NCBI GenBank assembly: GCA_963977015.1
Contig: CAXBMO010000001.1
Span: 320,001-384,000 of the forward strand
DNA: 64,000 nt
Reading direction: 5' to 3'
Source of the DNA: an uncultured bacterium
Lineage (GTDB): Bacteria; Verrucomicrobiota; Verrucomicrobiia; Verrucomicrobiales; DEV007
The notes below the pieces were generated by a model. The model saw nothing but the letters and a program-made list of their open reading frames with translations. It was not told the DNA's origin and searched no databases. Numbering within the stretch: the first letter of the stretch is position 1; each line of letters begins with the position of its first letter. Both the position numbers and the translations under genes were made by a program. Positions 1-64,000 of this stretch are shown here, piece after piece.

Positions 1-510
1 GAGCATCTGGATTCCGCTGCAGGGAGCGTCGACTCCAATGGTGGTTCCTTTCCAAAGCAGATTGGTTGCTTCGCGCTCGATCCCCAGTCCAAAGAGATTG
101 AGCGTTGCCTGGGAAACTACGGCGGTAACGATTCGAAGTGGGTAACCCAGGTAGAACTGCAGACTCGCGATGATGGGCAGCGAAAGCGCGAAGATTCCCC
201 AAATCGGCAGGTGGCGAAGCAGCGTCCCGGCCATGGTCGCAATGATGAGGAGGGCGAGGACAGCCCGAATCAGAGGCGGCATGTTCCCGTAGCCAAAGGT
301 GTAAACGAGAAGCAGCGCAGATGCGGAGACCGCACCGAGAAACGTGAACCGCAGTTCATTTCTCACCTTCCAAAGAAACGCGCCACCAACCAACAGGGCC
401 ACCAACCCCCACGGTTCGTCGGAACCATCCGTTACCCGGAGGGCATACCATCGCCAGACCGGCCAAAAGGCGAGGAGGACGATGAGTGGGAGCAGGCGGC
501 TGAGTTTCAT
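1..510 (-). CDS. Exosortase/archaeosortase family protein (XrtQ-like), runs off the window start
   Basis: Not in the ORF track; translated by hand from ATG at 510: MKLSRLLPLIVLLAFWPVWRWYALRVTDGSDEPWGLVALL... hydrophobic, reaching IGVDAPCSGIQML (exosortase catalytic Cys motif) at the window edge. Lies directly downstream of a PEP-CTERM gene. Confidence 0.85.
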   Translation of the reverse strand, partial: MKLSRLLPLIVLLAFWPVWRWYALRVTDGSDEPWGLVALLVGGAFLWKVRNELRFTFLGAVSASALLLVYTFGYGNMPPLIRAVLALLIIATMAGTLLRHLPIWGIFALSLPIIASLQFYLGYPLRIVTAVVSQATLNLFGLGIEREATNLLWKGTTIGVDAPCSGIQML

Positions 511-531
511 GGTGAATCTCGGTTTGCTGGA

Positions 532-2589
532 TTAGATCCGGGAATGAAGGAGCTCCGCGAGCAGGCGGCGTTGATTCCAAGCCAGGAACCCGATGCCGAT
601 GGCGAGCAGGAGGTAGAACTCGGGCTCTGGAACCGCTCCACCACCAACCGCTTGGGCGGCAACCCCCTGGGGCAGCGGTGCTGGTTGATTGACCTTGGTT
701 TGTTGCTGATTTTCCGCGCCCTCGCGGACGACGTCATCGACGGCGACAAACGAGGTGAATTCCGTCAGCAGGTTGTAGGTGAGACCCAGATTCGTGATCT
801 GCAGTTTGGTCTCGGATTCAAGATCGGGATTCGTCACCCCGCGATGCTGCCGGTCTGCCCAACGGTAGTCAGCGATGGTCGCGATCCGGTCGCGGGCCCA
901 AAGGTAGGGAAGGGCCGGGTTTTCCAGGTTTTCGACGCTGGCCGCGATCGAGAGATTGCGGCGTTGTGCGCCGGAGATTCCGCTGAGCTTGATGTCACCG
1001 ACCGGTTCTCCACGCCATTTTCCGAATACCGTGATTGGCCGGTCGGCGAGGACGTCGGGAACGCTCTTCGGCTCGACATCATAAACGTCCAACTTGCCAA
1101 AATCGATCTCAACATCGGTCAGAACCGGAGAGGAAATGTAGTTTCGCAGTTGATCTGCTTTCTGGGCGGCTTCCTCGGGCTTGGTCACGATGAAGGGTTC
1201 GCCTCGCCCCGCCCTGGCGAGTCCTTCAATGAGGTAACGGTTCACACTCGAGCCGATTCCAAAAGCAAACAAGTTGGCTTGGCCGAGGTTTTGCCGAACG
1301 ACGTCCATGGCTTCCCGGTCGAAGCTGACATAACCATCGGTGACGACGACGATGGATCGGGACGTCCCGCCATCGCTCGGAAGTTTCAGAGAGGTTTGCA
1401 GCGCCGAAACCATTTCGGTGCCACCGCCCGCGGAAGCGGATTCGAGCCAGCGCGTTGCGCGACTCACGTTCGCCGTGGTCGCGGGAATCGACCGCTGTTC
1501 GAATACATGTGAACTGCCCGCAAAGAGCACGATGTTGAACGTGTCGCGCTTTTCGAGATCGCCGATGAGATCGCGCATCAGCGTTTTGGCCGTGTTCAAC
1601 GGAAAGCCGGTCATCGAGCCCGAGACATCGACGACAAAAACGTATTCCCGCGCGGGGACCTGCTGGGGCTTGATACGCTGGGGTGGTTGAACCGTCAGGA
1701 GGAAGAAGTTCTCACCCAAACGCTCATCGCGATGCAAGAGAAGGCCGGAGGCAACTTCTTCTCCCGCGAGGCGATAGCGCAGAATATAGTCCCGGTTTCC
1801 TGGATTGGGTTCGTAGTGATCGAGAGCAACGGTCGCTTGATCCGGGCCTTGGTAGTCGATTTTGACCGGATGAGTGCCGCAAGCGAGATTCCCGATGGGC
1901 ATGCCCGCCTGAATGCTGACGTTGATATCGAAGGTGGATGGATTCTCGGCTCCTTCTGCGAGAAAGGGATTGGCAACCCAGGCGTCAGCAGCCGCTTTTG
2001 GCGAGTCTGCCGGTGTGTTGGAGTAGCGCGGGCCGACAACGGTGGGAAAGACGAACTCGTAGACCTGGCTGGTCGGAATCAGATGCTCCGTGTAACGCAA
2101 TGTGACTTCGACCCGGTCGCCCGGCATCATCGTCGCCACATTCATTTGGAACACGTTGGGGCGATGCTGTTGGAGGAGCGAAGCGGATTTGTTCTGCGCC
2201 TTGGCTTGATCGAAGATCTCCTGGGCTTTTTTGCGTTCCTCGATTTTCGCTTCAATCTTGCGATCGCCGATTTTCATCGTCATTCCGTGAACGGCAGCCC
2301 GGGTTGAACCGGGGAACACGTATTGGGCTTCCAGAATGTTCGTGCCGGTGTTGTGATAGGTTTGGCGAATCTCAACGTTCGCGATGACCCCGGAAATCTG
2401 AACGTCGACATCGGTCGATTTCAGCGGAAGCAGGTCCTGCCCCGTGATTTCGGGATCGTCCTGATTCAAAACGACGAAGAACGGGCTGAGCGTCTGGTCC
2501 GTCGGTGGCTGGGGGAAAGCCGTGGGAACTGCGAAAGCGCTGGCGCTGATCGCGATTGCGAGGCTGGTGAAGAGGAAGTGTTTTTTCAT
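532..2589 (-). CDS. VIT + von Willebrand A domain protein with C-terminal PEP-CTERM sorting signal
   Basis: Signal peptide MKKHFLF...AFA; VIT domain (LPLKSTDVDVQISGVIA, EAQYVFP); vWA MIDAS DVSGSM and VVTDG; C-terminal VPEPEFYLLLAIGIGFLAWNQRR. Confidence 0.9.
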   Translation of the reverse strand: MKKHFLFTSLAIAISASAFAVPTAFPQPPTDQTLSPFFVVLNQDDPEITGQDLLPLKSTDVDVQISGVIANVEIRQTYHNTGTNILEAQYVFPGSTRAAVHGMTMKIGDRKIEAKIEERKKAQEIFDQAKAQNKSASLLQQHRPNVFQMNVATMMPGDRVEVTLRYTEHLIPTSQVYEFVFPTVVGPRYSNTPADSPKAAADAWVANPFLAEGAENPSTFDINVSIQAGMPIGNLACGTHPVKIDYQGPDQATVALDHYEPNPGNRDYILRYRLAGEEVASGLLLHRDERLGENFFLLTVQPPQRIKPQQVPAREYVFVVDVSGSMTGFPLNTAKTLMRDLIGDLEKRDTFNIVLFAGSSHVFEQRSIPATTANVSRATRWLESASAGGGTEMVSALQTSLKLPSDGGTSRSIVVVTDGYVSFDREAMDVVRQNLGQANLFAFGIGSSVNRYLIEGLARAGRGEPFIVTKPEEAAQKADQLRNYISSPVLTDVEIDFGKLDVYDVEPKSVPDVLADRPITVFGKWRGEPVGDIKLSGISGAQRRNLSIAASVENLENPALPYLWARDRIATIADYRWADRQHRGVTNPDLESETKLQITNLGLTYNLLTEFTSFVAVDDVVREGAENQQQTKVNQPAPLPQGVAAQAVGGGAVPEPEFYLLLAIGIGFLAWNQRRLLAELLHSRI

Positions 2590-2739
2590 AATCGGTCGCA
2601 TTTCTCTGGCGAAGTTGAGTCAGAGGATGCAGAGCGGATTTGAAGCGAGTAGGAAACGGGCACGAAGAGTTGGTGAAGTTTCTGTGAAGCAGGTGGATTT
2701 CCGCATTGAAACCCGCCGTTTCCTCCCAATGCTAGGGCA

Positions 2740-4380
2740 GTGCGAAGCTCAACCCTCATTCTTGTCTTGATCGCTGCCATTATGGCGAGTTGTCGAGTGG
2801 ATCGTGCCGACCAAGCCGCTGAGGACAATATTTTAGTGCTGGGGAACGGCGCAGAGCCCAAAGCCCTCGATCCGGGGCAGGTTCAGAGTGTGGGGGACAG
2901 CAACATCATGTTGGCGCTGTTCGAGGGATTGGTGAACTACCACATCAGCGACGACAACCTCCATCAGCCCGGCGTCGCCCAAGCTTGGGAGGCGAATGAG
3001 GATTTCACGGTGTGGAAGTTCTACCTGCGCGGGGGCGACCACGAGAACCAGCCCAAGCTGGCCCCTTCCAAGTGGTCCAATGGAGAGCTCGTCACGGCAG
3101 GCGACTTTGTTTTTGCTTACAAGCGCACCCTGTCGCCCAAGTACGCATCACCTTATGCGTCGATGCTCTATTTCCTGGAGAACGCGCAAGACTTCAATGA
3201 AGGAACGATCACCGACTTTTCGGAAGTGGGGGTGAAGGCCATTGACGACTTCACCTTGGAATGCCGGCTTCATTCGCCGACGGCCTATTTCCCGGGAGTC
3301 GTAAAGCATCAAACCTGGTATCCGGTCCATCCGGGGACGATTGAGAAGTTTGGCGACTTTGATGATAAGTATACGGCGTGGCAGCGACCGGGAAACCATG
3401 TCGGGAACGGTCCCTTTCAACTCAAGTCCTGGCGCATCAATGACAAGGTTGTGGTGGAGCGGAATCCTCATTACTGGGGCGCCGCAGACGTAAAGCTCGA
3501 CGAAGTCTGGTTCATTCCTGCGGATACCTATACCGAAGAGCGGATGTTTCGAGATGGCTCGATTCATATGACCTATGTTCTTCCTCCGACCTTGATCGAC
3601 TATTATAAGAAGAACTATCCGGAGCTTTTACGGGTTGAGCCGTACTCGGGTTCCTATTTTTACCGGTGTAATATTAAGGAGCCGCCACTTGATGATCCCA
3701 AGGTAAGAAGAGCCTTGGCAATGGCGATCGATCGGGAGAAGATCGTCAAGTTTGTGACCCGCGGCGGTCAAATGCCGGCATCAGCCTTCACTCCGCCGAT
3801 TGGAGGCGTTTATGATCCTCCGGACTCCATTCGGTTTGATCCCGTCGAAGCTCGCAAACTGTTGGCAGAATCCAAATACGGAACCAACCTCCCGAAGTTT
3901 GAATTGTTGATCAATACTTCGGAGCAGCATCGAAAGATTGCGGAGGCGATTCAGGACATGTGGCGCACGAACCTGCAACTCGATCCGGATGTCATCTCGA
4001 TCAACAATCAGGAATGGAAGGTTTTTCAGGTAACGACCTTTGAGAAGAAGTATGAAATGGCCCGGGCTGGATGGATTGCCGACTACGTCGATCCAACCAC
4101 CTTTCTGGACATGTGGAGAAGGGGAGACAGCAACAACAATACCAACTGGGGGAGCGATCAATATGATGGCCTGTTGAAAAAGGCTGCGTTGGAACAAGAC
4201 CCGGAGCAACGCCTCAAAATCCTTTATCAAGCTGAAGAAGTGTTGATGGAGGATTTACCGATCATTCCGATTTACTGGTATACGCGTGTTTATGCGATTC
4301 ATCCCCGGGTGAAAAACTGGCATCCGCTCGTTCTGGATAAACACGATTATAAACAAATCTACTTTGGCCCACCCAACTGA
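2740..4380 (+). CDS. oppA: Oligopeptide ABC transporter substrate-binding lipoprotein
   Basis: Lipobox-like MASC; SBP family 5 motifs (EPKALDP, LFEGLV, GNGPFQL, RAGWIADYVDP). Confidence 0.9.
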   Translation: MRSSTLILVLIAAIMASCRVDRADQAAEDNILVLGNGAEPKALDPGQVQSVGDSNIMLALFEGLVNYHISDDNLHQPGVAQAWEANEDFTVWKFYLRGGDHENQPKLAPSKWSNGELVTAGDFVFAYKRTLSPKYASPYASMLYFLENAQDFNEGTITDFSEVGVKAIDDFTLECRLHSPTAYFPGVVKHQTWYPVHPGTIEKFGDFDDKYTAWQRPGNHVGNGPFQLKSWRINDKVVVERNPHYWGAADVKLDEVWFIPADTYTEERMFRDGSIHMTYVLPPTLIDYYKKNYPELLRVEPYSGSYFYRCNIKEPPLDDPKVRRALAMAIDREKIVKFVTRGGQMPASAFTPPIGGVYDPPDSIRFDPVEARKLLAESKYGTNLPKFELLINTSEQHRKIAEAIQDMWRTNLQLDPDVISINNQEWKVFQVTTFEKKYEMARAGWIADYVDPTTFLDMWRRGDSNNNTNWGSDQYDGLLKKAALEQDPEQRLKILYQAEEVLMEDLPIIPIYWYTRVYAIHPRVKNWHPLVLDKHDYKQIYFGPPN

Positions 4381-4383
4381 TCC

Positions 4384-5322
4384 ATGGCCCGCTTTCTTAT
4401 CAATCGACTGATCCAGGCCATCATCGTCCTGCTTTGTATTGTAACGGTGACGTTCTTTTTGATTCGTGCGGTTCCGGGCAGTCCGTTTCAGGAGGAGCGC
4501 GCGATTCCCGCACATCTGGTCGCGGAAATGGAAGCCAAGTTTGGTCTGGACCAACCCTGGCCGGTGCAACTCTTCAAGTATTATGGAAGATGTCTCACCT
4601 TCTTCCATGAAGTGGACTCCATGAGCAATTCCGGCTTCACGATCAGGGAGTTGATCGCGTCGTCGTTTCCCATTTCCTTTCGAATCGCGATGGGAGGATT
4701 GTTGATCGCGCTTGTGATTGGCCTTCCGCTCGGAGTGATGGCCGCCGCGAGGAAGAATACCTGGATGGATTACAGCTTCATGTCGTTGGCTCTGGTTGGC
4801 ATTTGCCTTCCGACTTTGGTCATTGGTCCTGTTTTATCGCAGTGGATCGGGATTCAGCTCGGCTGGTTCGACGCGGCAGGCTGGTGGGGGCCGGGAAGCT
4901 GGATTTTGCCGGCAATCACGCTCGGCATGTTCTACGCCGGTTATTTTGCGCGACTGACTCGTGGCGGAATGCTGGATGTGCTGAATCAGGACTTTGTGCG
5001 GACGGCCCGGGCGAAGGGATTGCCGGAATGGCGAATTCTCGTGGTTCACACGTTAAAAGGCGGTCTGCTTCCATCGGTCACCTTCATGGGCCCCGCGATT
5101 GCCGGATTGATTGGAGGATCGTTCGTTGTTGAGAAAATTTTTGCGGTGCCCGGACAAGGAATCCTGTTTTTGAACGCAATCGTGAACCGCGATCATTTCC
5201 TGATCATGGGCTGCGTCCTGGTGTATGGAATCCTCATTCTGGTCATGAACCTGGTGGTCGACCTGGCGCAGGTGGCGATGAACCCCCGGTTGCGGGGAGA
5301 AACCCAGACAACTTCCGAATAA
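4384..5322 (+). CDS. oppB: Oligopeptide ABC transporter permease
   Basis: PGSPF, RTARAKGL EAA loop, multiple TM segments; follows oppA. Confidence 0.9.
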   Translation: MARFLINRLIQAIIVLLCIVTVTFFLIRAVPGSPFQEERAIPAHLVAEMEAKFGLDQPWPVQLFKYYGRCLTFFHEVDSMSNSGFTIRELIASSFPISFRIAMGGLLIALVIGLPLGVMAAARKNTWMDYSFMSLALVGICLPTLVIGPVLSQWIGIQLGWFDAAGWWGPGSWILPAITLGMFYAGYFARLTRGGMLDVLNQDFVRTARAKGLPEWRILVVHTLKGGLLPSVTFMGPAIAGLIGGSFVVEKIFAVPGQGILFLNAIVNRDHFLIMGCVLVYGILILVMNLVVDLAQVAMNPRLRGETQTTSE

Positions 5323-5328
5323 TCCGTC

Positions 5329-6288
5329 ATGGCTGATTCCGATATCGCTCCACCACCTCATGAACTGGAAAAAGGCTCGTCGCTGGGCCGGGACGCCTGG
5401 ATTCGACTGTCGAAGAACCGGCTCGCGATGATTTGCCTGTTTCTCTTTGTCGGAATCACGATCTTCTGTTTCTCAGAGCTGATTACCCGTCCGTTGGGAT
5501 GGTCGAATAATCCGGATGCGAACGAGCTGACACTTCGCTCGAAACCGCCCTCGCTCATGCCGCAATTGGCTGCGCCGGAAGATTTGGATGATCCGAATCA
5601 AGCGATCGAGGGAACCTATTGGTTTGGCTCGGATTCGCTTGGCCGCGATATCTTTGCCCGGATTCGTGCCGGCGGCCAGATTTCGCTCGCGGTGGGGTTC
5701 ATGGCGACCCTTGTTTCGATGACGATCGGAGTGATCTACGGCACCATCTCCGGTTACATCGGTGGACGGACCGATGCGTTGATGATGCGCATTGTCGATA
5801 TTGGATATGCGCTTCCCTTTACCCTGATCGTGATTCTCCTCGGGTTGGTCTTCGGTCGGGCGATTTGGCTGATCTTCCTCGCGATCGGAGCCGTCGAATG
5901 GCTCACCATGGCGCGGATCGTTCGGGGCCAGGTTCTGTCGCTGAAGAAACAGGAGTTCGTCGAAGCCGCGATCAGTCTTGGTTACGGGCATTGGCGGATC
6001 ATGCTGCGCCACCTGATTCCCAACGTGATTGGGCCGGTGATTGTTTACACGACCCTGACCGTTCCGGCCGTGATGCGTTTGGAAGCCGTTCTCAGTTTCC
6101 TCGGGCTGGGGGTTCAGCCGCCACGCAGTTCATGGGGAACGTTGATCAAGGAGGGAGCAGACCAAATGCAGAGTGAGCCCTGGCTGCTGTTTTTCCCCGC
6201 GCTCTTTTTCAGCGCGACGTTGTTTTGCCTGAACTTCCTGGGAGATGGTCTTCGCGACGCGCTCGATCCCAAATCCTCCAAGGACTGA
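5329..6288 (+). CDS. oppC: Oligopeptide ABC transporter permease
   Basis: FGSDSLGRD, EFVEAAISLG, RHLIPN, LGDGLRDALDP. Confidence 0.92.
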   Translation: MADSDIAPPPHELEKGSSLGRDAWIRLSKNRLAMICLFLFVGITIFCFSELITRPLGWSNNPDANELTLRSKPPSLMPQLAAPEDLDDPNQAIEGTYWFGSDSLGRDIFARIRAGGQISLAVGFMATLVSMTIGVIYGTISGYIGGRTDALMMRIVDIGYALPFTLIVILLGLVFGRAIWLIFLAIGAVEWLTMARIVRGQVLSLKKQEFVEAAISLGYGHWRIMLRHLIPNVIGPVIVYTTLTVPAVMRLEAVLSFLGLGVQPPRSSWGTLIKEGADQMQSEPWLLFFPALFFSATLFCLNFLGDGLRDALDPKSSKD

Positions 6289-6366
6289 GAAAGTCCCGCA
6301 CTCCGACAAACCGTCAGGAGGCCGACGTCGCCAACAAGTCCGACCGTTCGCGATATCCCGGCTGGC

Positions 6367-6840
6367 TCAAAGCAACGGCCAAACCTCTTTCAAATCCGGA
6401 TCTTCCTTGGCCGTTTTCTTCAAATTCGAATCCATTTTGATCGCCTTGCGAAGCAAGGATTCTGCTTCCTCAATCTGACTGAGCTGCGCGCGATAGCAGC
6501 TCAGGTTGTAGAAGTAAGTCGCTTCGTTTTCGAGCGCTTTGGGGCCATTTAACAACAGGTCAAGTGCATCCTGGGTTTTGCCCATTTCATGGAGGCAGAA
6601 GGCTGTGTGGATATAGCCGCCGGGCTGCTTGGGGGCGCGTTTGCACATGTTTTGCGCAATCTCCAGTGCTTCGTCCCAGCGCGATTCCTTGATCAGCAGC
6701 ATCGCCTCCATATTCATCGCGGGAATCGCGTTTCTTCCGCGCGAGCTGATGGAAAGCAGCTCTTCCCACGAGTCCTCGATCATCCCCAAATCGTGATAGC
6801 CTTCGGCCGATTTAAGGGCCTTCTCCTCCTTATCGGTCAT
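6367..6840 (-). CDS. Tetratricopeptide repeat protein
   Basis: Helical TPR-like repeats; C-terminal YNLSCY...A...L..AI..D...A.EDPDL signature. Confidence 0.75.
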   Translation of the reverse strand: MTDKEEKALKSAEGYHDLGMIEDSWEELLSISSRGRNAIPAMNMEAMLLIKESRWDEALEIAQNMCKRAPKQPGGYIHTAFCLHEMGKTQDALDLLLNGPKALENEATYFYNLSCYRAQLSQIEEAESLLRKAIKMDSNLKKTAKEDPDLKEVWPLL

Positions 6841-6845
6841 GGAAT

Positions 6846-7736
6846 TCAGGCGTCGACCGTTTCAAGTTCCGAATCTGGTTGAATCTCTTTGATCTCGCCC
6901 TTGGCCTTCAACTCGTCCAACAACGCATTGATCTTGGCTTCACGAGACTCTGTCGCAAACCGTTCGGTGAGTTCAGCCTTCACGTCGTCGAACGGAATCG
7001 GCTTGGGCTCTTTCCGGTCGATGAGTTTGAAAATGTGGTAGCCAAAATGTGTCGCTACAACCGGGCTGATCTCCCCGAGATTCATCGAAAAGGTGATGAT
7101 CTCCACTTCCTGCATCAACCCGCCGCGTTTGTAGAAGCCAAGGTCCATGTGATGATCCTCGCGGCAGAGCTCTTTCGCCTTCGTTTCGAAATCCGCGCCA
7201 TCGAGCAATTCCTGACGAACCTGGCGTAGCTTGGCGTAAAGTTCGTTGGCTTCTTCCGGGCCATGGGGTTCGAGGTAAATGTGCCAGCTTTGCACTTCCT
7301 CGTCCGTCATGAATTCATCCTGATGATCCTTGTAGAACTGGCGCAAATTGGCGTCGGTTGGCTCCGGTTCTTCGCCAACGTGGTCCGCCAGGATTTTGTC
7401 GACACTGAGCGTGGTTGCCACCTTCGCCCGAATCTCGTCGGTCTGATCCGGGTTCATGTTGATGTTGGCAAAGAACTGTTCTTCTCCACCATGCTGCTCT
7501 TTCAACTGCTCGATGGTTTCGTCAATTTCGGCCTCCGACGGCTTGCCAAAACGCTTGATCGATTCCTGATGCAGCAAGGTGCGGCTGACGACATTATCGA
7601 CCGCGAGGCTCCGAAATTCCTCGTCCCGATCGCAGCAAACGACTTCTCCAAGTCGCTCGTGATGTTCTTTGATCGCGTCAAACTCCTCTTCGAGAGTCAT
7701 CTCGTCGATCTCTTCGCCATTGATAATGAAGGCCAT
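6846..7736 (-). CDS. PpiC/parvulin-type peptidyl-prolyl isomerase (SurA/PrsA-like, no signal peptide)
   Basis: IINGEEI N-terminus; parvulin motifs SWHIY, DFETKAKE, DLGFYKRG, ISPVVATHFGYHIFKL. Start taken at ATG 7736. Confidence 0.85.
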   Translation of the reverse strand: MAFIINGEEIDEMTLEEEFDAIKEHHERLGEVVCCDRDEEFRSLAVDNVVSRTLLHQESIKRFGKPSEAEIDETIEQLKEQHGGEEQFFANINMNPDQTDEIRAKVATTLSVDKILADHVGEEPEPTDANLRQFYKDHQDEFMTDEEVQSWHIYLEPHGPEEANELYAKLRQVRQELLDGADFETKAKELCREDHHMDLGFYKRGGLMQEVEIITFSMNLGEISPVVATHFGYHIFKLIDRKEPKPIPFDDVKAELTERFATESREAKINALLDELKAKGEIKEIQPDSELETVDA

Positions 7737-7841
7737 CTTTGACAATGGAGTCGCACAAGACCGTGTCAAGATTTTGGAGCCTGCCGAAACCTGAAACTGA
7801 AAACTTGACAGGGAGAGCGGAATTCAGATAATCGCGCCAAC

Positions 7842-8075
7842 ATGAAACACCTGATTGCAACACTTTCTATCGCCATTGCCCTGACCTTTGGCCCCTCTTC
7901 GATCCTTGCTGGCGAGGTCGAAAAAGAGCCCCTCAATCTGGAGGAAATCACGGAATTGGCGGTTGAAGAGCAAGTGGATCAGGCGCAGCTCACCGACACC
8001 GAAGGTGGTATGGTCGGCGGTGCTGGATTGCTCATCGTTGGAGCCATCATCCTTGCGATCGCGGTCGCGAACTAG
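7842..8075 (+). CDS. Small secreted/membrane peptide (signal peptide, acidic spacer, GG, hydrophobic tail)
   Basis: 77 aa with clear tripartite structure, filling the gap between two minus-strand genes. Confidence 0.7.
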   Translation: MKHLIATLSIAIALTFGPSSILAGEVEKEPLNLEEITELAVEEQVDQAQLTDTEGGMVGGAGLLIVGAIILAIAVAN

Positions 8076-8089
8076 ACTCGCGACTTCGC

Positions 8090-9379
8090 TCAGCTTCCCT
8101 GCTCTTCACGCAATCGGATTGCGGCGGAATTTCCGTGCGCATCCAGGCCTTCAATCTCTGAGAAGGCCTGGATAATCGGGGCGGTTTTTGCCAGCGATTC
8201 CCTGCTGAGACGAACGATGCTGGTCCGCCGTTGAAACTGGTCAACGGTGAGTCCGGGGAAGCATTTGCCGGCTCCTCCGGTCGGGAGCTCATGGCTTGGC
8301 CCCACCGCGAAGTCGCCAGCCGCGACCGGCGAGTAGTTGCCAAGGAAAATCGCGCCTGCGGTTCGAACTTTGGGAATCAGCGTTTCGTCATCTTCTGCGA
8401 TGAGGGAAAGGTGCTCGGGAGCAAATTCGTTGGTCAGTTCGATCCCTTGGTCGATGGAATCGACTTTGACCAGCGTGCAACTCTTCTCCAGAACCTGACG
8501 AAGCGGGCCCTGGCGGGTAAGCTTTTCCGCCTGGGAATCGACTTCCCGTTGCACGGCGTCAAGCAGGTCCTGGGAGTCGGAAACCAGCACGGCAACCGAG
8601 TCGCCGCCATGTTCTGCCTGCGCCAGCAAATCGGAGGCAATCCACGCCGGGTTCCCAGTTTGGTCAGCTAAAACCAGGATCTCGCTCGGTCCGGGGAGGA
8701 GGTCGATCGCGACCGCGCCGAAAGCCTGGCGTTTGGCTTCCATCACGTAGGCGTTGCCGGGGCCAAAGATCTTGTGAACGGGATCAATCGTCTTCGTGCC
8801 CGTGGCCATCGCGGCGATGGCCTGGGCTCCACCGAGTTTGTAGACTTCAGTCGCTCCGGCGGCTCGCAACGCATAGAGCATGGCCGGATTGATGCTGCCA
8901 TCGGGTTGTGGCGGTGTGCAGACCACGATCTCCGGGCAGCCCGCCGCTTTCGCGATGCTGACGGTCATGTTCACGGTTGAAACGAGCGGAGCGGTTCCGC
9001 CGGGAACGTAGATTCCGACGCGTTCGAAGGGCTGGAAAATCTCACCAATCTCAACGCCTTGCGCGTTCTTGCCTTCCCAATCCCGTCGCATGCTTTTTTC
9101 CGCGAACGCGATGACGTTTTCGCGGCTCAGGCGAATGGCCTCCTCGGTTTCGGGATCCAGGCTCGACTCTGCGGCGGTGAACTCGGCCTCCGTAACCCGC
9201 AGGTTCTCCGCCGAAGCGAAGCGAACGCGATCAAACTTCTCCTCAAACTCAATCAGAGCGTCGTCTCCGCGCTCCCGAATTGCCTGAAGCACTTCGCGCA
9301 CCGTCTTCGCAACATGATCCAGTGGCTCATAGCGCCGGGCGAGCGCGATTCGGGCTTCCTCAAAATTCAGAACTTTCAT
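8090..9379 (-). CDS. hisD: Histidinol dehydrogenase
   Basis: GIYVPGG, GGAQAIAA, GPGNAYV, GPSE, AQAEH, APEHL, HELPT. Confidence 0.97.
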   Translation of the reverse strand: MKVLNFEEARIALARRYEPLDHVAKTVREVLQAIRERGDDALIEFEEKFDRVRFASAENLRVTEAEFTAAESSLDPETEEAIRLSRENVIAFAEKSMRRDWEGKNAQGVEIGEIFQPFERVGIYVPGGTAPLVSTVNMTVSIAKAAGCPEIVVCTPPQPDGSINPAMLYALRAAGATEVYKLGGAQAIAAMATGTKTIDPVHKIFGPGNAYVMEAKRQAFGAVAIDLLPGPSEILVLADQTGNPAWIASDLLAQAEHGGDSVAVLVSDSQDLLDAVQREVDSQAEKLTRQGPLRQVLEKSCTLVKVDSIDQGIELTNEFAPEHLSLIAEDDETLIPKVRTAGAIFLGNYSPVAAGDFAVGPSHELPTGGAGKCFPGLTVDQFQRRTSIVRLSRESLAKTAPIIQAFSEIEGLDAHGNSAAIRLREEQGS

Positions 9380-9382
9380 CTT

Positions 9383-9814
9383 CTAATCTTCAAACAGCGT
9401 TTCCAGCGATTTCAGGCCCTCGGCCTCCAGTTCGGAACGGGGAATGAAACGCAGGGACGCGGAATTAATACAGTAACGCAGGCCGCTCGGTTGCGGTCCA
9501 TCCGGAAAAACGTGACCCAAATGGGCATCACCGGTTTTGGATCGAACTTCCGTGCGAACCATCCCGTGGCTTTCGTCGGTCACTTCGACCACTTCATCGG
9601 AATCGACCGTGGTCCAGAAACTCGGCCAACCGGTCCCGGAATCGAACTTGTGAGTCGAAGCAAAGAGCGGTTTTCCGCTAATCACATCCACGTAAACGCC
9701 TTCCTCTTTGTTGTCCCAGTAGGCATTGTTAAACGGTGGCTCCGTGCCGCATTCGCACGCCACACGATACTGCTCGGGCGTCAATTTGGCGCGGAGTTCT
9801 TCTCGATCACTCAT
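9383..9814 (-). CDS. msrB: Peptide-methionine (R)-S-oxide reductase
   Basis: [33 protein letters not shown]. Start taken at MSDREELR. Confidence 0.97.
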
Positions 9815-9870
9815 GGCGGTATCCTTTCGCCGATCGGGAGATTCCGCCACCGCTTTTTCCGCCGCAATCT

Positions 9871-10401
9871 TCAGCCCCGGGCAAAGTCGCGGTGAATCAC
9901 CGTTCCGCTGGCCGCCATCACATAAATCCGTCCGACCACCTGGTTATCCGAAGAAAGCAAGGTCGCAAGCCAGGTGGGTTCGGGATCATTCCCCCGCCAG
10001 CGCAGTTGGTAATTGACCTTGGCAAATCCGACTCCAGCCTCGATCGCCTGATCATCAGCAATCTGGTAAACGTCGGTCGAATTCAGTTTCATCGAGGTGA
10101 GAAAGACCGGAGTTTGTGGCAAATCCTCGCCTTCCTGACGTGGAATGCTTTTTGGCCCGGTCACCGTATCGTTCTGGATCACGTATTCGCGGAGCACGCC
10201 CTCATTGGCCGGATCCAGCGCAAGGATTTGCCAGCGGTTCGGCTGGTCGGCTCCATGAAAGCCAACTATCGCGACCACTTGGCTGATCGTTTCCTGGCCG
10301 GTATTGCGTTCGAGAATTTGGAGTGCTTCCCGAGCGTTGGTTTCCGCAAAAAGGGAAGGCGTTGAACAGGTTAGAAGAAGAATGGAGCAGAGCAACTTCA
10401 T
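9871..10401 (-). CDS. Secreted hypothetical protein (possible PepSY-like repeats)
   Basis: Signal peptide [20 protein letters not shown]-terminal W...L...[13 protein letters not shown] resembles a PepSY-type strand pattern. Confidence 0.65.
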
Positions 10402-10457
10402 GGGAATACGTTAGATTAGTATTCCAAGATTTCTAACATATTTGAACTAATTTCGAC

Positions 10458-11006
10458 TCACTTCAATTTGCGCAGAACAATGGGCGAGCGGGTTGCAACT
10501 CCATCCGGGTTTTGGGTCAGGAACCTCAGAAGCGCGGCATTGTCAGACTTGAGTTCAATGACGGTCGAGTATTTCGATTTCTCGATCACTCCTTCCAATT
10601 CGCCATCGTTCACCGCCTTGCCGAATCGATCCACGTCAGCGGGCCACGCAATCAAATTGCCAGAGTCGTCGGTTTTGAACTCCGCCAGATAATATTTCTC
10701 CATCATCTCCCCATCTTCTTCAAAGCGGACCGATAAGTAGGTTCGATCGTCAAATTCGACGGCGGCGAGTTCGCCCCGCTCCAATTTGAACTTCTCTTCC
10801 TCGCGCTCGATGAAAGCGATTTCACCCTGACCTTTTTCCGTGAACGCCACATGAATCGCGCCTTCCTCGACCAGCCACACGCCCTCGAGCTCTTCGCGAA
10901 GTTCTGGTTCGGTCGTTGAAACCAGCGGTTCAGGGATGAGCACAGAGCTGCAGCTGGAAAGCAGTGCCATCAGTCCAAACGGAAGAAGTAGGAGGGAGTT
11001 TTTCAT
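10458..11006 (-). CDS. Hypothetical lipoprotein
   Basis: Lipobox LSSC after a hydrophobic stretch; LEGVW motif. Confidence 0.7.
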   Translation of the reverse strand: MKNSLLLLPFGLMALLSSCSSVLIPEPLVSTTEPELREELEGVWLVEEGAIHVAFTEKGQGEIAFIEREEEKFKLERGELAAVEFDDRTYLSVRFEEDGEMMEKYYLAEFKTDDSGNLIAWPADVDRFGKAVNDGELEGVIEKSKYSTVIELKSDNAALLRFLTQNPDGVATRSPIVLRKLK

Positions 11007-11115
11007 CACTTAGCGTCCGTCTGGAGTTTCGTCAGGCAAATTAAAATGAGGGTTTCCCTCGAAAAGTCCGTTGAGATCGTTGAGTCCGCACCCCAAGCTT
11101 TTCCAAAATCCCCTC

Positions 11116-12441
11116 ATGAAAACCCTCTTCTTCCTCTTCCTTTCCGTCGCGGCGCTCCAAGCCGAACTTCTAAAACCCAACATCGTCCTGATCTTTGTCG
11201 ATGATCTTGGGTATGGCGATCTTGGGTGTTACGGGAACGAGATGATCAAAACGCCGCATATCGATCGGCTGGCGGCGGAAGGGCAGCGCTGGACGAGTTT
11301 CTACGCCTCGGGATCGACCTGCGTGCCGAGCCGGACCGGGCTGATGAGCGGACGTCACCCGGGCATGTTGGGCTCGGAAAAACTCTCCAAGGATCCGAAA
11401 AGTCTGATGCCGGCGATGTTGAAGCGCGTCGGATACGAGACCGCGATTCTCGGGAAGTGGCATCTCGCTGGCTACCCGGAAGATTTTACGAAGAGCCCGA
11501 TGCACCCGCTCGAGTGCGGGTTCGACGCTCATTTTGGAACGCCGGGAAGCAATGACGTTCCGCCGCCTCCCGGGAAGAGGCAGACCCGCGACGTCTTTGA
11601 CACCTGCGACAAATTTTCCTTCCCGGTTCCGCTGATTCGGGGGCGTGAGGTGGTCGAGTTTCCGGTGAATCAGGAACTGCTCACCAAACGCTATACCGAA
11701 GAAGCTGTGAAATGGATTGGTGAAAAGAAGGACGAACGGTTTTTCCTCTACCTGGCCCACAACATGCCCCACGCACCGGTGTTCGCGGCACCGGAGTTTC
11801 AGGGAAAGAGCGAGGGCGGGCGCTACGGCGATGTGATCGAGGAAATCGACTGGTCGGTCGGCCAGGTCATGGATGCGTTGAAAACGGCAGGGATTGAGAA
11901 GGAAACGCTGGTGATCTTCACGAGTGACAATGGGCCCTGGTCCATGTTTGGCCCGCATGGAGGAACCGCCAAACCCTTGCGTGGTGAAAAGGGAACCTCG
12001 TGGGAAGGCGGATTTCGCGTGCCGGGAATCTTTCGGTGGCCGGGAACGATTGCTCCGGGCGAGGTGAAGGGGATGGCAGCCAATCTGGATTTGTATGCAA
12101 CGTTCGCGACCCTGGTCGGAGGCGATGAGCCGAGAGAGAAGCCCGGATACCTGTCTCAGGATCTCACCGGCACCTTGTTGAGAGGGGAGGCGAGTCCGCG
12201 GACGCAGTGGTATTACGGAAGAGCCTTTCGTTCTGGCAATTTCAAGATTCACACGGCGTCCAAGGAGCGATCCTCGGATCCGGATACGCGAAAGCGGGAA
12301 CCTGTGACGAAGCACGATCCTCCACTGCTGTTCGATCTCGAAGCGGATTTGAGCGAAACCACCAACCTCGCGGCGCAACGCCCCGAAGTCGTGGCGCGAT
12401 TGGTCAAAGAAATGAATGCGTTTCGGAGCCAGGTTCGTTAA
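11116..12441 (+). CDS. Sulfatase (formylglycine-dependent, Cys type)
   Basis: PNIVLIFVDDLG, CVPSRTGLMSG, GKWHL, SDNG; signal peptide from ATG 11116. Confidence 0.95.
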   Translation: MKTLFFLFLSVAALQAELLKPNIVLIFVDDLGYGDLGCYGNEMIKTPHIDRLAAEGQRWTSFYASGSTCVPSRTGLMSGRHPGMLGSEKLSKDPKSLMPAMLKRVGYETAILGKWHLAGYPEDFTKSPMHPLECGFDAHFGTPGSNDVPPPPGKRQTRDVFDTCDKFSFPVPLIRGREVVEFPVNQELLTKRYTEEAVKWIGEKKDERFFLYLAHNMPHAPVFAAPEFQGKSEGGRYGDVIEEIDWSVGQVMDALKTAGIEKETLVIFTSDNGPWSMFGPHGGTAKPLRGEKGTSWEGGFRVPGIFRWPGTIAPGEVKGMAANLDLYATFATLVGGDEPREKPGYLSQDLTGTLLRGEASPRTQWYYGRAFRSGNFKIHTASKERSSDPDTRKREPVTKHDPPLLFDLEADLSETTNLAAQRPEVVARLVKEMNAFRSQVR

Positions 12442-14792
12442 TGCACGAACAGAAATCGCTGGGTGTTGAGCAGCGCCCACACCAGCCCGTCATAGGCGTC
12501 ATCTCCGTATTGCGCGATCTCCGCCATCATGAGTTCCATCTCAGATTCCGTGGGCTCGCGGGTGAGCATGGCTTGAAACAGGATTCGGGCCTTTTCCTCA
12601 GAGGACTCCGCCGCATGGAGTCGGCGACCGAACACCGCGAATTGGTTCGTCAGCGCCTCAATCATCGGCCCATTCAGGAGGTTCAGCGCTTGTGGGACGG
12701 ACGCGTGATCGCTGGCGTTCTCGATCACGTCGCGATCGGACTGACCGAAGTCGCGCAAAAAGTGGCCGCGCGGTGCTGGCGCTTCCAATTCGGAGGCGCG
12801 CGCCATTTTGGAGACCATTCTCTTAAAGTTGCCCAATTCCGTGCGCTGCTCCTGTTGCCATTTGCGTTGTTCCTCTTTGCTCAGGCCTTCCGGAACGGCG
12901 GGTATGTCAATTTGGGGAAGTGACGTAAAGACGGTTGGTTCGGCTTTGCCGCCACCCATCATCGAGCTGGATTCCATCGAGGTCATTTGCACTTCGGTGA
13001 GGCCCATCATCGATCCGAGCAACTCGCCACCTTTTCGGGCGTTGTGCAGATCGACGTAGCCGATTTCCTTGAGGGCATCCTGGACGGCGCGATTGATCGC
13101 TTTGAGCTCCAGCTTGATCTCCTCGTACCGTGTTTCATCGCCACGTTTTTTCGCGTCGGCCATCTCGATACTAAGCTGAGCTGTTTCCTCGGATCGCTGC
13201 CGGTTGACGAGTGGGGCGAGCTGTTTCAGCATCGCCATGTATTCGTCGAAATCCCGCCCTTCCAGGCTCGTCCACATGAGGCGTTCCCGCTCGATTGAGC
13301 CGAGCTGGTTTTTGAGCAAGGGCTTGTATTGCTCGGAATGAGGGATGCAGAGTGCCACGAAGGAATCCCAGATTTGTTCGGCGCTCATTCGGCGCAAAAC
13401 CGGGCCAGCGAAGTGATAGGGCTGCCCGAGCAGGATTTCCTCATCATCGGCGGCCCGCTGCCAGGCGTTCGTATTGAACAAAACCTTGAGATAAGCGCGC
13501 ATGTCGTATTTCAGATCGACCATCAGCTCCTCCAGATACGCCATCAGTTCCGGGTTCGCCGATTGAGAGTAGTCGGTCAGGTCATCGACCGGTTCGATGA
13601 TCGCCGCGCCAAAAACCATTTTCCAAAGCCGGTTGGCGATGACGCGAGAGAACCGGGGATTCTCGGGAGAAGTCATCCACTCGGCATAAGCTTCGATTGG
13701 GGAGCCGTCGTAATTCGCGAGGTCAATTTCGCCCCCGAACATGGTGGAGGCCGGAACCGCATCGTGCGGCTTGGCGTCGTTGTATTGATAGTCGTGCGGC
13801 AACTGCAGCTCCTCCTCCTTTTCCACGGTGGAATAGTTCAACAGCGGTTTGTAGAGATGGACGGATGCCCAGAAGCTGCCTTCCTGCAGTTTCTTGGCTT
13901 CTTCCGCCGCGGCCCAACCTTTCTTGACCAACTCCCGGAATTCGTCATTGGACATCTGGCGCTTCTTCGTGCCCAGCCACGGATCGGTGCTGCTCTTCGA
14001 TTTACTTTCGATGTGTTGCTCCAGCCGTTCCAGGCTGGGCATGGGAAAACCGTCGCCTTTGCCGACTGCGTCCAGATAAACCTGGCGTGTTTGCGCCTTC
14101 ATCATGCGGTCCGCCGTGACCCGGTTTTGCGCATAGGTGTGAATATCGCGCGCATTGATGTTGTGGCTGAACGCCGCCATCTGGTAGTAATCCATCTGCG
14201 TCCACTTATCGAAGGGATGGTTGTGGCACTGCGCGCATTCCAGGCGGGTTCCCAGAAAGATGCGAACCGTGTTCGACATGTTATCCAGCGGCATGCCGCG
14301 ATCCCGGTGATAATAGCCGGTCGCGCCGTTCTCCCAGGTTTTGCCGCGTGCTGAAACCAGCTCATAAACGAACTGATCGTAGGGCATATTTTCGCTCAGA
14401 GACTTTTTCAGCCAGAGTTGGTAATTGTAGACGGCGTTCTTCCCGGGGCCATCTTCGGTGACCCGCAAAATATCCGCCCAGAAATTGTAAAAATGGCTCG
14501 AAAAGGCGTCGCTGTTCAGCAAGTCCTCGATGAGACGTTCCCGCTTGTTCGGATATTTGGCGCTGTGAAAGGCTTCGGCCTCTTCGATGGTCGGAATGCG
14601 ACCCGCAATGCTCAGATAGATGCGGCGGAGGAAGGTGGGATCGTCGATCGCCGCATTGGGCTCCATCCCGATCTTTTTCAGGTTGGCCTCGATCAAGGCG
14701 TCAATGCGTTGTTCCGGAGTCAAGGTTTTGGCTTGGGCCAGAACCAACGAGGTTGCGAAGAGCAGCAATGAAAGACGGAGAATTCGAGTCAT
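12438..14792 (-). CDS. DUF1549/DUF1553 (PSCyt2/PSD1) protein, paralog A
   Basis: FLRRIYLSIAGRIPT, CAQCHNHPFDKW (CxxCH), NRLWK, RRMSAEQIWDS, QALNLLNG, WALLN; signal peptide. Confidence 0.92.
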   Translation of the reverse strand: MTRILRLSLLLFATSLVLAQAKTLTPEQRIDALIEANLKKIGMEPNAAIDDPTFLRRIYLSIAGRIPTIEEAEAFHSAKYPNKRERLIEDLLNSDAFSSHFYNFWADILRVTEDGPGKNAVYNYQLWLKKSLSENMPYDQFVYELVSARGKTWENGATGYYHRDRGMPLDNMSNTVRIFLGTRLECAQCHNHPFDKWTQMDYYQMAAFSHNINARDIHTYAQNRVTADRMMKAQTRQVYLDAVGKGDGFPMPSLERLEQHIESKSKSSTDPWLGTKKRQMSNDEFRELVKKGWAAAEEAKKLQEGSFWASVHLYKPLLNYSTVEKEEELQLPHDYQYNDAKPHDAVPASTMFGGEIDLANYDGSPIEAYAEWMTSPENPRFSRVIANRLWKMVFGAAIIEPVDDLTDYSQSANPELMAYLEELMVDLKYDMRAYLKVLFNTNAWQRAADDEEILLGQPYHFAGPVLRRMSAEQIWDSFVALCIPHSEQYKPLLKNQLGSIERERLMWTSLEGRDFDEYMAMLKQLAPLVNRQRSEETAQLSIEMADAKKRGDETRYEEIKLELKAINRAVQDALKEIGYVDLHNARKGGELLGSMMGLTEVQMTSMESSSMMGGGKAEPTVFTSLPQIDIPAVPEGLSKEEQRKWQQEQRTELGNFKRMVSKMARASELEAPAPRGHFLRDFGQSDRDVIENASDHASVPQALNLLNGPMIEALTNQFAVFGRRLHAAESSEEKARILFQAMLTREPTESEMELMMAEIAQYGDDAYDGLVWALLNTQRFLFVH

Positions 14793-17230
14793 ATTGGATA
14801 GCTTGCGGGTGTCACGCGTCGAAACGATTTGGCGACTTTCACCAAAATTCCAACGCAAAATAGCCTCATGGATTTTGCGGGGTATCCCCAGTGTTTAGCG
14901 AAGAACTCACTTCGGTTTTTCGGTCATAAACGAATCTTTGCGCGGTTCTCAACCTACTGCACGAACAGAAATCGCTGCGTGTTTAACAAGGCCCAGACCA
15001 AGCCGTCGTAGGCTTCTTCGCCGTATGCCTCAAGCTCAGCGCGAATGAGCTCCAATTCCTCCTCATTCGGTTGGCGCGTCAGCATGGCCTGGAAAATCAG
15101 CCGCGCTCTTTCCTCAGAAGACTCTGCCGCATGGAGTCGGCGACCGAACACCGCGAATGGGTTCGTCAGCGCCTCAATCATCGGCCCATTCAGAAGGTTC
15201 AAGGCTTGCGGGACGGAGGCGTGATCGCTGGCGTTCTCGATCACGTCGCGATCGGACTGCCCGAAATCGCGCAAAAAGTGGCCGCGCGGTGCCGGCGCTT
15301 CCAATTCGGAGGCGCGCGCCATTTTGGAGACCATTCTCTTAAAGTTGCCCAACTCCGTGCGCTGCTCCTTTTGCCATTTGCGTTGTTCCTCTTTGCTCAG
15401 GTCTTCCGGAACGGCGGGTATGTCAATTTGAGGAAGTGAGGTGAACACGGTTGGTTCGGCCTTGTCGCCACCCATCATCGAGCTGGCGTCCATTGAGGTC
15501 ATTTGCACTTCGGTGAGGCCCATCATCGATCCGAGCAACTCGCCTCCTTTTCGGGCGTTGTGCAGATCGACGTAGCCAATTTCCTTGAGGGCATCCTGGA
15601 CGGCGCGGTCGATCGCTTTGAGCTCCTGCTTGATCTCTTCATACCGCTTTTCATCTCCACGTTTCTTGGCGTCGGCCATGTCGATACTGAGCTGAGCTGT
15701 TTCCTCGGATCGCTGCCGATTGACGAGTGGGGCGAGCTGTTTCAGCATCTCCACGTATTCGTCAAAATCCCGCCCTTCCAGGCTCGTCCACATGAGGCGT
15801 TCCCGCTCGATTGAGCCGAGCTGGTTTTTGAGCAAGGGCTTGTATTGCTCGGAATGAGGGATGCAGAGTGCCACGAAGGAATCCCAGATTTGTTCGGCGC
15901 TCATTCGGCGCAAAACCGGGCCAGCGAAGTGATAGGGCTGCCCGAGCAGGATTTCCTCATCATCGGCGGCCCGCTGCCAGGCGTTCGTATTGAACAAAAC
16001 CTTGAGATAAGCGCGCATGTCGTATTTCAGCTCGACCATCAGCTGTTCCAGATACGCCATCAGTTCCGGGTTCGCTGACTGAGAGTAGTCGGTCAGATCG
16101 TCAACCGGTTCGATGATCGCCGCGCCAAAAACCATCTTCCAAAGCCGGTTGGCGATGACGCGGGAAAACCGGGGGTTTTCCGATGAAGTCATCCACTCGG
16201 CGTAAGCCTCGATTGGTGAACCGTCGTAATTCGCGAGGTCAATTTCGCCCCCGAACATGGTGGCCGGCAAAACCGCATCGAGGGGCTTGGCGTCGTTGTA
16301 TTGATAGTCGTGCGGTAGCTGCAATTCCTCTTCGTTTTCCACGGTCGCATAGCGGAGCAGCGGCTTGTAGAGATGGACGGAGGCCCAGTAAGAGCCTTGA
16401 GACAAATCCTCAGCCTCTTTTGCGGCAGCCCAGCCCCGTTTCACGGTGGCGCGAAACTCGTCCACGGTCATGGTTCCCTTTTCGGAGCCAATCCAGGGAT
16501 CGCGTGGATTCTTCGAATGCTTCTCAATGTGCAGTTCGAGCCTCTCCAGGCTGGGCCGGGGAAACCCATCGCCCAATCCGACTCCATCGAGATAAGCCTG
16601 GCGGGATTTCTCTTTCAACATGCGGTTCGCCGTGATCCGGTTTTGCGCATAGGTGTAAATATCGCGTGCACTGATGTTGTGGCTGAACGCCGCCATTTGG
16701 TAGTAATCCATCTGGGTCCACTTATCGAAGGGATGGTTGTGGCACTGCGCGCATTCCAGGCGGGTTCCCAGAAAGATGCGAACCGTGTTCGACATGTTAT
16801 CCAGCGGCATACCGCGATCCCGGTGATAATAGCCCGTCGCGCCATTCTCCCAGGTTTTGCCACGCGCCGAAACCAGCTCATAAACGAACTGATCGTAGGG
16901 CATATTCTCGCTCAGAGACTTTTTCAGCCAGAGTTGGTAATTGTAGACAGCGTTCTTCCCGGGGCCATCTTCAGTGACCCGCAAAATATCCGCCCAGAAA
17001 TTGTAAAAATGGCTCGCAAAGGCGTCGCTGTTCAGCAAGTCCTCGATGAGACGCTCCCGTTTGTTCGGATATTTGGCGCTGTGAAAGGCTTCGGCTTCTT
17101 CAATGGTCGGAATGCGGCCGGCGATGCTCAAATAGGTTCGGCGCAAAAATGTCGCATCATCAATCGGGGCGTTCGGCTCCAGCTTTTGCTGCTTCAAGTT
17201 TGCCGCGATCAGGGAATCAATCCGTTGTTC
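12438..17230. repeat. Tandem direct duplication of about 2.3 kb of coding sequence
   Basis: 13249-13514 reads identical to 15765-16030; both stop codons are offset by 2516 bp. Confidence 0.95.
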
Positions 17231-17305
17231 GGGAGTTTGCTCGGATTGGGCGGCGATCAAGCCGGCGAAGCACAACGTGACGGTGAGTAGGGTTTTAGCG
17301 ATCAT
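14954..17305 (-). CDS. DUF1549/DUF1553 protein, paralog B
   Basis: Same motifs as paralog A; DNA nearly identical at an offset of 2516 bp. Confidence 0.92.
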   Translation of the reverse strand: MIAKTLLTVTLCFAGLIAAQSEQTPEQRIDSLIAANLKQQKLEPNAPIDDATFLRRTYLSIAGRIPTIEEAEAFHSAKYPNKRERLIEDLLNSDAFASHFYNFWADILRVTEDGPGKNAVYNYQLWLKKSLSENMPYDQFVYELVSARGKTWENGATGYYHRDRGMPLDNMSNTVRIFLGTRLECAQCHNHPFDKWTQMDYYQMAAFSHNISARDIYTYAQNRITANRMLKEKSRQAYLDGVGLGDGFPRPSLERLELHIEKHSKNPRDPWIGSEKGTMTVDEFRATVKRGWAAAKEAEDLSQGSYWASVHLYKPLLRYATVENEEELQLPHDYQYNDAKPLDAVLPATMFGGEIDLANYDGSPIEAYAEWMTSSENPRFSRVIANRLWKMVFGAAIIEPVDDLTDYSQSANPELMAYLEQLMVELKYDMRAYLKVLFNTNAWQRAADDEEILLGQPYHFAGPVLRRMSAEQIWDSFVALCIPHSEQYKPLLKNQLGSIERERLMWTSLEGRDFDEYVEMLKQLAPLVNRQRSEETAQLSIDMADAKKRGDEKRYEEIKQELKAIDRAVQDALKEIGYVDLHNARKGGELLGSMMGLTEVQMTSMDASSMMGGDKAEPTVFTSLPQIDIPAVPEDLSKEEQRKWQKEQRTELGNFKRMVSKMARASELEAPAPRGHFLRDFGQSDRDVIENASDHASVPQALNLLNGPMIEALTNPFAVFGRRLHAAESSEERARLIFQAMLTRQPNEEELELIRAELEAYGEEAYDGLVWALLNTQRFLFVQ

Positions 17306-17376
17306 CAGAAAATCAGATGGAACACGTGAGTGTGGGGGATCGGTTTTCAGAAAGAATTGGTTAGGATGCCTGCCGG

Positions 17377-18750
17377 TCAACTCAAGATCGGGCGGATGAT
17401 TTTTCCAAAGACATCCGTCAGCCTGAAATCGCGTCCATTGTGAGGAAAAGTCAACTCTTCATGATCAAATCCAAGGAGATGAAGAATCGTGGCATGCAGG
17501 TCGTGAACATGGACTTTTTTCTCTTCCGCGCGGTAGCCGAATTCGTCGGTTGAACCATAGGCCATGCCGGTCCGGATTCCGCCTCCGGCCAACCACATGG
17601 TGAAGCCAAACGGATTGTGGTCACGCCCATCACTGCCCTGCTGGGTTGGTAACCGTCCAAACTCTCCACCCCAGACAACGAGCGTTCGTTCGAGCAGCCC
17701 GCGTTGCTTCAAATCCGTCAATAACGCGGCGATGGGCTGATCGGTCTGGGCACACTGCCGGGTGTGGTTCTCCTTCAACTTTGAGTGCGCATCCCAAGCC
17801 GTCGGTCCGCGATTGCCGCCGCTGTATACCTGGACGAATCGAACGCCGCGCTCCACCATGCGCCGGGCCAGGAGACAGTTCCGGCCAAAATAACGGGTCG
17901 TTTCCTGATCGAGTCCATAGGCGCTTTGCGTCGCTTCGCTCTCCCTGCTGAGATCGGTCACCTCCGGGGCGTGAACCTGCATCCGATACGCCAGTTCATA
18001 CGATTCAATGCGCGCTTCCAGTGCGGTTTGCGCCGGATTTTGCACTGCGTAGTCGCGGTTCCACCGGTTCAGCAGATCGAGCCGGGCGCGTTGATCGTTC
18101 ATCGTCACCCCCTTGGCCAAACCCAGATTCGCGATCGGCGGACCGGAAGATCGAAACGGGATTCCCTGAAACTGAGCCGGCATGAAACCGTTCGACCAAT
18201 TCATCGCGCCATTCACTGGCGCGCCTTCTTTGTCGAGCAGCACCACATAGCCTGGCAAATTCCGATTCGCGCTTCCCAGGCCATACGTGATCCATGATCC
18301 CAGGGAAGGATGCCCCGGAAGGACGAAGCCCGAATTCATCTGGCTCAATGCCGGACCGTGATTGTTCGAGTCCGCATGCATCGAGCGAATCACGCAAAGA
18401 TCATCCACGTGCTTCGCCACATTCGGATACAGCTCGGAAACCGGCAGTCCCGACTCGCCATGACGGCTGAATTCCCAGGGACTCGGCATCGCCGTCGGCT
18501 TGGTCTGTCCCATGAAAAAGCCATCGCCTTTCCGGTAGGCCGGAATCGCCTTGCCCGCCCACGTCTCCAACGCCGGTTTCGGATCAAACGTATCCACTTG
18601 GCTCGGCCCGCCATACATGAAGAGAAAGATGACCGAGTCGATCTTGGACGCGAAGTGCGGCTTCCCTTCATGGGCCAACAACGAGTTCGCCGCCAAAGCG
18701 CCAAATCCGGCACCAGTGGATTTCAGGAAATGTCTGCGATGAAAGGGCAT
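17377..18750 (-). CDS. DUF1501 family protein with Tat-like N-terminus
   Basis: RRHFLK; VIFLFMYGGPSQVDTFDPKP; LLARRMVERGVRFVQ; WDAH; GEFGR; GRDHNP; HVHDLHAT. Confidence 0.93.
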   Translation of the reverse strand: MPFHRRHFLKSTGAGFGALAANSLLAHEGKPHFASKIDSVIFLFMYGGPSQVDTFDPKPALETWAGKAIPAYRKGDGFFMGQTKPTAMPSPWEFSRHGESGLPVSELYPNVAKHVDDLCVIRSMHADSNNHGPALSQMNSGFVLPGHPSLGSWITYGLGSANRNLPGYVVLLDKEGAPVNGAMNWSNGFMPAQFQGIPFRSSGPPIANLGLAKGVTMNDQRARLDLLNRWNRDYAVQNPAQTALEARIESYELAYRMQVHAPEVTDLSRESEATQSAYGLDQETTRYFGRNCLLARRMVERGVRFVQVYSGGNRGPTAWDAHSKLKENHTRQCAQTDQPIAALLTDLKQRGLLERTLVVWGGEFGRLPTQQGSDGRDHNPFGFTMWLAGGGIRTGMAYGSTDEFGYRAEEKKVHVHDLHATILHLLGFDHEELTFPHNGRDFRLTDVFGKIIRPILS

Positions 18751-18871
18751 AGCGATAGGGGCGTTCAATCAGTTTCAGCAGCCGTCACACGGGTTTCAAC
18801 CGGTTTTCCATGCACAATTGTAAGAGAACAAGCTGGATGCTCATCGGACTCATGCCTAGAATCCCATCATC

Positions 18872-18985
18872 GTGGGAGACGTGAAGAGTTTCATCAGCTA
18901 TCGGCGGGACGACGCCATTGTCGTGGGCAATGTGGACCGCATCTACGAGCAACTCAGCACCCGGTTCGGTGGGGATAGCGTGGGC
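18872..18985 (+). pseudogene. Truncated TIR-domain (TIR_2) N-terminal fragment
   Basis: KSFISYRRDD...DRIYEQLSTRFGGDSV matches the FISYRRxD...RLYxxLxxxFGxxxVF start of bacterial TIR domains. Similarity stops before the REP-like repeat at 19021. Confidence 0.7.
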
Positions 18986-19020
18986 GTCGCCACGATTTCC
19001 CGGACCAGCACATTCGGTCT

Positions 19021-19111
19021 CCACCGGGGCTTGTCCCCGTGGAACCCCGATCAACAACAGAACCTTCCCCCCAATAAAAAGGACGCCACCTTCGGGCTTG
19101 CCCCGAAGGTG
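19021..19111. repeat. Left REP-like hairpin doublet
   Basis: ccaccggggcttgtccccgtgg (19021-19042) and caccttcgggcttgccccgaaggtg (19087-19111). Confidence 0.8.
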
Positions 19112-19113
19112 CG

Positions 19114-19938
19114 ATGACCCGACCTGAGCCTATGGCCAACCGCGAACCCATCTACACCGCGGAAAACTGTCGCTTTTCCCATCCGCTCAATTGGAGTCTG
19201 AGTGTATTTTGGCGGGAATCCTGTAATGACGACCATTGGTTACCCGATCTCGTAGAAGCCACCGAACCCGATGGCCTCCGGATCAAATCCCACCGGTTTA
19301 CGGAAACCGGGGCCAGCCAGTTTTGGGTTTCGTCCTCGCCCGAGGTCGCGCCAGTCACGATCGTTCAAAGGGTCAAAGGCAGACTCCAGCACCTGGTTCG
19401 GTCCGATCGTCCCAAGGCCCTCAAACGCAATTTCTCGCTGCATGGTTTCGGGAAGGTCAGCCGCGAGGTGGTTCAGAACTACGTCTCCGATCAACTCGGC
19501 CACCATCAAATGGCCGACCCGGGAGTCCAGAAGCGATTGCAAACCTATCAGATCTCTCATCCTGAGATCGACCTCGCTCAACCCCAACGAACCTCTCACG
19601 GATTGTTCTCGTATTCGCTGCACTTGGTGTTGGTGCACTAGGGGCGTACCAACACTATCAACGATGATGTTCTGAGGAAAGTGAGCCGGATGATCGAGCA
19701 GTCGTCCCAGGCCAAAGGATACTTGCTCGCTGAAGCGGGAATCCTTCCCGACCACGTTCATATCCTGGCTGGTTGTCCCTTCGCGCAATCGCCTCTGGAG
19801 GTGGCGCTGGGGTTTCTGAACAACCTTGCGTTCGCGCATGGGATGAAACCCGTCTTTCAGTTTGGCGGGTTTCTGGGAACGGTCGGCGAATACACGTTCA
19901 ACGCGGTTCAGGAAGGCGTCAGCGCTCAACCGGGGTGA
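19114..19938 (+). pseudogene. Two-domain Y1 (HUH) transposase with in-frame TAG at 19639-19641
   Basis: ORFs 19114-19641 and 19681-19938 share a frame separated by a single TAG. Domain 1 has VKGR and NYVSDQ; domain 2 has SH..YSLHLVLV, PDHVHIL and GTVGE. Confidence 0.85.
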
Positions 19939-20011
19939 ACCCGGTTGGGGCGAGAGATCTGGGGATCGGGTCTGTTGTTGATCTTGGTTCCACGGGGGCG
20001 AGCCCCTGTGG
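19927..20011. repeat. Right REP-like hairpin doublet (inverted orientation)
   Basis: caaccggggtgaacccggttg (19927-19947) and ccacgggggcgagcccctgtgg (19990-20011). Confidence 0.8.
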
Positions 20012-20258
20012 TGACCAGTTCGAAGACGGGACTAACAAAACCCCGCTTTGAATCGCGCTTTGGCATTTTCTCCGCGTGGGCGTGATCTCACCCACGTCCG
20101 GCAAATGAGCAAGTTTGGAGAATCTCGCCACCGAAAAGGAGTGCATGAAACGGATGGATGGGCGAAACGGGGCTTAAAGCTCCGAAACGCAAAGCCCGGG
20201 CGATCACGCCTGGGCAACGTCAGGCCGCTCTTGTTTTGGGGGCCGCAAGCGTGAATCG

Positions 20259-22106
20259 TCAATCCACATAGACAAACTGGCTGGAGTTGAACAGAACCAC
20301 GGCGAGATCGGCGAGGGCGAGCTTCCGGGCGTCCTTTTGGGATTGACGTGATGCCAGGCGTTCGGCAACGAAGGCTTCCGCTCCGGCGAGTTGATCCGCA
20401 GAAACCGGCTGCGCCCAAACCCGCTCCATCATGGAACGAACGGCATTCCCGGGATCCTCGGCCATGGCGCGAAGTGCGAGATAGCGCGCCTGCTTGTTGA
20501 CGAATTCGTCGTTGAGCAGGGCGAGGGCCTGGGTTGGCGTGGTGCTGGAGAAGCGGACCGCGCAACTGAGCGTGGCGTCGGGCGCGTCGAAGAGCGTGAG
20601 CATGGGCATCGGCAACTGGCGCTTGAGATAGACGTAGACGCTGCGGCGCCAGTGTTGCGGCGATTCCTGTTCGATTTTGGGCCAACCGTTCCGTTTGCTT
20701 TGATCGAGGATTTCAGGCGGAACGCGGGGCTTGATGCCCGGACCGCCCATTTTCAGATTCAAGTTTCCGCTCGCGGCGAGGATGCCATCTCGGATGACTT
20801 CAGCCTGGAGGCGATGCGGTGGGTAGCGCCACAATTTCCGGTTCTCCGGATCGGTCCGGGCGGCGGATTCTCGAAACACGGAGTCCTGCTGATAAGTTCG
20901 GGATAGGACAATCCGTTTGTGAAGCGGCTTGAGGCGGCCGCCGTTGTCGCGCAGTTCGCAGGCCAGCCAATCCAGCAGTTCCGGATGCGTCGGACGCGAG
21001 CCGCTCTCGCCGAGATTACTGGGCGTATCGACCAGGCCGTGTCCAAAGTGATATTGCCAAACCCGGTTTGCCATGACTCGCCAGGTCAGTGGGTTTTCGG
21101 GCGATGCAATCCAATCCGCGAGCGCCGTGCGGCTTCCTCCGGCAAACTCAGCCGCAAAATGGCTGAGCACTTCGGGCACGCCGGGTGCCACGATTTCCCC
21201 CGGGGTTTGGGGATTGCCGCGGAGGAGGACTCGCGTTACCTCCGGTTTTTCAGATCCATTCGTGAGTGCGCGAATGTGAGGCTCTTTCGACAGTTTGTTT
21301 TTTGCCCGGGGGCGGGGCGGGATCAGCGTCGGTGTGCTGAGCTGTTGATTCTTGAACGGCACGTAGGCGGGAACCGTGGGGGCAAAAACCGCAAGCATTT
21401 GGTAGTAGTCGGTCGCGGTGAAGGGCTCGGTTTTATGGTCGTGACATCGCGCGCATTGAATCGTCTGACCGAGAAAAACCTGGGACGTTGTCGCGAGGAT
21501 GTCGTCCAGTTGATCGAGCTTGTAGAGTTCCAGTTCGTTCGATGCGATGTTCTCCTCGTTGGAGGGACCATTTCGGCAAAAGCCGGTCGCGATCCAGGCC
21601 TCCGGGTTTGTCGGGGCGATCTCGTCGCCGGCCAGTTGCTCGCGAAGAAACTGCCCATACGGTTTGTCGGCGTTGAAGCTGGCGATGACATAATCGCGAT
21701 ACCGCCAGGCATGGGGCCGGTCGCTGTCCTCGTGCAGGCCGTTGGAATCCGCGTAGCGCGCGAGGTCCAGCCAATGCCGTCCCCAGCGTTCGCCATATTG
21801 CGGGCGCGAGAGCAAGTCATCGACGATCGCCTCAAACCGTTCCGGTGACGGGTCCTCGGCAAATTCCGTTGATTCCTCGGGAGTGGGAGGCAGCCCGGTC
21901 AAGTCGAGAAAGATCCGGCGAAGAAGTCGATGAGGTTGGGCTGGTGGCGAAGGTTCCAGGTTTGCCGCGCGCAATTCCTGCTCAATGAACTGATCCACGC
22001 TTTCGCCGTCAGGACGGTTCAAAGGCTCGAAAGCCCAGTGTCCTTCCTCGCCAAAACTGAAGGCGACTGAACCTAGGTACAGACAAAGAAAGTGGTGGGG
22101 TTTCAC
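20259..22106 (-). CDS. DUF1549/DUF1553 (PSD1) protein
   Basis: HWAFEP, LLRRIFLDLTGLPPT, YGERWGRHWLDLARYADS, CARCHDHK, PTHPELLDWLA, RRSVY, QALALLN. Start uncertain (GTG 22106 chosen). Confidence 0.92.
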   Translation of the reverse strand: MKPHHFLCLYLGSVAFSFGEEGHWAFEPLNRPDGESVDQFIEQELRAANLEPSPPAQPHRLLRRIFLDLTGLPPTPEESTEFAEDPSPERFEAIVDDLLSRPQYGERWGRHWLDLARYADSNGLHEDSDRPHAWRYRDYVIASFNADKPYGQFLREQLAGDEIAPTNPEAWIATGFCRNGPSNEENIASNELELYKLDQLDDILATTSQVFLGQTIQCARCHDHKTEPFTATDYYQMLAVFAPTVPAYVPFKNQQLSTPTLIPPRPRAKNKLSKEPHIRALTNGSEKPEVTRVLLRGNPQTPGEIVAPGVPEVLSHFAAEFAGGSRTALADWIASPENPLTWRVMANRVWQYHFGHGLVDTPSNLGESGSRPTHPELLDWLACELRDNGGRLKPLHKRIVLSRTYQQDSVFRESAARTDPENRKLWRYPPHRLQAEVIRDGILAASGNLNLKMGGPGIKPRVPPEILDQSKRNGWPKIEQESPQHWRRSVYVYLKRQLPMPMLTLFDAPDATLSCAVRFSSTTPTQALALLNDEFVNKQARYLALRAMAEDPGNAVRSMMERVWAQPVSADQLAGAEAFVAERLASRQSQKDARKLALADLAVVLFNSSQFVYVD

Positions 22107-22447
22107 AATCGGGAAAGGAGTCGCGGAACCCGACGGCAAGCAAGGATAAAATTGAATGACAGACCACGTCGCGCGAGCGCGCAACGATCGGAGATTGGCC
22201 CAAAACGCAGGCTGGTGCGGTGACCGGCGTTAGCTGGACAAGTAATTGAACTCGGTGAAAATCAGGGGATTGGTGGTGCCGGAGACGAAGCGGGATAAGG
22301 AAAAGTCGCAGAAATGACAAGCCTCTTCGAGAAAGCTGCCGCCAAATCGGGACGCTCAAAAATGTCAGCGGCAACAGAGGGCAAATTGATGCGATTTTGC
22401 TTCATTAGTAATTGTGGTTTTTATAAGATGAGGGACTGTTAAGGACA

Positions 22448-22846
22448 TTGAACCCGGGAAATTCCATTTCGAAGAAGGTGCGGAAGCGAGGCATGAGTCT
22501 CGTCGAGATGCTGATTGTGGTTTCGATCATTGGAATCATCAATGCGATCGTCATTGTTCCCTACACGAAGGTTACCAAGGAACGCACGGACCGGGCGCGG
22601 GATCGGGTGAATGCACAGCAGATTGTTTCCATGGCGCAATCCGCCAGCGCTGCGGGATTGACCGTTGTGGTTGAAGGTGATCTCGACTCGACTCTGGATT
22701 TGATTGTGACAGGGGGAACCTCTTCCGAAGGTGTTTTTGCCGGGACGACCTTTTCACTCGAAGGGATGGACGAAAGCTCCGTGGAGAGAGCCAAGAGCTA
22801 TATTGTCTTGGATGGAGGCGCGTTGGTCTACGATCCAAAGTATTGA
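22448..22846 (+). CDS. Type IV pilin/T2SS pseudopilin-like protein
   Basis: Class III signal KRG|MSLVEMLIVVSIIGII with conserved E5. Start codon uncertain. Confidence 0.85.
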   Translation: MNPGNSISKKVRKRGMSLVEMLIVVSIIGIINAIVIVPYTKVTKERTDRARDRVNAQQIVSMAQSASAAGLTVVVEGDLDSTLDLIVTGGTSSEGVFAGTTFSLEGMDESSVERAKSYIVLDGGALVYDPKY

Positions 22847-22967
22847 AACTTGGGGGCTCGTTTCCCCAAATGGAGAAGGAATCCGGCCACATTCCCATTT
22901 GCATTCATTCTCGGAAGTCCTAGTAGCTGGGCGACGTCGCAACCGCTTTTCCCTGCTCCTCTGCTGA

Positions 22968-24275
22968 ATGAACCGCAATATTCCGCTCTTTATCGCGTTT
23001 CGCCTGCTCTTCAACGCGCGATTCTACTATCCCATTTTTGCGGTGATCCAGCTCGATTACGGGCTGAGTATGGCACAGTTTGCGATTCTCAATGCCGTTT
23101 GGGCGGTGTCGATCGTCCTTCTTGAAGTTCCCTCGGGTGCCTTGGCGGATCGCCTGGGACGCAAGAAAATGGTGGTGGGGGCAGCTGGCCTCATGGTTCT
23201 GGAGATGGCGGTGATTGCGTTTGTCCCGCTCGGCAACAACATGATCGTATTCTGGGCGTGGGTGATTAACCGGATTCTCTCCGGAGCGGCTGAAGCTTCT
23301 GCGAGTGGCGCGGATGAGGCGCTGGCCTATGATTCGATTCCGAAGGAGGAGCAAACGAGGCTTTGGCCCAGGGTGTTGGCCCGCTTGATGACTCTCTCGT
23401 CGGTCGCGTTTGTGATCGCGATGCTGGTCGGTTCCGCCGTTTACGATGCGAACCTGGTGAACCGGGCTCTCGATTGGCTTGGGTTCGAATCGCAGCTGGA
23501 GAAGGAGGTCGTCATGCGATTTCCGGTTTACCTGACGTTGGTGACGGGAATCTGCGCCTTGTTCGTGAGTTTGGCGATGAAGGAGCCGGCTGCGGAGGAG
23601 GCGAATGAAGAAAAGAGCCACTCGATGTGGGGCGATATCTTGGCCGCCGGGAAATGGATTCTCGGGACGCCCATCGTGCTGCTACTGATCCTCACGGCCT
23701 TGGTCCACGACAGCGTGGCTCGCCTCTTTCTCGTTTCTGCTTCGGAATATTATCGATTGATCGAGATTCCGGTCGCGTGGTTTGGCGTGATTGGGGCCGG
23801 TTTTGCCGCGTTGGGGATGTTCACGCCGAAGATCGCGCAATGGCTGGCGGTCAATCGGCCCATCCATCGCAATTTTCTCACGGTTTCCCTGGCAACGATG
23901 CTCGGTTTGATCGGGGTTTCGCTTGCGGTCCCGTATTGGGGCGTCGCCATGGTCGCGTTTTTCGGGATCGGGTTTGGGCTCCTCAATTTCTTCATGTCGC
24001 ACTACCTCAACGCGGAGGTCGATTCCAAACGGCGAGCCACAGTGTTGAGTTTCAAGGGGCTGGCGCTGAATTTGGGATTCGGCGGCCTGAGCATGCTTTA
24101 CGGTGGGATTCTGCGATTTTTGCGTTCGAAGGAAGGTGCGGGAGCCGAAGCCGACACGGCGTTTCGCGAGAGCCTGTTCTGGCTGCCCGGGATTTTTCTG
24201 GTGCTGTTTGTCGCGCTGGCCCTGGTTGTCTGGAGCAAACGTGGCCAGATAAACGTTGCGACCGGGACGCCCTGA
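22968..24275 (+). CDS. MFS transporter
   Basis: EVPSGALADRLGRK motif A, SGADEALAYDS, RATVLS; about 12 TM segments. Confidence 0.92.
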   Translation: MNRNIPLFIAFRLLFNARFYYPIFAVIQLDYGLSMAQFAILNAVWAVSIVLLEVPSGALADRLGRKKMVVGAAGLMVLEMAVIAFVPLGNNMIVFWAWVINRILSGAAEASASGADEALAYDSIPKEEQTRLWPRVLARLMTLSSVAFVIAMLVGSAVYDANLVNRALDWLGFESQLEKEVVMRFPVYLTLVTGICALFVSLAMKEPAAEEANEEKSHSMWGDILAAGKWILGTPIVLLLILTALVHDSVARLFLVSASEYYRLIEIPVAWFGVIGAGFAALGMFTPKIAQWLAVNRPIHRNFLTVSLATMLGLIGVSLAVPYWGVAMVAFFGIGFGLLNFFMSHYLNAEVDSKRRATVLSFKGLALNLGFGGLSMLYGGILRFLRSKEGAGAEADTAFRESLFWLPGIFLVLFVALALVVWSKRGQINVATGTP

Positions 24276-25652
24276 CTAAAACTCCGCGTGCCGCGGCGTC
24301 CGTGGAAACGGAATGACGTCGCGAATGTTTTCAACGCCGGTCACGAACATGAGCATCCGCTCGAATCCGAGGCCGAAACCGGCATGGGGAACGGTTCCAT
24401 AGCGCCGGAGATCCAGATACCACCAGTAATCGTCCGGATTTAAGCCGTGATCCTTCATGTTTTGCTCCAGCACATCGTGCCGTTCTTCCCGCTGACTACC
24501 GCCGATGATTTCACCGATGTGAGGAACGAGCAGGTCCATCGCGGTTACAGTTTCGCGGTCACCCCCTTCGTCATTGCTGCGCATGTAGAAAGGTTTGATG
24601 GCTTTCGGGTAGTTGAAGAGCGTCACCGGGCTCTTGAAATGTTCTTCGCTCAAAAAGTGTTCGTGTTCACTTTGCAAATTGATGCCCCATTCCACCGGGA
24701 ACTCGAATTTCTGTCCCGATTTGATGAGGATGTCGACCGCGTCGGTATAGCTCAGGCGCTCGAACGTTTTTTCCTGGAGTTGTTGCAGGCGGGGAAGCAG
24801 GCCTTTGTCGACAAAGTTCCCGAAAAACTCGAGGTCTTCCCCGCAGTTCTCGAGAATGTCGTTCACGAGGAATTTGATCATTTCCTCGGCCAAATCCATA
24901 TCGCCTTCGAGGTCGCAAAACGCCATTTCCGGCTCGATCATCCAGAATTCAGCGGCGTGGCGGCTCGTGTTGGAGTTTTCCGCGCGAAAGGTCGGGCCAA
25001 AGGTGTAGATGTTGCTGAGCGCGCAGGCATAGGTTTCCCCCTCAAGCTGGCCGCTCACCGTCAGGTAGGTCGGCTTGCCGAAGAAATCGAGTTCCCCCGC
25101 GTTTTTGGCGGCCATTCCCTTGGCATCGAGCGTGGTGACGCGGAACATTTCGCCCGCGCCTTCGCAATCGCTCGAGGTGATGATGGGGGTGTGAACGTAG
25201 ACGAAATGGCGTTCCTGAAAGAATTGATGGACCGCATAGGCGAGGCGGCTTCGAACGCGGAAGACCGCACCGAGGAGGTTCGTTCGCGGACGCAAATGGG
25301 CGATCTCGCGAAGGAACTCGCGGGAATGGCGCTTTTTCTGGAGCGGGTAGGTTTCGTCTGCGTTTCCGAGAATCTCGACCCGGGACGCCTGGATTTCCCA
25401 CGTTTGGCCTTTGCCCTGACTCTTCACCATTTTCCCTTCGATCGAGACCGACGCGCCGGTCTGAACATGAGCAATCTCGGACTCGTAGTTCGGCAGATCG
25501 GCATCGGCAATGATTTGCAGACCGGTGAGGCATGAACCGTCGTTGATCTCCAAAAACGAGAACGTTTTCGAATCACGGCGAGTGCGAACCCAGCCGTGAA
25601 TCGTGACCGATTCTTCCGGTTTTTCGGCGGCGAGAAGTGCTTTGATTCTCAT
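24276..25652 (-). CDS. asnS: Asparagine--tRNA ligase
   Basis: [49 protein letters not shown]. Confidence 0.97.
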
Positions 25653-25814
25653 GATGCTAGGTTGGATCAGGTTTGGTCCTGACACAATGCCCAAAATATC
25701 CGGCGATGTGTTAGAATTGGTGGTCGAAACTTAGGAAAGGCAAGATTTCGAAAAATTCGAAGCAGATGGCATTGCACCTTTGCAGCATCCAGATATTCTG
25801 CAGGTTCAAATCTC

Positions 25815-28529
25815 ATGCCTCAACTCGTGTTCCGATACGACGATGGCGGGGAAGACGTGTTCGCCCTGAATGCTGATCAAATCGGCATTGGACGCGATCC
25901 GGACAACCCCATCGTCATCAACAACGATTTCGTCTCAACCCACCATGCCCGGTTGAAACGGGAGGAAGATGGTGCCTACAGCCTGTTCGACCTGGGGTCG
26001 AACAATGGAACCTTCGTAAACGACCGCGCCATCAGCAGCGTGAAGCTGAACGATGGGGACGTGATTCGTTTTGGGGCGTGTGAGGTTTCCTATGTCGAAG
26101 ACGACTCAGAGCAAGAGGCGGTTCAGGAAAAGCTGAAAACCACGCAGCGGATTACACTGGAGGCTTTGGCCCAGCAAAGTGCAGGGTATTGGAGCGCCAC
26201 GGTTGAGAACAAACGCAAGGAACTCGATTCCCTGGAACGGCGGATTCTTGAATTGGAGCAGGAGCGGGACGAGGCGCGAGCTGAGGCCACGCGCAATCAG
26301 GGCGAGGATTCAGCTCGCAAAGGCAAGGAACTCAGTGCGGAGATCTCCCGGTTGGAGGAAAAGCGGGAGGAGGTTCAGGACACGTTGCTGAAGAAAAGCG
26401 AGCGACTCGAAGAATTGGTCGAAACGGAGATTCCGTCCGCGAAAGAAGAGTTGGAGGGCGTGCGTCGCGATATTGTCGCCGCGGCGAGCGAACTTCGGGA
26501 TCTGCAAACCCGGATCAACGAAGCGAAGGCGCAGATCGAGAATGTCGCCCAGTTGGAAGATCAGACCCGGAAGCTGCAGAGCAAAGTCGATAGCCTCTAT
26601 CGCGAACATGACGCGAAGAAAGTCGCGCTGGGCTCAACCTCCGACGATTTGGTGCGCAACGAAACCAAGTTGGAGGAGATGCGACGCGAACTGGAGGAGA
26701 TCAAGGTCGCGGAAAAGGCATCAGTCGATCTTCGCGAAGAGGCGGACAGAGATCACCGGCAATTGGTGGAGCAGAATACGGAATTGCGAGCCGCCATTAA
26801 GGACAACGAGGCGCAGTTGGCGCAGTTGGCGGAGCAAGCCAGAATCGCGCAGGAGAAACAGAATGAGCTCGAGGCGAAAAACGATCAGATCACGGGACAG
26901 ATTTCGCGTGCGGAAGACAAGCTTTTAGCGGTCGAAGCCAAACTGGAAGGGAGCTTCGAAGGTTGGGATGAGTTTGAGAAGAGCCAGCTTCATCAAATCG
27001 TTGAGCGCAAGAATCAGATTTCAGAAGAGTGTACCACGACGGAGAAGAAACTCGTCAGCGCGAAGAACGAGTTGGACGACGTGAGAAGCAGGATCCGCAT
27101 GGAGGCTGAGGAAGCGGAGGAGGCGCTCGAAGATTTGCGGATCAACCATTACGAGCCAACTCAGGAACTTCACGAAGAGTTGACCTTGCGCAACGAGGAC
27201 CTCGCAAATGAGATTGCTCATCGCGAACGGCATCTGGATGAGCTGCGCTATTCCATTCAGGAGAGCGAGGAAACCGAGCGCATCGTGACGCACACTCTGA
27301 CTTCAAAAGGAGAAGCGTTGGCCCGATTGGAGCAGCGAGTTGGTGAGGAAGTCGAGAAGATCGAAAAAGCGGTCTCAAGTCGGCATCGGCCGGTTGATAC
27401 CAACAATCCGCCGCGGAAACTGGAATTATCCCGCCGGGTTCTCGGGATCGGACCGCCATCTGTCAATGGCACTGACGTGAACGGCCATCACCGGGTTCAT
27501 TTGACCGTTTTTGATCCCCATAGCCCCGTGGCGCCGATCGACTTTTCGGAAACTGGCTTCACCAGTATCGACCAAACCCCGCTTCCCGTCGGATTCGAGG
27601 GATTGGCGGCGGCCACAGGAGGGGCATTGATGACTTCACTCGCCCAAACTGTGCAGTTGGGAAGACCGGTCCTTTTCGTTCCGGGCGAAAGCCTGGAGAT
27701 GAATACTTCCACCATGAAAAAACTCCGTTCAGCGATGCCGCATCAGGTGATTCTGCTGGGGTGGAAGCCGGAGACGTTCAGCAGCATGACGAAAACGCTG
27801 GATGAGGACGCGCATTTCCAGGACCTCACCGCATTGATGTCTCTTTCCGATGGGAGCCTGACGACCGATTCCTATATGAGCGTCTTTTTTGAATCGTTGA
27901 TTCAGGGGAATCGGTTTCTGCATTTGCCTCCGGCACTTCCTTGGAATCCGCGTTCCCAATTGCGTTTTGAGGAGCGGATGGGAATCTACATCGACGCTGC
28001 GGAGTTTCGTCCCGAGAACTTGGAGCACCAGGCGCTTGTCACGGAATTAAAGGAGATCGTGCAGGCTTCCCGGCAAATGCTCACCGTTCAGGAATTGCCG
28101 GAGCACTCCATGAAAACCCTGATGGATTTGCTCGAATTGGGAAGTGACTGGATCACGGTCGTTCCTGAGCCAACCTACAAGGATCGTCTTTCAATTCTCG
28201 GGCAGCACCTCGCGATCGTTACCTTTGAAGTGCTCGACTTTCATTCGACCACGCTCCGTGACGCATTGCTGGCGCAAACCCTCCTGATTGCCCGGGAGAC
28301 AACTGCGCTCCAGACCTTCTTCCCGGAGATTGTTTCTGGAGGTGCGAGTGACCATGCCCTGCCGGCGCCCAGCCAGATTGTGCCGCTGTTTGAGCAGGCC
28401 GACAAATTCAACTTGGTCATGAATCAGGCGGAGCGAAAGCTACTCGACGAGTATTCCTATCAGGCAGCAGCGCGGAAGTTGGACCAATTTGTGGCTGACT
28501 TGGAACGCCAGACCGCCAAGAGCATTTAA
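25815..28529 (+). CDS. FHA domain + long coiled-coil protein with uncharacterised C-terminal alpha/beta domain
   Basis: FHA motifs IGR, VSTHHA, DLGSNNGTFVN; about 400 aa E/K/L-rich heptads; then a globular domain. Confidence 0.85.
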   Translation: MPQLVFRYDDGGEDVFALNADQIGIGRDPDNPIVINNDFVSTHHARLKREEDGAYSLFDLGSNNGTFVNDRAISSVKLNDGDVIRFGACEVSYVEDDSEQEAVQEKLKTTQRITLEALAQQSAGYWSATVENKRKELDSLERRILELEQERDEARAEATRNQGEDSARKGKELSAEISRLEEKREEVQDTLLKKSERLEELVETEIPSAKEELEGVRRDIVAAASELRDLQTRINEAKAQIENVAQLEDQTRKLQSKVDSLYREHDAKKVALGSTSDDLVRNETKLEEMRRELEEIKVAEKASVDLREEADRDHRQLVEQNTELRAAIKDNEAQLAQLAEQARIAQEKQNELEAKNDQITGQISRAEDKLLAVEAKLEGSFEGWDEFEKSQLHQIVERKNQISEECTTTEKKLVSAKNELDDVRSRIRMEAEEAEEALEDLRINHYEPTQELHEELTLRNEDLANEIAHRERHLDELRYSIQESEETERIVTHTLTSKGEALARLEQRVGEEVEKIEKAVSSRHRPVDTNNPPRKLELSRRVLGIGPPSVNGTDVNGHHRVHLTVFDPHSPVAPIDFSETGFTSIDQTPLPVGFEGLAAATGGALMTSLAQTVQLGRPVLFVPGESLEMNTSTMKKLRSAMPHQVILLGWKPETFSSMTKTLDEDAHFQDLTALMSLSDGSLTTDSYMSVFFESLIQGNRFLHLPPALPWNPRSQLRFEERMGIYIDAAEFRPENLEHQALVTELKEIVQASRQMLTVQELPEHSMKTLMDLLELGSDWITVVPEPTYKDRLSILGQHLAIVTFEVLDFHSTTLRDALLAQTLLIARETTALQTFFPEIVSGGASDHALPAPSQIVPLFEQADKFNLVMNQAERKLLDEYSYQAAARKLDQFVADLERQTAKSI

Positions 28530-28628
28530 AGGGGAGGGGAGCCAGGGAACTCTTCCTCCGGCGGAGCCGCGCTCGTCCTGATCCCCGGTCAAGTTCATTG
28601 GCTACGGGTTTTCTTGAACTGCTCGAGA

Positions 28629-29150
28629 CTAGTCGAGCCCCAGTTTTCGAAGCTTGGGGGGAATGAGGGCGTTGCAGTATGGCTGATTGGGGTTCAACCG
28701 GAAAAAATCCTGGTGATATTCCTCTGCTGGCCAAAACTGCGAAGCTGGAGAGATTTCCGTCACAATAGGATTCTCAAATTGACCTGAGGCAGCTTCTTTC
28801 GCCTTCTGGGCAACATCGCGCTGGGATTCAGAATGGTAAAAGATCGCCGACCGGTATTGGGAGCCGACGTCGTTCCCCTGGCGATTGAGAGTCGTTGGAT
28901 CATGTAGCTGCCAAAACCACTCGAGGAGCTTCGCAAAAGAGATGGTCGCGGGATCAAAGGTAACTTGCACGACTTCTGCGTGACCCGTTTGGCCGGTGCA
29001 GACAGCCTTGTAGGTTGGATTGGTGATGGCGCCACCCATGTAGCCACTGGTGACGTCGGAAACGCCTTCGAGTCGCTCAAAGATGGCTTCAACACACCAA
29101 AAGCAACCGGCGCCCAAGGTCGCGATCTCAGTAGGAGAATCTTCGTTCAT
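28629..29150 (-). CDS. msrA: Peptide-methionine (S)-S-oxide reductase
   Basis: GAGCFWCVE, TGHAEVV, RQGNDVGSQYRS, AEEYHQ. Confidence 0.97.
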   Translation of the reverse strand: MNEDSPTEIATLGAGCFWCVEAIFERLEGVSDVTSGYMGGAITNPTYKAVCTGQTGHAEVVQVTFDPATISFAKLLEWFWQLHDPTTLNRQGNDVGSQYRSAIFYHSESQRDVAQKAKEAASGQFENPIVTEISPASQFWPAEEYHQDFFRLNPNQPYCNALIPPKLRKLGLD

Positions 29151-29291
29151 TCATCCAAGGAAGCCTTGGAATGAAAGTGTTCGCAACCATTTGAGCTGAT
29201 AAAATGTCTTATCTACTTGATTTTTTATAAATACTATTTAAACCGTTCTGAGTAGTTGATTTTAGCTGTTTGAAAAATAACAGAAAGTTAA

Positions 29292-29322
29292 TTGACTTAA
29301 ATAGGATAAGAATGCCATTCTT
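29292..29322 (+). promoter_or_regulatory. Putative sigma70 promoter with overlapping palindromic operator
   Basis: TTGACT (29292-29297), 18 nt, CATTCT; perfect palindrome AAGAATG-C-CATTCTT (29308-29322) in an AT-rich tract. Confidence 0.5.
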
Positions 29323-29349
29323 TTCAAGACATAACGACCCAATAGCCAG

Positions 29350-29559
29350 ATGGCCCGCGCGAAAAATCTGGTCGAGGCAGTGCAGATCACAGTTTCGACC
29401 ACTCCACAGATCCGTGATTTCCTTGAGGAACTCACCGGAACTGGCCTTTACGGAAAAAATGTCGCCGAGACGGCGAACATTTTACTTGGAGAAAGGATTC
29501 GCGATTTGAGGAAATCTGGTGAACTAGGTCGTGACCCTAACACTGAAACAAATACCTAG
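29350..29559 (+). CDS. Ribbon-helix-helix (CopG/ParD-like) DNA-binding protein
   Basis: Alternating strand QITVST, helix, GLYG-N-AE turn and second helix, typical of the RHH fold. Confidence 0.7.
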   Translation: MARAKNLVEAVQITVSTTPQIRDFLEELTGTGLYGKNVAETANILLGERIRDLRKSGELGRDPNTETNT

Positions 29560-29617
29560 GAGCGTGTGCGCAGATTTAACTATCTAAAGAAGAACCACTT
29601 ACGCCACACACACACCA

Positions 29618-29815
29618 ATGAACCTCAACGATTCCAACCCAGAAGCCCAGGACCTCATCAATGCGGTCGACCGTGAACTCACGGAACCGATTGCCAGTGA
29701 AGAGGAACTTCGTGACTTGGCCGAGGATATTGTCCGTTATTGCCCTAGCTTGACTCACCTCTTGCTGGCATTGGGCTCAAAGAACAAGGCCAATCCGTTA
29801 CACGGGATGAACTAA
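29618..29815 (+). CDS. Small acidic hypothetical protein
   Basis: 65 aa ATG ORF, helical, co-oriented with the RHH gene. Confidence 0.55.
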   Translation: MNLNDSNPEAQDLINAVDRELTEPIASEEELRDLAEDIVRYCPSLTHLLLALGSKNKANPLHGMN

Positions 29816-29925
29816 GTTGAACGCACGACAGTCTCCGAGAGACTCGTCAGTGCCAATTGTTTGAAAGGTTTGGGGGGCTAGAGCCCCCTGGATTTTTCCC
29901 CTAAGCCTGAATGATATCAGGCTGT

Positions 29926-29964
29926 CAAAAAAGCCGATCGCTCCAAGAGCAATCGGCTTTTTTG
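29926..29964. terminator. Bidirectional intrinsic terminator
   Basis: caaaaaagccgatcgctc-caa-gagcaatcggctttttttg-type stem with A and T tracts, between convergent genes. Confidence 0.85.
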
Positions 29965-30000
29965 TGTTTAGGTTTTCGGTTGGTAATAAGGCACCCAGTT

Positions 30001-31437
30001 TTAGCCCAAGCTTGACGCCAATTCTTTAATGGGCTTCCCGAATGGCAGGATCTGCATCGGAAGGCCGTCCAAGTTCTTCAAATAGTGATTGTAATCGATT
30101 CCGAGGTGTTGATAGACCGTCGCCCAGAGGTCGTTTGGGGTCATTACTCGTTCGATGGGGTGTTCCCCTTTTGCGTTTGTCGCACCGATCACCTGACCCA
30201 TGGGAGCGCCGCCACCGGAGACGAGAACCGACATCGCTTTTGGCCAGTGATCCCGTCCTGGCTGAACAACCCCTGATTTATTGCCGCGCTGAGCGTTGAT
30301 CTTCGGGGTATGGCCAAAGTCGCTTCCCACCACGATCATGACTTTTTTGTCCAAGCCACGATCGTAGACGTCCTCGATCAGGGCCGTGAGAGCCTGGTCA
30401 TAGCTCGGCATCCTCCATTTGCAGTCCTCAAAGATGTGGCAATTCACGGCGTGGGAATCCCAATTGTAAGCGCAATTTTTGGGGATCTTGGCATGGGGCC
30501 GCTCCCAAACGACGGTGACAAACCGGCTTCCAGCTTCGACCAACCGCCGCGCCATGAGACCTCGTTGACCGTAAGGGTGGTTCCCGTAGCGTTCCCGAGT
30601 CCGGTCAGATTCCTGACTCAGGTCGAATGCATCGCGAACCGCGTCGCTCATCAGCATCTCCATGGCTTGGTGATTGAACGAATCCATGGCGTCCATCGCC
30701 CCGCTTTTGTCGAGATCGCGACGGAATTTGTCCATCCCTTGCAGCATGGCGAGTCGATCGTCGATTCGGTCGGCCATCTCTTCCTTCACGCCAATGCTTT
30801 GGACCTTGAAATCCGGCAGACTTGGATCGCCACCGACCATGAAAGGCGTGTTGGCCGCGCCAAGGTAGGCTGGTCCCATCGCAAAGGTGTCGATTCCGGT
30901 TCTGCCAGAGTCCGCCGCCGCAACACAAGTCGGAAGGCCGTGTGGGGTTGAGCCCCCCAACATTTTTTTCACCACGCTGGAAACTGCCGGGGCGTCATTG
31001 ACCGTTCCGGTCGGTGTTTTGGGGCGGCGCCCGGTCATCATTCGCTTATGTGCTCCTCCGTGGTCGGAGAATTCGTGATGGATCGAGCGAATGATGGAAA
31101 ACTTGTCGGCAATTTTGGCATGTCTTGGCAGAAGCTCGCAAACTTCGATGCCCGGGACATTGGTTCGAATCGGCCGAAACTCGCCGCGATATTCCATCGG
31201 GGCGTCCGGTTTCATGTCATAGGTCTCCATGTGGGGCATGCCGCCGGGAAGCCACACGAAGATCACGGAGGTGTCGTCTTTCGAATTCGCGGACGTGCCC
31301 TGGGAGGCCGCGCTTGCCTGGAACCGCAGAAAATCGCTGAGTCCGAGCCCGGCCATGCTCAATCCGCCAACTTCCAGAAAGCTGCGGCGCCGAATGGGGC
31401 CGGAACAAGAGGATTTGGCTTCGGATTTGTTGCTCAT
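30001..31437 (-). CDS. DUF1501 family protein
   Basis: RRRSFL; VIFVWLPGGMPHMETYDMKP; ARRLVEAGSRFVTV; WDSH; DFGHTPKIN; GRDHWP. Confidence 0.93.
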   Translation of the reverse strand: MSNKSEAKSSCSGPIRRRSFLEVGGLSMAGLGLSDFLRFQASAASQGTSANSKDDTSVIFVWLPGGMPHMETYDMKPDAPMEYRGEFRPIRTNVPGIEVCELLPRHAKIADKFSIIRSIHHEFSDHGGAHKRMMTGRRPKTPTGTVNDAPAVSSVVKKMLGGSTPHGLPTCVAAADSGRTGIDTFAMGPAYLGAANTPFMVGGDPSLPDFKVQSIGVKEEMADRIDDRLAMLQGMDKFRRDLDKSGAMDAMDSFNHQAMEMLMSDAVRDAFDLSQESDRTRERYGNHPYGQRGLMARRLVEAGSRFVTVVWERPHAKIPKNCAYNWDSHAVNCHIFEDCKWRMPSYDQALTALIEDVYDRGLDKKVMIVVGSDFGHTPKINAQRGNKSGVVQPGRDHWPKAMSVLVSGGGAPMGQVIGATNAKGEHPIERVMTPNDLWATVYQHLGIDYNHYLKNLDGLPMQILPFGKPIKELASSLG

Positions 31438-31569
31438 AACATGGTGTGTCGATCTCCAACACGCGTAGGGAGAAGTGGATTTGTCACTTTCATCGGAAAG
31501 TGTTGAGGGATTGAGTTTTTGAAGATTCTACGGGGAGCCTTCGGCGGTGATATTTCGGTCGCATGCTTC

Positions 31570-31597
31570 TTGACAAGAGGCTTGAACGCTCTAGTTT
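31570..31597 (+). promoter_or_regulatory. Putative sigma70 promoter of rpsT
   Basis: TTGACA, 16 nt, TAGTTT, just upstream of rpsT. Confidence 0.55.
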
Positions 31598-31624
31598 CCC
31601 GACCCACCAAAATCGAAGCATCTT

Positions 31625-31888
31625 ATGCCGAATATTAAGTCAGCCGAAAAACGCGTCCGCCAGACCAAGGCACGCACCTTGCGTAACCGCTCCGTCAAAA
31701 CGCGTGTGAAGACCTTCCGCAAAAAGGTTCAGAACGCGGTTGAAGAGGGCACCAAGGACGAAGCAGAAGCTCAACTGAAGTTGTTCTTTCAGTCCGTAGA
31801 CAAGGCTGCCAAGCAAAACGTGATTCACAAGAACGCAGCGGCCCGCTACAAGAGCGCGATGAGCAAGCTGGTTGGCGCGAAAAGCTAA
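31625..31888 (+). CDS. rpsT: 30S ribosomal protein S20
   Basis: MPNIKSAEKRVRQ...IHKNAAARYKS. Confidence 0.98.
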   Translation: MPNIKSAEKRVRQTKARTLRNRSVKTRVKTFRKKVQNAVEEGTKDEAEAQLKLFFQSVDKAAKQNVIHKNAAARYKSAMSKLVGAKS

Positions 31889-31939
31889 ACCGGCAGCGAA
31901 GGTTTTCTCGATCGAGAGTTTTCCTTTCAATCAATTTTC

Positions 31940-31968
31940 AAAAGGCTCAGCAAACGCTGAGCCTTTTT
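31940..31968. terminator. Intrinsic terminator after rpsT (bidirectional)
   Basis: aaaaggctcagc-aaac-gctgagccttttt. Confidence 0.85.
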
Positions 31969-32144
31969 ATTGTGGCCAAGAGTAGTTTGAGTGAACCCGT
32001 AGCCAGGGAATACGGCTGGATGAGGAAAAAGCGGAGTGTCCTTGCTCGGTCACAGGGGTTGCCCTGCATTCCTCAGAATTCCTTGCGCCTTGCGGGAAGC
32101 CAAATCTCCTCGCGGCATTGGCACACCTTCCCTCCAAACGCTCC

Positions 32145-33506
32145 CTAGAACTTACAGATGTAGATCGGTAGATCGAGATTGAGGTCCAGTTGATCAATCA
32201 TCTGAACTCGCTGGAGACTCGGGTATTTCTCCAGCTTCACCAGGGTCAAGTGGTAGATTTCACCGGGCTGGAACTTGGTCGGGCCCGTGAACTTCTTGTT
32301 GAGCACGATCATGTGGGCAATGCGCAGCTTGTCGTAGGGATAGTTGCCGCTGTAGACCTTCTCAACCTCGTATTCGTAGAGGCCAAATGCGCTGGAATAC
32401 GTCACTTCATTCAGGTGCTGGATCTGTGATTTGTTGACGAGCTTAAGCTTCACTTGGATTTCGTCACTGGCTTCGCCATCGGGTAAATCCAGGTTTCCAG
32501 GTGCGCGCACCGGAGATTCGGCCGCTGCTTTTGTTCCACTTTTCTCGGAACCCACGGTCTTGGAGGCTTCTTTCGGAGTCTCAGCTGTTTCCGTGTTGTT
32601 CATGGCGACGGCAGATTCTTTGGAAGTTGATCCGACTTTCGGCATCTCCTTTTCGGATTCTTTCGGGGATGATGCTGTCTCTTCGGTTTCCGTTGTTATG
32701 GGCGTTTCAGGCTGCTTGCCCTGAGGAGAAGCGGCGGCCACCTTGACGGGCTCGGTTGCCGCCATGACCACGGTGGGCTCCGGCATTTCTCCCAAATGAT
32801 CGATGAAGGAACGGAAATCGACCGTCACCTTGCTCGCCCAGTCGATCGACTGATCCGGGCCATAGTGAATCCCGTCGCTGCCAACCGGGTAATTGCCGGT
32901 CCATTGGGTTACCTCGGCGCTCTCGAAAACTTTGCCGCCCAGTCCGCCAACGACTCGTTTCATGATGGTTGTCAGCTCCTGCTGCAGATCGGACGAAAAC
33001 CGTTTTGGGTGCGACTCGGGAGGCGTAATCCAATAGGAATGGGCGCCCTTGGAGTGCACCGCGCGGCACATATCCATGATCAGTGTCTCCACCAGCTTCA
33101 CATTTTCCTTTTTCTCCCGGCGCTTGGAGCGAAGCGTCGCGTAGAGGTTGACGCCGGTTTGAACAACCACGACGTCGGGCTTGTAGCTGTCGAGAAGGGT
33201 TTCAACTTTCGGCACGGCCCGAATGTAGCCAACTCGCTTCTCCAGTGTTGGCGTCTTTTCCCAGTAGCCAATGGAGCAGGAAATGGGCTCGTAACGGCTC
33301 AGCCAATAGTAGGGGCTCGCTCCTCCCGCCACGTAGGTGTAGACCTCCAGTTTCTCGGACCGCATGTTGGCGTCCAGAGTCCTTCCAAAAGCTCCCATGC
33401 TGAGCGAATCGCCAAGATAAAGGACCTTGGACTTCGCTGCGTGGGTAAAGGTGGTGGAGCAGAGAAAAAGGACTGCAATTAGCGTTAGTTTGGCTGAACT
33501 CCTCAT
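32145..33506 (-). CDS. Secreted SGNH/GDSL hydrolase family protein with low-complexity linker and C-terminal beta domain
   Basis: VLYLGDSLS, QTGVN, DGIHY blocks; signal peptide; S/T/E/K/A linker. Confidence 0.8.
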   Translation of the reverse strand: MRSSAKLTLIAVLFLCSTTFTHAAKSKVLYLGDSLSMGAFGRTLDANMRSEKLEVYTYVAGGASPYYWLSRYEPISCSIGYWEKTPTLEKRVGYIRAVPKVETLLDSYKPDVVVVQTGVNLYATLRSKRREKKENVKLVETLIMDMCRAVHSKGAHSYWITPPESHPKRFSSDLQQELTTIMKRVVGGLGGKVFESAEVTQWTGNYPVGSDGIHYGPDQSIDWASKVTVDFRSFIDHLGEMPEPTVVMAATEPVKVAAASPQGKQPETPITTETEETASSPKESEKEMPKVGSTSKESAVAMNNTETAETPKEASKTVGSEKSGTKAAAESPVRAPGNLDLPDGEASDEIQVKLKLVNKSQIQHLNEVTYSSAFGLYEYEVEKVYSGNYPYDKLRIAHMIVLNKKFTGPTKFQPGEIYHLTLVKLEKYPSLQRVQMIDQLDLNLDLPIYICKF

Positions 33507-33702
33507 GGGTCCTGGCAATTTCGTGACGGTTGTTGAGTGTTTCAAGTGTCTACCTGCCATTCTCGACCGGCTTCGTCATAAAATACCATTATAATCGATT
33601 TTGTGATTCGAAAAATCACAGAATTTCAAATCTGAACAAGGCTCGACGAACCTCGAATCACAAAGCTACCATAATTAGGCAACTTTATTAGGTGGGTTCT
33701 GC

Positions 33703-33906
33703 CTAATTCTGACCTTTTGGCTTGGTCGTTTGCTGCAAGCAGGCATCGTCGCCTTCAAGGCTCAACATGCTCACTGGATCGACCTCGTGACGCAGTTCCG
33801 CAACGGTGCTTTGGATGATGAATTGCCCCTTTCCCGTCGAGAGAACGAGGCCCTTCGGGGTCGAAAGAATGATTACTTCTTGCTTGGGACAAAAATCTGC
33901 GTCCAT
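33703..33906 (-). CDS. Possible small hypothetical protein
   Basis: ATG ORF MDADFCPKQEVIILSTPKGLVLSTGKGQFIIQ... in an otherwise empty region, with a hairpin at its stop. Confidence 0.35.
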   Translation of the reverse strand: MDADFCPKQEVIILSTPKGLVLSTGKGQFIIQSTVAELRHEVDPVSMLSLEGDDACLQQTTKPKGQN

Positions 33907-34097
33907 ACTCGAGTGCGGTGTTAAAACCCAATTCAGAGGCTTGATAAGGGGGACTGGAAGTACCAGCAACCATTTTTTTCACAATTAGATCATTTACTTG
34001 GGTTTAGTCTCATGTTTGAGAAAAATGAGGTTTAAATGAGGTGAAATGTCCAGTCGCCCGGGGTTGATCAAGCGGCGCGAGATTCTAGGATGGGCCC

Positions 34098-35717
34098 ATG
34101 CTCCGGCTTAACCAAAAGCGATTGCGCAGCCTCTCGCGAGATCGCGATTTTTTAGTTCGATCTTCCATCGGGATCATTGCGGCATCCACGATTGTGGCGC
34201 TAATCATCTGGTTTGCGTTCGGGAGTCGCCAGGATTGGTATGAAGAGAGGGTGAAGCTGGCTCAGCGGGGGGAAGTCGAGATGCTGGACGCGATTCGCGA
34301 GGCCGAAACCATCATTTATCGTGAGATGGGCGAGAAGAATCAAAAAGCGATCGAGGATTGGCCGCACAATCCGGGAGGGACCGTCGAGGCAGCCAGTCTG
34401 CCAAAGTTTGTCAAAATGGAGCTCGTTCCGACCATTCGGAACTGGATTGGAGGTAGCGAGCTCTCTCCCGAGTCGGGAGAGCTGTTCGAGACGTATGCGA
34501 GAGCCCGGTATTCCGGCACGGAAGCCGAGCGCCGAATGGCTCGCGCCGAATTGACCACGCTGGTGACGGCAAATTCACGGCGTCCCTTTGTGAACGAGTG
34601 CGTGGGCGACCTGGAGTTTGAAGAAGGCCAGTTTGAAGCTGCCAATCGGCATTTCGAGACGGAGTTGGAGATTCGCGAATCCGCGCATGCGGCTTCCCGT
34701 TTGGTTGAGACCGCTCTCGTCCAAAATGAATTAGAACGACTTCGCGAATTGCTGGCTCAGCCGAAAATCAGGCGGTCGACTTCCGTTCTCGTCCGTTTCG
34801 AGGCCTTTTCCAAACTTCGGGATTATGCTGGCATTTTTGAGACGGTGTTGGTTCACGATTATGCCGGACTCAGTTTGGCCTATGTCGGGCTCACGTTTTT
34901 TGTCGCCATGGTCTGGTTTTTTATCGTCGGGCAGTTCTCTGGGTTTCGAAGCGACCAGCTCTTGATTTATGGCGCGGCGATCTTGTTGGGTGTCTTCAGC
35001 GCGACCTTGACGTTGTTTGTCGTCATTGTTCAGGAGGAGGTGTTCGGGCTCTTTCCGGAGAACGGTGATTTCGTGCAAGGGCTGATCAATAACGTCGCGG
35101 GGATTGGGTTGCGGGAAGAGTTCATCAAGCTGGTCTGCTTCATTCCGCTCATTCCGGCTCTGCTTCGCCGATCAAATCCGGTCGAAGCGCTGGTCGTCGC
35201 AGGGTTCGTCGGCCTGGGGTTCGCCGTTCAGGAAAATCTCAGCTACTACTCAAGATCGGGAGGAAATGCGACGGTCGCCCGTTTCCTTTCCGCGAACTTT
35301 TTCCACCTGGCGATGACGGGGCTGGTTGGCTACGCGGCGTATCGATTTGCCCAATTGCCACAGCGACGTTGGGAAGAATTGCTGGCGACGTTTCTGACCG
35401 TGGTGCTGGCTCACGGGATTTACGATGCGTTGCTGACGTTGCCGGAGTTTATGGAACACAGCTGGCTCTCTCTCATCGTCTTCGCGGTTTTGGCCTATCG
35501 ATTTTTTGGCGTAGCACATTCGTTGCCGCTCACCTGGCGCCAGGAGCTTTCGCCGTTGGGGATTTTCGTGATCGGGACGAGTCTGTTAATTGGCGTGACC
35601 CTCAACGTGGTTTGCTACGGCGAGGTTCCTTATCCGGGTTACGTGCTTTTTCTGCTTTCCTGCGTTCAGTTGGTGCCAACCGCCTTCATTTTCATCAATA
35701 CCTTCCGGAGTAGTTAA
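34098..35717 (+). CDS. PrsW family glutamic intramembrane protease with periplasmic TPR-like domain
   Basis: [31 protein letters not shown] motifs. Confidence 0.88.
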
Positions 35718-35727
35718 GAACCGAGCG

Positions 35728-36180
35728 ATGAGAGCAGTGATTCAACGTGTTACTGAGGCCAGCGTCACCATTGACGACTGCGTTCGTGGTCAAATTGAGA
35801 CCGGGGTGCTCGTGCTTCTCGGAATTGAGGGCGAAGACTCTCAGGAAGATGTCGAATGGTTGGCTGGAAAAATCGCCAGAATGCGGATTTTTCCGGACGA
35901 AGAAGGCAAGATCAATCGATCCTGCCTCGACGTTGGCGGCGAAGCGTTGGTCATCAGCCAGTTCACGCTGCATGCGAGCACCAAAAAAGGAAACCGCCCG
36001 TCCTTCATCAAGGCAGCGAGGCCGGAAGTGGCGATTCCACTTTACAAGGCATTTCTTGAGGCAATGGAGCGAGAACTTGGAAAGGCCGTGGAAAGCGGCG
36101 AGTTCGGGGCGGATATGAAGGTTCGGCTCCTGAACGACGGACCCGTGACGATTTGGATGGACACCAAGGATCGCGAATAA
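35728..36180 (+). CDS. dtd: D-aminoacyl-tRNA deacylase
   Basis: [26 protein letters not shown]. Confidence 0.97.
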
Positions 36181-36254
36181 TGCCAATTTTCCGGCACTTG
36201 GAGGGATTGCCATCGACAGCCGTCAAACGCCCTGTATCGTGTTAGTCATTCGCC

Positions 36255-38828
36255 ATGGAGGAATCTGCTCAACCACCTAAAGAAGCCGAGTCTGAACCGA
36301 AACCAGATGAACCGGACACCGGCGAGAAACGGTCGCGCCGTGGGCTCTGGATCACGTTGGCAATTGTCGTCGTGTTGGTTTCGGCAGGAGTCGTGCTTGT
36401 CGCAATGTTGCCGGGGATCATCGAGGCCCAGATTCGAAAGGCGCTCGCAGATCTGGAGCTGGAGCGCACGGAGTTTGAGATGGGGGCTGTTACGCTGAGC
36501 GGGGCGGAAATTCGCGAGGTCGACTTTGCGGGAAAAGGGTGGGAATTGCAGACGCCACTGGTTAAGGCGGGGTATTCGATCCCGAGTTTGTTGAGAAAGC
36601 GATTGGGGAGCCTTGATCTCTCGAACGCTGCCTTTGAGTTGGACCTGGATGGATTGGAACCTCAGGAAGTTTCTCACGATGATGGTGCGGCCTCAACCGA
36701 AGACGGACCGTCCGGATTTACGCTTTCAAAACTTGCGGGTTCTCTCCCGGTCGAGCGAATCGATCTGGAGAATACGGTCATTCATCTTCGCCGTGGCGAG
36801 TTGCTTCAAGAGCTGGGATTGAGTGGCTACGTGAGTTTGGCTGGGCAAACGGATGTCAGGGTGGTCGGAACCGGTGCCTCCGCGCTGGAAGTCGGCGTTA
36901 CCGGCAACATGAATGGAGCCAATGGGAAGGCGGATCTTGTGGCAGAAATGTCGATTGCGAGTTTCCCGGTTCTTCTGGAACTCGCCAACCTGGAGATCGA
37001 GCAGGAAGGGCTGGATCTGAAATTCGGAACCCTTGAGGGTTCTGGGGAAATCCAGGTTCGGGCCGATGAATTCGGATTTGGCGAGGTCGATATTCAGGTC
37101 GATCTGGAAGGCCTCACCTATGATGACTTCAAGCTGGGCGCGACTCAGCTCCAGGTGAACCACGATTCCGGTTTTTTCCTGCTCACCAGCGGTGACTTGG
37201 ATGCCGCCTATGAACCGGATGTTTCCGGGCGCGGAACGGTCGAAGCCAAGCTCAAGCCTGGTGCCACGTTCGAGGAATCCCTTCTTGAAGGCGTGATTCA
37301 TGTGGCGTCGATGGAGCTTTTCGGGATTCCTCTCTCTCCTTTCGATCTGCCGGTGAAGGGGAATCTCAATACGCTTCATTTCGGGCCGGGAAGCGCGACT
37401 TCGCCCGATTTTAAAGGGCTGGTTTTGGCTGATGTCGAGTTTGACGTTGAGGACATGACCAAACCCGTGATTCATGGAAATGGGACGGGCGTTCTCGGCG
37501 TTCAACTGCCCGGGTTTGCGGCGAATCCGCCTCATGATCTCAATTTGGAGGGAGCTGTGGCGATGCCGGTCCTCGCGAATTTCAAAGTGGCCCCCGATGA
37601 GCAGGCGTTTTCGATCAAACTGGATCTCCCGAAAGAAACCGCGACGGGCCAGGACTCTGAATTCGAGTTGAAGGGAGTCGGAAACGCTGAACTTCAAACG
37701 CGGTTTGCGGGGGAGAAATCAGAGGTTGATCTAAATCTCGATATATCCAGTTTGGAGTGGTCTGAGGCTGGTGAGCAACTCGCAATTCTCGAAGACCTAC
37801 AACTTCAAGGCAAGTTGACCGATGGAAACGGCTCTGGTGAAGGGAGCGGCAGTTTGAATGGCAAGTCGTTCCCCATCTCGCTGACCCACGAGACGGAAGG
37901 TGCCACGCAAAACACCAGGATCACCATCGATTCCATCGCCCTGCGGGAAGAGACATGGGTTGGAGAACTGATTGAAGGTTGGGAAGGAAGCAAGCTCTCC
38001 GGCGACATCAAGGTTGAGGCGACTTTTGAAACGAGCGGAGAAGCGGTTTCTCCCCAAATCACCGCGTCGCTGACGCATGGTTCGCTGGAATATCCGGATG
38101 GCGAAACCAGTGCAACCGGGGTGACGGCTGCCGTCGAGGTGGCTTCCCTGGATCCGTTGAAGCTGGCGCCGCGAACAACGGTGCGGGTCGATCGCATTTC
38201 GACTCCCGCCGATATTGACGTTACTGGAGTTCGGCTCAGTTTCAGTGTGCTGGAGGGCGGGGCGACGCGGCTGAATTCCTTTTCGGCCCAGGTTTTCGGA
38301 GGAGAAATCGCATTGAGCAAATCCGTCACGATTCCGGCCGGTGGGACCGGTTACACCTTGCCGATTTCGCTGAAATCAATCAAGGCCGCGCAAATTATGG
38401 AGTTTTTCCCTCAATTCGAGGGCGAAATCGACGCTGCCGTCAGTGGGCAAATCCCCATTGGGGTGACCAAAACTGGAAATCTGGAAATCCTTGTCGGGAC
38501 ACTTGAATTGGATTCCAACTATCCGGCGGTGCTTCGCTACGATGCGACCGGCCTGCTAACCAAGGATCTGAAAGAACGGAGCCGGGCTTTCAAGATCAAT
38601 CAGCAGGTTGAGCGAGCCCTGGGGAATCTCTCGATCGATGGTCTCGAGGTGAGTCTTTTGGATCAATCGAATTCCGAGCATCGAGCCGTTGTGAAATTGA
38701 ATGGCGTTGGAGTCGATGAATCGGTCAAAGTTCCCGTCACGTTGAATGTTCGGGTCGAAGACAAGGAGGACATTTTGCGCAAGATTCTCGACAATGTTGT
38801 CTTTAGTGGAATCAATCTGAGTTTTTGA
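36255..38828 (+). CDS. YdbH-like (AsmA-like) intermembrane bridge protein
   Basis: N-terminal TM anchor, long beta-rich body, C-terminal FGGEI, SGQIPI, ALGNL, VPVTLNV; followed by ynbE-like and ydbL-like genes. Confidence 0.75.
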   Translation: MEESAQPPKEAESEPKPDEPDTGEKRSRRGLWITLAIVVVLVSAGVVLVAMLPGIIEAQIRKALADLELERTEFEMGAVTLSGAEIREVDFAGKGWELQTPLVKAGYSIPSLLRKRLGSLDLSNAAFELDLDGLEPQEVSHDDGAASTEDGPSGFTLSKLAGSLPVERIDLENTVIHLRRGELLQELGLSGYVSLAGQTDVRVVGTGASALEVGVTGNMNGANGKADLVAEMSIASFPVLLELANLEIEQEGLDLKFGTLEGSGEIQVRADEFGFGEVDIQVDLEGLTYDDFKLGATQLQVNHDSGFFLLTSGDLDAAYEPDVSGRGTVEAKLKPGATFEESLLEGVIHVASMELFGIPLSPFDLPVKGNLNTLHFGPGSATSPDFKGLVLADVEFDVEDMTKPVIHGNGTGVLGVQLPGFAANPPHDLNLEGAVAMPVLANFKVAPDEQAFSIKLDLPKETATGQDSEFELKGVGNAELQTRFAGEKSEVDLNLDISSLEWSEAGEQLAILEDLQLQGKLTDGNGSGEGSGSLNGKSFPISLTHETEGATQNTRITIDSIALREETWVGELIEGWEGSKLSGDIKVEATFETSGEAVSPQITASLTHGSLEYPDGETSATGVTAAVEVASLDPLKLAPRTTVRVDRISTPADIDVTGVRLSFSVLEGGATRLNSFSAQVFGGEIALSKSVTIPAGGTGYTLPISLKSIKAAQIMEFFPQFEGEIDAAVSGQIPIGVTKTGNLEILVGTLELDSNYPAVLRYDATGLLTKDLKERSRAFKINQQVERALGNLSIDGLEVSLLDQSNSEHRAVVKLNGVGVDESVKVPVTLNVRVEDKEDILRKILDNVVFSGINLSF

Positions 38829-38893
38829 GATTTACCTTCGCGTTTTCCTCTCACATTCTGCAAACCTACCTTCATTCCAACTTAGCCGCCATC

Positions 38894-39085
38894 ATGCAAA
38901 CTTTCCGACTGCGCTTCCTTTTCTCACTGCTCTTTCTCGCGATCGGCGCGTTGAGCACCACAAGCTGCGTTCGCGTTCGAATTGATCCTGTTGAGATCAA
39001 CCTGAACGTCAAATTGGAGACGGTTGATGAAGAGTTGGACGACTTTTTCGCCGATTTGGACGCTGCCGACCCCACCCTCAAGTGA
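38894..39085 (+). CDS. YnbE-like lipoprotein
   Basis: Lipobox TSC, then VRIDPVEINLNVKL...ELDDFF. Confidence 0.75.
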   Translation: MQTFRLRFLFSLLFLAIGALSTTSCVRVRIDPVEINLNVKLETVDEELDDFFADLDAADPTLK

Positions 39086-39120
39086 ATACCTTGCAAATGA
39101 CACCCGCCATATCGACTGCT

Positions 39121-39492
39121 ATGAAAGCCATGAATCGAATTTACGTACCATTATTTGTGATTTTCGCACTGTTCGCCGGAATGGATGCTTCGGCTGACGA
39201 TCTGCGAGATCGCTTCAAAAAACGCCTGCCTCAAATTGTCGCCATGAAGAAAGCGCTCGTGGTTGGTGAAAACAATCAGGGTTACCTCGAAGCTCGTGGT
39301 AATCTCGATGGTGCGCAAAAGGGGCTTGTGAAGGACGAGAATAACGACAGGAAAGCTCTCTACCGCTCGATTGCGTCGAAAGCCGGCGTTGATGAGAAAA
39401 CGGTCGCTGTTCGGCGTGCCGCTGATATTCGAAAGAAGGCCGAGGGTGGGATTTGGGTGCAAAAACCCGATGGTGACTGGGAGCGTCGTTAA
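39121..39492 (+). CDS. YdbL (DUF1318) family protein
   Basis: VGENNQGYL, ENNDRKALYRSIA, GIWVQKPDGDW. Confidence 0.88.
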   Translation: MKAMNRIYVPLFVIFALFAGMDASADDLRDRFKKRLPQIVAMKKALVVGENNQGYLEARGNLDGAQKGLVKDENNDRKALYRSIASKAGVDEKTVAVRRAADIRKKAEGGIWVQKPDGDWERR

Positions 39493-39556
39493 AGCGAAAG
39501 TCCTGCGTTGCAGTTGGTGCTTGCAGTTCAGGCTCCAGAATTTAGGATTCTGGGCT

Positions 39557-40528
39557 ATGTCCCGACCAACCCCTTTTTTCCTTTCTGTCATTCTTGCGTC
39601 TTCCTCTCTGGCTTTTGCGGCTGAGGAGGAGGGACTCGCCGAGTTGGAAAGCAGTTTCAAGGCCCCCGTTCCGGAGGCGGAAGGCAAAGCCGGGAACTTC
39701 CAGGAGATCTTTTCGAAAATCCAGAAAGAGGCAGCGCGAAAAGGCCCGGATTTGGATCGGACCCGCGGTCAGATCGTTTTTAAAGCAGAAGAGGGAACAT
39801 ACCTCAAAAATGAACATTTCGGTCGCTGGAACTGGCCGGAATTTACCCCGGATCGTTGGGGAAAATACGATGTGGAAGTCACTTACGTCTCCATCTCTCC
39901 GAAGATGGGTTTTCAGTTTTACGTAGGGGACGCGAAATCAAAAGGCTATGCTCCGCAGTCGGGTGGGATGGAGATCGAGCATACCACCATGCTTTCTCCC
40001 ATCTACATCCCCAACACCAACAGCGTTCCCGTCGGGGTTCTTTCGGGGAATAACTCGAACGGTGCCAGTTTCCAGCTCCGCAAGGTCGTCCTCACGCCCG
40101 CACCTGAAGGCGATTCCGTGAGCCAGGGAATTGATGGCACCATTACCTTGGCGGCTTCCAATTCGACCACCTATTCGAAGAAAATGCGCTACGAGCCGAA
40201 GACGGAGAAGAATTGCCTCGGATTTTGGACGGATGAGAATGACTTTGCCGAGTGGTCGTTTGAGGTTCATGCCCCTGGTGAGTTTCAGGTCCAGGTTTTT
40301 CAGGGATGCGGTGATGGAAATGGGGGAAGCGAAGTGGGATTTTGGGTGAACGAGGAACAACGCAAATTCATGGTGAAAGAGACGGGTGGGTTCCAGAATT
40401 GGAAGCCGATCGATTTGGGAACGATCAAAGTGAGTGAAGGTTCCAACACGGTCACGATCAAGCCGCTCAACAAGACCAACAAGGCGGTGATGGACATCCA
40501 AAAGGTGGTCCTGACTCCCGTTGGCTAA
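39557..40528 (+). CDS. Secreted carbohydrate-binding (CBM6/CBM35-like, DUF5077-like) protein
   Basis: Signal peptide; two beta-sandwich-like repeats; LGFWTDENDFAEW, TGGFQNW. Confidence 0.6.
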   Translation: MSRPTPFFLSVILASSSLAFAAEEEGLAELESSFKAPVPEAEGKAGNFQEIFSKIQKEAARKGPDLDRTRGQIVFKAEEGTYLKNEHFGRWNWPEFTPDRWGKYDVEVTYVSISPKMGFQFYVGDAKSKGYAPQSGGMEIEHTTMLSPIYIPNTNSVPVGVLSGNNSNGASFQLRKVVLTPAPEGDSVSQGIDGTITLAASNSTTYSKKMRYEPKTEKNCLGFWTDENDFAEWSFEVHAPGEFQVQVFQGCGDGNGGSEVGFWVNEEQRKFMVKETGGFQNWKPIDLGTIKVSEGSNTVTIKPLNKTNKAVMDIQKVVLTPVG

Positions 40529-40545
40529 TTTCCAATTCCAACGTT

Positions 40546-42030
40546 CTACTGGCTCCGAAACGGCTTGATAAACAGGGCCGGGTCGCTCCGCTCGGCTGCG
40601 AAGGTTTCCCAGACCTTGATTTCGCTGTCCTTTGGGGCGGTCAACGTTTTGCCGTTTTGGGGGAGACCAATCAAATAGCAGTCAACCGGGGCTGAAGCGC
40701 CGATCGTCCCGCGAAGTTGATCGAGAAAGTCGCCCAGATCCCGGGGCGCCAACGACCACGCTTCCACCACCAACACGATCCTCAGATCGCTTTTGCGGAG
40801 CAATTTCTCAAGAGCCGCGATCGCTTTCGTGTCTTCATCCACTTCGGCTCCGCCGGCCGGAAAGGTATCGATCACGTTGACGCGAAGCTGTTGCAGCGCG
40901 GCGACCCGAAGTTCCGGTTCGGCTGGTTTCACACCGCCCCAAAGCAGCGCCACCGCATTGTCGGCGGGCCCCTTCGTGGTGACCTCGATAGGGATGTCGG
41001 TGAGGTTTCGCCACCATTCCCGATGAATCCGCTCGGAAAACGCCAGCCCACGCAATTCAGATCGCCGCCGGAGGTCAAACCCAGTGTAGAGCAGCAATCT
41101 GGGCAAGAGCCCCCAAAACGCGATTGAGCAAACCAGAAACGGGAACCATGCCCGAGCCGATTCTTCCGCTGTAAGGATCGCCGATTCAATCGGGTCGAGA
41201 GGACTCCCCTGCCACCGAATTCGAGACTGGGCGATTTCTTCCTGATCGGGAACCCATTCCGGTTTGAACCAACTCCACGGAACTCCGAGAACCTCCGTCG
41301 CTCTCGACAATGCCGGGTTCATCGTGTTTTCCGCCGTCGTTTCCCAGCCGAACCTCACCGAAACAAAAAGGACACTACCGACCAAGGCCGCGATCGCGCC
41401 CACGTTAAACGCGATCCCCGCCGCCTGGGTCAAAAGCATGGTTGGCATGGTGAATAAACGCCGGGTTTTTGCATTTTCTCGCCACCAGACCGCCGCTTCC
41501 TTGCTCATGGTTCGCTCGGCAGTGTGGTTGACGATGCTTTGAAATCCCCGATGAGCGAACGATACAAAGGCGTGGTTTCGCCAGATCAGCCAGGCCAACA
41601 ATCCGAGCAGGCCAAGGGTGAGAAAGAGCCATTGGATTCCGACCGTAAGTCCAAAGAGCAACAGCACATTGTAGGTCCGGGAATCTTCGTAGCCGAGCGT
41701 TCCGAGAACCGTGCCGGCTCCCAAAAACGCCATGAACAAGACGATCGCGGTTCCAACCGTCCAGAACGCTCCGGAAATCGCTGCGCCAGGCAGTTTGGAG
41801 GTTTCCAAGCCTGATTTCCTGGTTTGCAGCCACCGCCAGAGTGCTTTCTGCAGGGTTCTGGCGTCAGGGCGATCAATCTTTCCCGGGTCGATCCAGGGCT
41901 CGATTTCATCAGCAAAAAAGCCGTCGTTGCTTGCGTCTCCGGTCTCTTCGTCACGGCGCAACAAATACTCGAGATCGATCAATTCACTGACCGACCATTT
42001 GGGCTTGGGTGATTTCGAATCAGAAGGCAA
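40546..42030 (-). CDS. DUF2868 family membrane protein
   Basis: YNV, FGWETT, PWSW...VP, WFPFLVCSIAFWGLLPRLL, EAW. Confidence 0.8.
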   Translation of the reverse strand: MPSDSKSPKPKWSVSELIDLEYLLRRDEETGDASNDGFFADEIEPWIDPGKIDRPDARTLQKALWRWLQTRKSGLETSKLPGAAISGAFWTVGTAIVLFMAFLGAGTVLGTLGYEDSRTYNVLLLFGLTVGIQWLFLTLGLLGLLAWLIWRNHAFVSFAHRGFQSIVNHTAERTMSKEAAVWWRENAKTRRLFTMPTMLLTQAAGIAFNVGAIAALVGSVLFVSVRFGWETTAENTMNPALSRATEVLGVPWSWFKPEWVPDQEEIAQSRIRWQGSPLDPIESAILTAEESARAWFPFLVCSIAFWGLLPRLLLYTGFDLRRRSELRGLAFSERIHREWWRNLTDIPIEVTTKGPADNAVALLWGGVKPAEPELRVAALQQLRVNVIDTFPAGGAEVDEDTKAIAALEKLLRKSDLRIVLVVEAWSLAPRDLGDFLDQLRGTIGASAPVDCYLIGLPQNGKTLTAPKDSEIKVWETFAAERSDPALFIKPFRSQ

Positions 42031-42146
42031 AGCGAGGTGCTACGGTTTAGCATGTTTGACGGAAATGGCGAACAATCGTCGGCATCGAGTGATTTCCGCA
42101 TTTTCCCGAGGTTTGACGCTCGAGTCCTTCTTGCTAAGCTCAGGCC

Positions 42147-43067
42147 ATGCCCCTGAAGTTGCTTCGTCCGGTCGTGTTTGCCAGTTTGGCTTTGATTCTT
42201 GGTCTGAATGTCAGTTTGGCTCAGGAAAAAAAGAAGAAAGTGCCTGCGCCGTTCAGTTGGGTGAATCCACTCCCTGAAAGTCGCGCCAAATGGCTCCCTG
42301 CCGGAGTTCGGCACGCGGCCTTCAAAAGTCCCTCGATGGGGATTGAGGTGGGATATTTCATCTACCTGCCACCATCCTACGAAGCGGAACCGGAGACGCG
42401 ATTTCCGGTTGTCTATCACCTCCATGGAGGACGGCCGGGTTCCGAGATGAAAAGCGTCAAGTTGGCGGGTTTCGTTCATGACGCGGTTCAGAAGGAGGAA
42501 ATCCAGCCGACAATATATGTGTTTCCGAATGGCGGGCCAATGAGCTGGTACAATTATCCGAAAACGGAAAATGGCCTTGGTGAGGATGTCTTCGTCAAGG
42601 AACTGATTCCCCATATTGATCAAACTTATCGAACCCGGGGAAATCGCGAAGGACGTGCCTTGCAGGGATATTCTCAGGGCGGTCGTGGAACGACGCGCAT
42701 CATGTTCAAGTATCCGGAACTGTGGAGTTCCGTCGCGCCTGGCGGATCTGGATACGAGCCGGAAAAACGAATTCAGGAGAACGAGGGAAGAGAGAGCGAA
42801 TCGATTCGGTTTCTCCCCATTGGCTACAACGCCTGGGATCTGGCCAAGGTCTATGCCGATAAGGAGAACAAGGTTCCCCTGAAAATTCTCTTCTGGGTCG
42901 GCACCAAAGGCTTCAATTACGAGTTCAATCTCAAATACATGAGCTATATGGATGAGCTGGGGATTCCCTACGAAAAGCTCATTGTTCCTGGAGTCGCCCA
43001 CACCGCAAATGGGATGTATGGGGCGCAGGGACTGGAACTGATGAAGTTTCACGATCGAAACTTCTAG
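42147..43067 (+). CDS. Secreted esterase (alpha/beta hydrolase, Fes/CE1-like)
   Basis: IYLPPSY, FPVVYHLHG, ELIPHID, nucleophile elbow GYSQGG, VPGVAH. Confidence 0.9.
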   Translation: MPLKLLRPVVFASLALILGLNVSLAQEKKKKVPAPFSWVNPLPESRAKWLPAGVRHAAFKSPSMGIEVGYFIYLPPSYEAEPETRFPVVYHLHGGRPGSEMKSVKLAGFVHDAVQKEEIQPTIYVFPNGGPMSWYNYPKTENGLGEDVFVKELIPHIDQTYRTRGNREGRALQGYSQGGRGTTRIMFKYPELWSSVAPGGSGYEPEKRIQENEGRESESIRFLPIGYNAWDLAKVYADKENKVPLKILFWVGTKGFNYEFNLKYMSYMDELGIPYEKLIVPGVAHTANGMYGAQGLELMKFHDRNF

Positions 43068-43280
43068 CGCAAGAGTTAGGGAGCGTTTGAAAATGATGAC
43101 GGACGCGCAAGTTGTTCCTCCTTTTTGAAGATTGGCTTCGCATGATCTTGATATGCGGCGCTTTTCCCGGCTGGAAATGCTGTTCGGGGCTTTGTGAGAA
43201 AGCTCATCGCCGCCCCGAGCCATCATTCCCAGTCGACAAAATCACTCGCAGCGCGTCTCGACCTCATTTTCAAACGTCCC

Positions 43281-43580
43281 CTAGGAATCCTCAGTTTCGC
43301 CTTCCCAAGGAATCAGCGAAACCCAGGTTGCTCCCCAACTTCCGCTGGTTTCGTCGCCCTGTTGGAAGCTGATGACCTCGGGTAGACGCTCAAGCAATCG
43401 ATGAACGCCTTCGCGAAGCGTTCCCGTTCCTTTTCCATGAATCACGCGGACGCGGAGCAATCCTCTCTGCCGACACTCTCGAAAGTATTCGGGAAGCAAA
43501 TCTCCAATTTCATTGGGGCGAAAGGTGTGGAGATCAATTTCGGACGTGATGGGAACTTCGACCGGCTCATCTTCGCTCAT
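43281..43580 (-). CDS. Smr/MutS2 C-terminal domain protein
   Basis: IDLH, VIHGKGTGTLR, WGAT. Confidence 0.92.
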   Translation of the reverse strand: MSEDEPVEVPITSEIDLHTFRPNEIGDLLPEYFRECRQRGLLRVRVIHGKGTGTLREGVHRLLERLPEVISFQQGDETSGSWGATWVSLIPWEGETEDS

Positions 43581-43598
43581 GGGCTCTCTCCAAGTGGA

Positions 43599-45890
43599 TT
43601 ACTTCTTGATTGCCGCGTCAAACCAATCGCCGCCAAAGGCGTTACCACCATTGTTGCGATTCTGGTTCTGCTTGGAGCGATCATTTCGACGAGGTTGCTT
43701 TCTTTCCTGTGACGAGCGTTGTTCGTTGGGTCTCTCGCTTTTCATCGTTAGCGAAATCCGCTTCCGGTCGAGATCGACTTCCAAAACCGTGACTTGCACT
43801 TTTTGATTCACCTTCACCACGTCGGCTGGGTCTTCGACAAACTTATCCGCCAATTGGCTGATGTGAACCAACCCATCCTGGTGCACGCCTATATCTACAA
43901 ATGCGCCAAATTTGGTGACGTTGGTGACGATTCCGGGAAGCCGCATTCCTTCGCGCAGGTCTTCAGGTTTCTCGACCCCCTCGGCAAAAGAAAACACCTC
44001 GAAGGCTTTCCTCGGATCGCGCCCGGGTTTGGCAAGCTCGCTGAAGATGTCGCGCAACGTGGGGAGACCCACGTCCTCGCCCACATATTTCTCAAGCTGG
44101 ATCTGTTTCCGCAGTTCTTCCGCTTTGAGCAGGTCCTCGATCTTGCAGCCCGCGTCTTTGGCCATGGTTTCGACCAATTTGTAGCGCTCCGGATGAACGG
44201 CGCTGGCGTCGAGGGGATTCTTGGCGTCCCGAATTCGGAGGAAACCCGCTGCCTGCTCAAAAGCTTTCTCGCCAAACCGAGGAACCTTCTTCAACTGGCT
44301 TCGTTTCTGGAACGGTCCGTTCTCGTTGCGATAGGCCACAATGTTGTCGGCAATCGCCGAACTGAGACCGGACACATAGGAAAGAAGTTCAGGACTTGCC
44401 GTATTGACCTCCACACCCACGGCGTTGACGCAGCTCATGACGCAGTCGTCCAGGCCTGATTTCAGGAGGTTTTGATCGACATCATGTTGATACTGACCAA
44501 CGCCAATCGATTTCGGATCCAGCTTCACCAACTCAGCGAGGGGATCCATCAGGCGACGGCCAATCGAGGCCGCTCCCCGAACCGTGACGTCGTGGTCCGG
44601 AAATTCGCGACGGGCCACTTCGCTTGCCGAGTAGATCGACGCGCCGCTTTCGTTGACCATGACGATCGCGAGCGAACTCGGAAGTCCCAGTTTCTTGACA
44701 AAGGATTCCGTTTCCCGGCTGGCCGTGCCGTTGCCTATTGCAATAGCTTCGATCTTATATTGTTGGATCAGGTTCTTCAGTTTTGCGGCCGATTCGGCAA
44801 GCTTCTCGGGAGATCCAATTATGTGGATGACGTCGTGGGTAAGCAGCTGTCCCTGCGCATCCAGACAAACCGTCTTGCAACCGGTTCTGAAGCCCGGGTC
44901 CAAAGCGAGGACCCGTTTTTGCCCGAGAGGGGAGGCGAGGAGCAACTCCCTCAAGTTGTCAGCAAAGACGCGAACGGCTTCTTCGTCGGCTTTCTTACGG
45001 CTAATGACCCGCATCTCTGTCTCCATCGAGGGGAAGAGGAGGCGCTTGCAACCATCTTCCGCGGCCAACGCAACTTGATGGCCACAAGAGTCGTTCGCGG
45101 TGACGAAATGGCGTTCGGCGGACCGGAATCCGCGTTCCTGTGGGATCTCGATCTGGACCCGCAAAAAGCCTTCCTTCTCTCCACGGCGAATCGCGAGCAA
45201 CCGATGGGAAGGGATGGACTCCAGCTTTTCACTCCAATCAAAGTAATCGCGGAATTTCGCGGCATCCGCTTCAGTCTCCTTTTTCTTGATGACCTTGGAT
45301 AGAATCGTTCCTTCCTTCTCAAAGATTCGACGGACTTCACTGCGCACGCTGGTTTCGTCACTGACTCGTTCTGCAATGATGTCCCGCGCTCCAGCCAGGG
45401 CCGCCTCAACGTCGGGCACTTCCAATTCAGCATTAATATAGTTGGCCGCTTCCGTCTTGGGTTTGCCGCCTGTGCCCTGCTGATTGAGCAGGAATTCGGC
45501 GAGCGGCTCCAAGCCTCGTTCTTTGGCGATGGTGGCTCGGGTCCGGCGTTTGGGGCGAAACGGCGCGTAGATGTCTTCCAACGCATGAAGGGTATCGGCC
45601 GCGTTCAGGCTTTTGCCCAACTCTTCGGTAAGGAGGTTGCGTTCCTTCAGGGATTTGAGAATCGACTCACGGCGAGACTCCAATTCGCCGAGTTGCAGGA
45701 GTCGGTCCCTGATCTGGGCGATCACCACTTCATCCAGGGAGCCTGTCGCTTCCTTGCGGTAACGAGCCAGAAACGGAACCGTCGCTCCTTCCGAGAGCAG
45801 TTTGATGGTGGTTTGAACCTGCCCGGGGCGGAGATTCAGCTCCTTTGCGATTTGTGCTGAGAAGTCGGTTTTGGGAAATGTTAGGGCCAT
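43599..45890 (-). CDS. tex: Tex family RNA-binding transcription accessory protein
   Basis: TVPFLARYRKE, DPGFRTGCK, GNGTASRE, IGVGQYQHD, S1 domain FGAFVDIGVHQDGLVHIS. Confidence 0.96.
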   Translation of the reverse strand: MALTFPKTDFSAQIAKELNLRPGQVQTTIKLLSEGATVPFLARYRKEATGSLDEVVIAQIRDRLLQLGELESRRESILKSLKERNLLTEELGKSLNAADTLHALEDIYAPFRPKRRTRATIAKERGLEPLAEFLLNQQGTGGKPKTEAANYINAELEVPDVEAALAGARDIIAERVSDETSVRSEVRRIFEKEGTILSKVIKKKETEADAAKFRDYFDWSEKLESIPSHRLLAIRRGEKEGFLRVQIEIPQERGFRSAERHFVTANDSCGHQVALAAEDGCKRLLFPSMETEMRVISRKKADEEAVRVFADNLRELLLASPLGQKRVLALDPGFRTGCKTVCLDAQGQLLTHDVIHIIGSPEKLAESAAKLKNLIQQYKIEAIAIGNGTASRETESFVKKLGLPSSLAIVMVNESGASIYSASEVARREFPDHDVTVRGAASIGRRLMDPLAELVKLDPKSIGVGQYQHDVDQNLLKSGLDDCVMSCVNAVGVEVNTASPELLSYVSGLSSAIADNIVAYRNENGPFQKRSQLKKVPRFGEKAFEQAAGFLRIRDAKNPLDASAVHPERYKLVETMAKDAGCKIEDLLKAEELRKQIQLEKYVGEDVGLPTLRDIFSELAKPGRDPRKAFEVFSFAEGVEKPEDLREGMRLPGIVTNVTKFGAFVDIGVHQDGLVHISQLADKFVEDPADVVKVNQKVQVTVLEVDLDRKRISLTMKSERPNEQRSSQERKQPRRNDRSKQNQNRNNGGNAFGGDWFDAAIKK

Positions 45891-45952
45891 GGTCGATCTG
45901 TTACGCAGACTGTGACGAATCGCAAACGGGGAATGCTGGTTGGGGTTTCGCT

Positions 45953-47806
45953 TCAGGGAACGGTGTTGGAGGTTCCCAGCAAGTCATTCACGGCTTTGTT
46001 CGCGACTCGGATGATGTATTTGTTGGGTTGATCCTTGAGCGCAGCCTGCAATTCCGGAAGTGCCGGTTTCGCTGCTTCGTCGAGTTCGTCCAGGGCGATC
46101 GCGGCTTGAAGTCGAGCCCATTCCTGATCGCCGCTCAATTCCCCGGCCAACGCCGGAACGCCGAGTTCCTCAAGTCCCATCCGGCTCAATGCGCGTGCCG
46201 CCGCGATTCTCACACTCGGTGCGGAGTCCTGCAATGCGTGCTTCAGTTGTTGAATCAAGGCCGGTGTCGGTTCAGGCGGAGTGTTGCCGATTCCGGTGGC
46301 GGCCCAGTATCGAATCGCAGCGTCCTCATGATTCAATGCCTCCTGAAATTTGGACGGTTCGGTATCCTTGCTCGCCGCAAGAGTGGCGATCTCCGTGAGT
46401 TCAGCGAGAAATCCGATTCCTCCATCGCGATGCAGAATCTCGTAGCGCGATCCCGCCGCTTTCTCGCGAATCGCGATCTCACTTTCGGGAAGCAATCCGA
46501 GGTCTCCGGTTTCGTTCTGCCATTGCCGCAACGCGGAACGCATCTCCGCAATCTGCTTCTCGTATTGCGGATCGTTGGCAAGGTTGTGGATTTCGTGAGG
46601 ATCTGCCTCGAGGTCGTAGAATTCTTCGGCGGGTTTCGTTTCGGCCGAAAAGAGTTTCCCTGCCTCTGTGAGACCATTGTTTTGTTCCATCTTCCGGATC
46701 TCCCGCATGGTTGCCCCTTTCTCCGGAGTATTCATATATTGATAATACGGCTTCAACGATTCGAAGTTGCGAATATAGCGAAACCGTGGTCCTCGAACCG
46801 CGCGAATGATGTCATAACGTTCGTCCATCCGATCCCGAGCCCCGAAGACGTAGTTTGGTTTCTCCGTGAGGTTTTCACCGAGAAATGCTCGTCCCTGCAT
46901 GTGTTCTGGAATCGAGATCCCGGCCAAGTTCATCACGGTCGGGCCAAAATCGACGGAGCTGACGAGCTGTGCGTCAACGCCGGGGGACTGGTTCGGAATG
47001 CGAACGATCAGTGGAATTCGCGTCCCGGAATCATAAAGCCATCGTTTGGCGCGGGGCATGCCGATTCCGTGATCGGACCAGAAGAAAACGATCGTATTCT
47101 CCAGCAACCCAGCCTCTTTCAACGTCTTTAGGTGATCGCCAGCCCAGGCGTCCATTGCGGTGATGAGTTCATAATTCCGTTTCCAATCTTCACGAACCGT
47201 AGGGGTGTCTGGATAGTAGGGAGGAAGAGTGGTCAAGGCTGCGGGATCCTGGCGTTGGTCCGGCAAAAGATCCTTGGTTACGCTTTGATACTTGGATTTG
47301 CTGGCAATGCCGCTTTCGTGGCATCCCGTAAAGTTGAATACGGCAAAGAAAGGCTGGTCTTCGTTGCGATTCTTCCAATGAGCTTTGGAGCCATTGCTAT
47401 CCCAAATTTCGTTGGTTCCGGGTTTGCCAAACTGATAGTCGGTTTTGCTATTGTTGGTGCAGTAGTAGCCGGCTTCGCGAAGATAGATGGGAAACGGTTT
47501 TACAAAATCCGGAAGGGTGGCGTTGCACCGCATGTGATGGGTGCCGATCGCTGTCTGATACATTCCGGTGATGATCGTCGAACGGCACGGGGCGCAGACT
47601 CCCGCTGCGGTAAAAGCATGGGTAAACCGTGTGCCTTCCGCCGCCAGCGCATCAAGATTTGGCGTGATGGCGTGAGGATCGCCGTAACATCCCAGATGGG
47701 GACTGATGTCTTCGGCTGAAAGCCACAAAATATTGGGGCGATCGGCGCCTTGCACCACAAGGGAAAAAAGAATCGAGAAAGCGAGGGCAACGAGCGGGGT
47801 TTGCAT
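45953..47806 (-). CDS. Sulfatase with C-terminal HEAT repeats
   Basis: PNILW, CAPCRSTIITG, SDHG, RDRMDE; HEAT-like IRYWAA, VRIAAARAL. Confidence 0.92.
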   Translation of the reverse strand: MQTPLVALAFSILFSLVVQGADRPNILWLSAEDISPHLGCYGDPHAITPNLDALAAEGTRFTHAFTAAGVCAPCRSTIITGMYQTAIGTHHMRCNATLPDFVKPFPIYLREAGYYCTNNSKTDYQFGKPGTNEIWDSNGSKAHWKNRNEDQPFFAVFNFTGCHESGIASKSKYQSVTKDLLPDQRQDPAALTTLPPYYPDTPTVREDWKRNYELITAMDAWAGDHLKTLKEAGLLENTIVFFWSDHGIGMPRAKRWLYDSGTRIPLIVRIPNQSPGVDAQLVSSVDFGPTVMNLAGISIPEHMQGRAFLGENLTEKPNYVFGARDRMDERYDIIRAVRGPRFRYIRNFESLKPYYQYMNTPEKGATMREIRKMEQNNGLTEAGKLFSAETKPAEEFYDLEADPHEIHNLANDPQYEKQIAEMRSALRQWQNETGDLGLLPESEIAIREKAAGSRYEILHRDGGIGFLAELTEIATLAASKDTEPSKFQEALNHEDAAIRYWAATGIGNTPPEPTPALIQQLKHALQDSAPSVRIAAARALSRMGLEELGVPALAGELSGDQEWARLQAAIALDELDEAAKPALPELQAALKDQPNKYIIRVANKAVNDLLGTSNTVP

Positions 47807-47869
47807 GAACTCACCTGACATTGCGCTGAGGAGATTGCAAATCCCGGAATCCTGCTCTAACTCTCAACG

Positions 47870-48805
47870 ATGAACCCCATCTCTCGACTTTCCCGCCGCG
47901 AACTCCTTGGAACTTCCGCTCTTGCTGCCGGCGGAATACTGGGAGCCTCAGCCCAATTGTCCCAGGCTGCGCAGGAAACCCCTGCGTTCAAATACTGTCT
48001 CAACATGTCGACCATCCGCGGCCATGAACTCGACGCTGCGCAGGAGATTGAGGTTGCGGGCAAGGCCGGATACGACGCCATCGAACCCTGGTTTCGCAAA
48101 ATCAATGCCTACGTCGAAGCTGGCGGAACGCTGGCCGACCTGAAGAAACGCCTCGACGATCACGGTCTCACCGTCGAAAGCGCGATTGGTTTTGCTTCCT
48201 GGATTGTTGATGATGAGGAAAAGCGCGCTGCCGGTTTCGAAGAAGCCAAGCGTGATATGGACACCATTGCCCAGCTTGGAGGGAAACGGATCGCGGCGCC
48301 GCCGGCTGGAACACGGGAAGCCGTCGATCTCGATAAGGCCGCCGAACGCTACTTCCAGCTTCTGGAGCTGGGTAAGCAGATGGGAGTGGTTCCCCAGGTG
48401 GAGATGTGGGGGGGGCATCCTGCGATTGGAACGGTCGAGAAAGCGATTTATGTCGCCCTGCGGTCCGGTCACCCCAATGCCTGTTTCCTCGGCGACGTTT
48501 ATCATACCTACAAAGGCGGTTGTAGCTTTGAATCCTTCAAGCTCCTTGGGCCCAATGCGCTCCAAGCCTTCCACATGAACGACTATCCAGCTGATCCGCC
48601 ATGGGAAACCATCAAGGACGCGGATCGGGTTTATCCCGGCGACGGCATTGCTCCGGTGGTTGACCTGTTGCGGACATTTGTCAACATAGGCGCCAGCCCG
48701 GCCCTTTCACTGGAACTGTTCAACAAGAGCTACTGGGCAAAACCGGTTGATGAGGTCGCCAAGACCGGCCTAGAAAAAATGCGGGCCTGTGTCGCCGCAA
48801 TCTGA
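47870..48805 (+). CDS. Tat-exported sugar phosphate isomerase/epimerase (AP endonuclease 2 TIM barrel)
   Basis: SRRELL Tat motif; AGYDAIEPW, DVYH, HMND, PGDG, SLELF. Confidence 0.88.
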   Translation: MNPISRLSRRELLGTSALAAGGILGASAQLSQAAQETPAFKYCLNMSTIRGHELDAAQEIEVAGKAGYDAIEPWFRKINAYVEAGGTLADLKKRLDDHGLTVESAIGFASWIVDDEEKRAAGFEEAKRDMDTIAQLGGKRIAAPPAGTREAVDLDKAAERYFQLLELGKQMGVVPQVEMWGGHPAIGTVEKAIYVALRSGHPNACFLGDVYHTYKGGCSFESFKLLGPNALQAFHMNDYPADPPWETIKDADRVYPGDGIAPVVDLLRTFVNIGASPALSLELFNKSYWAKPVDEVAKTGLEKMRACVAAI

Positions 48806-48830
48806 ACCGTTCGTAATCCATTGCGTAGTC

Positions 48831-49529
48831 ATGATCATTGAAGAAGAAGAGGCTCCCGAAGCCGAAATCACGTTCACCGAATCCCGGGTTCTGGGCTGTC
48901 TCCTTGAGAAGGAAAAGACGACTCCGGATCACTATCCCATGACGCTGAATGGCCTGCAAAGTGCCTGCAATCAGAAGTCGAGCCGCGAGCCCGTCACGGA
49001 ATTTGATGAGTGCGTCATCGAAAACGCCCTTATGACGCTGCGGGACAAGCATCTCGCCGCCATGGTGCGCCTCTCCGGCTCACGCGTCCCCAAATACAAG
49101 CATACCTTCGAAAATAACTACAACCTGGACGAAGGGCAAATTGCCCTGCTCTGCGTCTTGATGCTTCGAGGGATCCAAACCGCCGGCGAGCTGAATCAAC
49201 GCACCGAGCGCATCCACAACTTCAGCTCCGTCGCCGCCGTCGAGCATACGCTCGAAACCCTGATCGACTATCCGCCCGGAGCGCTTGTGCGGAAACTTCC
49301 GCCCGGTCATGGCCGTCGCGTCACCACTTACGCGCATTTGCTGTGCGGTGAGCCGGAGAATCAACCGATCGCGGTTTCTGCCGGTGGCGGGTCCGTCTCT
49401 ACCGAACAAATCGTCTTGGAAGAAGAAGCCTCCTGGCGCAAAAAGCTGGAAGACGAAGTCGCGGCTCTGCGGACCGAAGTCGCCGAACTCCGCGAAACGC
49501 TGGAGCAGTTCCGGCAACAGTTCGAGTAA
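48831..49529 (+). CDS. YceH/DUF480 family protein
   Basis: RVLGCLLEKEKTTPDHYPMTLN, ACNQKSSREPV, LRGIQTAGEL, YAHLL. Confidence 0.93.
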   Translation: MIIEEEEAPEAEITFTESRVLGCLLEKEKTTPDHYPMTLNGLQSACNQKSSREPVTEFDECVIENALMTLRDKHLAAMVRLSGSRVPKYKHTFENNYNLDEGQIALLCVLMLRGIQTAGELNQRTERIHNFSSVAAVEHTLETLIDYPPGALVRKLPPGHGRRVTTYAHLLCGEPENQPIAVSAGGGSVSTEQIVLEEEASWRKKLEDEVAALRTEVAELRETLEQFRQQFE

Positions 49530-49882
49530 ACGCGAGTCGTGCGACGGATTCCAGCCGCGTTCGAAACTCAGAAGTTTCAATGCCCCTTGGTCGCCTCGTC
49601 TCCCGAGCCCTTCGCGGTAGGGCCGAGTAACTCAGCTCGTAGGACCGTGGCGTCTGCTTCGTAATGCGGTCAACCGGCCCCTTCTACGGGCCGCGAAGTT
49701 GAGCTAACCAAAATCCGCCAAAGTTTCTCTGGAGCGGCGAAATCGCAATCAACGACCAGTGGAGCGTTGGTGCTTCTACGGATTTTGCATGTTTTTGTGA
49801 TATCGCCGAAGAGAGTGCTTGCGTCAGGCTGGGGGGTTCTTACAATTGTGACGATTTTGTTACAATAATAACGTCTAAGCAG

Positions 49883-50089
49883 ATGATGAAGACGGGACGT
49901 CCCTGCCTCATTTACTTCGGTGCCGGAGATGGTCCCGGTTTTCTCCCGCGTCTGCCGGAAGGGGGCGAAGACGCGTTGCGACGCCGAATCGACGTTGTTC
50001 ATCCCCTGCGATCTGACGCAAAAGATCGCGTGGTGCAGGATCCAAACATGCCACTGGGCGCCATCACAGAAGTGCTCAATCAACTATGA
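49883..50089 (+). CDS. Short ORF translationally coupled to the P-loop gene (possible remnant)
   Basis: ATGA overlap at 50086-50089; no recognisable family. Confidence 0.4.
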   Translation: MMKTGRPCLIYFGAGDGPGFLPRLPEGGEDALRRRIDVVHPLRSDAKDRVVQDPNMPLGAITEVLNQL

Positions 50090-50808
50090 CCATCGAATTC
50101 ATTGGCTTACCAGGTGTCGGGAAATCCTACATCTGCAGGCGCCTCTTTGAAGTTTGCGAACCACCTGGGGGAGCTGAGGCTATTCACGTTGCACCCGCAG
50201 CAGAGGATCAGCGCCGCGTTGCCCATTTGGCTGCCAAGTTGCATCGTGCCACCCTGTTCTTGCTGCGCCATCCGCTGGTGACTGGCAGGATTCTTCATTG
50301 CGTTGGCCGCAGCGCCCAGAAATCTTCCCTCGAAGCGGTGTTCAAGGCGGTCAACCTGTTGTCTGAACTGCAGGCGGTAGACAGAACTCAAGGCGTTTCG
50401 GTAATCGACCAAGGGGTGCTCCAGGCCATTTGGTCCGTGTTGTTGCGCGGGCGCAATTGTCAGGACGAGCGCCGATTCCTGGAGTTGGTCCGCCCTTGGC
50501 TCCCATCCGTCGTGATTTTCGTCGTCGCTGAGCGTGAGGAGAACATTCGGCGGCTTCGGACGCGTCTCAATGGCCAGAGTCGTATTGATGGCCTTCCTGC
50601 CGGAGAGATCGAGGCGGAACTCATTCGGGGAACGAACCTGCTTGAGCAAATTTTTAAAGAGTGGAAGGAGGTTGTCTCAGACGGGCGCGAACTGCGAGTC
50701 GTCAATCAAGGGGACTTCAGTCCGAGCATGGTCGCTTCATTATTGCCTGAATTGCTCTCCCGGGAAGCGACCCTGCATCAGGCGGTGTTTGCGGATAGAC
50801 GCGGCTGA
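50086..50808 (+). CDS. P-loop nucleotide-kinase-like protein
   Basis: IEFIGLPGVGKS Walker A; IDQG; RRLRTR lid-like segment (thymidylate-kinase-like fold). Confidence 0.75.
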   Translation: MTIEFIGLPGVGKSYICRRLFEVCEPPGGAEAIHVAPAAEDQRRVAHLAAKLHRATLFLLRHPLVTGRILHCVGRSAQKSSLEAVFKAVNLLSELQAVDRTQGVSVIDQGVLQAIWSVLLRGRNCQDERRFLELVRPWLPSVVIFVVAEREENIRRLRTRLNGQSRIDGLPAGEIEAELIRGTNLLEQIFKEWKEVVSDGRELRVVNQGDFSPSMVASLLPELLSREATLHQAVFADRRG

Positions 50809-51032
50809 CGCGCCAGGATGGAGGCCGCGAAAGCGGTTGGTCTTCGCTGCGCTCGGCGATCTGGTTCTCCAATCGCGATTGGCTCGGAAGAGCCCGTCAC
50901 GGAGTTCGATATTGGGCTGATTGAGTTATGGCAGGTGAGGAATCAGTGGGGAGTAACGCGCGTTTCGGGACTCGAACATCGAGCGGCTCGTTCCCTTGCC
51001 TCAAAAGGGGAGTGAGCGGGGCTTTTCGGAAA

Positions 51033-51047
51033 TGCGAATAGTTCTCA
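51033..51047. promoter_or_regulatory. Fur-box-like 7-1-7 inverted repeat
   Basis: TGCGAATAGTTCTCA compared with the TGAGAATnATTCTCA-type consensus; about 430 bp upstream of the autotransporter. Confidence 0.35.
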
Positions 51048-51480
51048 AAAATGATTGATCAATCCTGACAAGGCAGCTAGGTGCCCTAACGTTACTCTAA
51101 AATGGCGGCGTTGAAGCTGGTTTCACGCCAATGCTCCGCGTTGAGTTTCAGATCCATACCCAAACCGATTCCGCTTAATTTCCGAGCAACGCCAATGCCT
51201 CTGAATCCGATTTTCACCCCTCTCAACGTGTCTCGCCTCGCATCGAATCCCTCACAATTCTCCTATCGTGGCGGTGTTCGTCGGCTTTGGGATACGACCG
51301 TGAAATTCTCCGCAGCTACCAACTTTTCACTGGCGGCATCTCGAAGCGAGGTCTGGGACGCTTAGTGGAACTTGTCACTTCGCGTTAGGCACGAGGCGGC
51401 TCGAAAGAGTCCGCCGAGATAGATCTACGATGATGCTTCGCGTGGGCATTCGCCGTTTTTTGAACTGATCGCACAACTAC

Positions 51481-53379
51481 ATGAATCTCAAATCAATCCG
51501 TTTTTCCCACCTTTATCTCCTGGCTCTTTCCGGCCTGTTGATGGGACCCGCCACCGGCGATACGACGATCACGATCACCGGTGATCCTTCTGATCCGGCC
51601 ACTGGGACGGTCTCCGTGAACGGTGAGAACGGGGCGGGTATCTCTGATTCTGGAAGGAGCAATACAACCAGTCTTGATTTCGAGGGTGTCTTCCGGATCC
51701 GACAAGGGATTAGCGATAGTGCGATCTTTTTTGGGGTTCCCCGTGACAGTATCGACTTTACGAATGATGAAATTGATTTTCAGTTCATCGATTTGGATTC
51801 GCCCTTCGACGTGACTTTGAATGGGGTGGCTGTCGCCGGTGTCATATCCAATCTGTTCTTGGACGATAATGTTGGCGATGATTTTGGGTTCGGCCTGGGA
51901 ACGGCAACCCTGGAGACGGGAGAGGATCCTCGGACCTACTCGATTGCATCCCAATCCTCCACGTTCACGTTTCCAAATCCTTCCGGGTTTAACGCGTTGA
52001 ATCTCGGTAGTTACTCTCGAATCAGTCGAATATTTGGCGACTCCTGGACTCTGGTAATCCAGGAGGTCCCCGCCCCGGTGTCGGGAGACGGTGGGAGCGA
52101 AGTTCTCCTCACGGTAAACCGGCGGGGTTCGCCGACGATCGTGATCCTCCCGACTGTTCCAGAGCCCGATCCCGAGCCGGTCATGATCATCGACGTCGGA
52201 GCGCAACTTTCGGCGGAGACGACCGGCCAGGCGGTGAGTAATAGCGTGAACCAGGGCGGTCGCGGCAGTTTCACTGGATTCACCAATGGCGTTTCCAATC
52301 ACCTCAACGGGATGACCGGGCTCGGTGGATTGGGCGGCGGCAATGGCGGGACGGCTTCGGTTCGTGCCAACACCCAGCTCAACGTCCGCATCGCCGGGGT
52401 TTCGAACCGTTGGCAGAGACCGAACAAGACCGCGAGCGTGATCGCGGGAGTGATGTCCGAGCCGCTTTCGGTCGAGACGTATGTGCCGCAGTGGGAGCTT
52501 TACACGATGGGCGCGTTTAACCTCCAGGATCAGGACGCGATCGGACTGGCGCCGGGTTACACGTCGGATGCCTTCTCCGGCGGGGTCGGGATCGAGCGGC
52601 GTCTGGGGAACCATTTTTTGGTGGGGGTCGCGACGACCCTGGGCGAGAACTCCATCGAAGCCGGCGGTGGCGCGGGCGGGACGGACATCGATGGCGTGGT
52701 GCTGGATGCTTACGGGGTTTACGCGAAGGATCATTTCTGGACCAGCCTCCGCTATGGGATCGGGTTCATGGATCTGGACATCAACCGCAACGCCTTTCCC
52801 GGTGCCACCGCGCGGGCGGAGACGGATAGCCTGAATCACGTGATCAGTTGGGGCGGGGGCCTGAATCTTCCGCTGAATTTGTTTGGAATGGAATTCATCC
52901 ACGGGCCGAATCTGGGGCTGGATTACACCACGGGGAAGATCGACGGGTATCGCGAAAGCGGAGCGGGGGCGTTTAACCTGGTGGTCGATGATCACGCCTA
53001 CGGCAGCCTGCTGAGTGAGGTGGGCTGGACCCTTGCCAGGGAGCACGATCTCGGAAAGCTGGGGCGCGGCTGGCTTCAACTGCGCGCAGGCTGGAATCAC
53101 GAGCATCTGCTGGACGAGAGCCAAACGGAAATCCAGTTCGAGACCAGTCCCATCAGCGTCTTCGATCCGGCGACGGGAACGACGACCGCAGGCCCCGATG
53201 TGAGCGGTCGCAGCCACAATCCCACTCCGCAGAATGATTACATGAGCGTGGGCTTGCACTTGACGCAATTTCTCGGCGCGAAGCAGCGCTGGGTGTTGCG
53301 GACCGGGTATCAGACGCAACTCTTCCGCAGCGACTTCAGCGAGCATTACGGATACATGCGGGCGGGGTTCCGGTTTTAG
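51481..53379 (+). CDS. Autotransporter beta-barrel domain protein
   Basis: Signal peptide, short passenger, helical linker, barrel strands (IDGYRESGAG, WNHEH), terminal beta-signal YMRAGFRF. Confidence 0.88.
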   Translation: MNLKSIRFSHLYLLALSGLLMGPATGDTTITITGDPSDPATGTVSVNGENGAGISDSGRSNTTSLDFEGVFRIRQGISDSAIFFGVPRDSIDFTNDEIDFQFIDLDSPFDVTLNGVAVAGVISNLFLDDNVGDDFGFGLGTATLETGEDPRTYSIASQSSTFTFPNPSGFNALNLGSYSRISRIFGDSWTLVIQEVPAPVSGDGGSEVLLTVNRRGSPTIVILPTVPEPDPEPVMIIDVGAQLSAETTGQAVSNSVNQGGRGSFTGFTNGVSNHLNGMTGLGGLGGGNGGTASVRANTQLNVRIAGVSNRWQRPNKTASVIAGVMSEPLSVETYVPQWELYTMGAFNLQDQDAIGLAPGYTSDAFSGGVGIERRLGNHFLVGVATTLGENSIEAGGGAGGTDIDGVVLDAYGVYAKDHFWTSLRYGIGFMDLDINRNAFPGATARAETDSLNHVISWGGGLNLPLNLFGMEFIHGPNLGLDYTTGKIDGYRESGAGAFNLVVDDHAYGSLLSEVGWTLAREHDLGKLGRGWLQLRAGWNHEHLLDESQTEIQFETSPISVFDPATGTTTAGPDVSGRSHNPTPQNDYMSVGLHLTQFLGAKQRWVLRTGYQTQLFRSDFSEHYGYMRAGFRF

Positions 53380-53433
53380 GGAGCCCTGCGATACAAGGGT
53401 TGCATTTTCCTGACACATCGCTCCCGTTTGGCG

Positions 53434-56220
53434 ATGGAAAAGAAGTTCCAAGATCGCCACCTTGGCGCGAATTCGGAGGTTGCCGCAGAAATGGCGGGCG
53501 TCGTGGGGTATGACTCGGTGGATGCGCTGATCGAGGCGACGGTCCCGGAGCAAATTCGCCGCAAGGCCGCGTTGGAGCTTCCGGAACCACTGAGCGAGGC
53601 GGGCGCGTTGGCGAGGATTCGTGCGGTGATGGGGCAGAATCAGGTTCGGCGCAGTTTGATCGGCCAGGGCTATTACGATTGCGTGACGCCGCCGGTCATC
53701 TTGCGCAATATCTTGGAGAATCCGGGGTGGTACACGGCTTACACGCCGTATCAGGCGGAGATTTCGCAGGGGCGACTGGAGGCGTGTCTGAATTTTCAAA
53801 CCATGGTGGCGGATTTGACCGGGTTGCCGGTGGCGAATGCGTCGCTGCTGGATGAGGGAACGGCGGCGGCGGAGGCGATGAGCATGTGTGCGAGCGGGAA
53901 ACCCAAGGCGAACCAGTTTTTCGTGAGCGAGAAATGTCATCCGCAAACCATCGCCGTTCTGCAAACGCGCGCGGAGCCGCTCGGGATCGAGCTGGTGATT
54001 GGCGACCATGCGGAGGTGGAGTTTTCGCCCGAGATGTTTGGGGCTCTATTGCAATATCCCGATACGGAGGGGCGGATTGAGGATTATGCAGAATTTACGG
54101 AAAAGGCTCACGCGGCGAAGGTATTGGTGGTGGTGGCGACGGATTTGCTGGCGCTGGCGTTGTTGAAGCCGCCGGGGGAATTTGGGGCGGACATCGCGGT
54201 GGGGAACAGTCAGCGTTTTGGGGTTCCGTTGGGCTTTGGCGGTCCCCATGCCGGATTCATGGCGTGTTCGGATGCGTTGAAGCGGAAGTTGCCGGGGCGA
54301 CTCGTGGGAATCTCCAAGGATGCGGCGGGCAAGCCGGCCTACCGGCTCTCGCTCCAGACGCGCGAGCAGCACATCCGTCGCGATAAGGCGACGAGTAATA
54401 TTTGCACGGCGCAGGTACTTCTGGCGGTGATCGCGTCGATGTATGCGGCGTATCATGGCCCGGCCGGGTTGAAGGCGATTGCGCGTCGCGTTCACGGGTT
54501 AACGCGTGCCCTGGCCAAAGGATTGGGAGTGGAGCCGGGGTTCGATACGGTGAAGTTGCCACCCAACGATGATGCCTGGGAAAAAGCGCGGGAGTCCGGA
54601 TTCAATCTGCGACGCTTGGATGAAGGAATTGGCGTGAGTTTGGATGAGCGATCGACCTTGGAAGAGGTAAACACGCTGATTGGGTTTTTCGGCGGCGAAA
54701 CTCAGAAGGAGGCAGCGCGGGCGGGGATCGACGGAAAACTCTCCCGCGAGTCGGATTTCCTAACGCATCCGGTGTTTCACGCTTATCACACCGAGACCGA
54801 GATGATGCGTTACCTTCATCGGCTCGAGACGAAGGATTTGGCGCTCAACACCAGCATGATTCCGCTCGGAAGCTGCACCATGAAGCTGAACGCGGCTGCG
54901 GAGATGATGCCGTTGAGCTGGGTTGAGGTGAATGGGCTCCATCCCTTTGCTCCGCGCGACCAGTGGAAGGGGTATGCGCAACTCATCTCTGAATTGGAGG
55001 CGTGGCTCGCCGCGTCGACCGGTTTTGACGCCGTCTCGCTGCAACCGAACGCCGGTTCCCAAGGCGAATACGCGGGGTTGCTCGCGATTCGGGACTTCTT
55101 CAAGGCAAAAGGGGAAACCCAGCGCACGATTTGCCTGATCCCGACGTCGGCACACGGAACCAATCCAGCGAGTGCGGTGATGGCGGGGATGAAGGTGGTG
55201 CCGGTTGCCTGCGATGAACATGGCAACATCGCGATCGACGACTTGCGGGCGAAAGCGCAGCAGTATTCCGCGAATCTCGCGGCGCTCATGGTGACGTATC
55301 CCTCCACACACGGGGTGTTTGAAGCCGGGATTGTCGAGATTTGCCGAATCATTCACGACAATGGTGGCCAGGTTTACATGGATGGCGCGAACATGAATGC
55401 GCAGGTCGGGATTTGTTCGCCGGCTGAGTTGGGGGCGGATGTGTGCCACCTGAATCTGCACAAGACGTTCTGCATCCCTCACGGCGGCGGTGGACCGGGC
55501 GTCGGTCCAATCGGGGTGATGAAGCATTTGGCTCCCTATCTCCCCGGTCACCCGGAATTTCTGGAACGCTCGGAAGGCGCGGTGAGCGCCGCACCGTTTG
55601 GCAGCGCCTCGATCCTGACAATCTCCTGGATGTACATCGCAATGATGGGAGCCGAAGGGTTAACGACGGCAACCAAGCTGGCGATCCTCAATGCCAACTA
55701 CATTGCGCACCGGCTTCAGGATCATTTCCCGGTGCTCTATCGTGGGCAGAATGGGCTTGTGGCGCACGAGTGCATTCTCGATCTGCGCCCGTTCAAGACC
55801 AGGGTGGGAGTCGAGGTTGAGGACGTCGCCAAACGGCTGATGGACTATGGCTTCCACGCGCCGACCATGAGCTGGCCGGTGACGGGGACGCTGATGATTG
55901 AGCCAACCGAGAGCGAGTCCCGAGCGGAACTCGACCGGTTTTGCGAAGCGATGATTGCGATTCGCGGAGAGATCGCCGCGATTGAATCCGGGAATTCGAA
56001 TCCGGAAGACAACCCCTTAAAACACGCGCCGCATACGGCGGACGTGTTGCTTTCCAATTCGTGGAATCGCGCGTATTCGCGGGAACTGGCTGCTTTTCCG
56101 GCGGACGGGTTGCGGGAGTCGAAATACTGGCCCCCCGTCAGCCGGATTGACAACGTCTACGGAGATCGGAATCTGATCTGCACCTGCCCAAGTGTTGGGG
56201 AGATGGCAGAGGAGGATTGA
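53434..56220 (+). CDS. gcvP: Glycine dehydrogenase (decarboxylating), P protein
   Basis: [60 protein letters not shown]. Confidence 0.98.
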
Positions 56221-56224
56221 AGCC

Positions 56225-57076
56225 TTATGCTCCTGCGAGGGAATCCTTGATGTATTCGAGGCCGAAGGTGTAAACCTCTTCCGGGCTTTCGAAAAGCGGA
56301 CGCCAGACGCGAGTCGCGGCGGCCAGATCGGGAAGGAAATCGCCAAACGCCTCGATCACATACCAGTTGTCGTAGCCGTTGCGTGCGAACGTCTGGATCG
56401 TCTGGCGGATCGGGGTGTGATCCTTGCCGGGAGTTCCACGATCGTTGGCAGAGATGTGAACGTGCTTAATGACATCCAGATTGGGCAGGATCACGCCAAG
56501 AGGATTCTTCTCCTCAATGTTGGCGTGAAAGGTGTCATACATCGTGAAGAAGTTGGGGTGGTTGACCCGCTTCACGTAGGCATTTGCCTGTTCCATCGTG
56601 TTGAGGAAGTGGCACTCGAAACGGTTGAGTGCTTCTACGGTGAGGCGAATGTTGGCGCCTTGCGCGGCGTCAGCCATTTGGCGGTGTCCTTCAGCTCCCC
56701 ATTCCAATTCTTCTTCCGTTGCGCCTTTCCCGGTGAAGTTACAAAGCTCCTGATAGTAGGGGCCGCAAATATTGTCGATTCCCGCGTTGTGGCCACATTC
56801 GACGACCTTCTTGAGGTGATCGATTCCCTGCTGGCGATGCGTTGGATTGGTGCTGATCAGGCTCTGCTCGTCCGTCGGGCAAATGGTGACGGAACAACGT
56901 TCCAAACCATTGTCGTCACAGGCTTGGCCGATCTTTTTGTAGTGTTCGGGATCGCTGGTGTCGAAAATCGGAAATTCGACTCCGTCATAGCCAGCGGCCT
57001 TGAGTTTTTCCAGAATGGGAAAGTCTTTTTCTTCGACGTGTCCCGTCCACAGCAGCAGGTTGAATCCGATCTTCAT
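56225..57076 (-). CDS. Sugar phosphate isomerase/epimerase (D-tagatose/D-psicose 3-epimerase-like)
   Basis: GYDGVE, EALNRFE, DTFHANIEE, HVHISANDRGTPG, IEAF. Confidence 0.9.
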   Translation of the reverse strand: MKIGFNLLLWTGHVEEKDFPILEKLKAAGYDGVEFPIFDTSDPEHYKKIGQACDDNGLERCSVTICPTDEQSLISTNPTHRQQGIDHLKKVVECGHNAGIDNICGPYYQELCNFTGKGATEEELEWGAEGHRQMADAAQGANIRLTVEALNRFECHFLNTMEQANAYVKRVNHPNFFTMYDTFHANIEEKNPLGVILPNLDVIKHVHISANDRGTPGKDHTPIRQTIQTFARNGYDNWYVIEAFGDFLPDLAAATRVWRPLFESPEEVYTFGLEYIKDSLAGA

Positions 57077-57154
57077 TGCGGGTCTTTAGCAAAGCCTGCA
57101 GATTCGTGCAAGCGGTAAGCGTGGGACGCGGGGCTTTGTCGGTGCGTTTTGCGA

Positions 57155-57634
57155 TCAGGGAATCGCAAGAACATCGCCGGGGCGAATGAGGTTTGAATCC
57201 AGGGAATTCGCTTGCTTGAGGGCGTCAACCGAAGTGCCATGGCGGCGGCTGATGCTGAAAAGCGTGTCCCCGGAAATGACCTTGTATCGAGCTGTTGGGG
57301 TAGATGCGTAGGAGGGAGGGGTAGGGGGCGCAGGGGGTTTTGGCATTTCCGAAGACACGATTTCAACAGGATCAGTGCCGGCATATGGATCCGGAGTTAC
57401 AGAGACGACTTCCACGTAGTCCGAATTCTGGGGGTAAGGGCCAGGCGGAGGGTTGTAAGGGGAAAAGTATTCACCTTCGCCATAGGGATTCGCGCCGTCA
57501 TCGCCGTAAGGGGCGTTATACGCGTCGTTGCTATCGGAGGCTTGCGGGTAGGTGTCCGCGTTACGGCTGGATTGGCAGCTGGCGAGGAAGGCAACTGTAG
57601 CAAACGCGGCGAGGGATGTGACTACATGTTTCAT
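57155..57634 (-). CDS. LysM domain lipoprotein
   Basis: Lipobox LASC; Pro/Tyr-rich linker; YKVISGDTLFSISRRHGTSVDALKQAN. Confidence 0.92.
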   Translation of the reverse strand: MKHVVTSLAAFATVAFLASCQSSRNADTYPQASDSNDAYNAPYGDDGANPYGEGEYFSPYNPPPGPYPQNSDYVEVVSVTPDPYAGTDPVEIVSSEMPKPPAPPTPPSYASTPTARYKVISGDTLFSISRRHGTSVDALKQANSLDSNLIRPGDVLAIP

Positions 57635-57785
57635 TGGGAAAAGTTGTTTATCTGTAACAATAGATAAATTATCAAATATGAATGTCAATAATAATAACAT
57701 AAATCGCGTTGCGGTTGTGGATTGGGGGATCCCGCTTTTTCTCGCCAAAGTTGCGCCGACAGCGGATCTGAGGTTTGATACGCCA

Positions 57786-58634
57786 ATGAGGGTCATCACA
57801 ATGTTAGCGATTTTCAGTCTGGTTTTCCCGCTTCTGGCCGGTGCCGGAATCAATACGCAAGGTGGATTGATCGAGATGGAGATGGTTAGTGAGGTGCGCT
57901 CGGTTCAACCGGGGAAACCATTTTCGGTCGGGCTGAAGATCTGGCACGCGCCGGGCTGGCATACCTACTGGCGCCAACCGGGAATTGTCGGGGTTCCGAC
58001 TTCGCTGGACTGGACGCTGCCCGAAGGCTTTGAAGCGAGCGAGATTCGGTGGCCGGCACCGGAACGAACCAAAATGGCGTCGTTGACGGCCTGGGGCTAC
58101 GAACGCGAAGTCTTGTTGATGGTCGAGATCACGCCGCCGAAGACGTTGGAACCGGATGCCGAACTTCACTTTTTGGCGAAGGGGAGCTGGATGGCTTGCG
58201 CGACGACGTGTCATCCGGGGTTTGGCGAGTTTAAGCTGAGTTTGCCCGTTAATTCCTCGGAGCAACCGGACTGGAACCCCGAAACGCGGGATCGCTTCGA
58301 ACAAACGCGGGCTGAATTTCCCCGGGAGTTGGAGGGATGGAGCGCATCAGTCGCGGAAGGAAAGGACAACGAAATTCTCCTGAAATTCACCAATTCGGGA
58401 GGTGAGCCACTTCCCGAAACTGCAGAAATCTATTTCTACTGTTTTGATGAACAGGTTCATTCGGACATGCCGCAGCCGACGACGCGAAATCCCGACGGTA
58501 GTCTGACGATTCGCCTCAAAAAGCCGGGGTTTGCGCCGAAAAACCCAAAAGAACTCACTGGAATAATCTACAACTCAGGAGGTTGGGATTCCAAACCCGG
58601 CGGGCAATTTGCGAGGGTTGCAGCTTCCTGGTAG
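57786..58634 (+). CDS. Stand-alone DsbD N-terminal-domain protein (disulfide reductase-related)
   Basis: PGWHTYW..PG, WTLPEGF, WPAP, WMACATTCHP; signal peptide. Confidence 0.85.
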   Translation: MRVITMLAIFSLVFPLLAGAGINTQGGLIEMEMVSEVRSVQPGKPFSVGLKIWHAPGWHTYWRQPGIVGVPTSLDWTLPEGFEASEIRWPAPERTKMASLTAWGYEREVLLMVEITPPKTLEPDAELHFLAKGSWMACATTCHPGFGEFKLSLPVNSSEQPDWNPETRDRFEQTRAEFPRELEGWSASVAEGKDNEILLKFTNSGGEPLPETAEIYFYCFDEQVHSDMPQPTTRNPDGSLTIRLKKPGFAPKNPKELTGIIYNSGGWDSKPGGQFARVAASW

Positions 58635-58657
58635 GTGGCTATGCTTGGCGCGTAGCT

Positions 58658-59197
58658 ATGGGAAAACGAAAGTTCAAGCAAAAAAAAGCCCCTGAAAATC
58701 ATACCCGCACCAAGTGGTGTGAGGTAATGGAATCGTCGATTCACAATCGAGGGGTTTTTGCACGACGCACCATCCCTGACGAAACCAAAATTCTGCAATA
58801 CGTCGGCGAAAAAATCGACAAGGATGAGAGTAATCGTCGTGGGTTGGCCCAAATGGAAAAGGCGAAAGAAACTGGCGGGGCCGGGGTCTACATCTTTACG
58901 CTGGACGATGAGTGGGACATCGATGGTGACTCGGAAGCGAACATCGCGCGTCTCATCAATCACAGTTGCGAGCCGAATTGTGAAGCCTACATCGATGAGG
59001 AAGAGGGCGAAATCTGGATCTGGTCAATCAAAGACATCGAGCCGGGGGAAGAGCTGTGCTTCAACTACGGATTTGATTTGGAGAACTACGAAGATCATCC
59101 CTGTCGTTGCGGGACCTCGAATTGCGTCGGCTACATCGTGGGTGAAGACTATTGGGGCGATCTCGAGAAGAAGCTGGCGGAAGAAGAGGCGATTTAA
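58658..59197 (+). CDS. SET domain protein-lysine methyltransferase with post-SET motif
   Basis: SSIHNRGVFA, ARLINHSCEPNC, GEELCFNY, CRCGTSNCVG. Confidence 0.93.
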   Translation: MGKRKFKQKKAPENHTRTKWCEVMESSIHNRGVFARRTIPDETKILQYVGEKIDKDESNRRGLAQMEKAKETGGAGVYIFTLDDEWDIDGDSEANIARLINHSCEPNCEAYIDEEEGEIWIWSIKDIEPGEELCFNYGFDLENYEDHPCRCGTSNCVGYIVGEDYWGDLEKKLAEEEAI

Positions 59198-59208
59198 CGG
59201 TTGGCGTC

Positions 59209-59787
59209 TCAGTGGAGAAAAAATACGTCCTGAGGAGGCAAGGCGAGGGCCTTCTCCAGCAACTCCGGCCCGTCTGATTCCTGTGCAAAGCGTTCGGTGA
59301 GGTAGGCGTGGAGGAATCTGTCCTCGCGGAGCTCCTTCAATCCGATTTGAACCATTAATTCGTCCATTGTCTCTGCCCGGTGCTGTTTCATTGCGACGTC
59401 TCGAAGGTTGGGAAACTCTTCCAGCTTTTTCCGCATGGTTGAGTGTTTTGACTTGAAGAGAATGAGCCGCTCTCTCGCTTCGCGATCAATCACCGCATTC
59501 GTGATCGCGTTTCCCATATCGCGATCCAGCTCCTGAAAAAAAATGGGGTCGTGGCGAAGGAGTTCCTCGATGGCGCGCTGTTTGGTGGCGAGATCCGCGT
59601 CCGGATCTTCGATGGTGGTGAAGGCAACGGTTCTTGGCCCGAGGCCCTGAATCAGGCCGGGAAACTGCATCCACGCCGGCAGCACCCAGTTGAATTTGAT
59701 GTAGGCTCCGGAGAGGAGCATCCCGGCGACAATTCCGATCACCAATCGAGTAAAGCCCCCGTTGTCTGATTTGCTGGAGTCTGACAT
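59209..59787 (-). CDS. Hypothetical membrane-anchored protein
   Basis: Single N-terminal TM (LVIGIVAGMLLSGAYI) then a helical domain. Confidence 0.65.
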   Translation of the reverse strand: MSDSSKSDNGGFTRLVIGIVAGMLLSGAYIKFNWVLPAWMQFPGLIQGLGPRTVAFTTIEDPDADLATKQRAIEELLRHDPIFFQELDRDMGNAITNAVIDREARERLILFKSKHSTMRKKLEEFPNLRDVAMKQHRAETMDELMVQIGLKELREDRFLHAYLTERFAQESDGPELLEKALALPPQDVFFLH

Positions 59788-59823
59788 GCTGCACCGTATG
59801 CGAAATTTCCGATCCCCAAACGC

Positions 59824-59859
59824 AAAAAAGCCCAAGGGATTGAACCCTCGGGCTTTTTC
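59824..59859. terminator. Intrinsic terminator
   Basis: aaaaaagcccaaggg-attgaa-ccctcgggcttttt. Confidence 0.8.
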
Positions 59860-59891
59860 AAAAATTGTCGGTTAAGACGAGGAGCGTCTGA

Positions 59892-60179
59892 CTAGCTCGT
59901 TGCTTTCACCGCAGCGACTGAATCAGCCTTGTTGTGCTCGCTCACGACTTTCACTTTTCCACCTGCGATATCTTCGATGGTGGCTTCTTCACCATCAGCG
60001 TTGGTCACTTTGGTGGTTGGGAGAATCTTGATTGGTTTCTTGAGGTCACCGCCAGACAAGGTTTTGGTCTCGGCGTTGTAGGTGAACGTGCCTACGTTGT
60101 CGACTTTCTTGCCGCATCCGGCGAAAACGGAACCTGCACCGAGGCTGATGACTGCGATGATTGAGAGAACTTTCTTCAT
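59892..60179 (-). CDS. Small secreted protein (possible lipoprotein)
   Basis: MKKVLSIIAVISLGAGSVFAGC signal; beta-rich; followed by its own terminator. Confidence 0.75.
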   Translation of the reverse strand: MKKVLSIIAVISLGAGSVFAGCGKKVDNVGTFTYNAETKTLSGGDLKKPIKILPTTKVTNADGEEATIEDIAGGKVKVVSEHNKADSVAAVKATS

Positions 60180-60321
60180 TCGATTAATTTTGAGGTTTGG
60201 ATGTTCTGCCAAGATGAGTCATGGGGAGACATCTTGTCGAGCATTGTTACAATATTAGTCACGTTTTGGCTGCCCCTTTTATTTCGTTGGAATCTGATTT
60301 TTCCCAAACTCTGAATACACC

Positions 60322-60762
60322 ATGCGCTGGAATCTCTGCACCGTAGGAAAACCTTCGCTCGATTATGCCAAATCGGGTTCTCAAGACTATCTCAAGCGAA
60401 TCCAGCGCTACACAAAGATTGACTGGAATCAAATTCGCGAAGCTGGCAGGGAGTCGAACAGCGAGCAACTCCTCAAATCCAGCCAGGGCAGTCTTCGAAT
60501 CGTGTTTGATGAGCGCGGAGATTTGATCTCGACCAAGGAATGGGTTCGCAGGATTGACGGATGGGAGATGGACGGAACCAAAACGGTCAGCTTGATCATC
60601 GGCGGTGCGGAAGGGCATTCCCGGGAGCTTCGCGAATCCGCGGATTGCGTCTGGAGTTTGAGCGGGCTCGTCATGCAGCATGAATTGGCCCTGCTCGTGG
60701 TGCTGGAAGGTCTTTATCGCTGCTACACCATCAAACGCGGCGAGCCCTATCACCGGGACTGA
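60322..60762 (+). CDS. rlmH: 23S rRNA (pseudouridine1915-N3)-methyltransferase
   Basis: TVGK, YLKRI, IIGGAEG, SLS..HELA..LE.LYR, GEPYHR. Confidence 0.95.
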   Translation: MRWNLCTVGKPSLDYAKSGSQDYLKRIQRYTKIDWNQIREAGRESNSEQLLKSSQGSLRIVFDERGDLISTKEWVRRIDGWEMDGTKTVSLIIGGAEGHSRELRESADCVWSLSGLVMQHELALLVVLEGLYRCYTIKRGEPYHRD

Positions 60763-62057
60763 CCGAGCAGGAGATCGATGAGAATCGGACTCAATTCCGG
60801 ATCAACCCGGATCATTCGGGATTGAACCTGGGGATGTCGTCGTTCCGCGTTGCCGGAAAAAATCGCTTCCAACTCCCCTCGGCTGCGGCGGGAGCCGAGG
60901 TCGTCCAACGATGGCGGCAGAAAATCTTCGCGGTCGAGAGCGTAGGGATTTCCCGCGCCAAAATAAGGCTCCCGGGAGGTTTCGGGGCCGCCTCTTCCAT
61001 CCTGGGTATGGCAGGCAAAGCAATCCCAGCGCATTAATTCCCTCGTTAGCTCTGGTGCAGGTGTTTCGTCCAGATTTTTCAATGCCAGTTTGATGGACTT
61101 GCGTTGGGCGACACCCAGATAGAAATAGGGAACCCCGCCCTCGGTCGGAAGTTCAGCGAGACAACCCACATCTTCGGCCCTCAACGTGGCCAGCGGCGGC
61201 GCGCTCGCCAAATTCGGTAGTCCGAGATCGTGACACGCCGCGCAGCCTTTCGTGGTAAACAGGGCACGTCCGGTTTCCGCCAGAGCGGCGTCGATTGCCG
61301 GGTGACGAGCATTCGGATCAGTAACCTCGGGACCAGCTTGAAGGTAGGCGGCCAAATCTGCGGCGTCCTGCTCGTTCAAACCAAAATCGGGCATCCGCGT
61401 AGACGGGTGAAACGCTGCCGGGTTCATGAGATAGCGGGTTAGGAAATCGACCGACCAATAGGCCGCAAGCCGGATCGGCAGGGAAGGTAATGCGGGAGGT
61501 TCCTGAATGGTATCTTCCGCGAGGGAAGGAGCGCGATAGTCGACGTCGGGCGCGTGACAGCCCACGCAGCCAATCGTGTGATAGAGGTTCTTGCCGCGAT
61601 CTGGGATCCCGAGAAGCAGCGGCTGGTTCTCGTTCCTGGTTTGCGAGAGCAGAAAGTGAAACAGCGCATCGAGTTCTTCCGGATCGCGATCACTCGCCGC
61701 GAAAAGGCTGGGCATTCGCGTTCCCCGTTTCAAGTAGCGGGGATTGCGAATCAGCACCTGGAGAGCGGCTGGATCGCTGATTCGAGTCGCAATTTGCTGC
61801 AAATCCGGTCCGGGAGAGCCCGGAAGCCGATTCCGTAAATTCGCAGGGGGTTGGTGGCAGCCCACACAGTTCAATTCGCTGAGCAACAGCTCGCCACCTT
61901 GCCGCAAATAATCGGGATCGTCGTTCTCCGTGAAAAATCTCTCAAACCCAGCAATGAACGGATGGCTCACCTCTTCGGCATGCGCGGGGTGCGCGTTGAC
62001 GAGCGCGCGAGGCATGGCAACGAGCAGAAAGATGGTGAGAAATCGAAAAGTGGCCAT
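60750..62057 (-). CDS. Multiheme c-type cytochrome (4 CxxCH)
   Basis: CVGCH twice, CAACH, CFACH; TRMP Met-ligand motifs; signal peptide. Confidence 0.88.
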   Translation of the reverse strand: MATFRFLTIFLLVAMPRALVNAHPAHAEEVSHPFIAGFERFFTENDDPDYLRQGGELLLSELNCVGCHQPPANLRNRLPGSPGPDLQQIATRISDPAALQVLIRNPRYLKRGTRMPSLFAASDRDPEELDALFHFLLSQTRNENQPLLLGIPDRGKNLYHTIGCVGCHAPDVDYRAPSLAEDTIQEPPALPSLPIRLAAYWSVDFLTRYLMNPAAFHPSTRMPDFGLNEQDAADLAAYLQAGPEVTDPNARHPAIDAALAETGRALFTTKGCAACHDLGLPNLASAPPLATLRAEDVGCLAELPTEGGVPYFYLGVAQRKSIKLALKNLDETPAPELTRELMRWDCFACHTQDGRGGPETSREPYFGAGNPYALDREDFLPPSLDDLGSRRSRGELEAIFSGNAERRHPQVQSRMIRVDPELSPILIDLLLGQSR

Positions 62058-62254
62058 GAAGCAGCGTTAGTTTAGCGTTGGACGACACTGGGCCAATGAG
62101 AATTTGCAGAACGTGCCGGGGGGAAACCCCAAAAAGAAAAGGCCGCCATCACATTCTTCATGCGATGACGGCTTTGTGGAGGGCTTTTGAGGATTAAAGG
62201 GGGGCCACTGCTGTTGGAAACGGGAAGGTCAGTGGCTGGCGAATTCGCAAGGGG

Positions 62255-62953
62255 TTAGGTTGCGGAGGTTAATTCCCCAGATTCCATTTTATCCCGAAAT
62301 TGGCGGCTCCATTTGCGGAACGCGGTCTTGGCCCGTCCCCAGCGGCTCAGGCCTCCAATGACCTCGTTCTTGCCGGTGCGATCCTTGTCAATGACTGCAA
62401 AATAACGCTCTTTGGTAACCGAATCCACAACCTCGGCTTGAATGGCGACGGAACCGGCTCCGGGGTAGCTTCCCTTGATCGCCTTGATGGCTTCTCCGGT
62501 GGCCAGGGAGACTGGCGCGAATCCGGTCGCGAACAAAACCGGCGTGTTCGGTTTCATCTCGACCACGGATGCTCGCACCGTCAGGCTTCCGTGCTCCGGC
62601 CGGCTCACCACCGTAAAGCTGGAGCTCAATTCTTCTTTGAGTGTTTGCTCGAAGGTGTCGGCCAGCATCTTTGCTTCGCTGTGGCTTGCGCCCTGCATTT
62701 TGGTGAAAATGCTGTCGTGCTCAACGGTTGTGCCGTGGACCGGAACGTTGGCCACGTAAACTTTGTCGTAGCGGCTCATCTTCTCCAAATCACCTTCGTA
62801 AACGAGTTTGCCCTGCATCGCAGATGGCTTGTCGAAGCCTTGGTAAGAAGAGAGAAACTTGGTTTCGGTTGGAGGGGAAACGGTGACGCAACTGGAGAGG
62901 CCCACCATGACGAGAATGAACAGAATGATTGTTTGTAGTTTCACGGCGAGCAA
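62255..62953 (-). CDS. DUF3313 family lipoprotein
   Basis: Lipobox LSSC; FLSSY, QAEVVDSVT, AFRKWS. Confidence 0.75.
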   Translation of the reverse strand: MLAVKLQTIILFILVMVGLSSCVTVSPPTETKFLSSYQGFDKPSAMQGKLVYEGDLEKMSRYDKVYVANVPVHGTTVEHDSIFTKMQGASHSEAKMLADTFEQTLKEELSSSFTVVSRPEHGSLTVRASVVEMKPNTPVLFATGFAPVSLATGEAIKAIKGSYPGAGSVAIQAEVVDSVTKERYFAVIDKDRTGKNEVIGGLSRWGRAKTAFRKWSRQFRDKMESGELTSAT

Positions 62954-63067
62954 TTTAACAAACGATGAGCATAAAGAAATTAAAATATTATGGTTTTTAT
63001 AATATTTCGAAAATGTAAGATTTCTTTCAAGCTCCGCTCAAGCGTAAAATTGGCACGCAAGTAGGGC

Positions 63068-64000
63068 TCAATTGTTCGGAATGAGTCGCAATTCCTGACC
63101 GTTGACGTAGCCGCGCAACACCAGGTCCTCGTCTTCCTGATGGATCAAAACGGCTCCCGTTTCGCGCTGATCGAACAGTTCGATGGAGCGTTTCGCGACC
63201 ATCTTCCGCCACGCTGAGGAGATCGCCTGATTCTCCGGGAAGCCATCGTTTGTCGAAATGATCGCCTGGGGATCCACGGCAATCAGAAATTCCTCCAGTC
63301 CTGAGAAGTCGGCAACGTGGTGCGACTTCAACAGGACGTCCGCCTTCAAATCCCCGACATTCTCCAGCAGCCACTTTTCGGTCACAAAACCGCTATCGCT
63401 CATCGACAAAATCCGGAATCCGGACCACTCAATCATCAGGACGAGGCATTCATCATCGGCCACGGAAAGATCGACGTGATGGCTCGGCGGATAGAGCACA
63501 TCGATTTTTGCTTCATCGCTGATCTGAATTCCCGTTCCTCCGGCAATCTGGATGGAGGAGATATCCTGGCGCGCTTTGACCTTTTCCAGGTTTCGATAGG
63601 CTTGCGACATGCTGGGAAGCTGGGACGTCACCAGTTGATAGGGCGCATATTCGTCGATGAGCATCGGTGCGGCTCCGGTGTGTGCGGTATCACCGTGAGA
63701 AACGATGAAGCCATCGAGGCGCCCGATTCCCTGTTGGCGGAGCCAGGGTTGAATGATCGTTTGGAAACCGGATTCCGAGCCGCAATCGATCAACCAGGTC
63801 AGGTGATTTCCTGAGTTGGAATCGCGCACGTGGATTGCTTGTGGCGCGCAGCTTCGCCCGAGGTCGAACACGATCATTCCAGTCTCGGTCTGTTTTTGTG
63901 GAATCAAGTCGGCCAGCGGCGTCACCTGAAAATGAGCTGCGGGAAGTTGGGCGAAAAATACGGCGGTCTGCTGCAGGAGAAGCACGAGCCAGGCATTGAA
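63068..64000 (-). CDS. comEC: ComEC/Rec2 competence protein, C-terminal metallo-beta-lactamase domain (5' end outside window)
   Basis: WLIDCG, SHGDTAHTG, LKADVL..HH, ETGAV; frame open to position 64000. Confidence 0.8.
   Translation of the reverse strand, partial: FNAWLVLLLQQTAVFFAQLPAAHFQVTPLADLIPQKQTETGMIVFDLGRSCAPQAIHVRDSNSGNHLTWLIDCGSESGFQTIIQPWLRQQGIGRLDGFIVSHGDTAHTGAAPMLIDEYAPYQLVTSQLPSMSQAYRNLEKVKARQDISSIQIAGGTGIQISDEAKIDVLYPPSHHVDLSVADDECLVLMIEWSGFRILSMSDSGFVTEKWLLENVGDLKADVLLKSHHVADFSGLEEFLIAVDPQAIISTNDGFPENQAISSAWRKMVAKRSIELFDQRETGAVLIHQEDEDLVLRGYVNGQELRLIPNN

What the first reader, a model, noticed from the sequence alone, without database searches (positions are those of the whole stretch)
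19114..19938. Single-chain pseudo-dimeric Y1/HUH transposase with complementary half-sites
Seen: reading through one TAG gives a 274-codon protein with two IS200-TnpA-like repeats. Repeat 1 keeps KG and the catalytic helix (VVQNYVSDQ, YxxxQ), but its HUH position reads ASQF. Repeat 2 keeps SH...H and PDHVHIL but ends (GTVGEYTFNAVQ) without a clear YxxxQ helix. Established: IS608/ISDra2 TnpA is a dimer whose active sites can combine the Tyr of one subunit with the HUH of the other. Inference: this fusion fixes the dimer into one chain with a single active site, suiting single-site nicking (REP-like propagation or a domesticated role) rather than two-ended excision. No tnpB is present. Best candidate here for an under-described system.
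Basis: partly seen in the sequence, partly recalled or inferred. Interest (0 to 1): 0.8.

Follow-up and report, generated by a model that had tools for sequence, protein, structure and literature searches.

The report
Broken single-chain double-domain hairpin transposase gene
This is a recently broken copy of a gene family, common in planctomycetes and verrucomicrobia, whose protein fuses two IS200-type DNA-cutting domains that each keep only half of the catalytic centre, and it sits between DNA hairpins in a small mobile element.

Summary
Window 19114-19938 reads, through one TAG (19639-19641), as a 274-residue protein with two IS200/Y1-transposase domains. Same-genus genomes hold intact homologues. 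The family has 257 representative clusters at E<=1e-30.

AlphaFold gives two Y1 folds in one chain (pLDDT 92.5, pTM 0.89). Among 188 full-length members, domain 1 keeps YxxxQ (Y 183, Q 185) and none has His at both HUH-equivalent positions. Domain 2 keeps HUH (H 182, H 179) and none has a YxxxQ. The likeliest reading is one composite active site, a natural counterpart of the engineered "trans-only" IS608 TnpA heterodimer. I could not measure the Tyr-to-His distance, because model coordinates are not exposed.

The gene lies in a ~1.02-kb element bounded by two inverted pairs of hairpins. Thirty-nine of 42 related loci show the same flanking layout.

Here the gene is dead. Both genomic copies carry the TAG inside a 238-nt identical tract, probably a gene conversion, and the genome has no suppressor tRNA.

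I found no published description. Two earlier notes of this scan report the same architecture.

The parts
19011..20030 (+). Whole element, about 1.02 kb: outer hairpin, inner hairpin, gene, inner hairpin, outer hairpin
   Evidence: The second copy at G000:C8:157229-158257 (-) aligns over this span at 92% identity and diverges outside it. In same-genus genome G126 the two flanking genes lie 13 nt apart, against 1490 nt here.
19016..19071 (+). Left arm of the 56-nt inverted repeat. It holds the left outer hairpin (19021-19042, CCAC-bulge-GGGG / CCCCGTGG) and a conserved 3' tail to about 19064.
   Evidence: Inverted repeat with 19961-20016, 82% complementary. The 26-nt core pattern occurs twice in the window against 0 expected. 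Hairpin fold -10.4 kcal/mol, z -1.7. Position.
19087..19111 (+). Left inner hairpin. The start codon (19114-19116) lies in its 3' tail, GCGATGAC.
   Evidence: Found by script. DNA fold -13.7 kcal/mol, z -6.4, 0 of 200 shuffles as good. The same unit sits before the G125 homologue L027.
19114..19638 (+). First 175 codons: domain 1, the linker, and the first strand of domain 2. Domain 1 has the Y1 fold. Its HUH position reads A67-S68-Q69 (19312-19320). Its catalytic-helix motif is Y123-V-S-D-Q127 (19480-19494).
   Evidence: Fold of the homologous domain. Conservation.
19639..19641 (+). In-frame TAG just after the first beta-strand of domain 2 (LHLVLVH|TAG|GR). In relatives this column is variable: R 62, Q 28, D 28, A 28 of 188.
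   Evidence: The same TAG is in the C8 copy. Aragorn finds no CUA-anticodon tRNA among 59 tRNAs. Independent run contigs cover the site with no other letter.
19642..19938 (+). Rest of domain 2. HUH is H214-V-H216 (19753-19761, inside DHVHIL at 19750-19767). FLNNLA follows, then GTVGEY260, with no YxxxQ helix. The stop TGA is at 19936-19938.
   Evidence: The structural match of the homologous domain to the whole of IS200/ISDra2/IS608 TnpA is Z 9.3-9.8.
19532..19769 (+). A 238-nt tract identical between the two genomic copies. It contains the TAG and is probably a gene-conversion tract.
   Evidence: There are 61 differences in 825 aligned positions overall and none in this tract. The rough chance of such a run is about 7e-7. 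Run unitigs break at 19532 and 19769, as expected at the branch points of a shared repeat.
19927..19947 (-). Right inner hairpin, the inverted counterpart of the left inner one. The gene's stop codon lies in its loop, and the last codons (VSAQPG) are encoded by the repeat.
   Evidence: DNA fold of the minus strand -12.1 kcal/mol, z -4.0. Sequence. The same layout appears at the G125 homologue (L027).
19961..20016 (-). Right arm of the 56-nt inverted repeat. It holds the right outer hairpin (19990-20011) and its tail (about 19966-19989).
   Evidence: Minus-strand fold -10.5 kcal/mol, z -2.8.

Best explanation
The locus is a roughly 1.02-kb hairpin-bounded element. Its single gene belongs to a family of about 265-aa proteins found across Planctomycetota and Verrucomicrobiota.

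Shown here:
- The protein is two IS200-type Y1/HUH domains in one chain.
- Domain 1 has lost the HUH metal site and keeps the tyrosine helix (Y-x-x-x-Q).
- Domain 2 keeps the HUH and has lost the tyrosine helix.
- This asymmetry holds across the family.
- The gene is flanked by hairpins in inverted orientation.
- Both copies in this genome are broken by the same TAG.

Inferred:
- The domains pack like the two subunits of an IS200/IS605 TnpA dimer. The domain-1 helix delivers Tyr and Gln into the domain-2 HUH site, giving one composite 'trans' active site per molecule.
- The enzyme binds the flanking hairpins as single-stranded DNA and nicks near the conserved tail, forming a 5'-phosphotyrosine link.
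- Because no second site exists for the IS608-style trans-to-cis helix swap, it must rejoin at the same site, as proposed for monomeric TnpA-REP.
- This activity spreads hairpin-bounded DNA, producing the deletion derivatives and tandem hairpin arrays seen.

In this genome the gene is inactive. A TAG after the first strand of domain 2 is shared by both copies, most likely through a recent gene conversion.
For: Fold:
- AF2 of the intact homologue P0002 (73% identical) gives pLDDT 92.5 and pTM 0.89, with two beta-alpha-beta-beta-alpha-beta-alpha domains.
- Domain 2 (residues 147-262) aligns to whole TnpA chains. For 2xm3_A: Z 9.5, rmsd 1.8 A over 112 residues.
- Domain 1 folded alone matches 15 TnpA entries at Z 10.3-11.5, with the next match at 8.1.
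- A PDB profile search hits 2f4f and 2ec2 at E 2.4e-12. Domain 2 aligns to chain residues 4-79 (HUH) and domain 1 to 70-128 (YxxxQ).

Residues, among 188 full-length members:
- Y115 is present in 183, Q119 in 185, H206 in 182 and H208 in 179. All four are present in 176.
- Both His at the domain-1 HUH-equivalent positions: 0 of 188.
- A YxxxQ in the domain-2 tail: 0 of 188.
- Three of the 5 members without Y115 have also lost H208.

Functional precedent (passages read, not tested here):
- An IS608 TnpA H64A/Y127F heterodimer with one trans site cleaves robustly but does no strand transfer (He 2013, PMC3597680).
- Monomeric TnpA-REP is proposed to transfer strands at its single site (Messing 2012, PMC3479197).

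DNA:
- A 56-nt inverted repeat flanks the gene.
- Four hairpins are present, and the start and stop codons lie inside the inner ones.
- 39 of 42 related loci with usable flanks have flanking inverted hairpin-plus-tail repeats at z>=5, often 2-3 units on each side.
- Stem sequences differ between loci while the CC...GG foot stays invariant.

Mobility:
- A second copy exists at 92% identity.
- Six copies of a 311-nt deletion derivative of a sister element occur in the genome.
- The flanking genes are adjacent in G126.

Inactivation:
- Both copies carry the TAG.
- No suppressor tRNA was found.
- dN/dS between the copies is 0.19 before the stop and 0.20 after it, so they diverged under constraint.
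- The window's protein matches the family consensus at 73 of 81 conserved columns, so the break is recent.
Against: - The distance between Y115/Q119 and H206/H208 was not measured, because the tools return no coordinates. The composite site rests on residue conservation and on analogy with IS608.
- Y252 (GEY) is conserved in 170 of 188 and Y8 in 173 of 188. Neither has an assigned role.
- Sequence similarity between the two domains is weak: hhalign probability 9.5%, E 0.0034, though collinear over 99 columns.
- The hairpins are few in this genome. A regex found 16 places, 13 of them of this family. This is not a high-copy REP system.
- The 100% stem pairing follows from how I picked the hairpins (perfect stems only), so it is not evidence in itself.
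- There is no biochemical evidence for any family member, and no cleavage site is mapped.
- The run contigs covering the TAG may come from the sample the genome was assembled from.
Confidence: 0.66

Rival explanations
1. The nucleophile, or a second nucleophile, is a different conserved tyrosine: Y252 in the domain-2 GEY motif (window Y260) or Y8 in the N-terminal PIYT motif (window Y14). The enzyme would then have one HUH centre served by two tyrosines, like Y2 or rolling-circle HUH enzymes, or would use the site in cis.
For: Y252 is present in 170 of 188 and Y8 in 173 of 188. E251 and G250 beside Y252 are also conserved. In the degenerate members that have lost H208, Y252 is lost too (P0155, P0185, P0203, P0222).
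Against: Ten of the 176 members with an intact Y115/Q119/HUH core lack Y252. Four of them have Phe and one has Trp, the pattern expected of a structural aromatic. By the domain-domain alignment, Y252 corresponds to domain-1 position 107, eight residues before the catalytic-helix tyrosine, and no Gln follows it. Y115/Q119 reproduce the canonical Y-x-x-x-Q that aligns to the Tyr helix of solved TnpAs.
Confidence: 0.12
2. The family is a domesticated, non-mobile hairpin-binding or nicking protein with a host function, comparable to RAYT. The element-like features would then be by-products.
For: In a sample of the window's phylum, 23 of the 26 other genomes with a match have a single copy, as reported for RAYTs (abstract of bioRxiv 10.1101/119735, seen in the listing). 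The genes sit between inverted hairpin repeats, as REPtrons do.
Against: This genome has two copies at 92% identity plus six deletion derivatives of a sister element. Same-genus genomes hold 1-2 full copies, one of them also a 35%-identity paralogue, plus fragments. The site is empty in G126. Both copies here are broken by the same TAG, which shows the gene is dispensable.
Confidence: 0.12
3. The TAG is read through or otherwise bypassed, so the window's gene still makes a working protein. Alternatively, the two parts work as separate polypeptides.
For: The TAG is kept in both copies. The post-stop part shows 6 synonymous against 4 non-synonymous differences, omega 0.20. All catalytic residues are intact.
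Against: No CUA-anticodon tRNA was found among 59 tRNAs. The TAG lies in a 238-nt tract identical between the copies, which explains its presence in both without selection. Intact relatives have ordinary sense codons at that column. The first start codon after the stop (GTG at 19681) would remove the first strand of domain 2.
Confidence: 0.06
4. There is no real two-domain protein. The reading frame is an accident of two decayed neighbouring tnpA genes, or an assembly artefact.
For: Each half of the window ORF scores below the Pfam cut-off on its own.
Against: There are 320 homologues at E<=1e-3. Nearly all of the 120 listed are 256-302 aa long. 257 representative clusters score E<=1e-30, most matching profile positions 1-263 in one stretch. 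In the phylum sample, 27 of 31 genomic places have no stop. The model is confident as a single chain.
Confidence: 0.01

Closest known systems
IS200/IS605-family TnpA (Y1 HUH transposases IS608, ISDra2, Sulfolobus IS200; PDB 2a6m, 2vjv, 2xm3, 2f4f, 2ec2)
   Same: Each domain has this fold. Both carry an HUH and a Y-x-x-x-Q on a C-terminal helix. Both have hairpin-forming element ends. The best sequence models are IS200 ones (NF033573 and PF01797).
   Different: Those enzymes are homodimers of 130-155-aa subunits with two hybrid active sites (He 2013 abstract). This protein is one chain of about 265 aa whose two halves each keep one half-site, so only one site is possible. The hairpins here are in inverted orientation and no tnpB is present.
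Engineered IS608 TnpA H64A / Y127F 'trans-only' heterodimer (He et al. 2013, PMC3597680)
   Same: One subunit lacks the HUH and the other lacks the Tyr, leaving one trans active site. This is the pattern that the family shows naturally.
   Different: It is a laboratory construct of two separate chains. It cleaves but cannot transfer strands (passages read). The natural family is conserved across two phyla and sits in elements that have spread, so it presumably completes a reaction by another route.
RAYT / TnpA-REP and REPtrons (E. coli TnpA-REP, PDB 4er8)
   Same: The gene sits between hairpin repeats in inverted orientation. It is mostly single-copy per genome. One active site per molecule. 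One source names family members 'REP element-mobilizing transposase RayT'.
   Different: TnpA-REP is a single-domain monomer (Messing 2012). NF047646 scores 13.7 bits against a cut-off of 80. 4er8 gives only Z 5.0. The Tyr motif here is YVxxQ, not the class-2 YIxxNP type listed by Quentin 2018. The hairpins are low-copy or in tandem arrays, not hundreds of dispersed REPs.
TIRYT / TIRtron (Di Nocera et al. 2013, PMC3733652)
   Same: A RAYT-like tyrosine transposase gene flanked by terminal inverted repeats, some of them self-complementary, with moderately abundant repeat families. That paper notes many such genes in R. baltica (passages read).
   Different: The passages I read describe proteins with HUH and Tyr both conserved and do not mention a two-domain protein. 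The paper's alignment (Additional file 5) is a supplement I could not open.
Class 3 TnpA-Y1 of Quentin et al. 2018 (PMC6006769)
   Same: Found mainly in Planctomycetes. It has a Y----Q type motif related to class 1 and is flanked by atypical secondary structures.
   Different: Its median length is 178 aa and its HUH reads NHVH, so it is single-domain (table text). That study discarded 'unexpectedly long proteins' as fusions or annotation errors.

Membership tests
IS200/IS605 TnpA (Pfam PF01797 Y1_Tnp) | Y1-transposase fold | tested here: met
   Domain 2: Z 9.3-9.8 to TnpA chains, for example 2xm3_A at rmsd 1.8 A over 112 residues. Domain 1 folded alone: Z 10.3-11.5 to 15 TnpA entries, with the next entry at 8.1. 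Both tests used the intact homologue P0002 and its family alignments.
IS200/IS605 TnpA (Pfam PF01797 Y1_Tnp) | Score over the curated Pfam cut-off (23 bits) | tested here: met
   All 44 aligned family members match. P0002 scores 43.2 bits, but through one stretch only (residues 160-221 to profile 6-67). The window's two ORF pieces alone score 14.3 and 22.4 bits, below the cut-off. The six-frame read-through of the window copy scores 31.5 bits.
IS200/IS605 TnpA (Pfam PF01797 Y1_Tnp) | HUH motif and catalytic Tyr both present in each Y1 domain | tested here: not met
   None of 188 has both His in domain 1, and none of 188 has a YxxxQ in the domain-2 tail. The full motif set exists only across the two domains, in 176 of 188.
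IS200/IS605 TnpA (Pfam PF01797 Y1_Tnp) | Homodimer with two hybrid (trans) active sites | not testable with these tools
   The sequence allows only one HUH-plus-Tyr site per chain. The oligomeric state is unknown.
IS200/IS605 insertion sequence | Subterminal hairpins on one strand at both ends, without terminal inverted repeats (feature recalled from reviews, not from a call) | tested here: not met
   The ends are 56-nt inverted repeats, 82% complementary. The same hairpin form is on the top strand at the left end and on the bottom strand at the right end.
RAYT / TnpA-REP (NCBIfam NF047646) | Score over the curated cut-off (80 bits) | tested here: not met
   13.7 bits, E 0.044, on the read-through protein.
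RAYT / REPtron | Gene flanked by hairpin (REP) units in inverted orientation | tested here: met
   In the window. In 39 of 42 related loci, z>=5 against 30 shuffles each.
RAYT / REPtron | High-copy REPs dispersed in the same genome (more than 100 per genome, per the abstract of Nunvar 2010 seen in the listing) | tested here: not met
   Own genome: 16 regex places, 13 of this family. Complete Schlesneria genome: 29 units in about 6 places, mostly tandem arrays.
RAYT / REPtron | Single-domain monomer with its own HUH and Tyr | tested here: not met
   Two domains with split motifs. 4er8 gives Z 5.0 only.
TIRtron / TIRYT (Di Nocera 2013) | RAYT-like tyrosine transposase gene bounded by terminal inverted repeats | tested here: met
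   The definition comes from passages read. That paper states that HUH and Tyr are conserved in all TIRYTs, which in this family is true only across domains.

The most novel reading that the evidence does not exclude
The family is a naturally 'trans-only' Y1 enzyme that cannot use the IS608 helix-swap. It would therefore move DNA by a different single-site chemistry: nick, hold the 5' end on Tyr, and rejoin to an incoming 3'-OH at the same site. The catalytically dead domain 1 would be retained as a second hairpin-reading module. This would explain three observations. The element ends carry two different hairpins, outer and inner. The gene's start and stop codons are built into the inner hairpins. 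Relatives grow tandem hairpin arrays. On this reading it is a distinct mechanistic class of single-strand transposition between IS200 and RAYT.
Probability: 0.3. Interest if true: 0.8.

Novelty: new variant of a known kind. Interest (0 to 1): 0.6.

Why it matters
IS200/IS605 transposition is explained by a dimer whose two tyrosine helices swap between two active sites. How the monomeric RAYT enzymes transfer strands is still open (Messing 2012 discussion).

This family is a conserved natural protein built like the dimer but left with one site only. It shows that one site is enough for a spreading element, and it offers a stable single-chain substrate for testing the cis/trans model.

It also matters for annotation. 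Databases see one partial Y1_Tnp match and call the protein 'transposase' or 'RayT', so the architecture goes unnoticed. One survey set aside over-long proteins as fusions or annotation errors.

For this genome the practical message is smaller. The gene is a recent pseudogene inside a small mobile element.

Tried and rejected
- Model geometry. No tool returns coordinates of the AF2 models, so the Tyr-to-His distance could not be measured. I did not use complex prediction, because halves of one chain tend to pass by likeness to solved dimers.
- Domain 1 against domain 2. hhalign gave only probability 9.5%, E 0.0034. The internal duplication therefore rests on the folds, not on sequence.
- Short-word blastn of the element ends against the genome found fewer repeats than the genome search did.
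- Expression. No RNA holder was listed among the sequencing runs, so nothing can be said about it.
- Precise insertion site. G126 has the flanking genes 13 nt apart, but the window's extra 1490 nt also holds sequence that is not the element, so no target sequence could be read. In G125 the two flanks lie on different contigs.
- Target duplications at the 311-nt derivatives: none seen by eye in the 5 copies aligned.
- Alternative genetic code: rejected. There is no CUA tRNA and relatives have sense codons at that column.
- Literature. Searches for pseudo-dimer, single-chain dimer, tandem HUH, two HUH domains, fused dimer and internal duplication, combined with HUH, IS200, RAYT or TnpAREP, found no description. 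Searches gave the background papers. The library lacks most subscription journals, and supplements were closed.
- Earlier notes of this scan: a look-up by place and one by sequence returned nothing. A look-up by words found related notes.
- Errors: a script error was fixed, and a search-term format error was fixed.
Full report
WHAT IS IN THE WINDOW

An ATG ORF runs from 19114 to a TAG at 19639-19641 (175 aa). The same frame stays open to TGA at 19936-19938. Reading the TAG as X gives 274 residues (P0001).

Pfam Y1_Tnp matches both pieces weakly and in complementary registers. The pre-stop residues 71-127 match the C-terminal half of the model (positions 56-121; E 0.047). The post-stop residues 1-52 match the N-terminal half (16-67; E 1.5e-4). 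Both are under the 23-bit cut-off.

NCBIfam IS200 scores the read-through at E 9.2e-13 in two stretches, and the better one (159-229) runs across the TAG. The neighbouring genes are DUF1501 and PSCyt2/PSD1 genes, and there is no tnpB.

IT IS A REAL PROTEIN FAMILY

The genome holds a second copy on contig C8 (92% nucleotide identity, same TAG).

Among 134 genomes of the same family-level group, 3 have a match, counting this one, and all are in the window's genus. G125 and G126 carry intact copies (72-77% identity, no stops). G126 also has a 35%-identity paralogue with the same architecture.

- With the intact homologue P0002 (266 aa), the 5.8-billion-protein search returned 320 proteins at E<=1e-3. 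Nearly all of the 120 listed are 256-302 aa long, all but one carry PF01797, and they are named 'REP element-mobilizing transposase RayT', 'transposase' or 'hypothetical protein'.
- A profile search of 1.84 billion representatives gave 1376 hits at E<=1e-3 and 257 at E<=1e-30. Most match profile positions 1-263 in one stretch.
- Record titles of 56 genomic loci name Pirellulaceae, Planctomycetaceae, Gemmataceae, Schlesneria, Kuenenia, Verrucomicrobiales (the closest), Puniceicoccaceae and one Nitrospinia MAG.
- In 401 genomes sampled from the window's own phylum, 27 have a match at E<=1e-10. Twenty-three of the 26 other genomes have a single match, and 27 of 31 places are free of stops.

TWO Y1 FOLDS WITH COMPLEMENTARY HALF-SITES

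AlphaFold2 on a 44-sequence alignment gives pLDDT 92.5 and pTM 0.89, with two beta-alpha-beta-beta-alpha-beta-alpha units (residues 19-122 and 155-258 of P0002).

- Domain 2 (147-262) superposes on whole IS200/ISDra2/IS608 TnpA chains at Z 9.3-9.8. For 2xm3_A the rmsd is 1.8 A over 112 residues.
- Domain 1 does not show in that list. I folded it alone from 39 genomic homologues (pLDDT 81). Its 15 best entries are all TnpA structures (Z 10.3-11.5, rmsd 2.2 A over 92-93 residues), and the next is at 8.1.
- A PDB profile search gives 2f4f and 2ec2 at E 2.4e-12. Domain 2 aligns to the HUH half and domain 1 to the YxxxQ half.
- Sequence similarity between the two domains is weak. It is collinear over 99 columns but with hhalign probability 9.5%.

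I aligned 188 full-length members of 250-300 aa: 114 (including the query P0002) and 74. Shorter and longer hits were left out. Counts use P0002 numbering, and the window residue is +8, or +6 for Y8.

| Residue | Present in (of 188) |
|---|---|
| Y115 | 183 |
| Q119 | 185 |
| H206 | 182 |
| H208 | 179 |
| All four together | 176 |
| Both His at domain-1 positions 59 and 61 | 0 |
| YxxxQ in the domain-2 tail | 0 |

- The domain-1 positions that align to the two histidines read V/T/I/A/L at 59 and Q at 61 (Q in 155 of 188).
- The domain-2 position that aligns to Y115 is a gap or a variable residue.
- Three of the 5 members without Y115 have also lost H208, which fits the two working together.

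THE OTHER TYROSINES

Y252 (GEY) is present in 170 of 188 and Y8 in 173 of 188. Ten of the 176 core-intact members lack Y252, four with Phe and one with Trp. It aligns eight residues before the catalytic-helix tyrosine and no Gln follows it. I read it as a structural aromatic, but this is not proven.

HOW IT PROBABLY WORKS

IS608 TnpA is a dimer with hybrid sites, each made of the HUH of one subunit and the Tyr helix of the other (abstract of He 2013).

He et al. built an H64A/Y127F heterodimer with one trans site. It cleaved robustly but could not transfer strands, because rejoining needs the helix to swing to its own HUH (passages read). This family has the same pattern fixed in one chain. 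That supports one composite site, and it also means the IS608 route to strand transfer is closed.

For monomeric TnpA-REP, Messing et al. proposed that a new 3'-OH enters the same site to resolve the phosphotyrosine link (passages read). I infer the same here.

The spatial step, Y115 lying beside H206/H208, could not be checked because the tools give no coordinates.

THE DNA AROUND THE GENE

- A 56-nt inverted repeat (19016-19071 and 19961-20016, 82% complementary) flanks the gene. Its core pattern occurs twice in the window against 0 expected.
- Each end holds two hairpins. The outer ones are at 19021-19042 and 19990-20011 and have one bulged base. The inner ones are at 19087-19111 and 19927-19947.
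- The start codon lies in the tail of the left inner hairpin. The stop codon lies in the loop of the right inner one, so the last codons are encoded by the repeat.
- Of the 56 related loci I used 43 with near-complete matches. One of these had too little flank. Of the remaining 42, 39 show flanking inverted hairpin-plus-tail repeats at z>=5 against shuffles. L030, L063 and L064 do not. Many have 2-3 units on each side.
- Stems differ between loci while the CC...GG foot is invariant. The 100% pairing follows from my choosing perfect stems, so it is not independent evidence.
- In a complete Schlesneria genome, 29 units lie in about six places, mostly as tandem arrays. Ten and three flank the gene, and arrays of 8 and 7 lie elsewhere.
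- In the window's own genome the hairpins are few: 16 regex places, 13 of this family.
- Six copies of a 311-nt element occur in the genome at 85-92% identity. Each consists of outer and inner hairpins of a sister element with almost no interior.
- In G126 the two genes that flank the window's element lie 13 nt apart.

The element has therefore moved and left deletion derivatives. Its layout is REPtron/TIRtron-like (Di Nocera 2013, passages read), while its protein is IS200-like by sequence and fold. NF047646 scores 13.7 bits against a cut-off of 80, and 4er8 gives Z 5.0.

THE TAG

- Aragorn finds 59 tRNAs and none has a CUA anticodon.
- The two copies differ at 61 of 825 positions, with dN/dS 0.19 before the stop and 0.20 after it (6 synonymous and 4 non-synonymous changes after it). 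They therefore diverged as working genes.
- A 238-nt tract (19532-19769) around the TAG is identical between the copies, with a rough chance of about 7e-7. This points to a recent gene conversion that copied the stop.
- Contigs of four metagenome runs cover the TAG with no other letter and break at 19532 and 19769, as a shared repeat would. These runs may be the assembly's own source.
- Apart from the stop, the window's protein matches the family consensus at 73 of 81 columns conserved at 70% or more.
- The gene is a recent pseudogene. The genome has 15 other Y1_Tnp matches, 8 of them canonical single-domain genes.

WHAT IS KNOWN

Quentin et al. 2018 describe a class 3 found mainly in Planctomycetes, but at 178 aa with NHVH. 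They also discarded over-long proteins as fusions or annotation errors (passages read).

My searches for pseudo-dimer, single-chain dimer, tandem or two HUH domains, fused dimer and internal duplication, combined with HUH, IS200, RAYT or TnpAREP, found no description. The library lacks most subscription journals and supplements were closed, so this absence is provisional.

Pfam reports a single partial match (residues 160-221 of P0002), which explains why the architecture has been overlooked.

Two earlier notes of this scan, on other genomes, describe the same two-domain design with hairpin repeats. They agree with this report but are not independent evidence.

VERDICT

The family is a new variant of a known kind: a Y1/HUH transposase recast as a single-chain pseudo-dimer with one site. 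The copy in this window is broken.

Noticed in passing
window 18869-18958 (ORF 18872-19117): About 30 codons of the 5' end of a TIR-domain gene sit just upstream of the element. The stretch is 91% identical to the start of a G126 gene that carries TIR_2 and the beginning of an FGE-sulfatase domain. The window copy breaks off after about 90 nt, so it is a gene fragment.
   Followed up: partly
G000:C8:29142-29452, C10:5913-6223, C1:557266-557564, C4:397670-397980, C6:339912-340214, C36:46391-46647 (all outside the window): Six copies (85-92% identical) of a 311-nt MITE-like element. It carries its own 17-nt terminal inverted repeat plus the outer and inner hairpins of a sister element, but no gene. 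No intact cognate gene was found in this genome.
   Followed up: partly
window 19114-19116 and 19936-19938: The gene's start codon lies in the tail of the left inner hairpin and its stop codon in the loop of the right inner hairpin. The C-terminal residues (VSAQPG) are therefore repeat-encoded and recur in the gene-less 311-nt elements.
   Followed up: partly
L052 genome (handle G134), C1:5349169-5350842, 5534377-5534915, 4217665-4218144: In a complete Schlesneria genome the cognate hairpin units form tandem arrays with a 72-75-nt period. Ten and three units flank the gene, and gene-less arrays of 8 and 7 units lie elsewhere.
   Followed up: partly
G000, 17 places, e.g. C31:433-762, C32:58275-58616, C7:187393-187737: The genome carries 8 canonical single-domain IS200-type tnpA genes, several at contig ends, and further RAYT-like Y1 genes. 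It is unusually rich in Y1 enzymes.
   Followed up: no
proteins P0155, P0203, P0222 (also P0185): A few family members have lost Y115, Q119, H208 and Y252 together. They look like catalytically dead derivatives of the two-domain protein.
   Followed up: no
window 18769-20258 against G126:C5:401313-401327: The DUF1501 and PSCyt2/PSD1 genes are 13 nt apart in G126 but 1490 nt apart here. Besides the 1.02-kb element, the insert holds about 240 nt and 228 nt of other sequence of unclear origin.
   Followed up: partly
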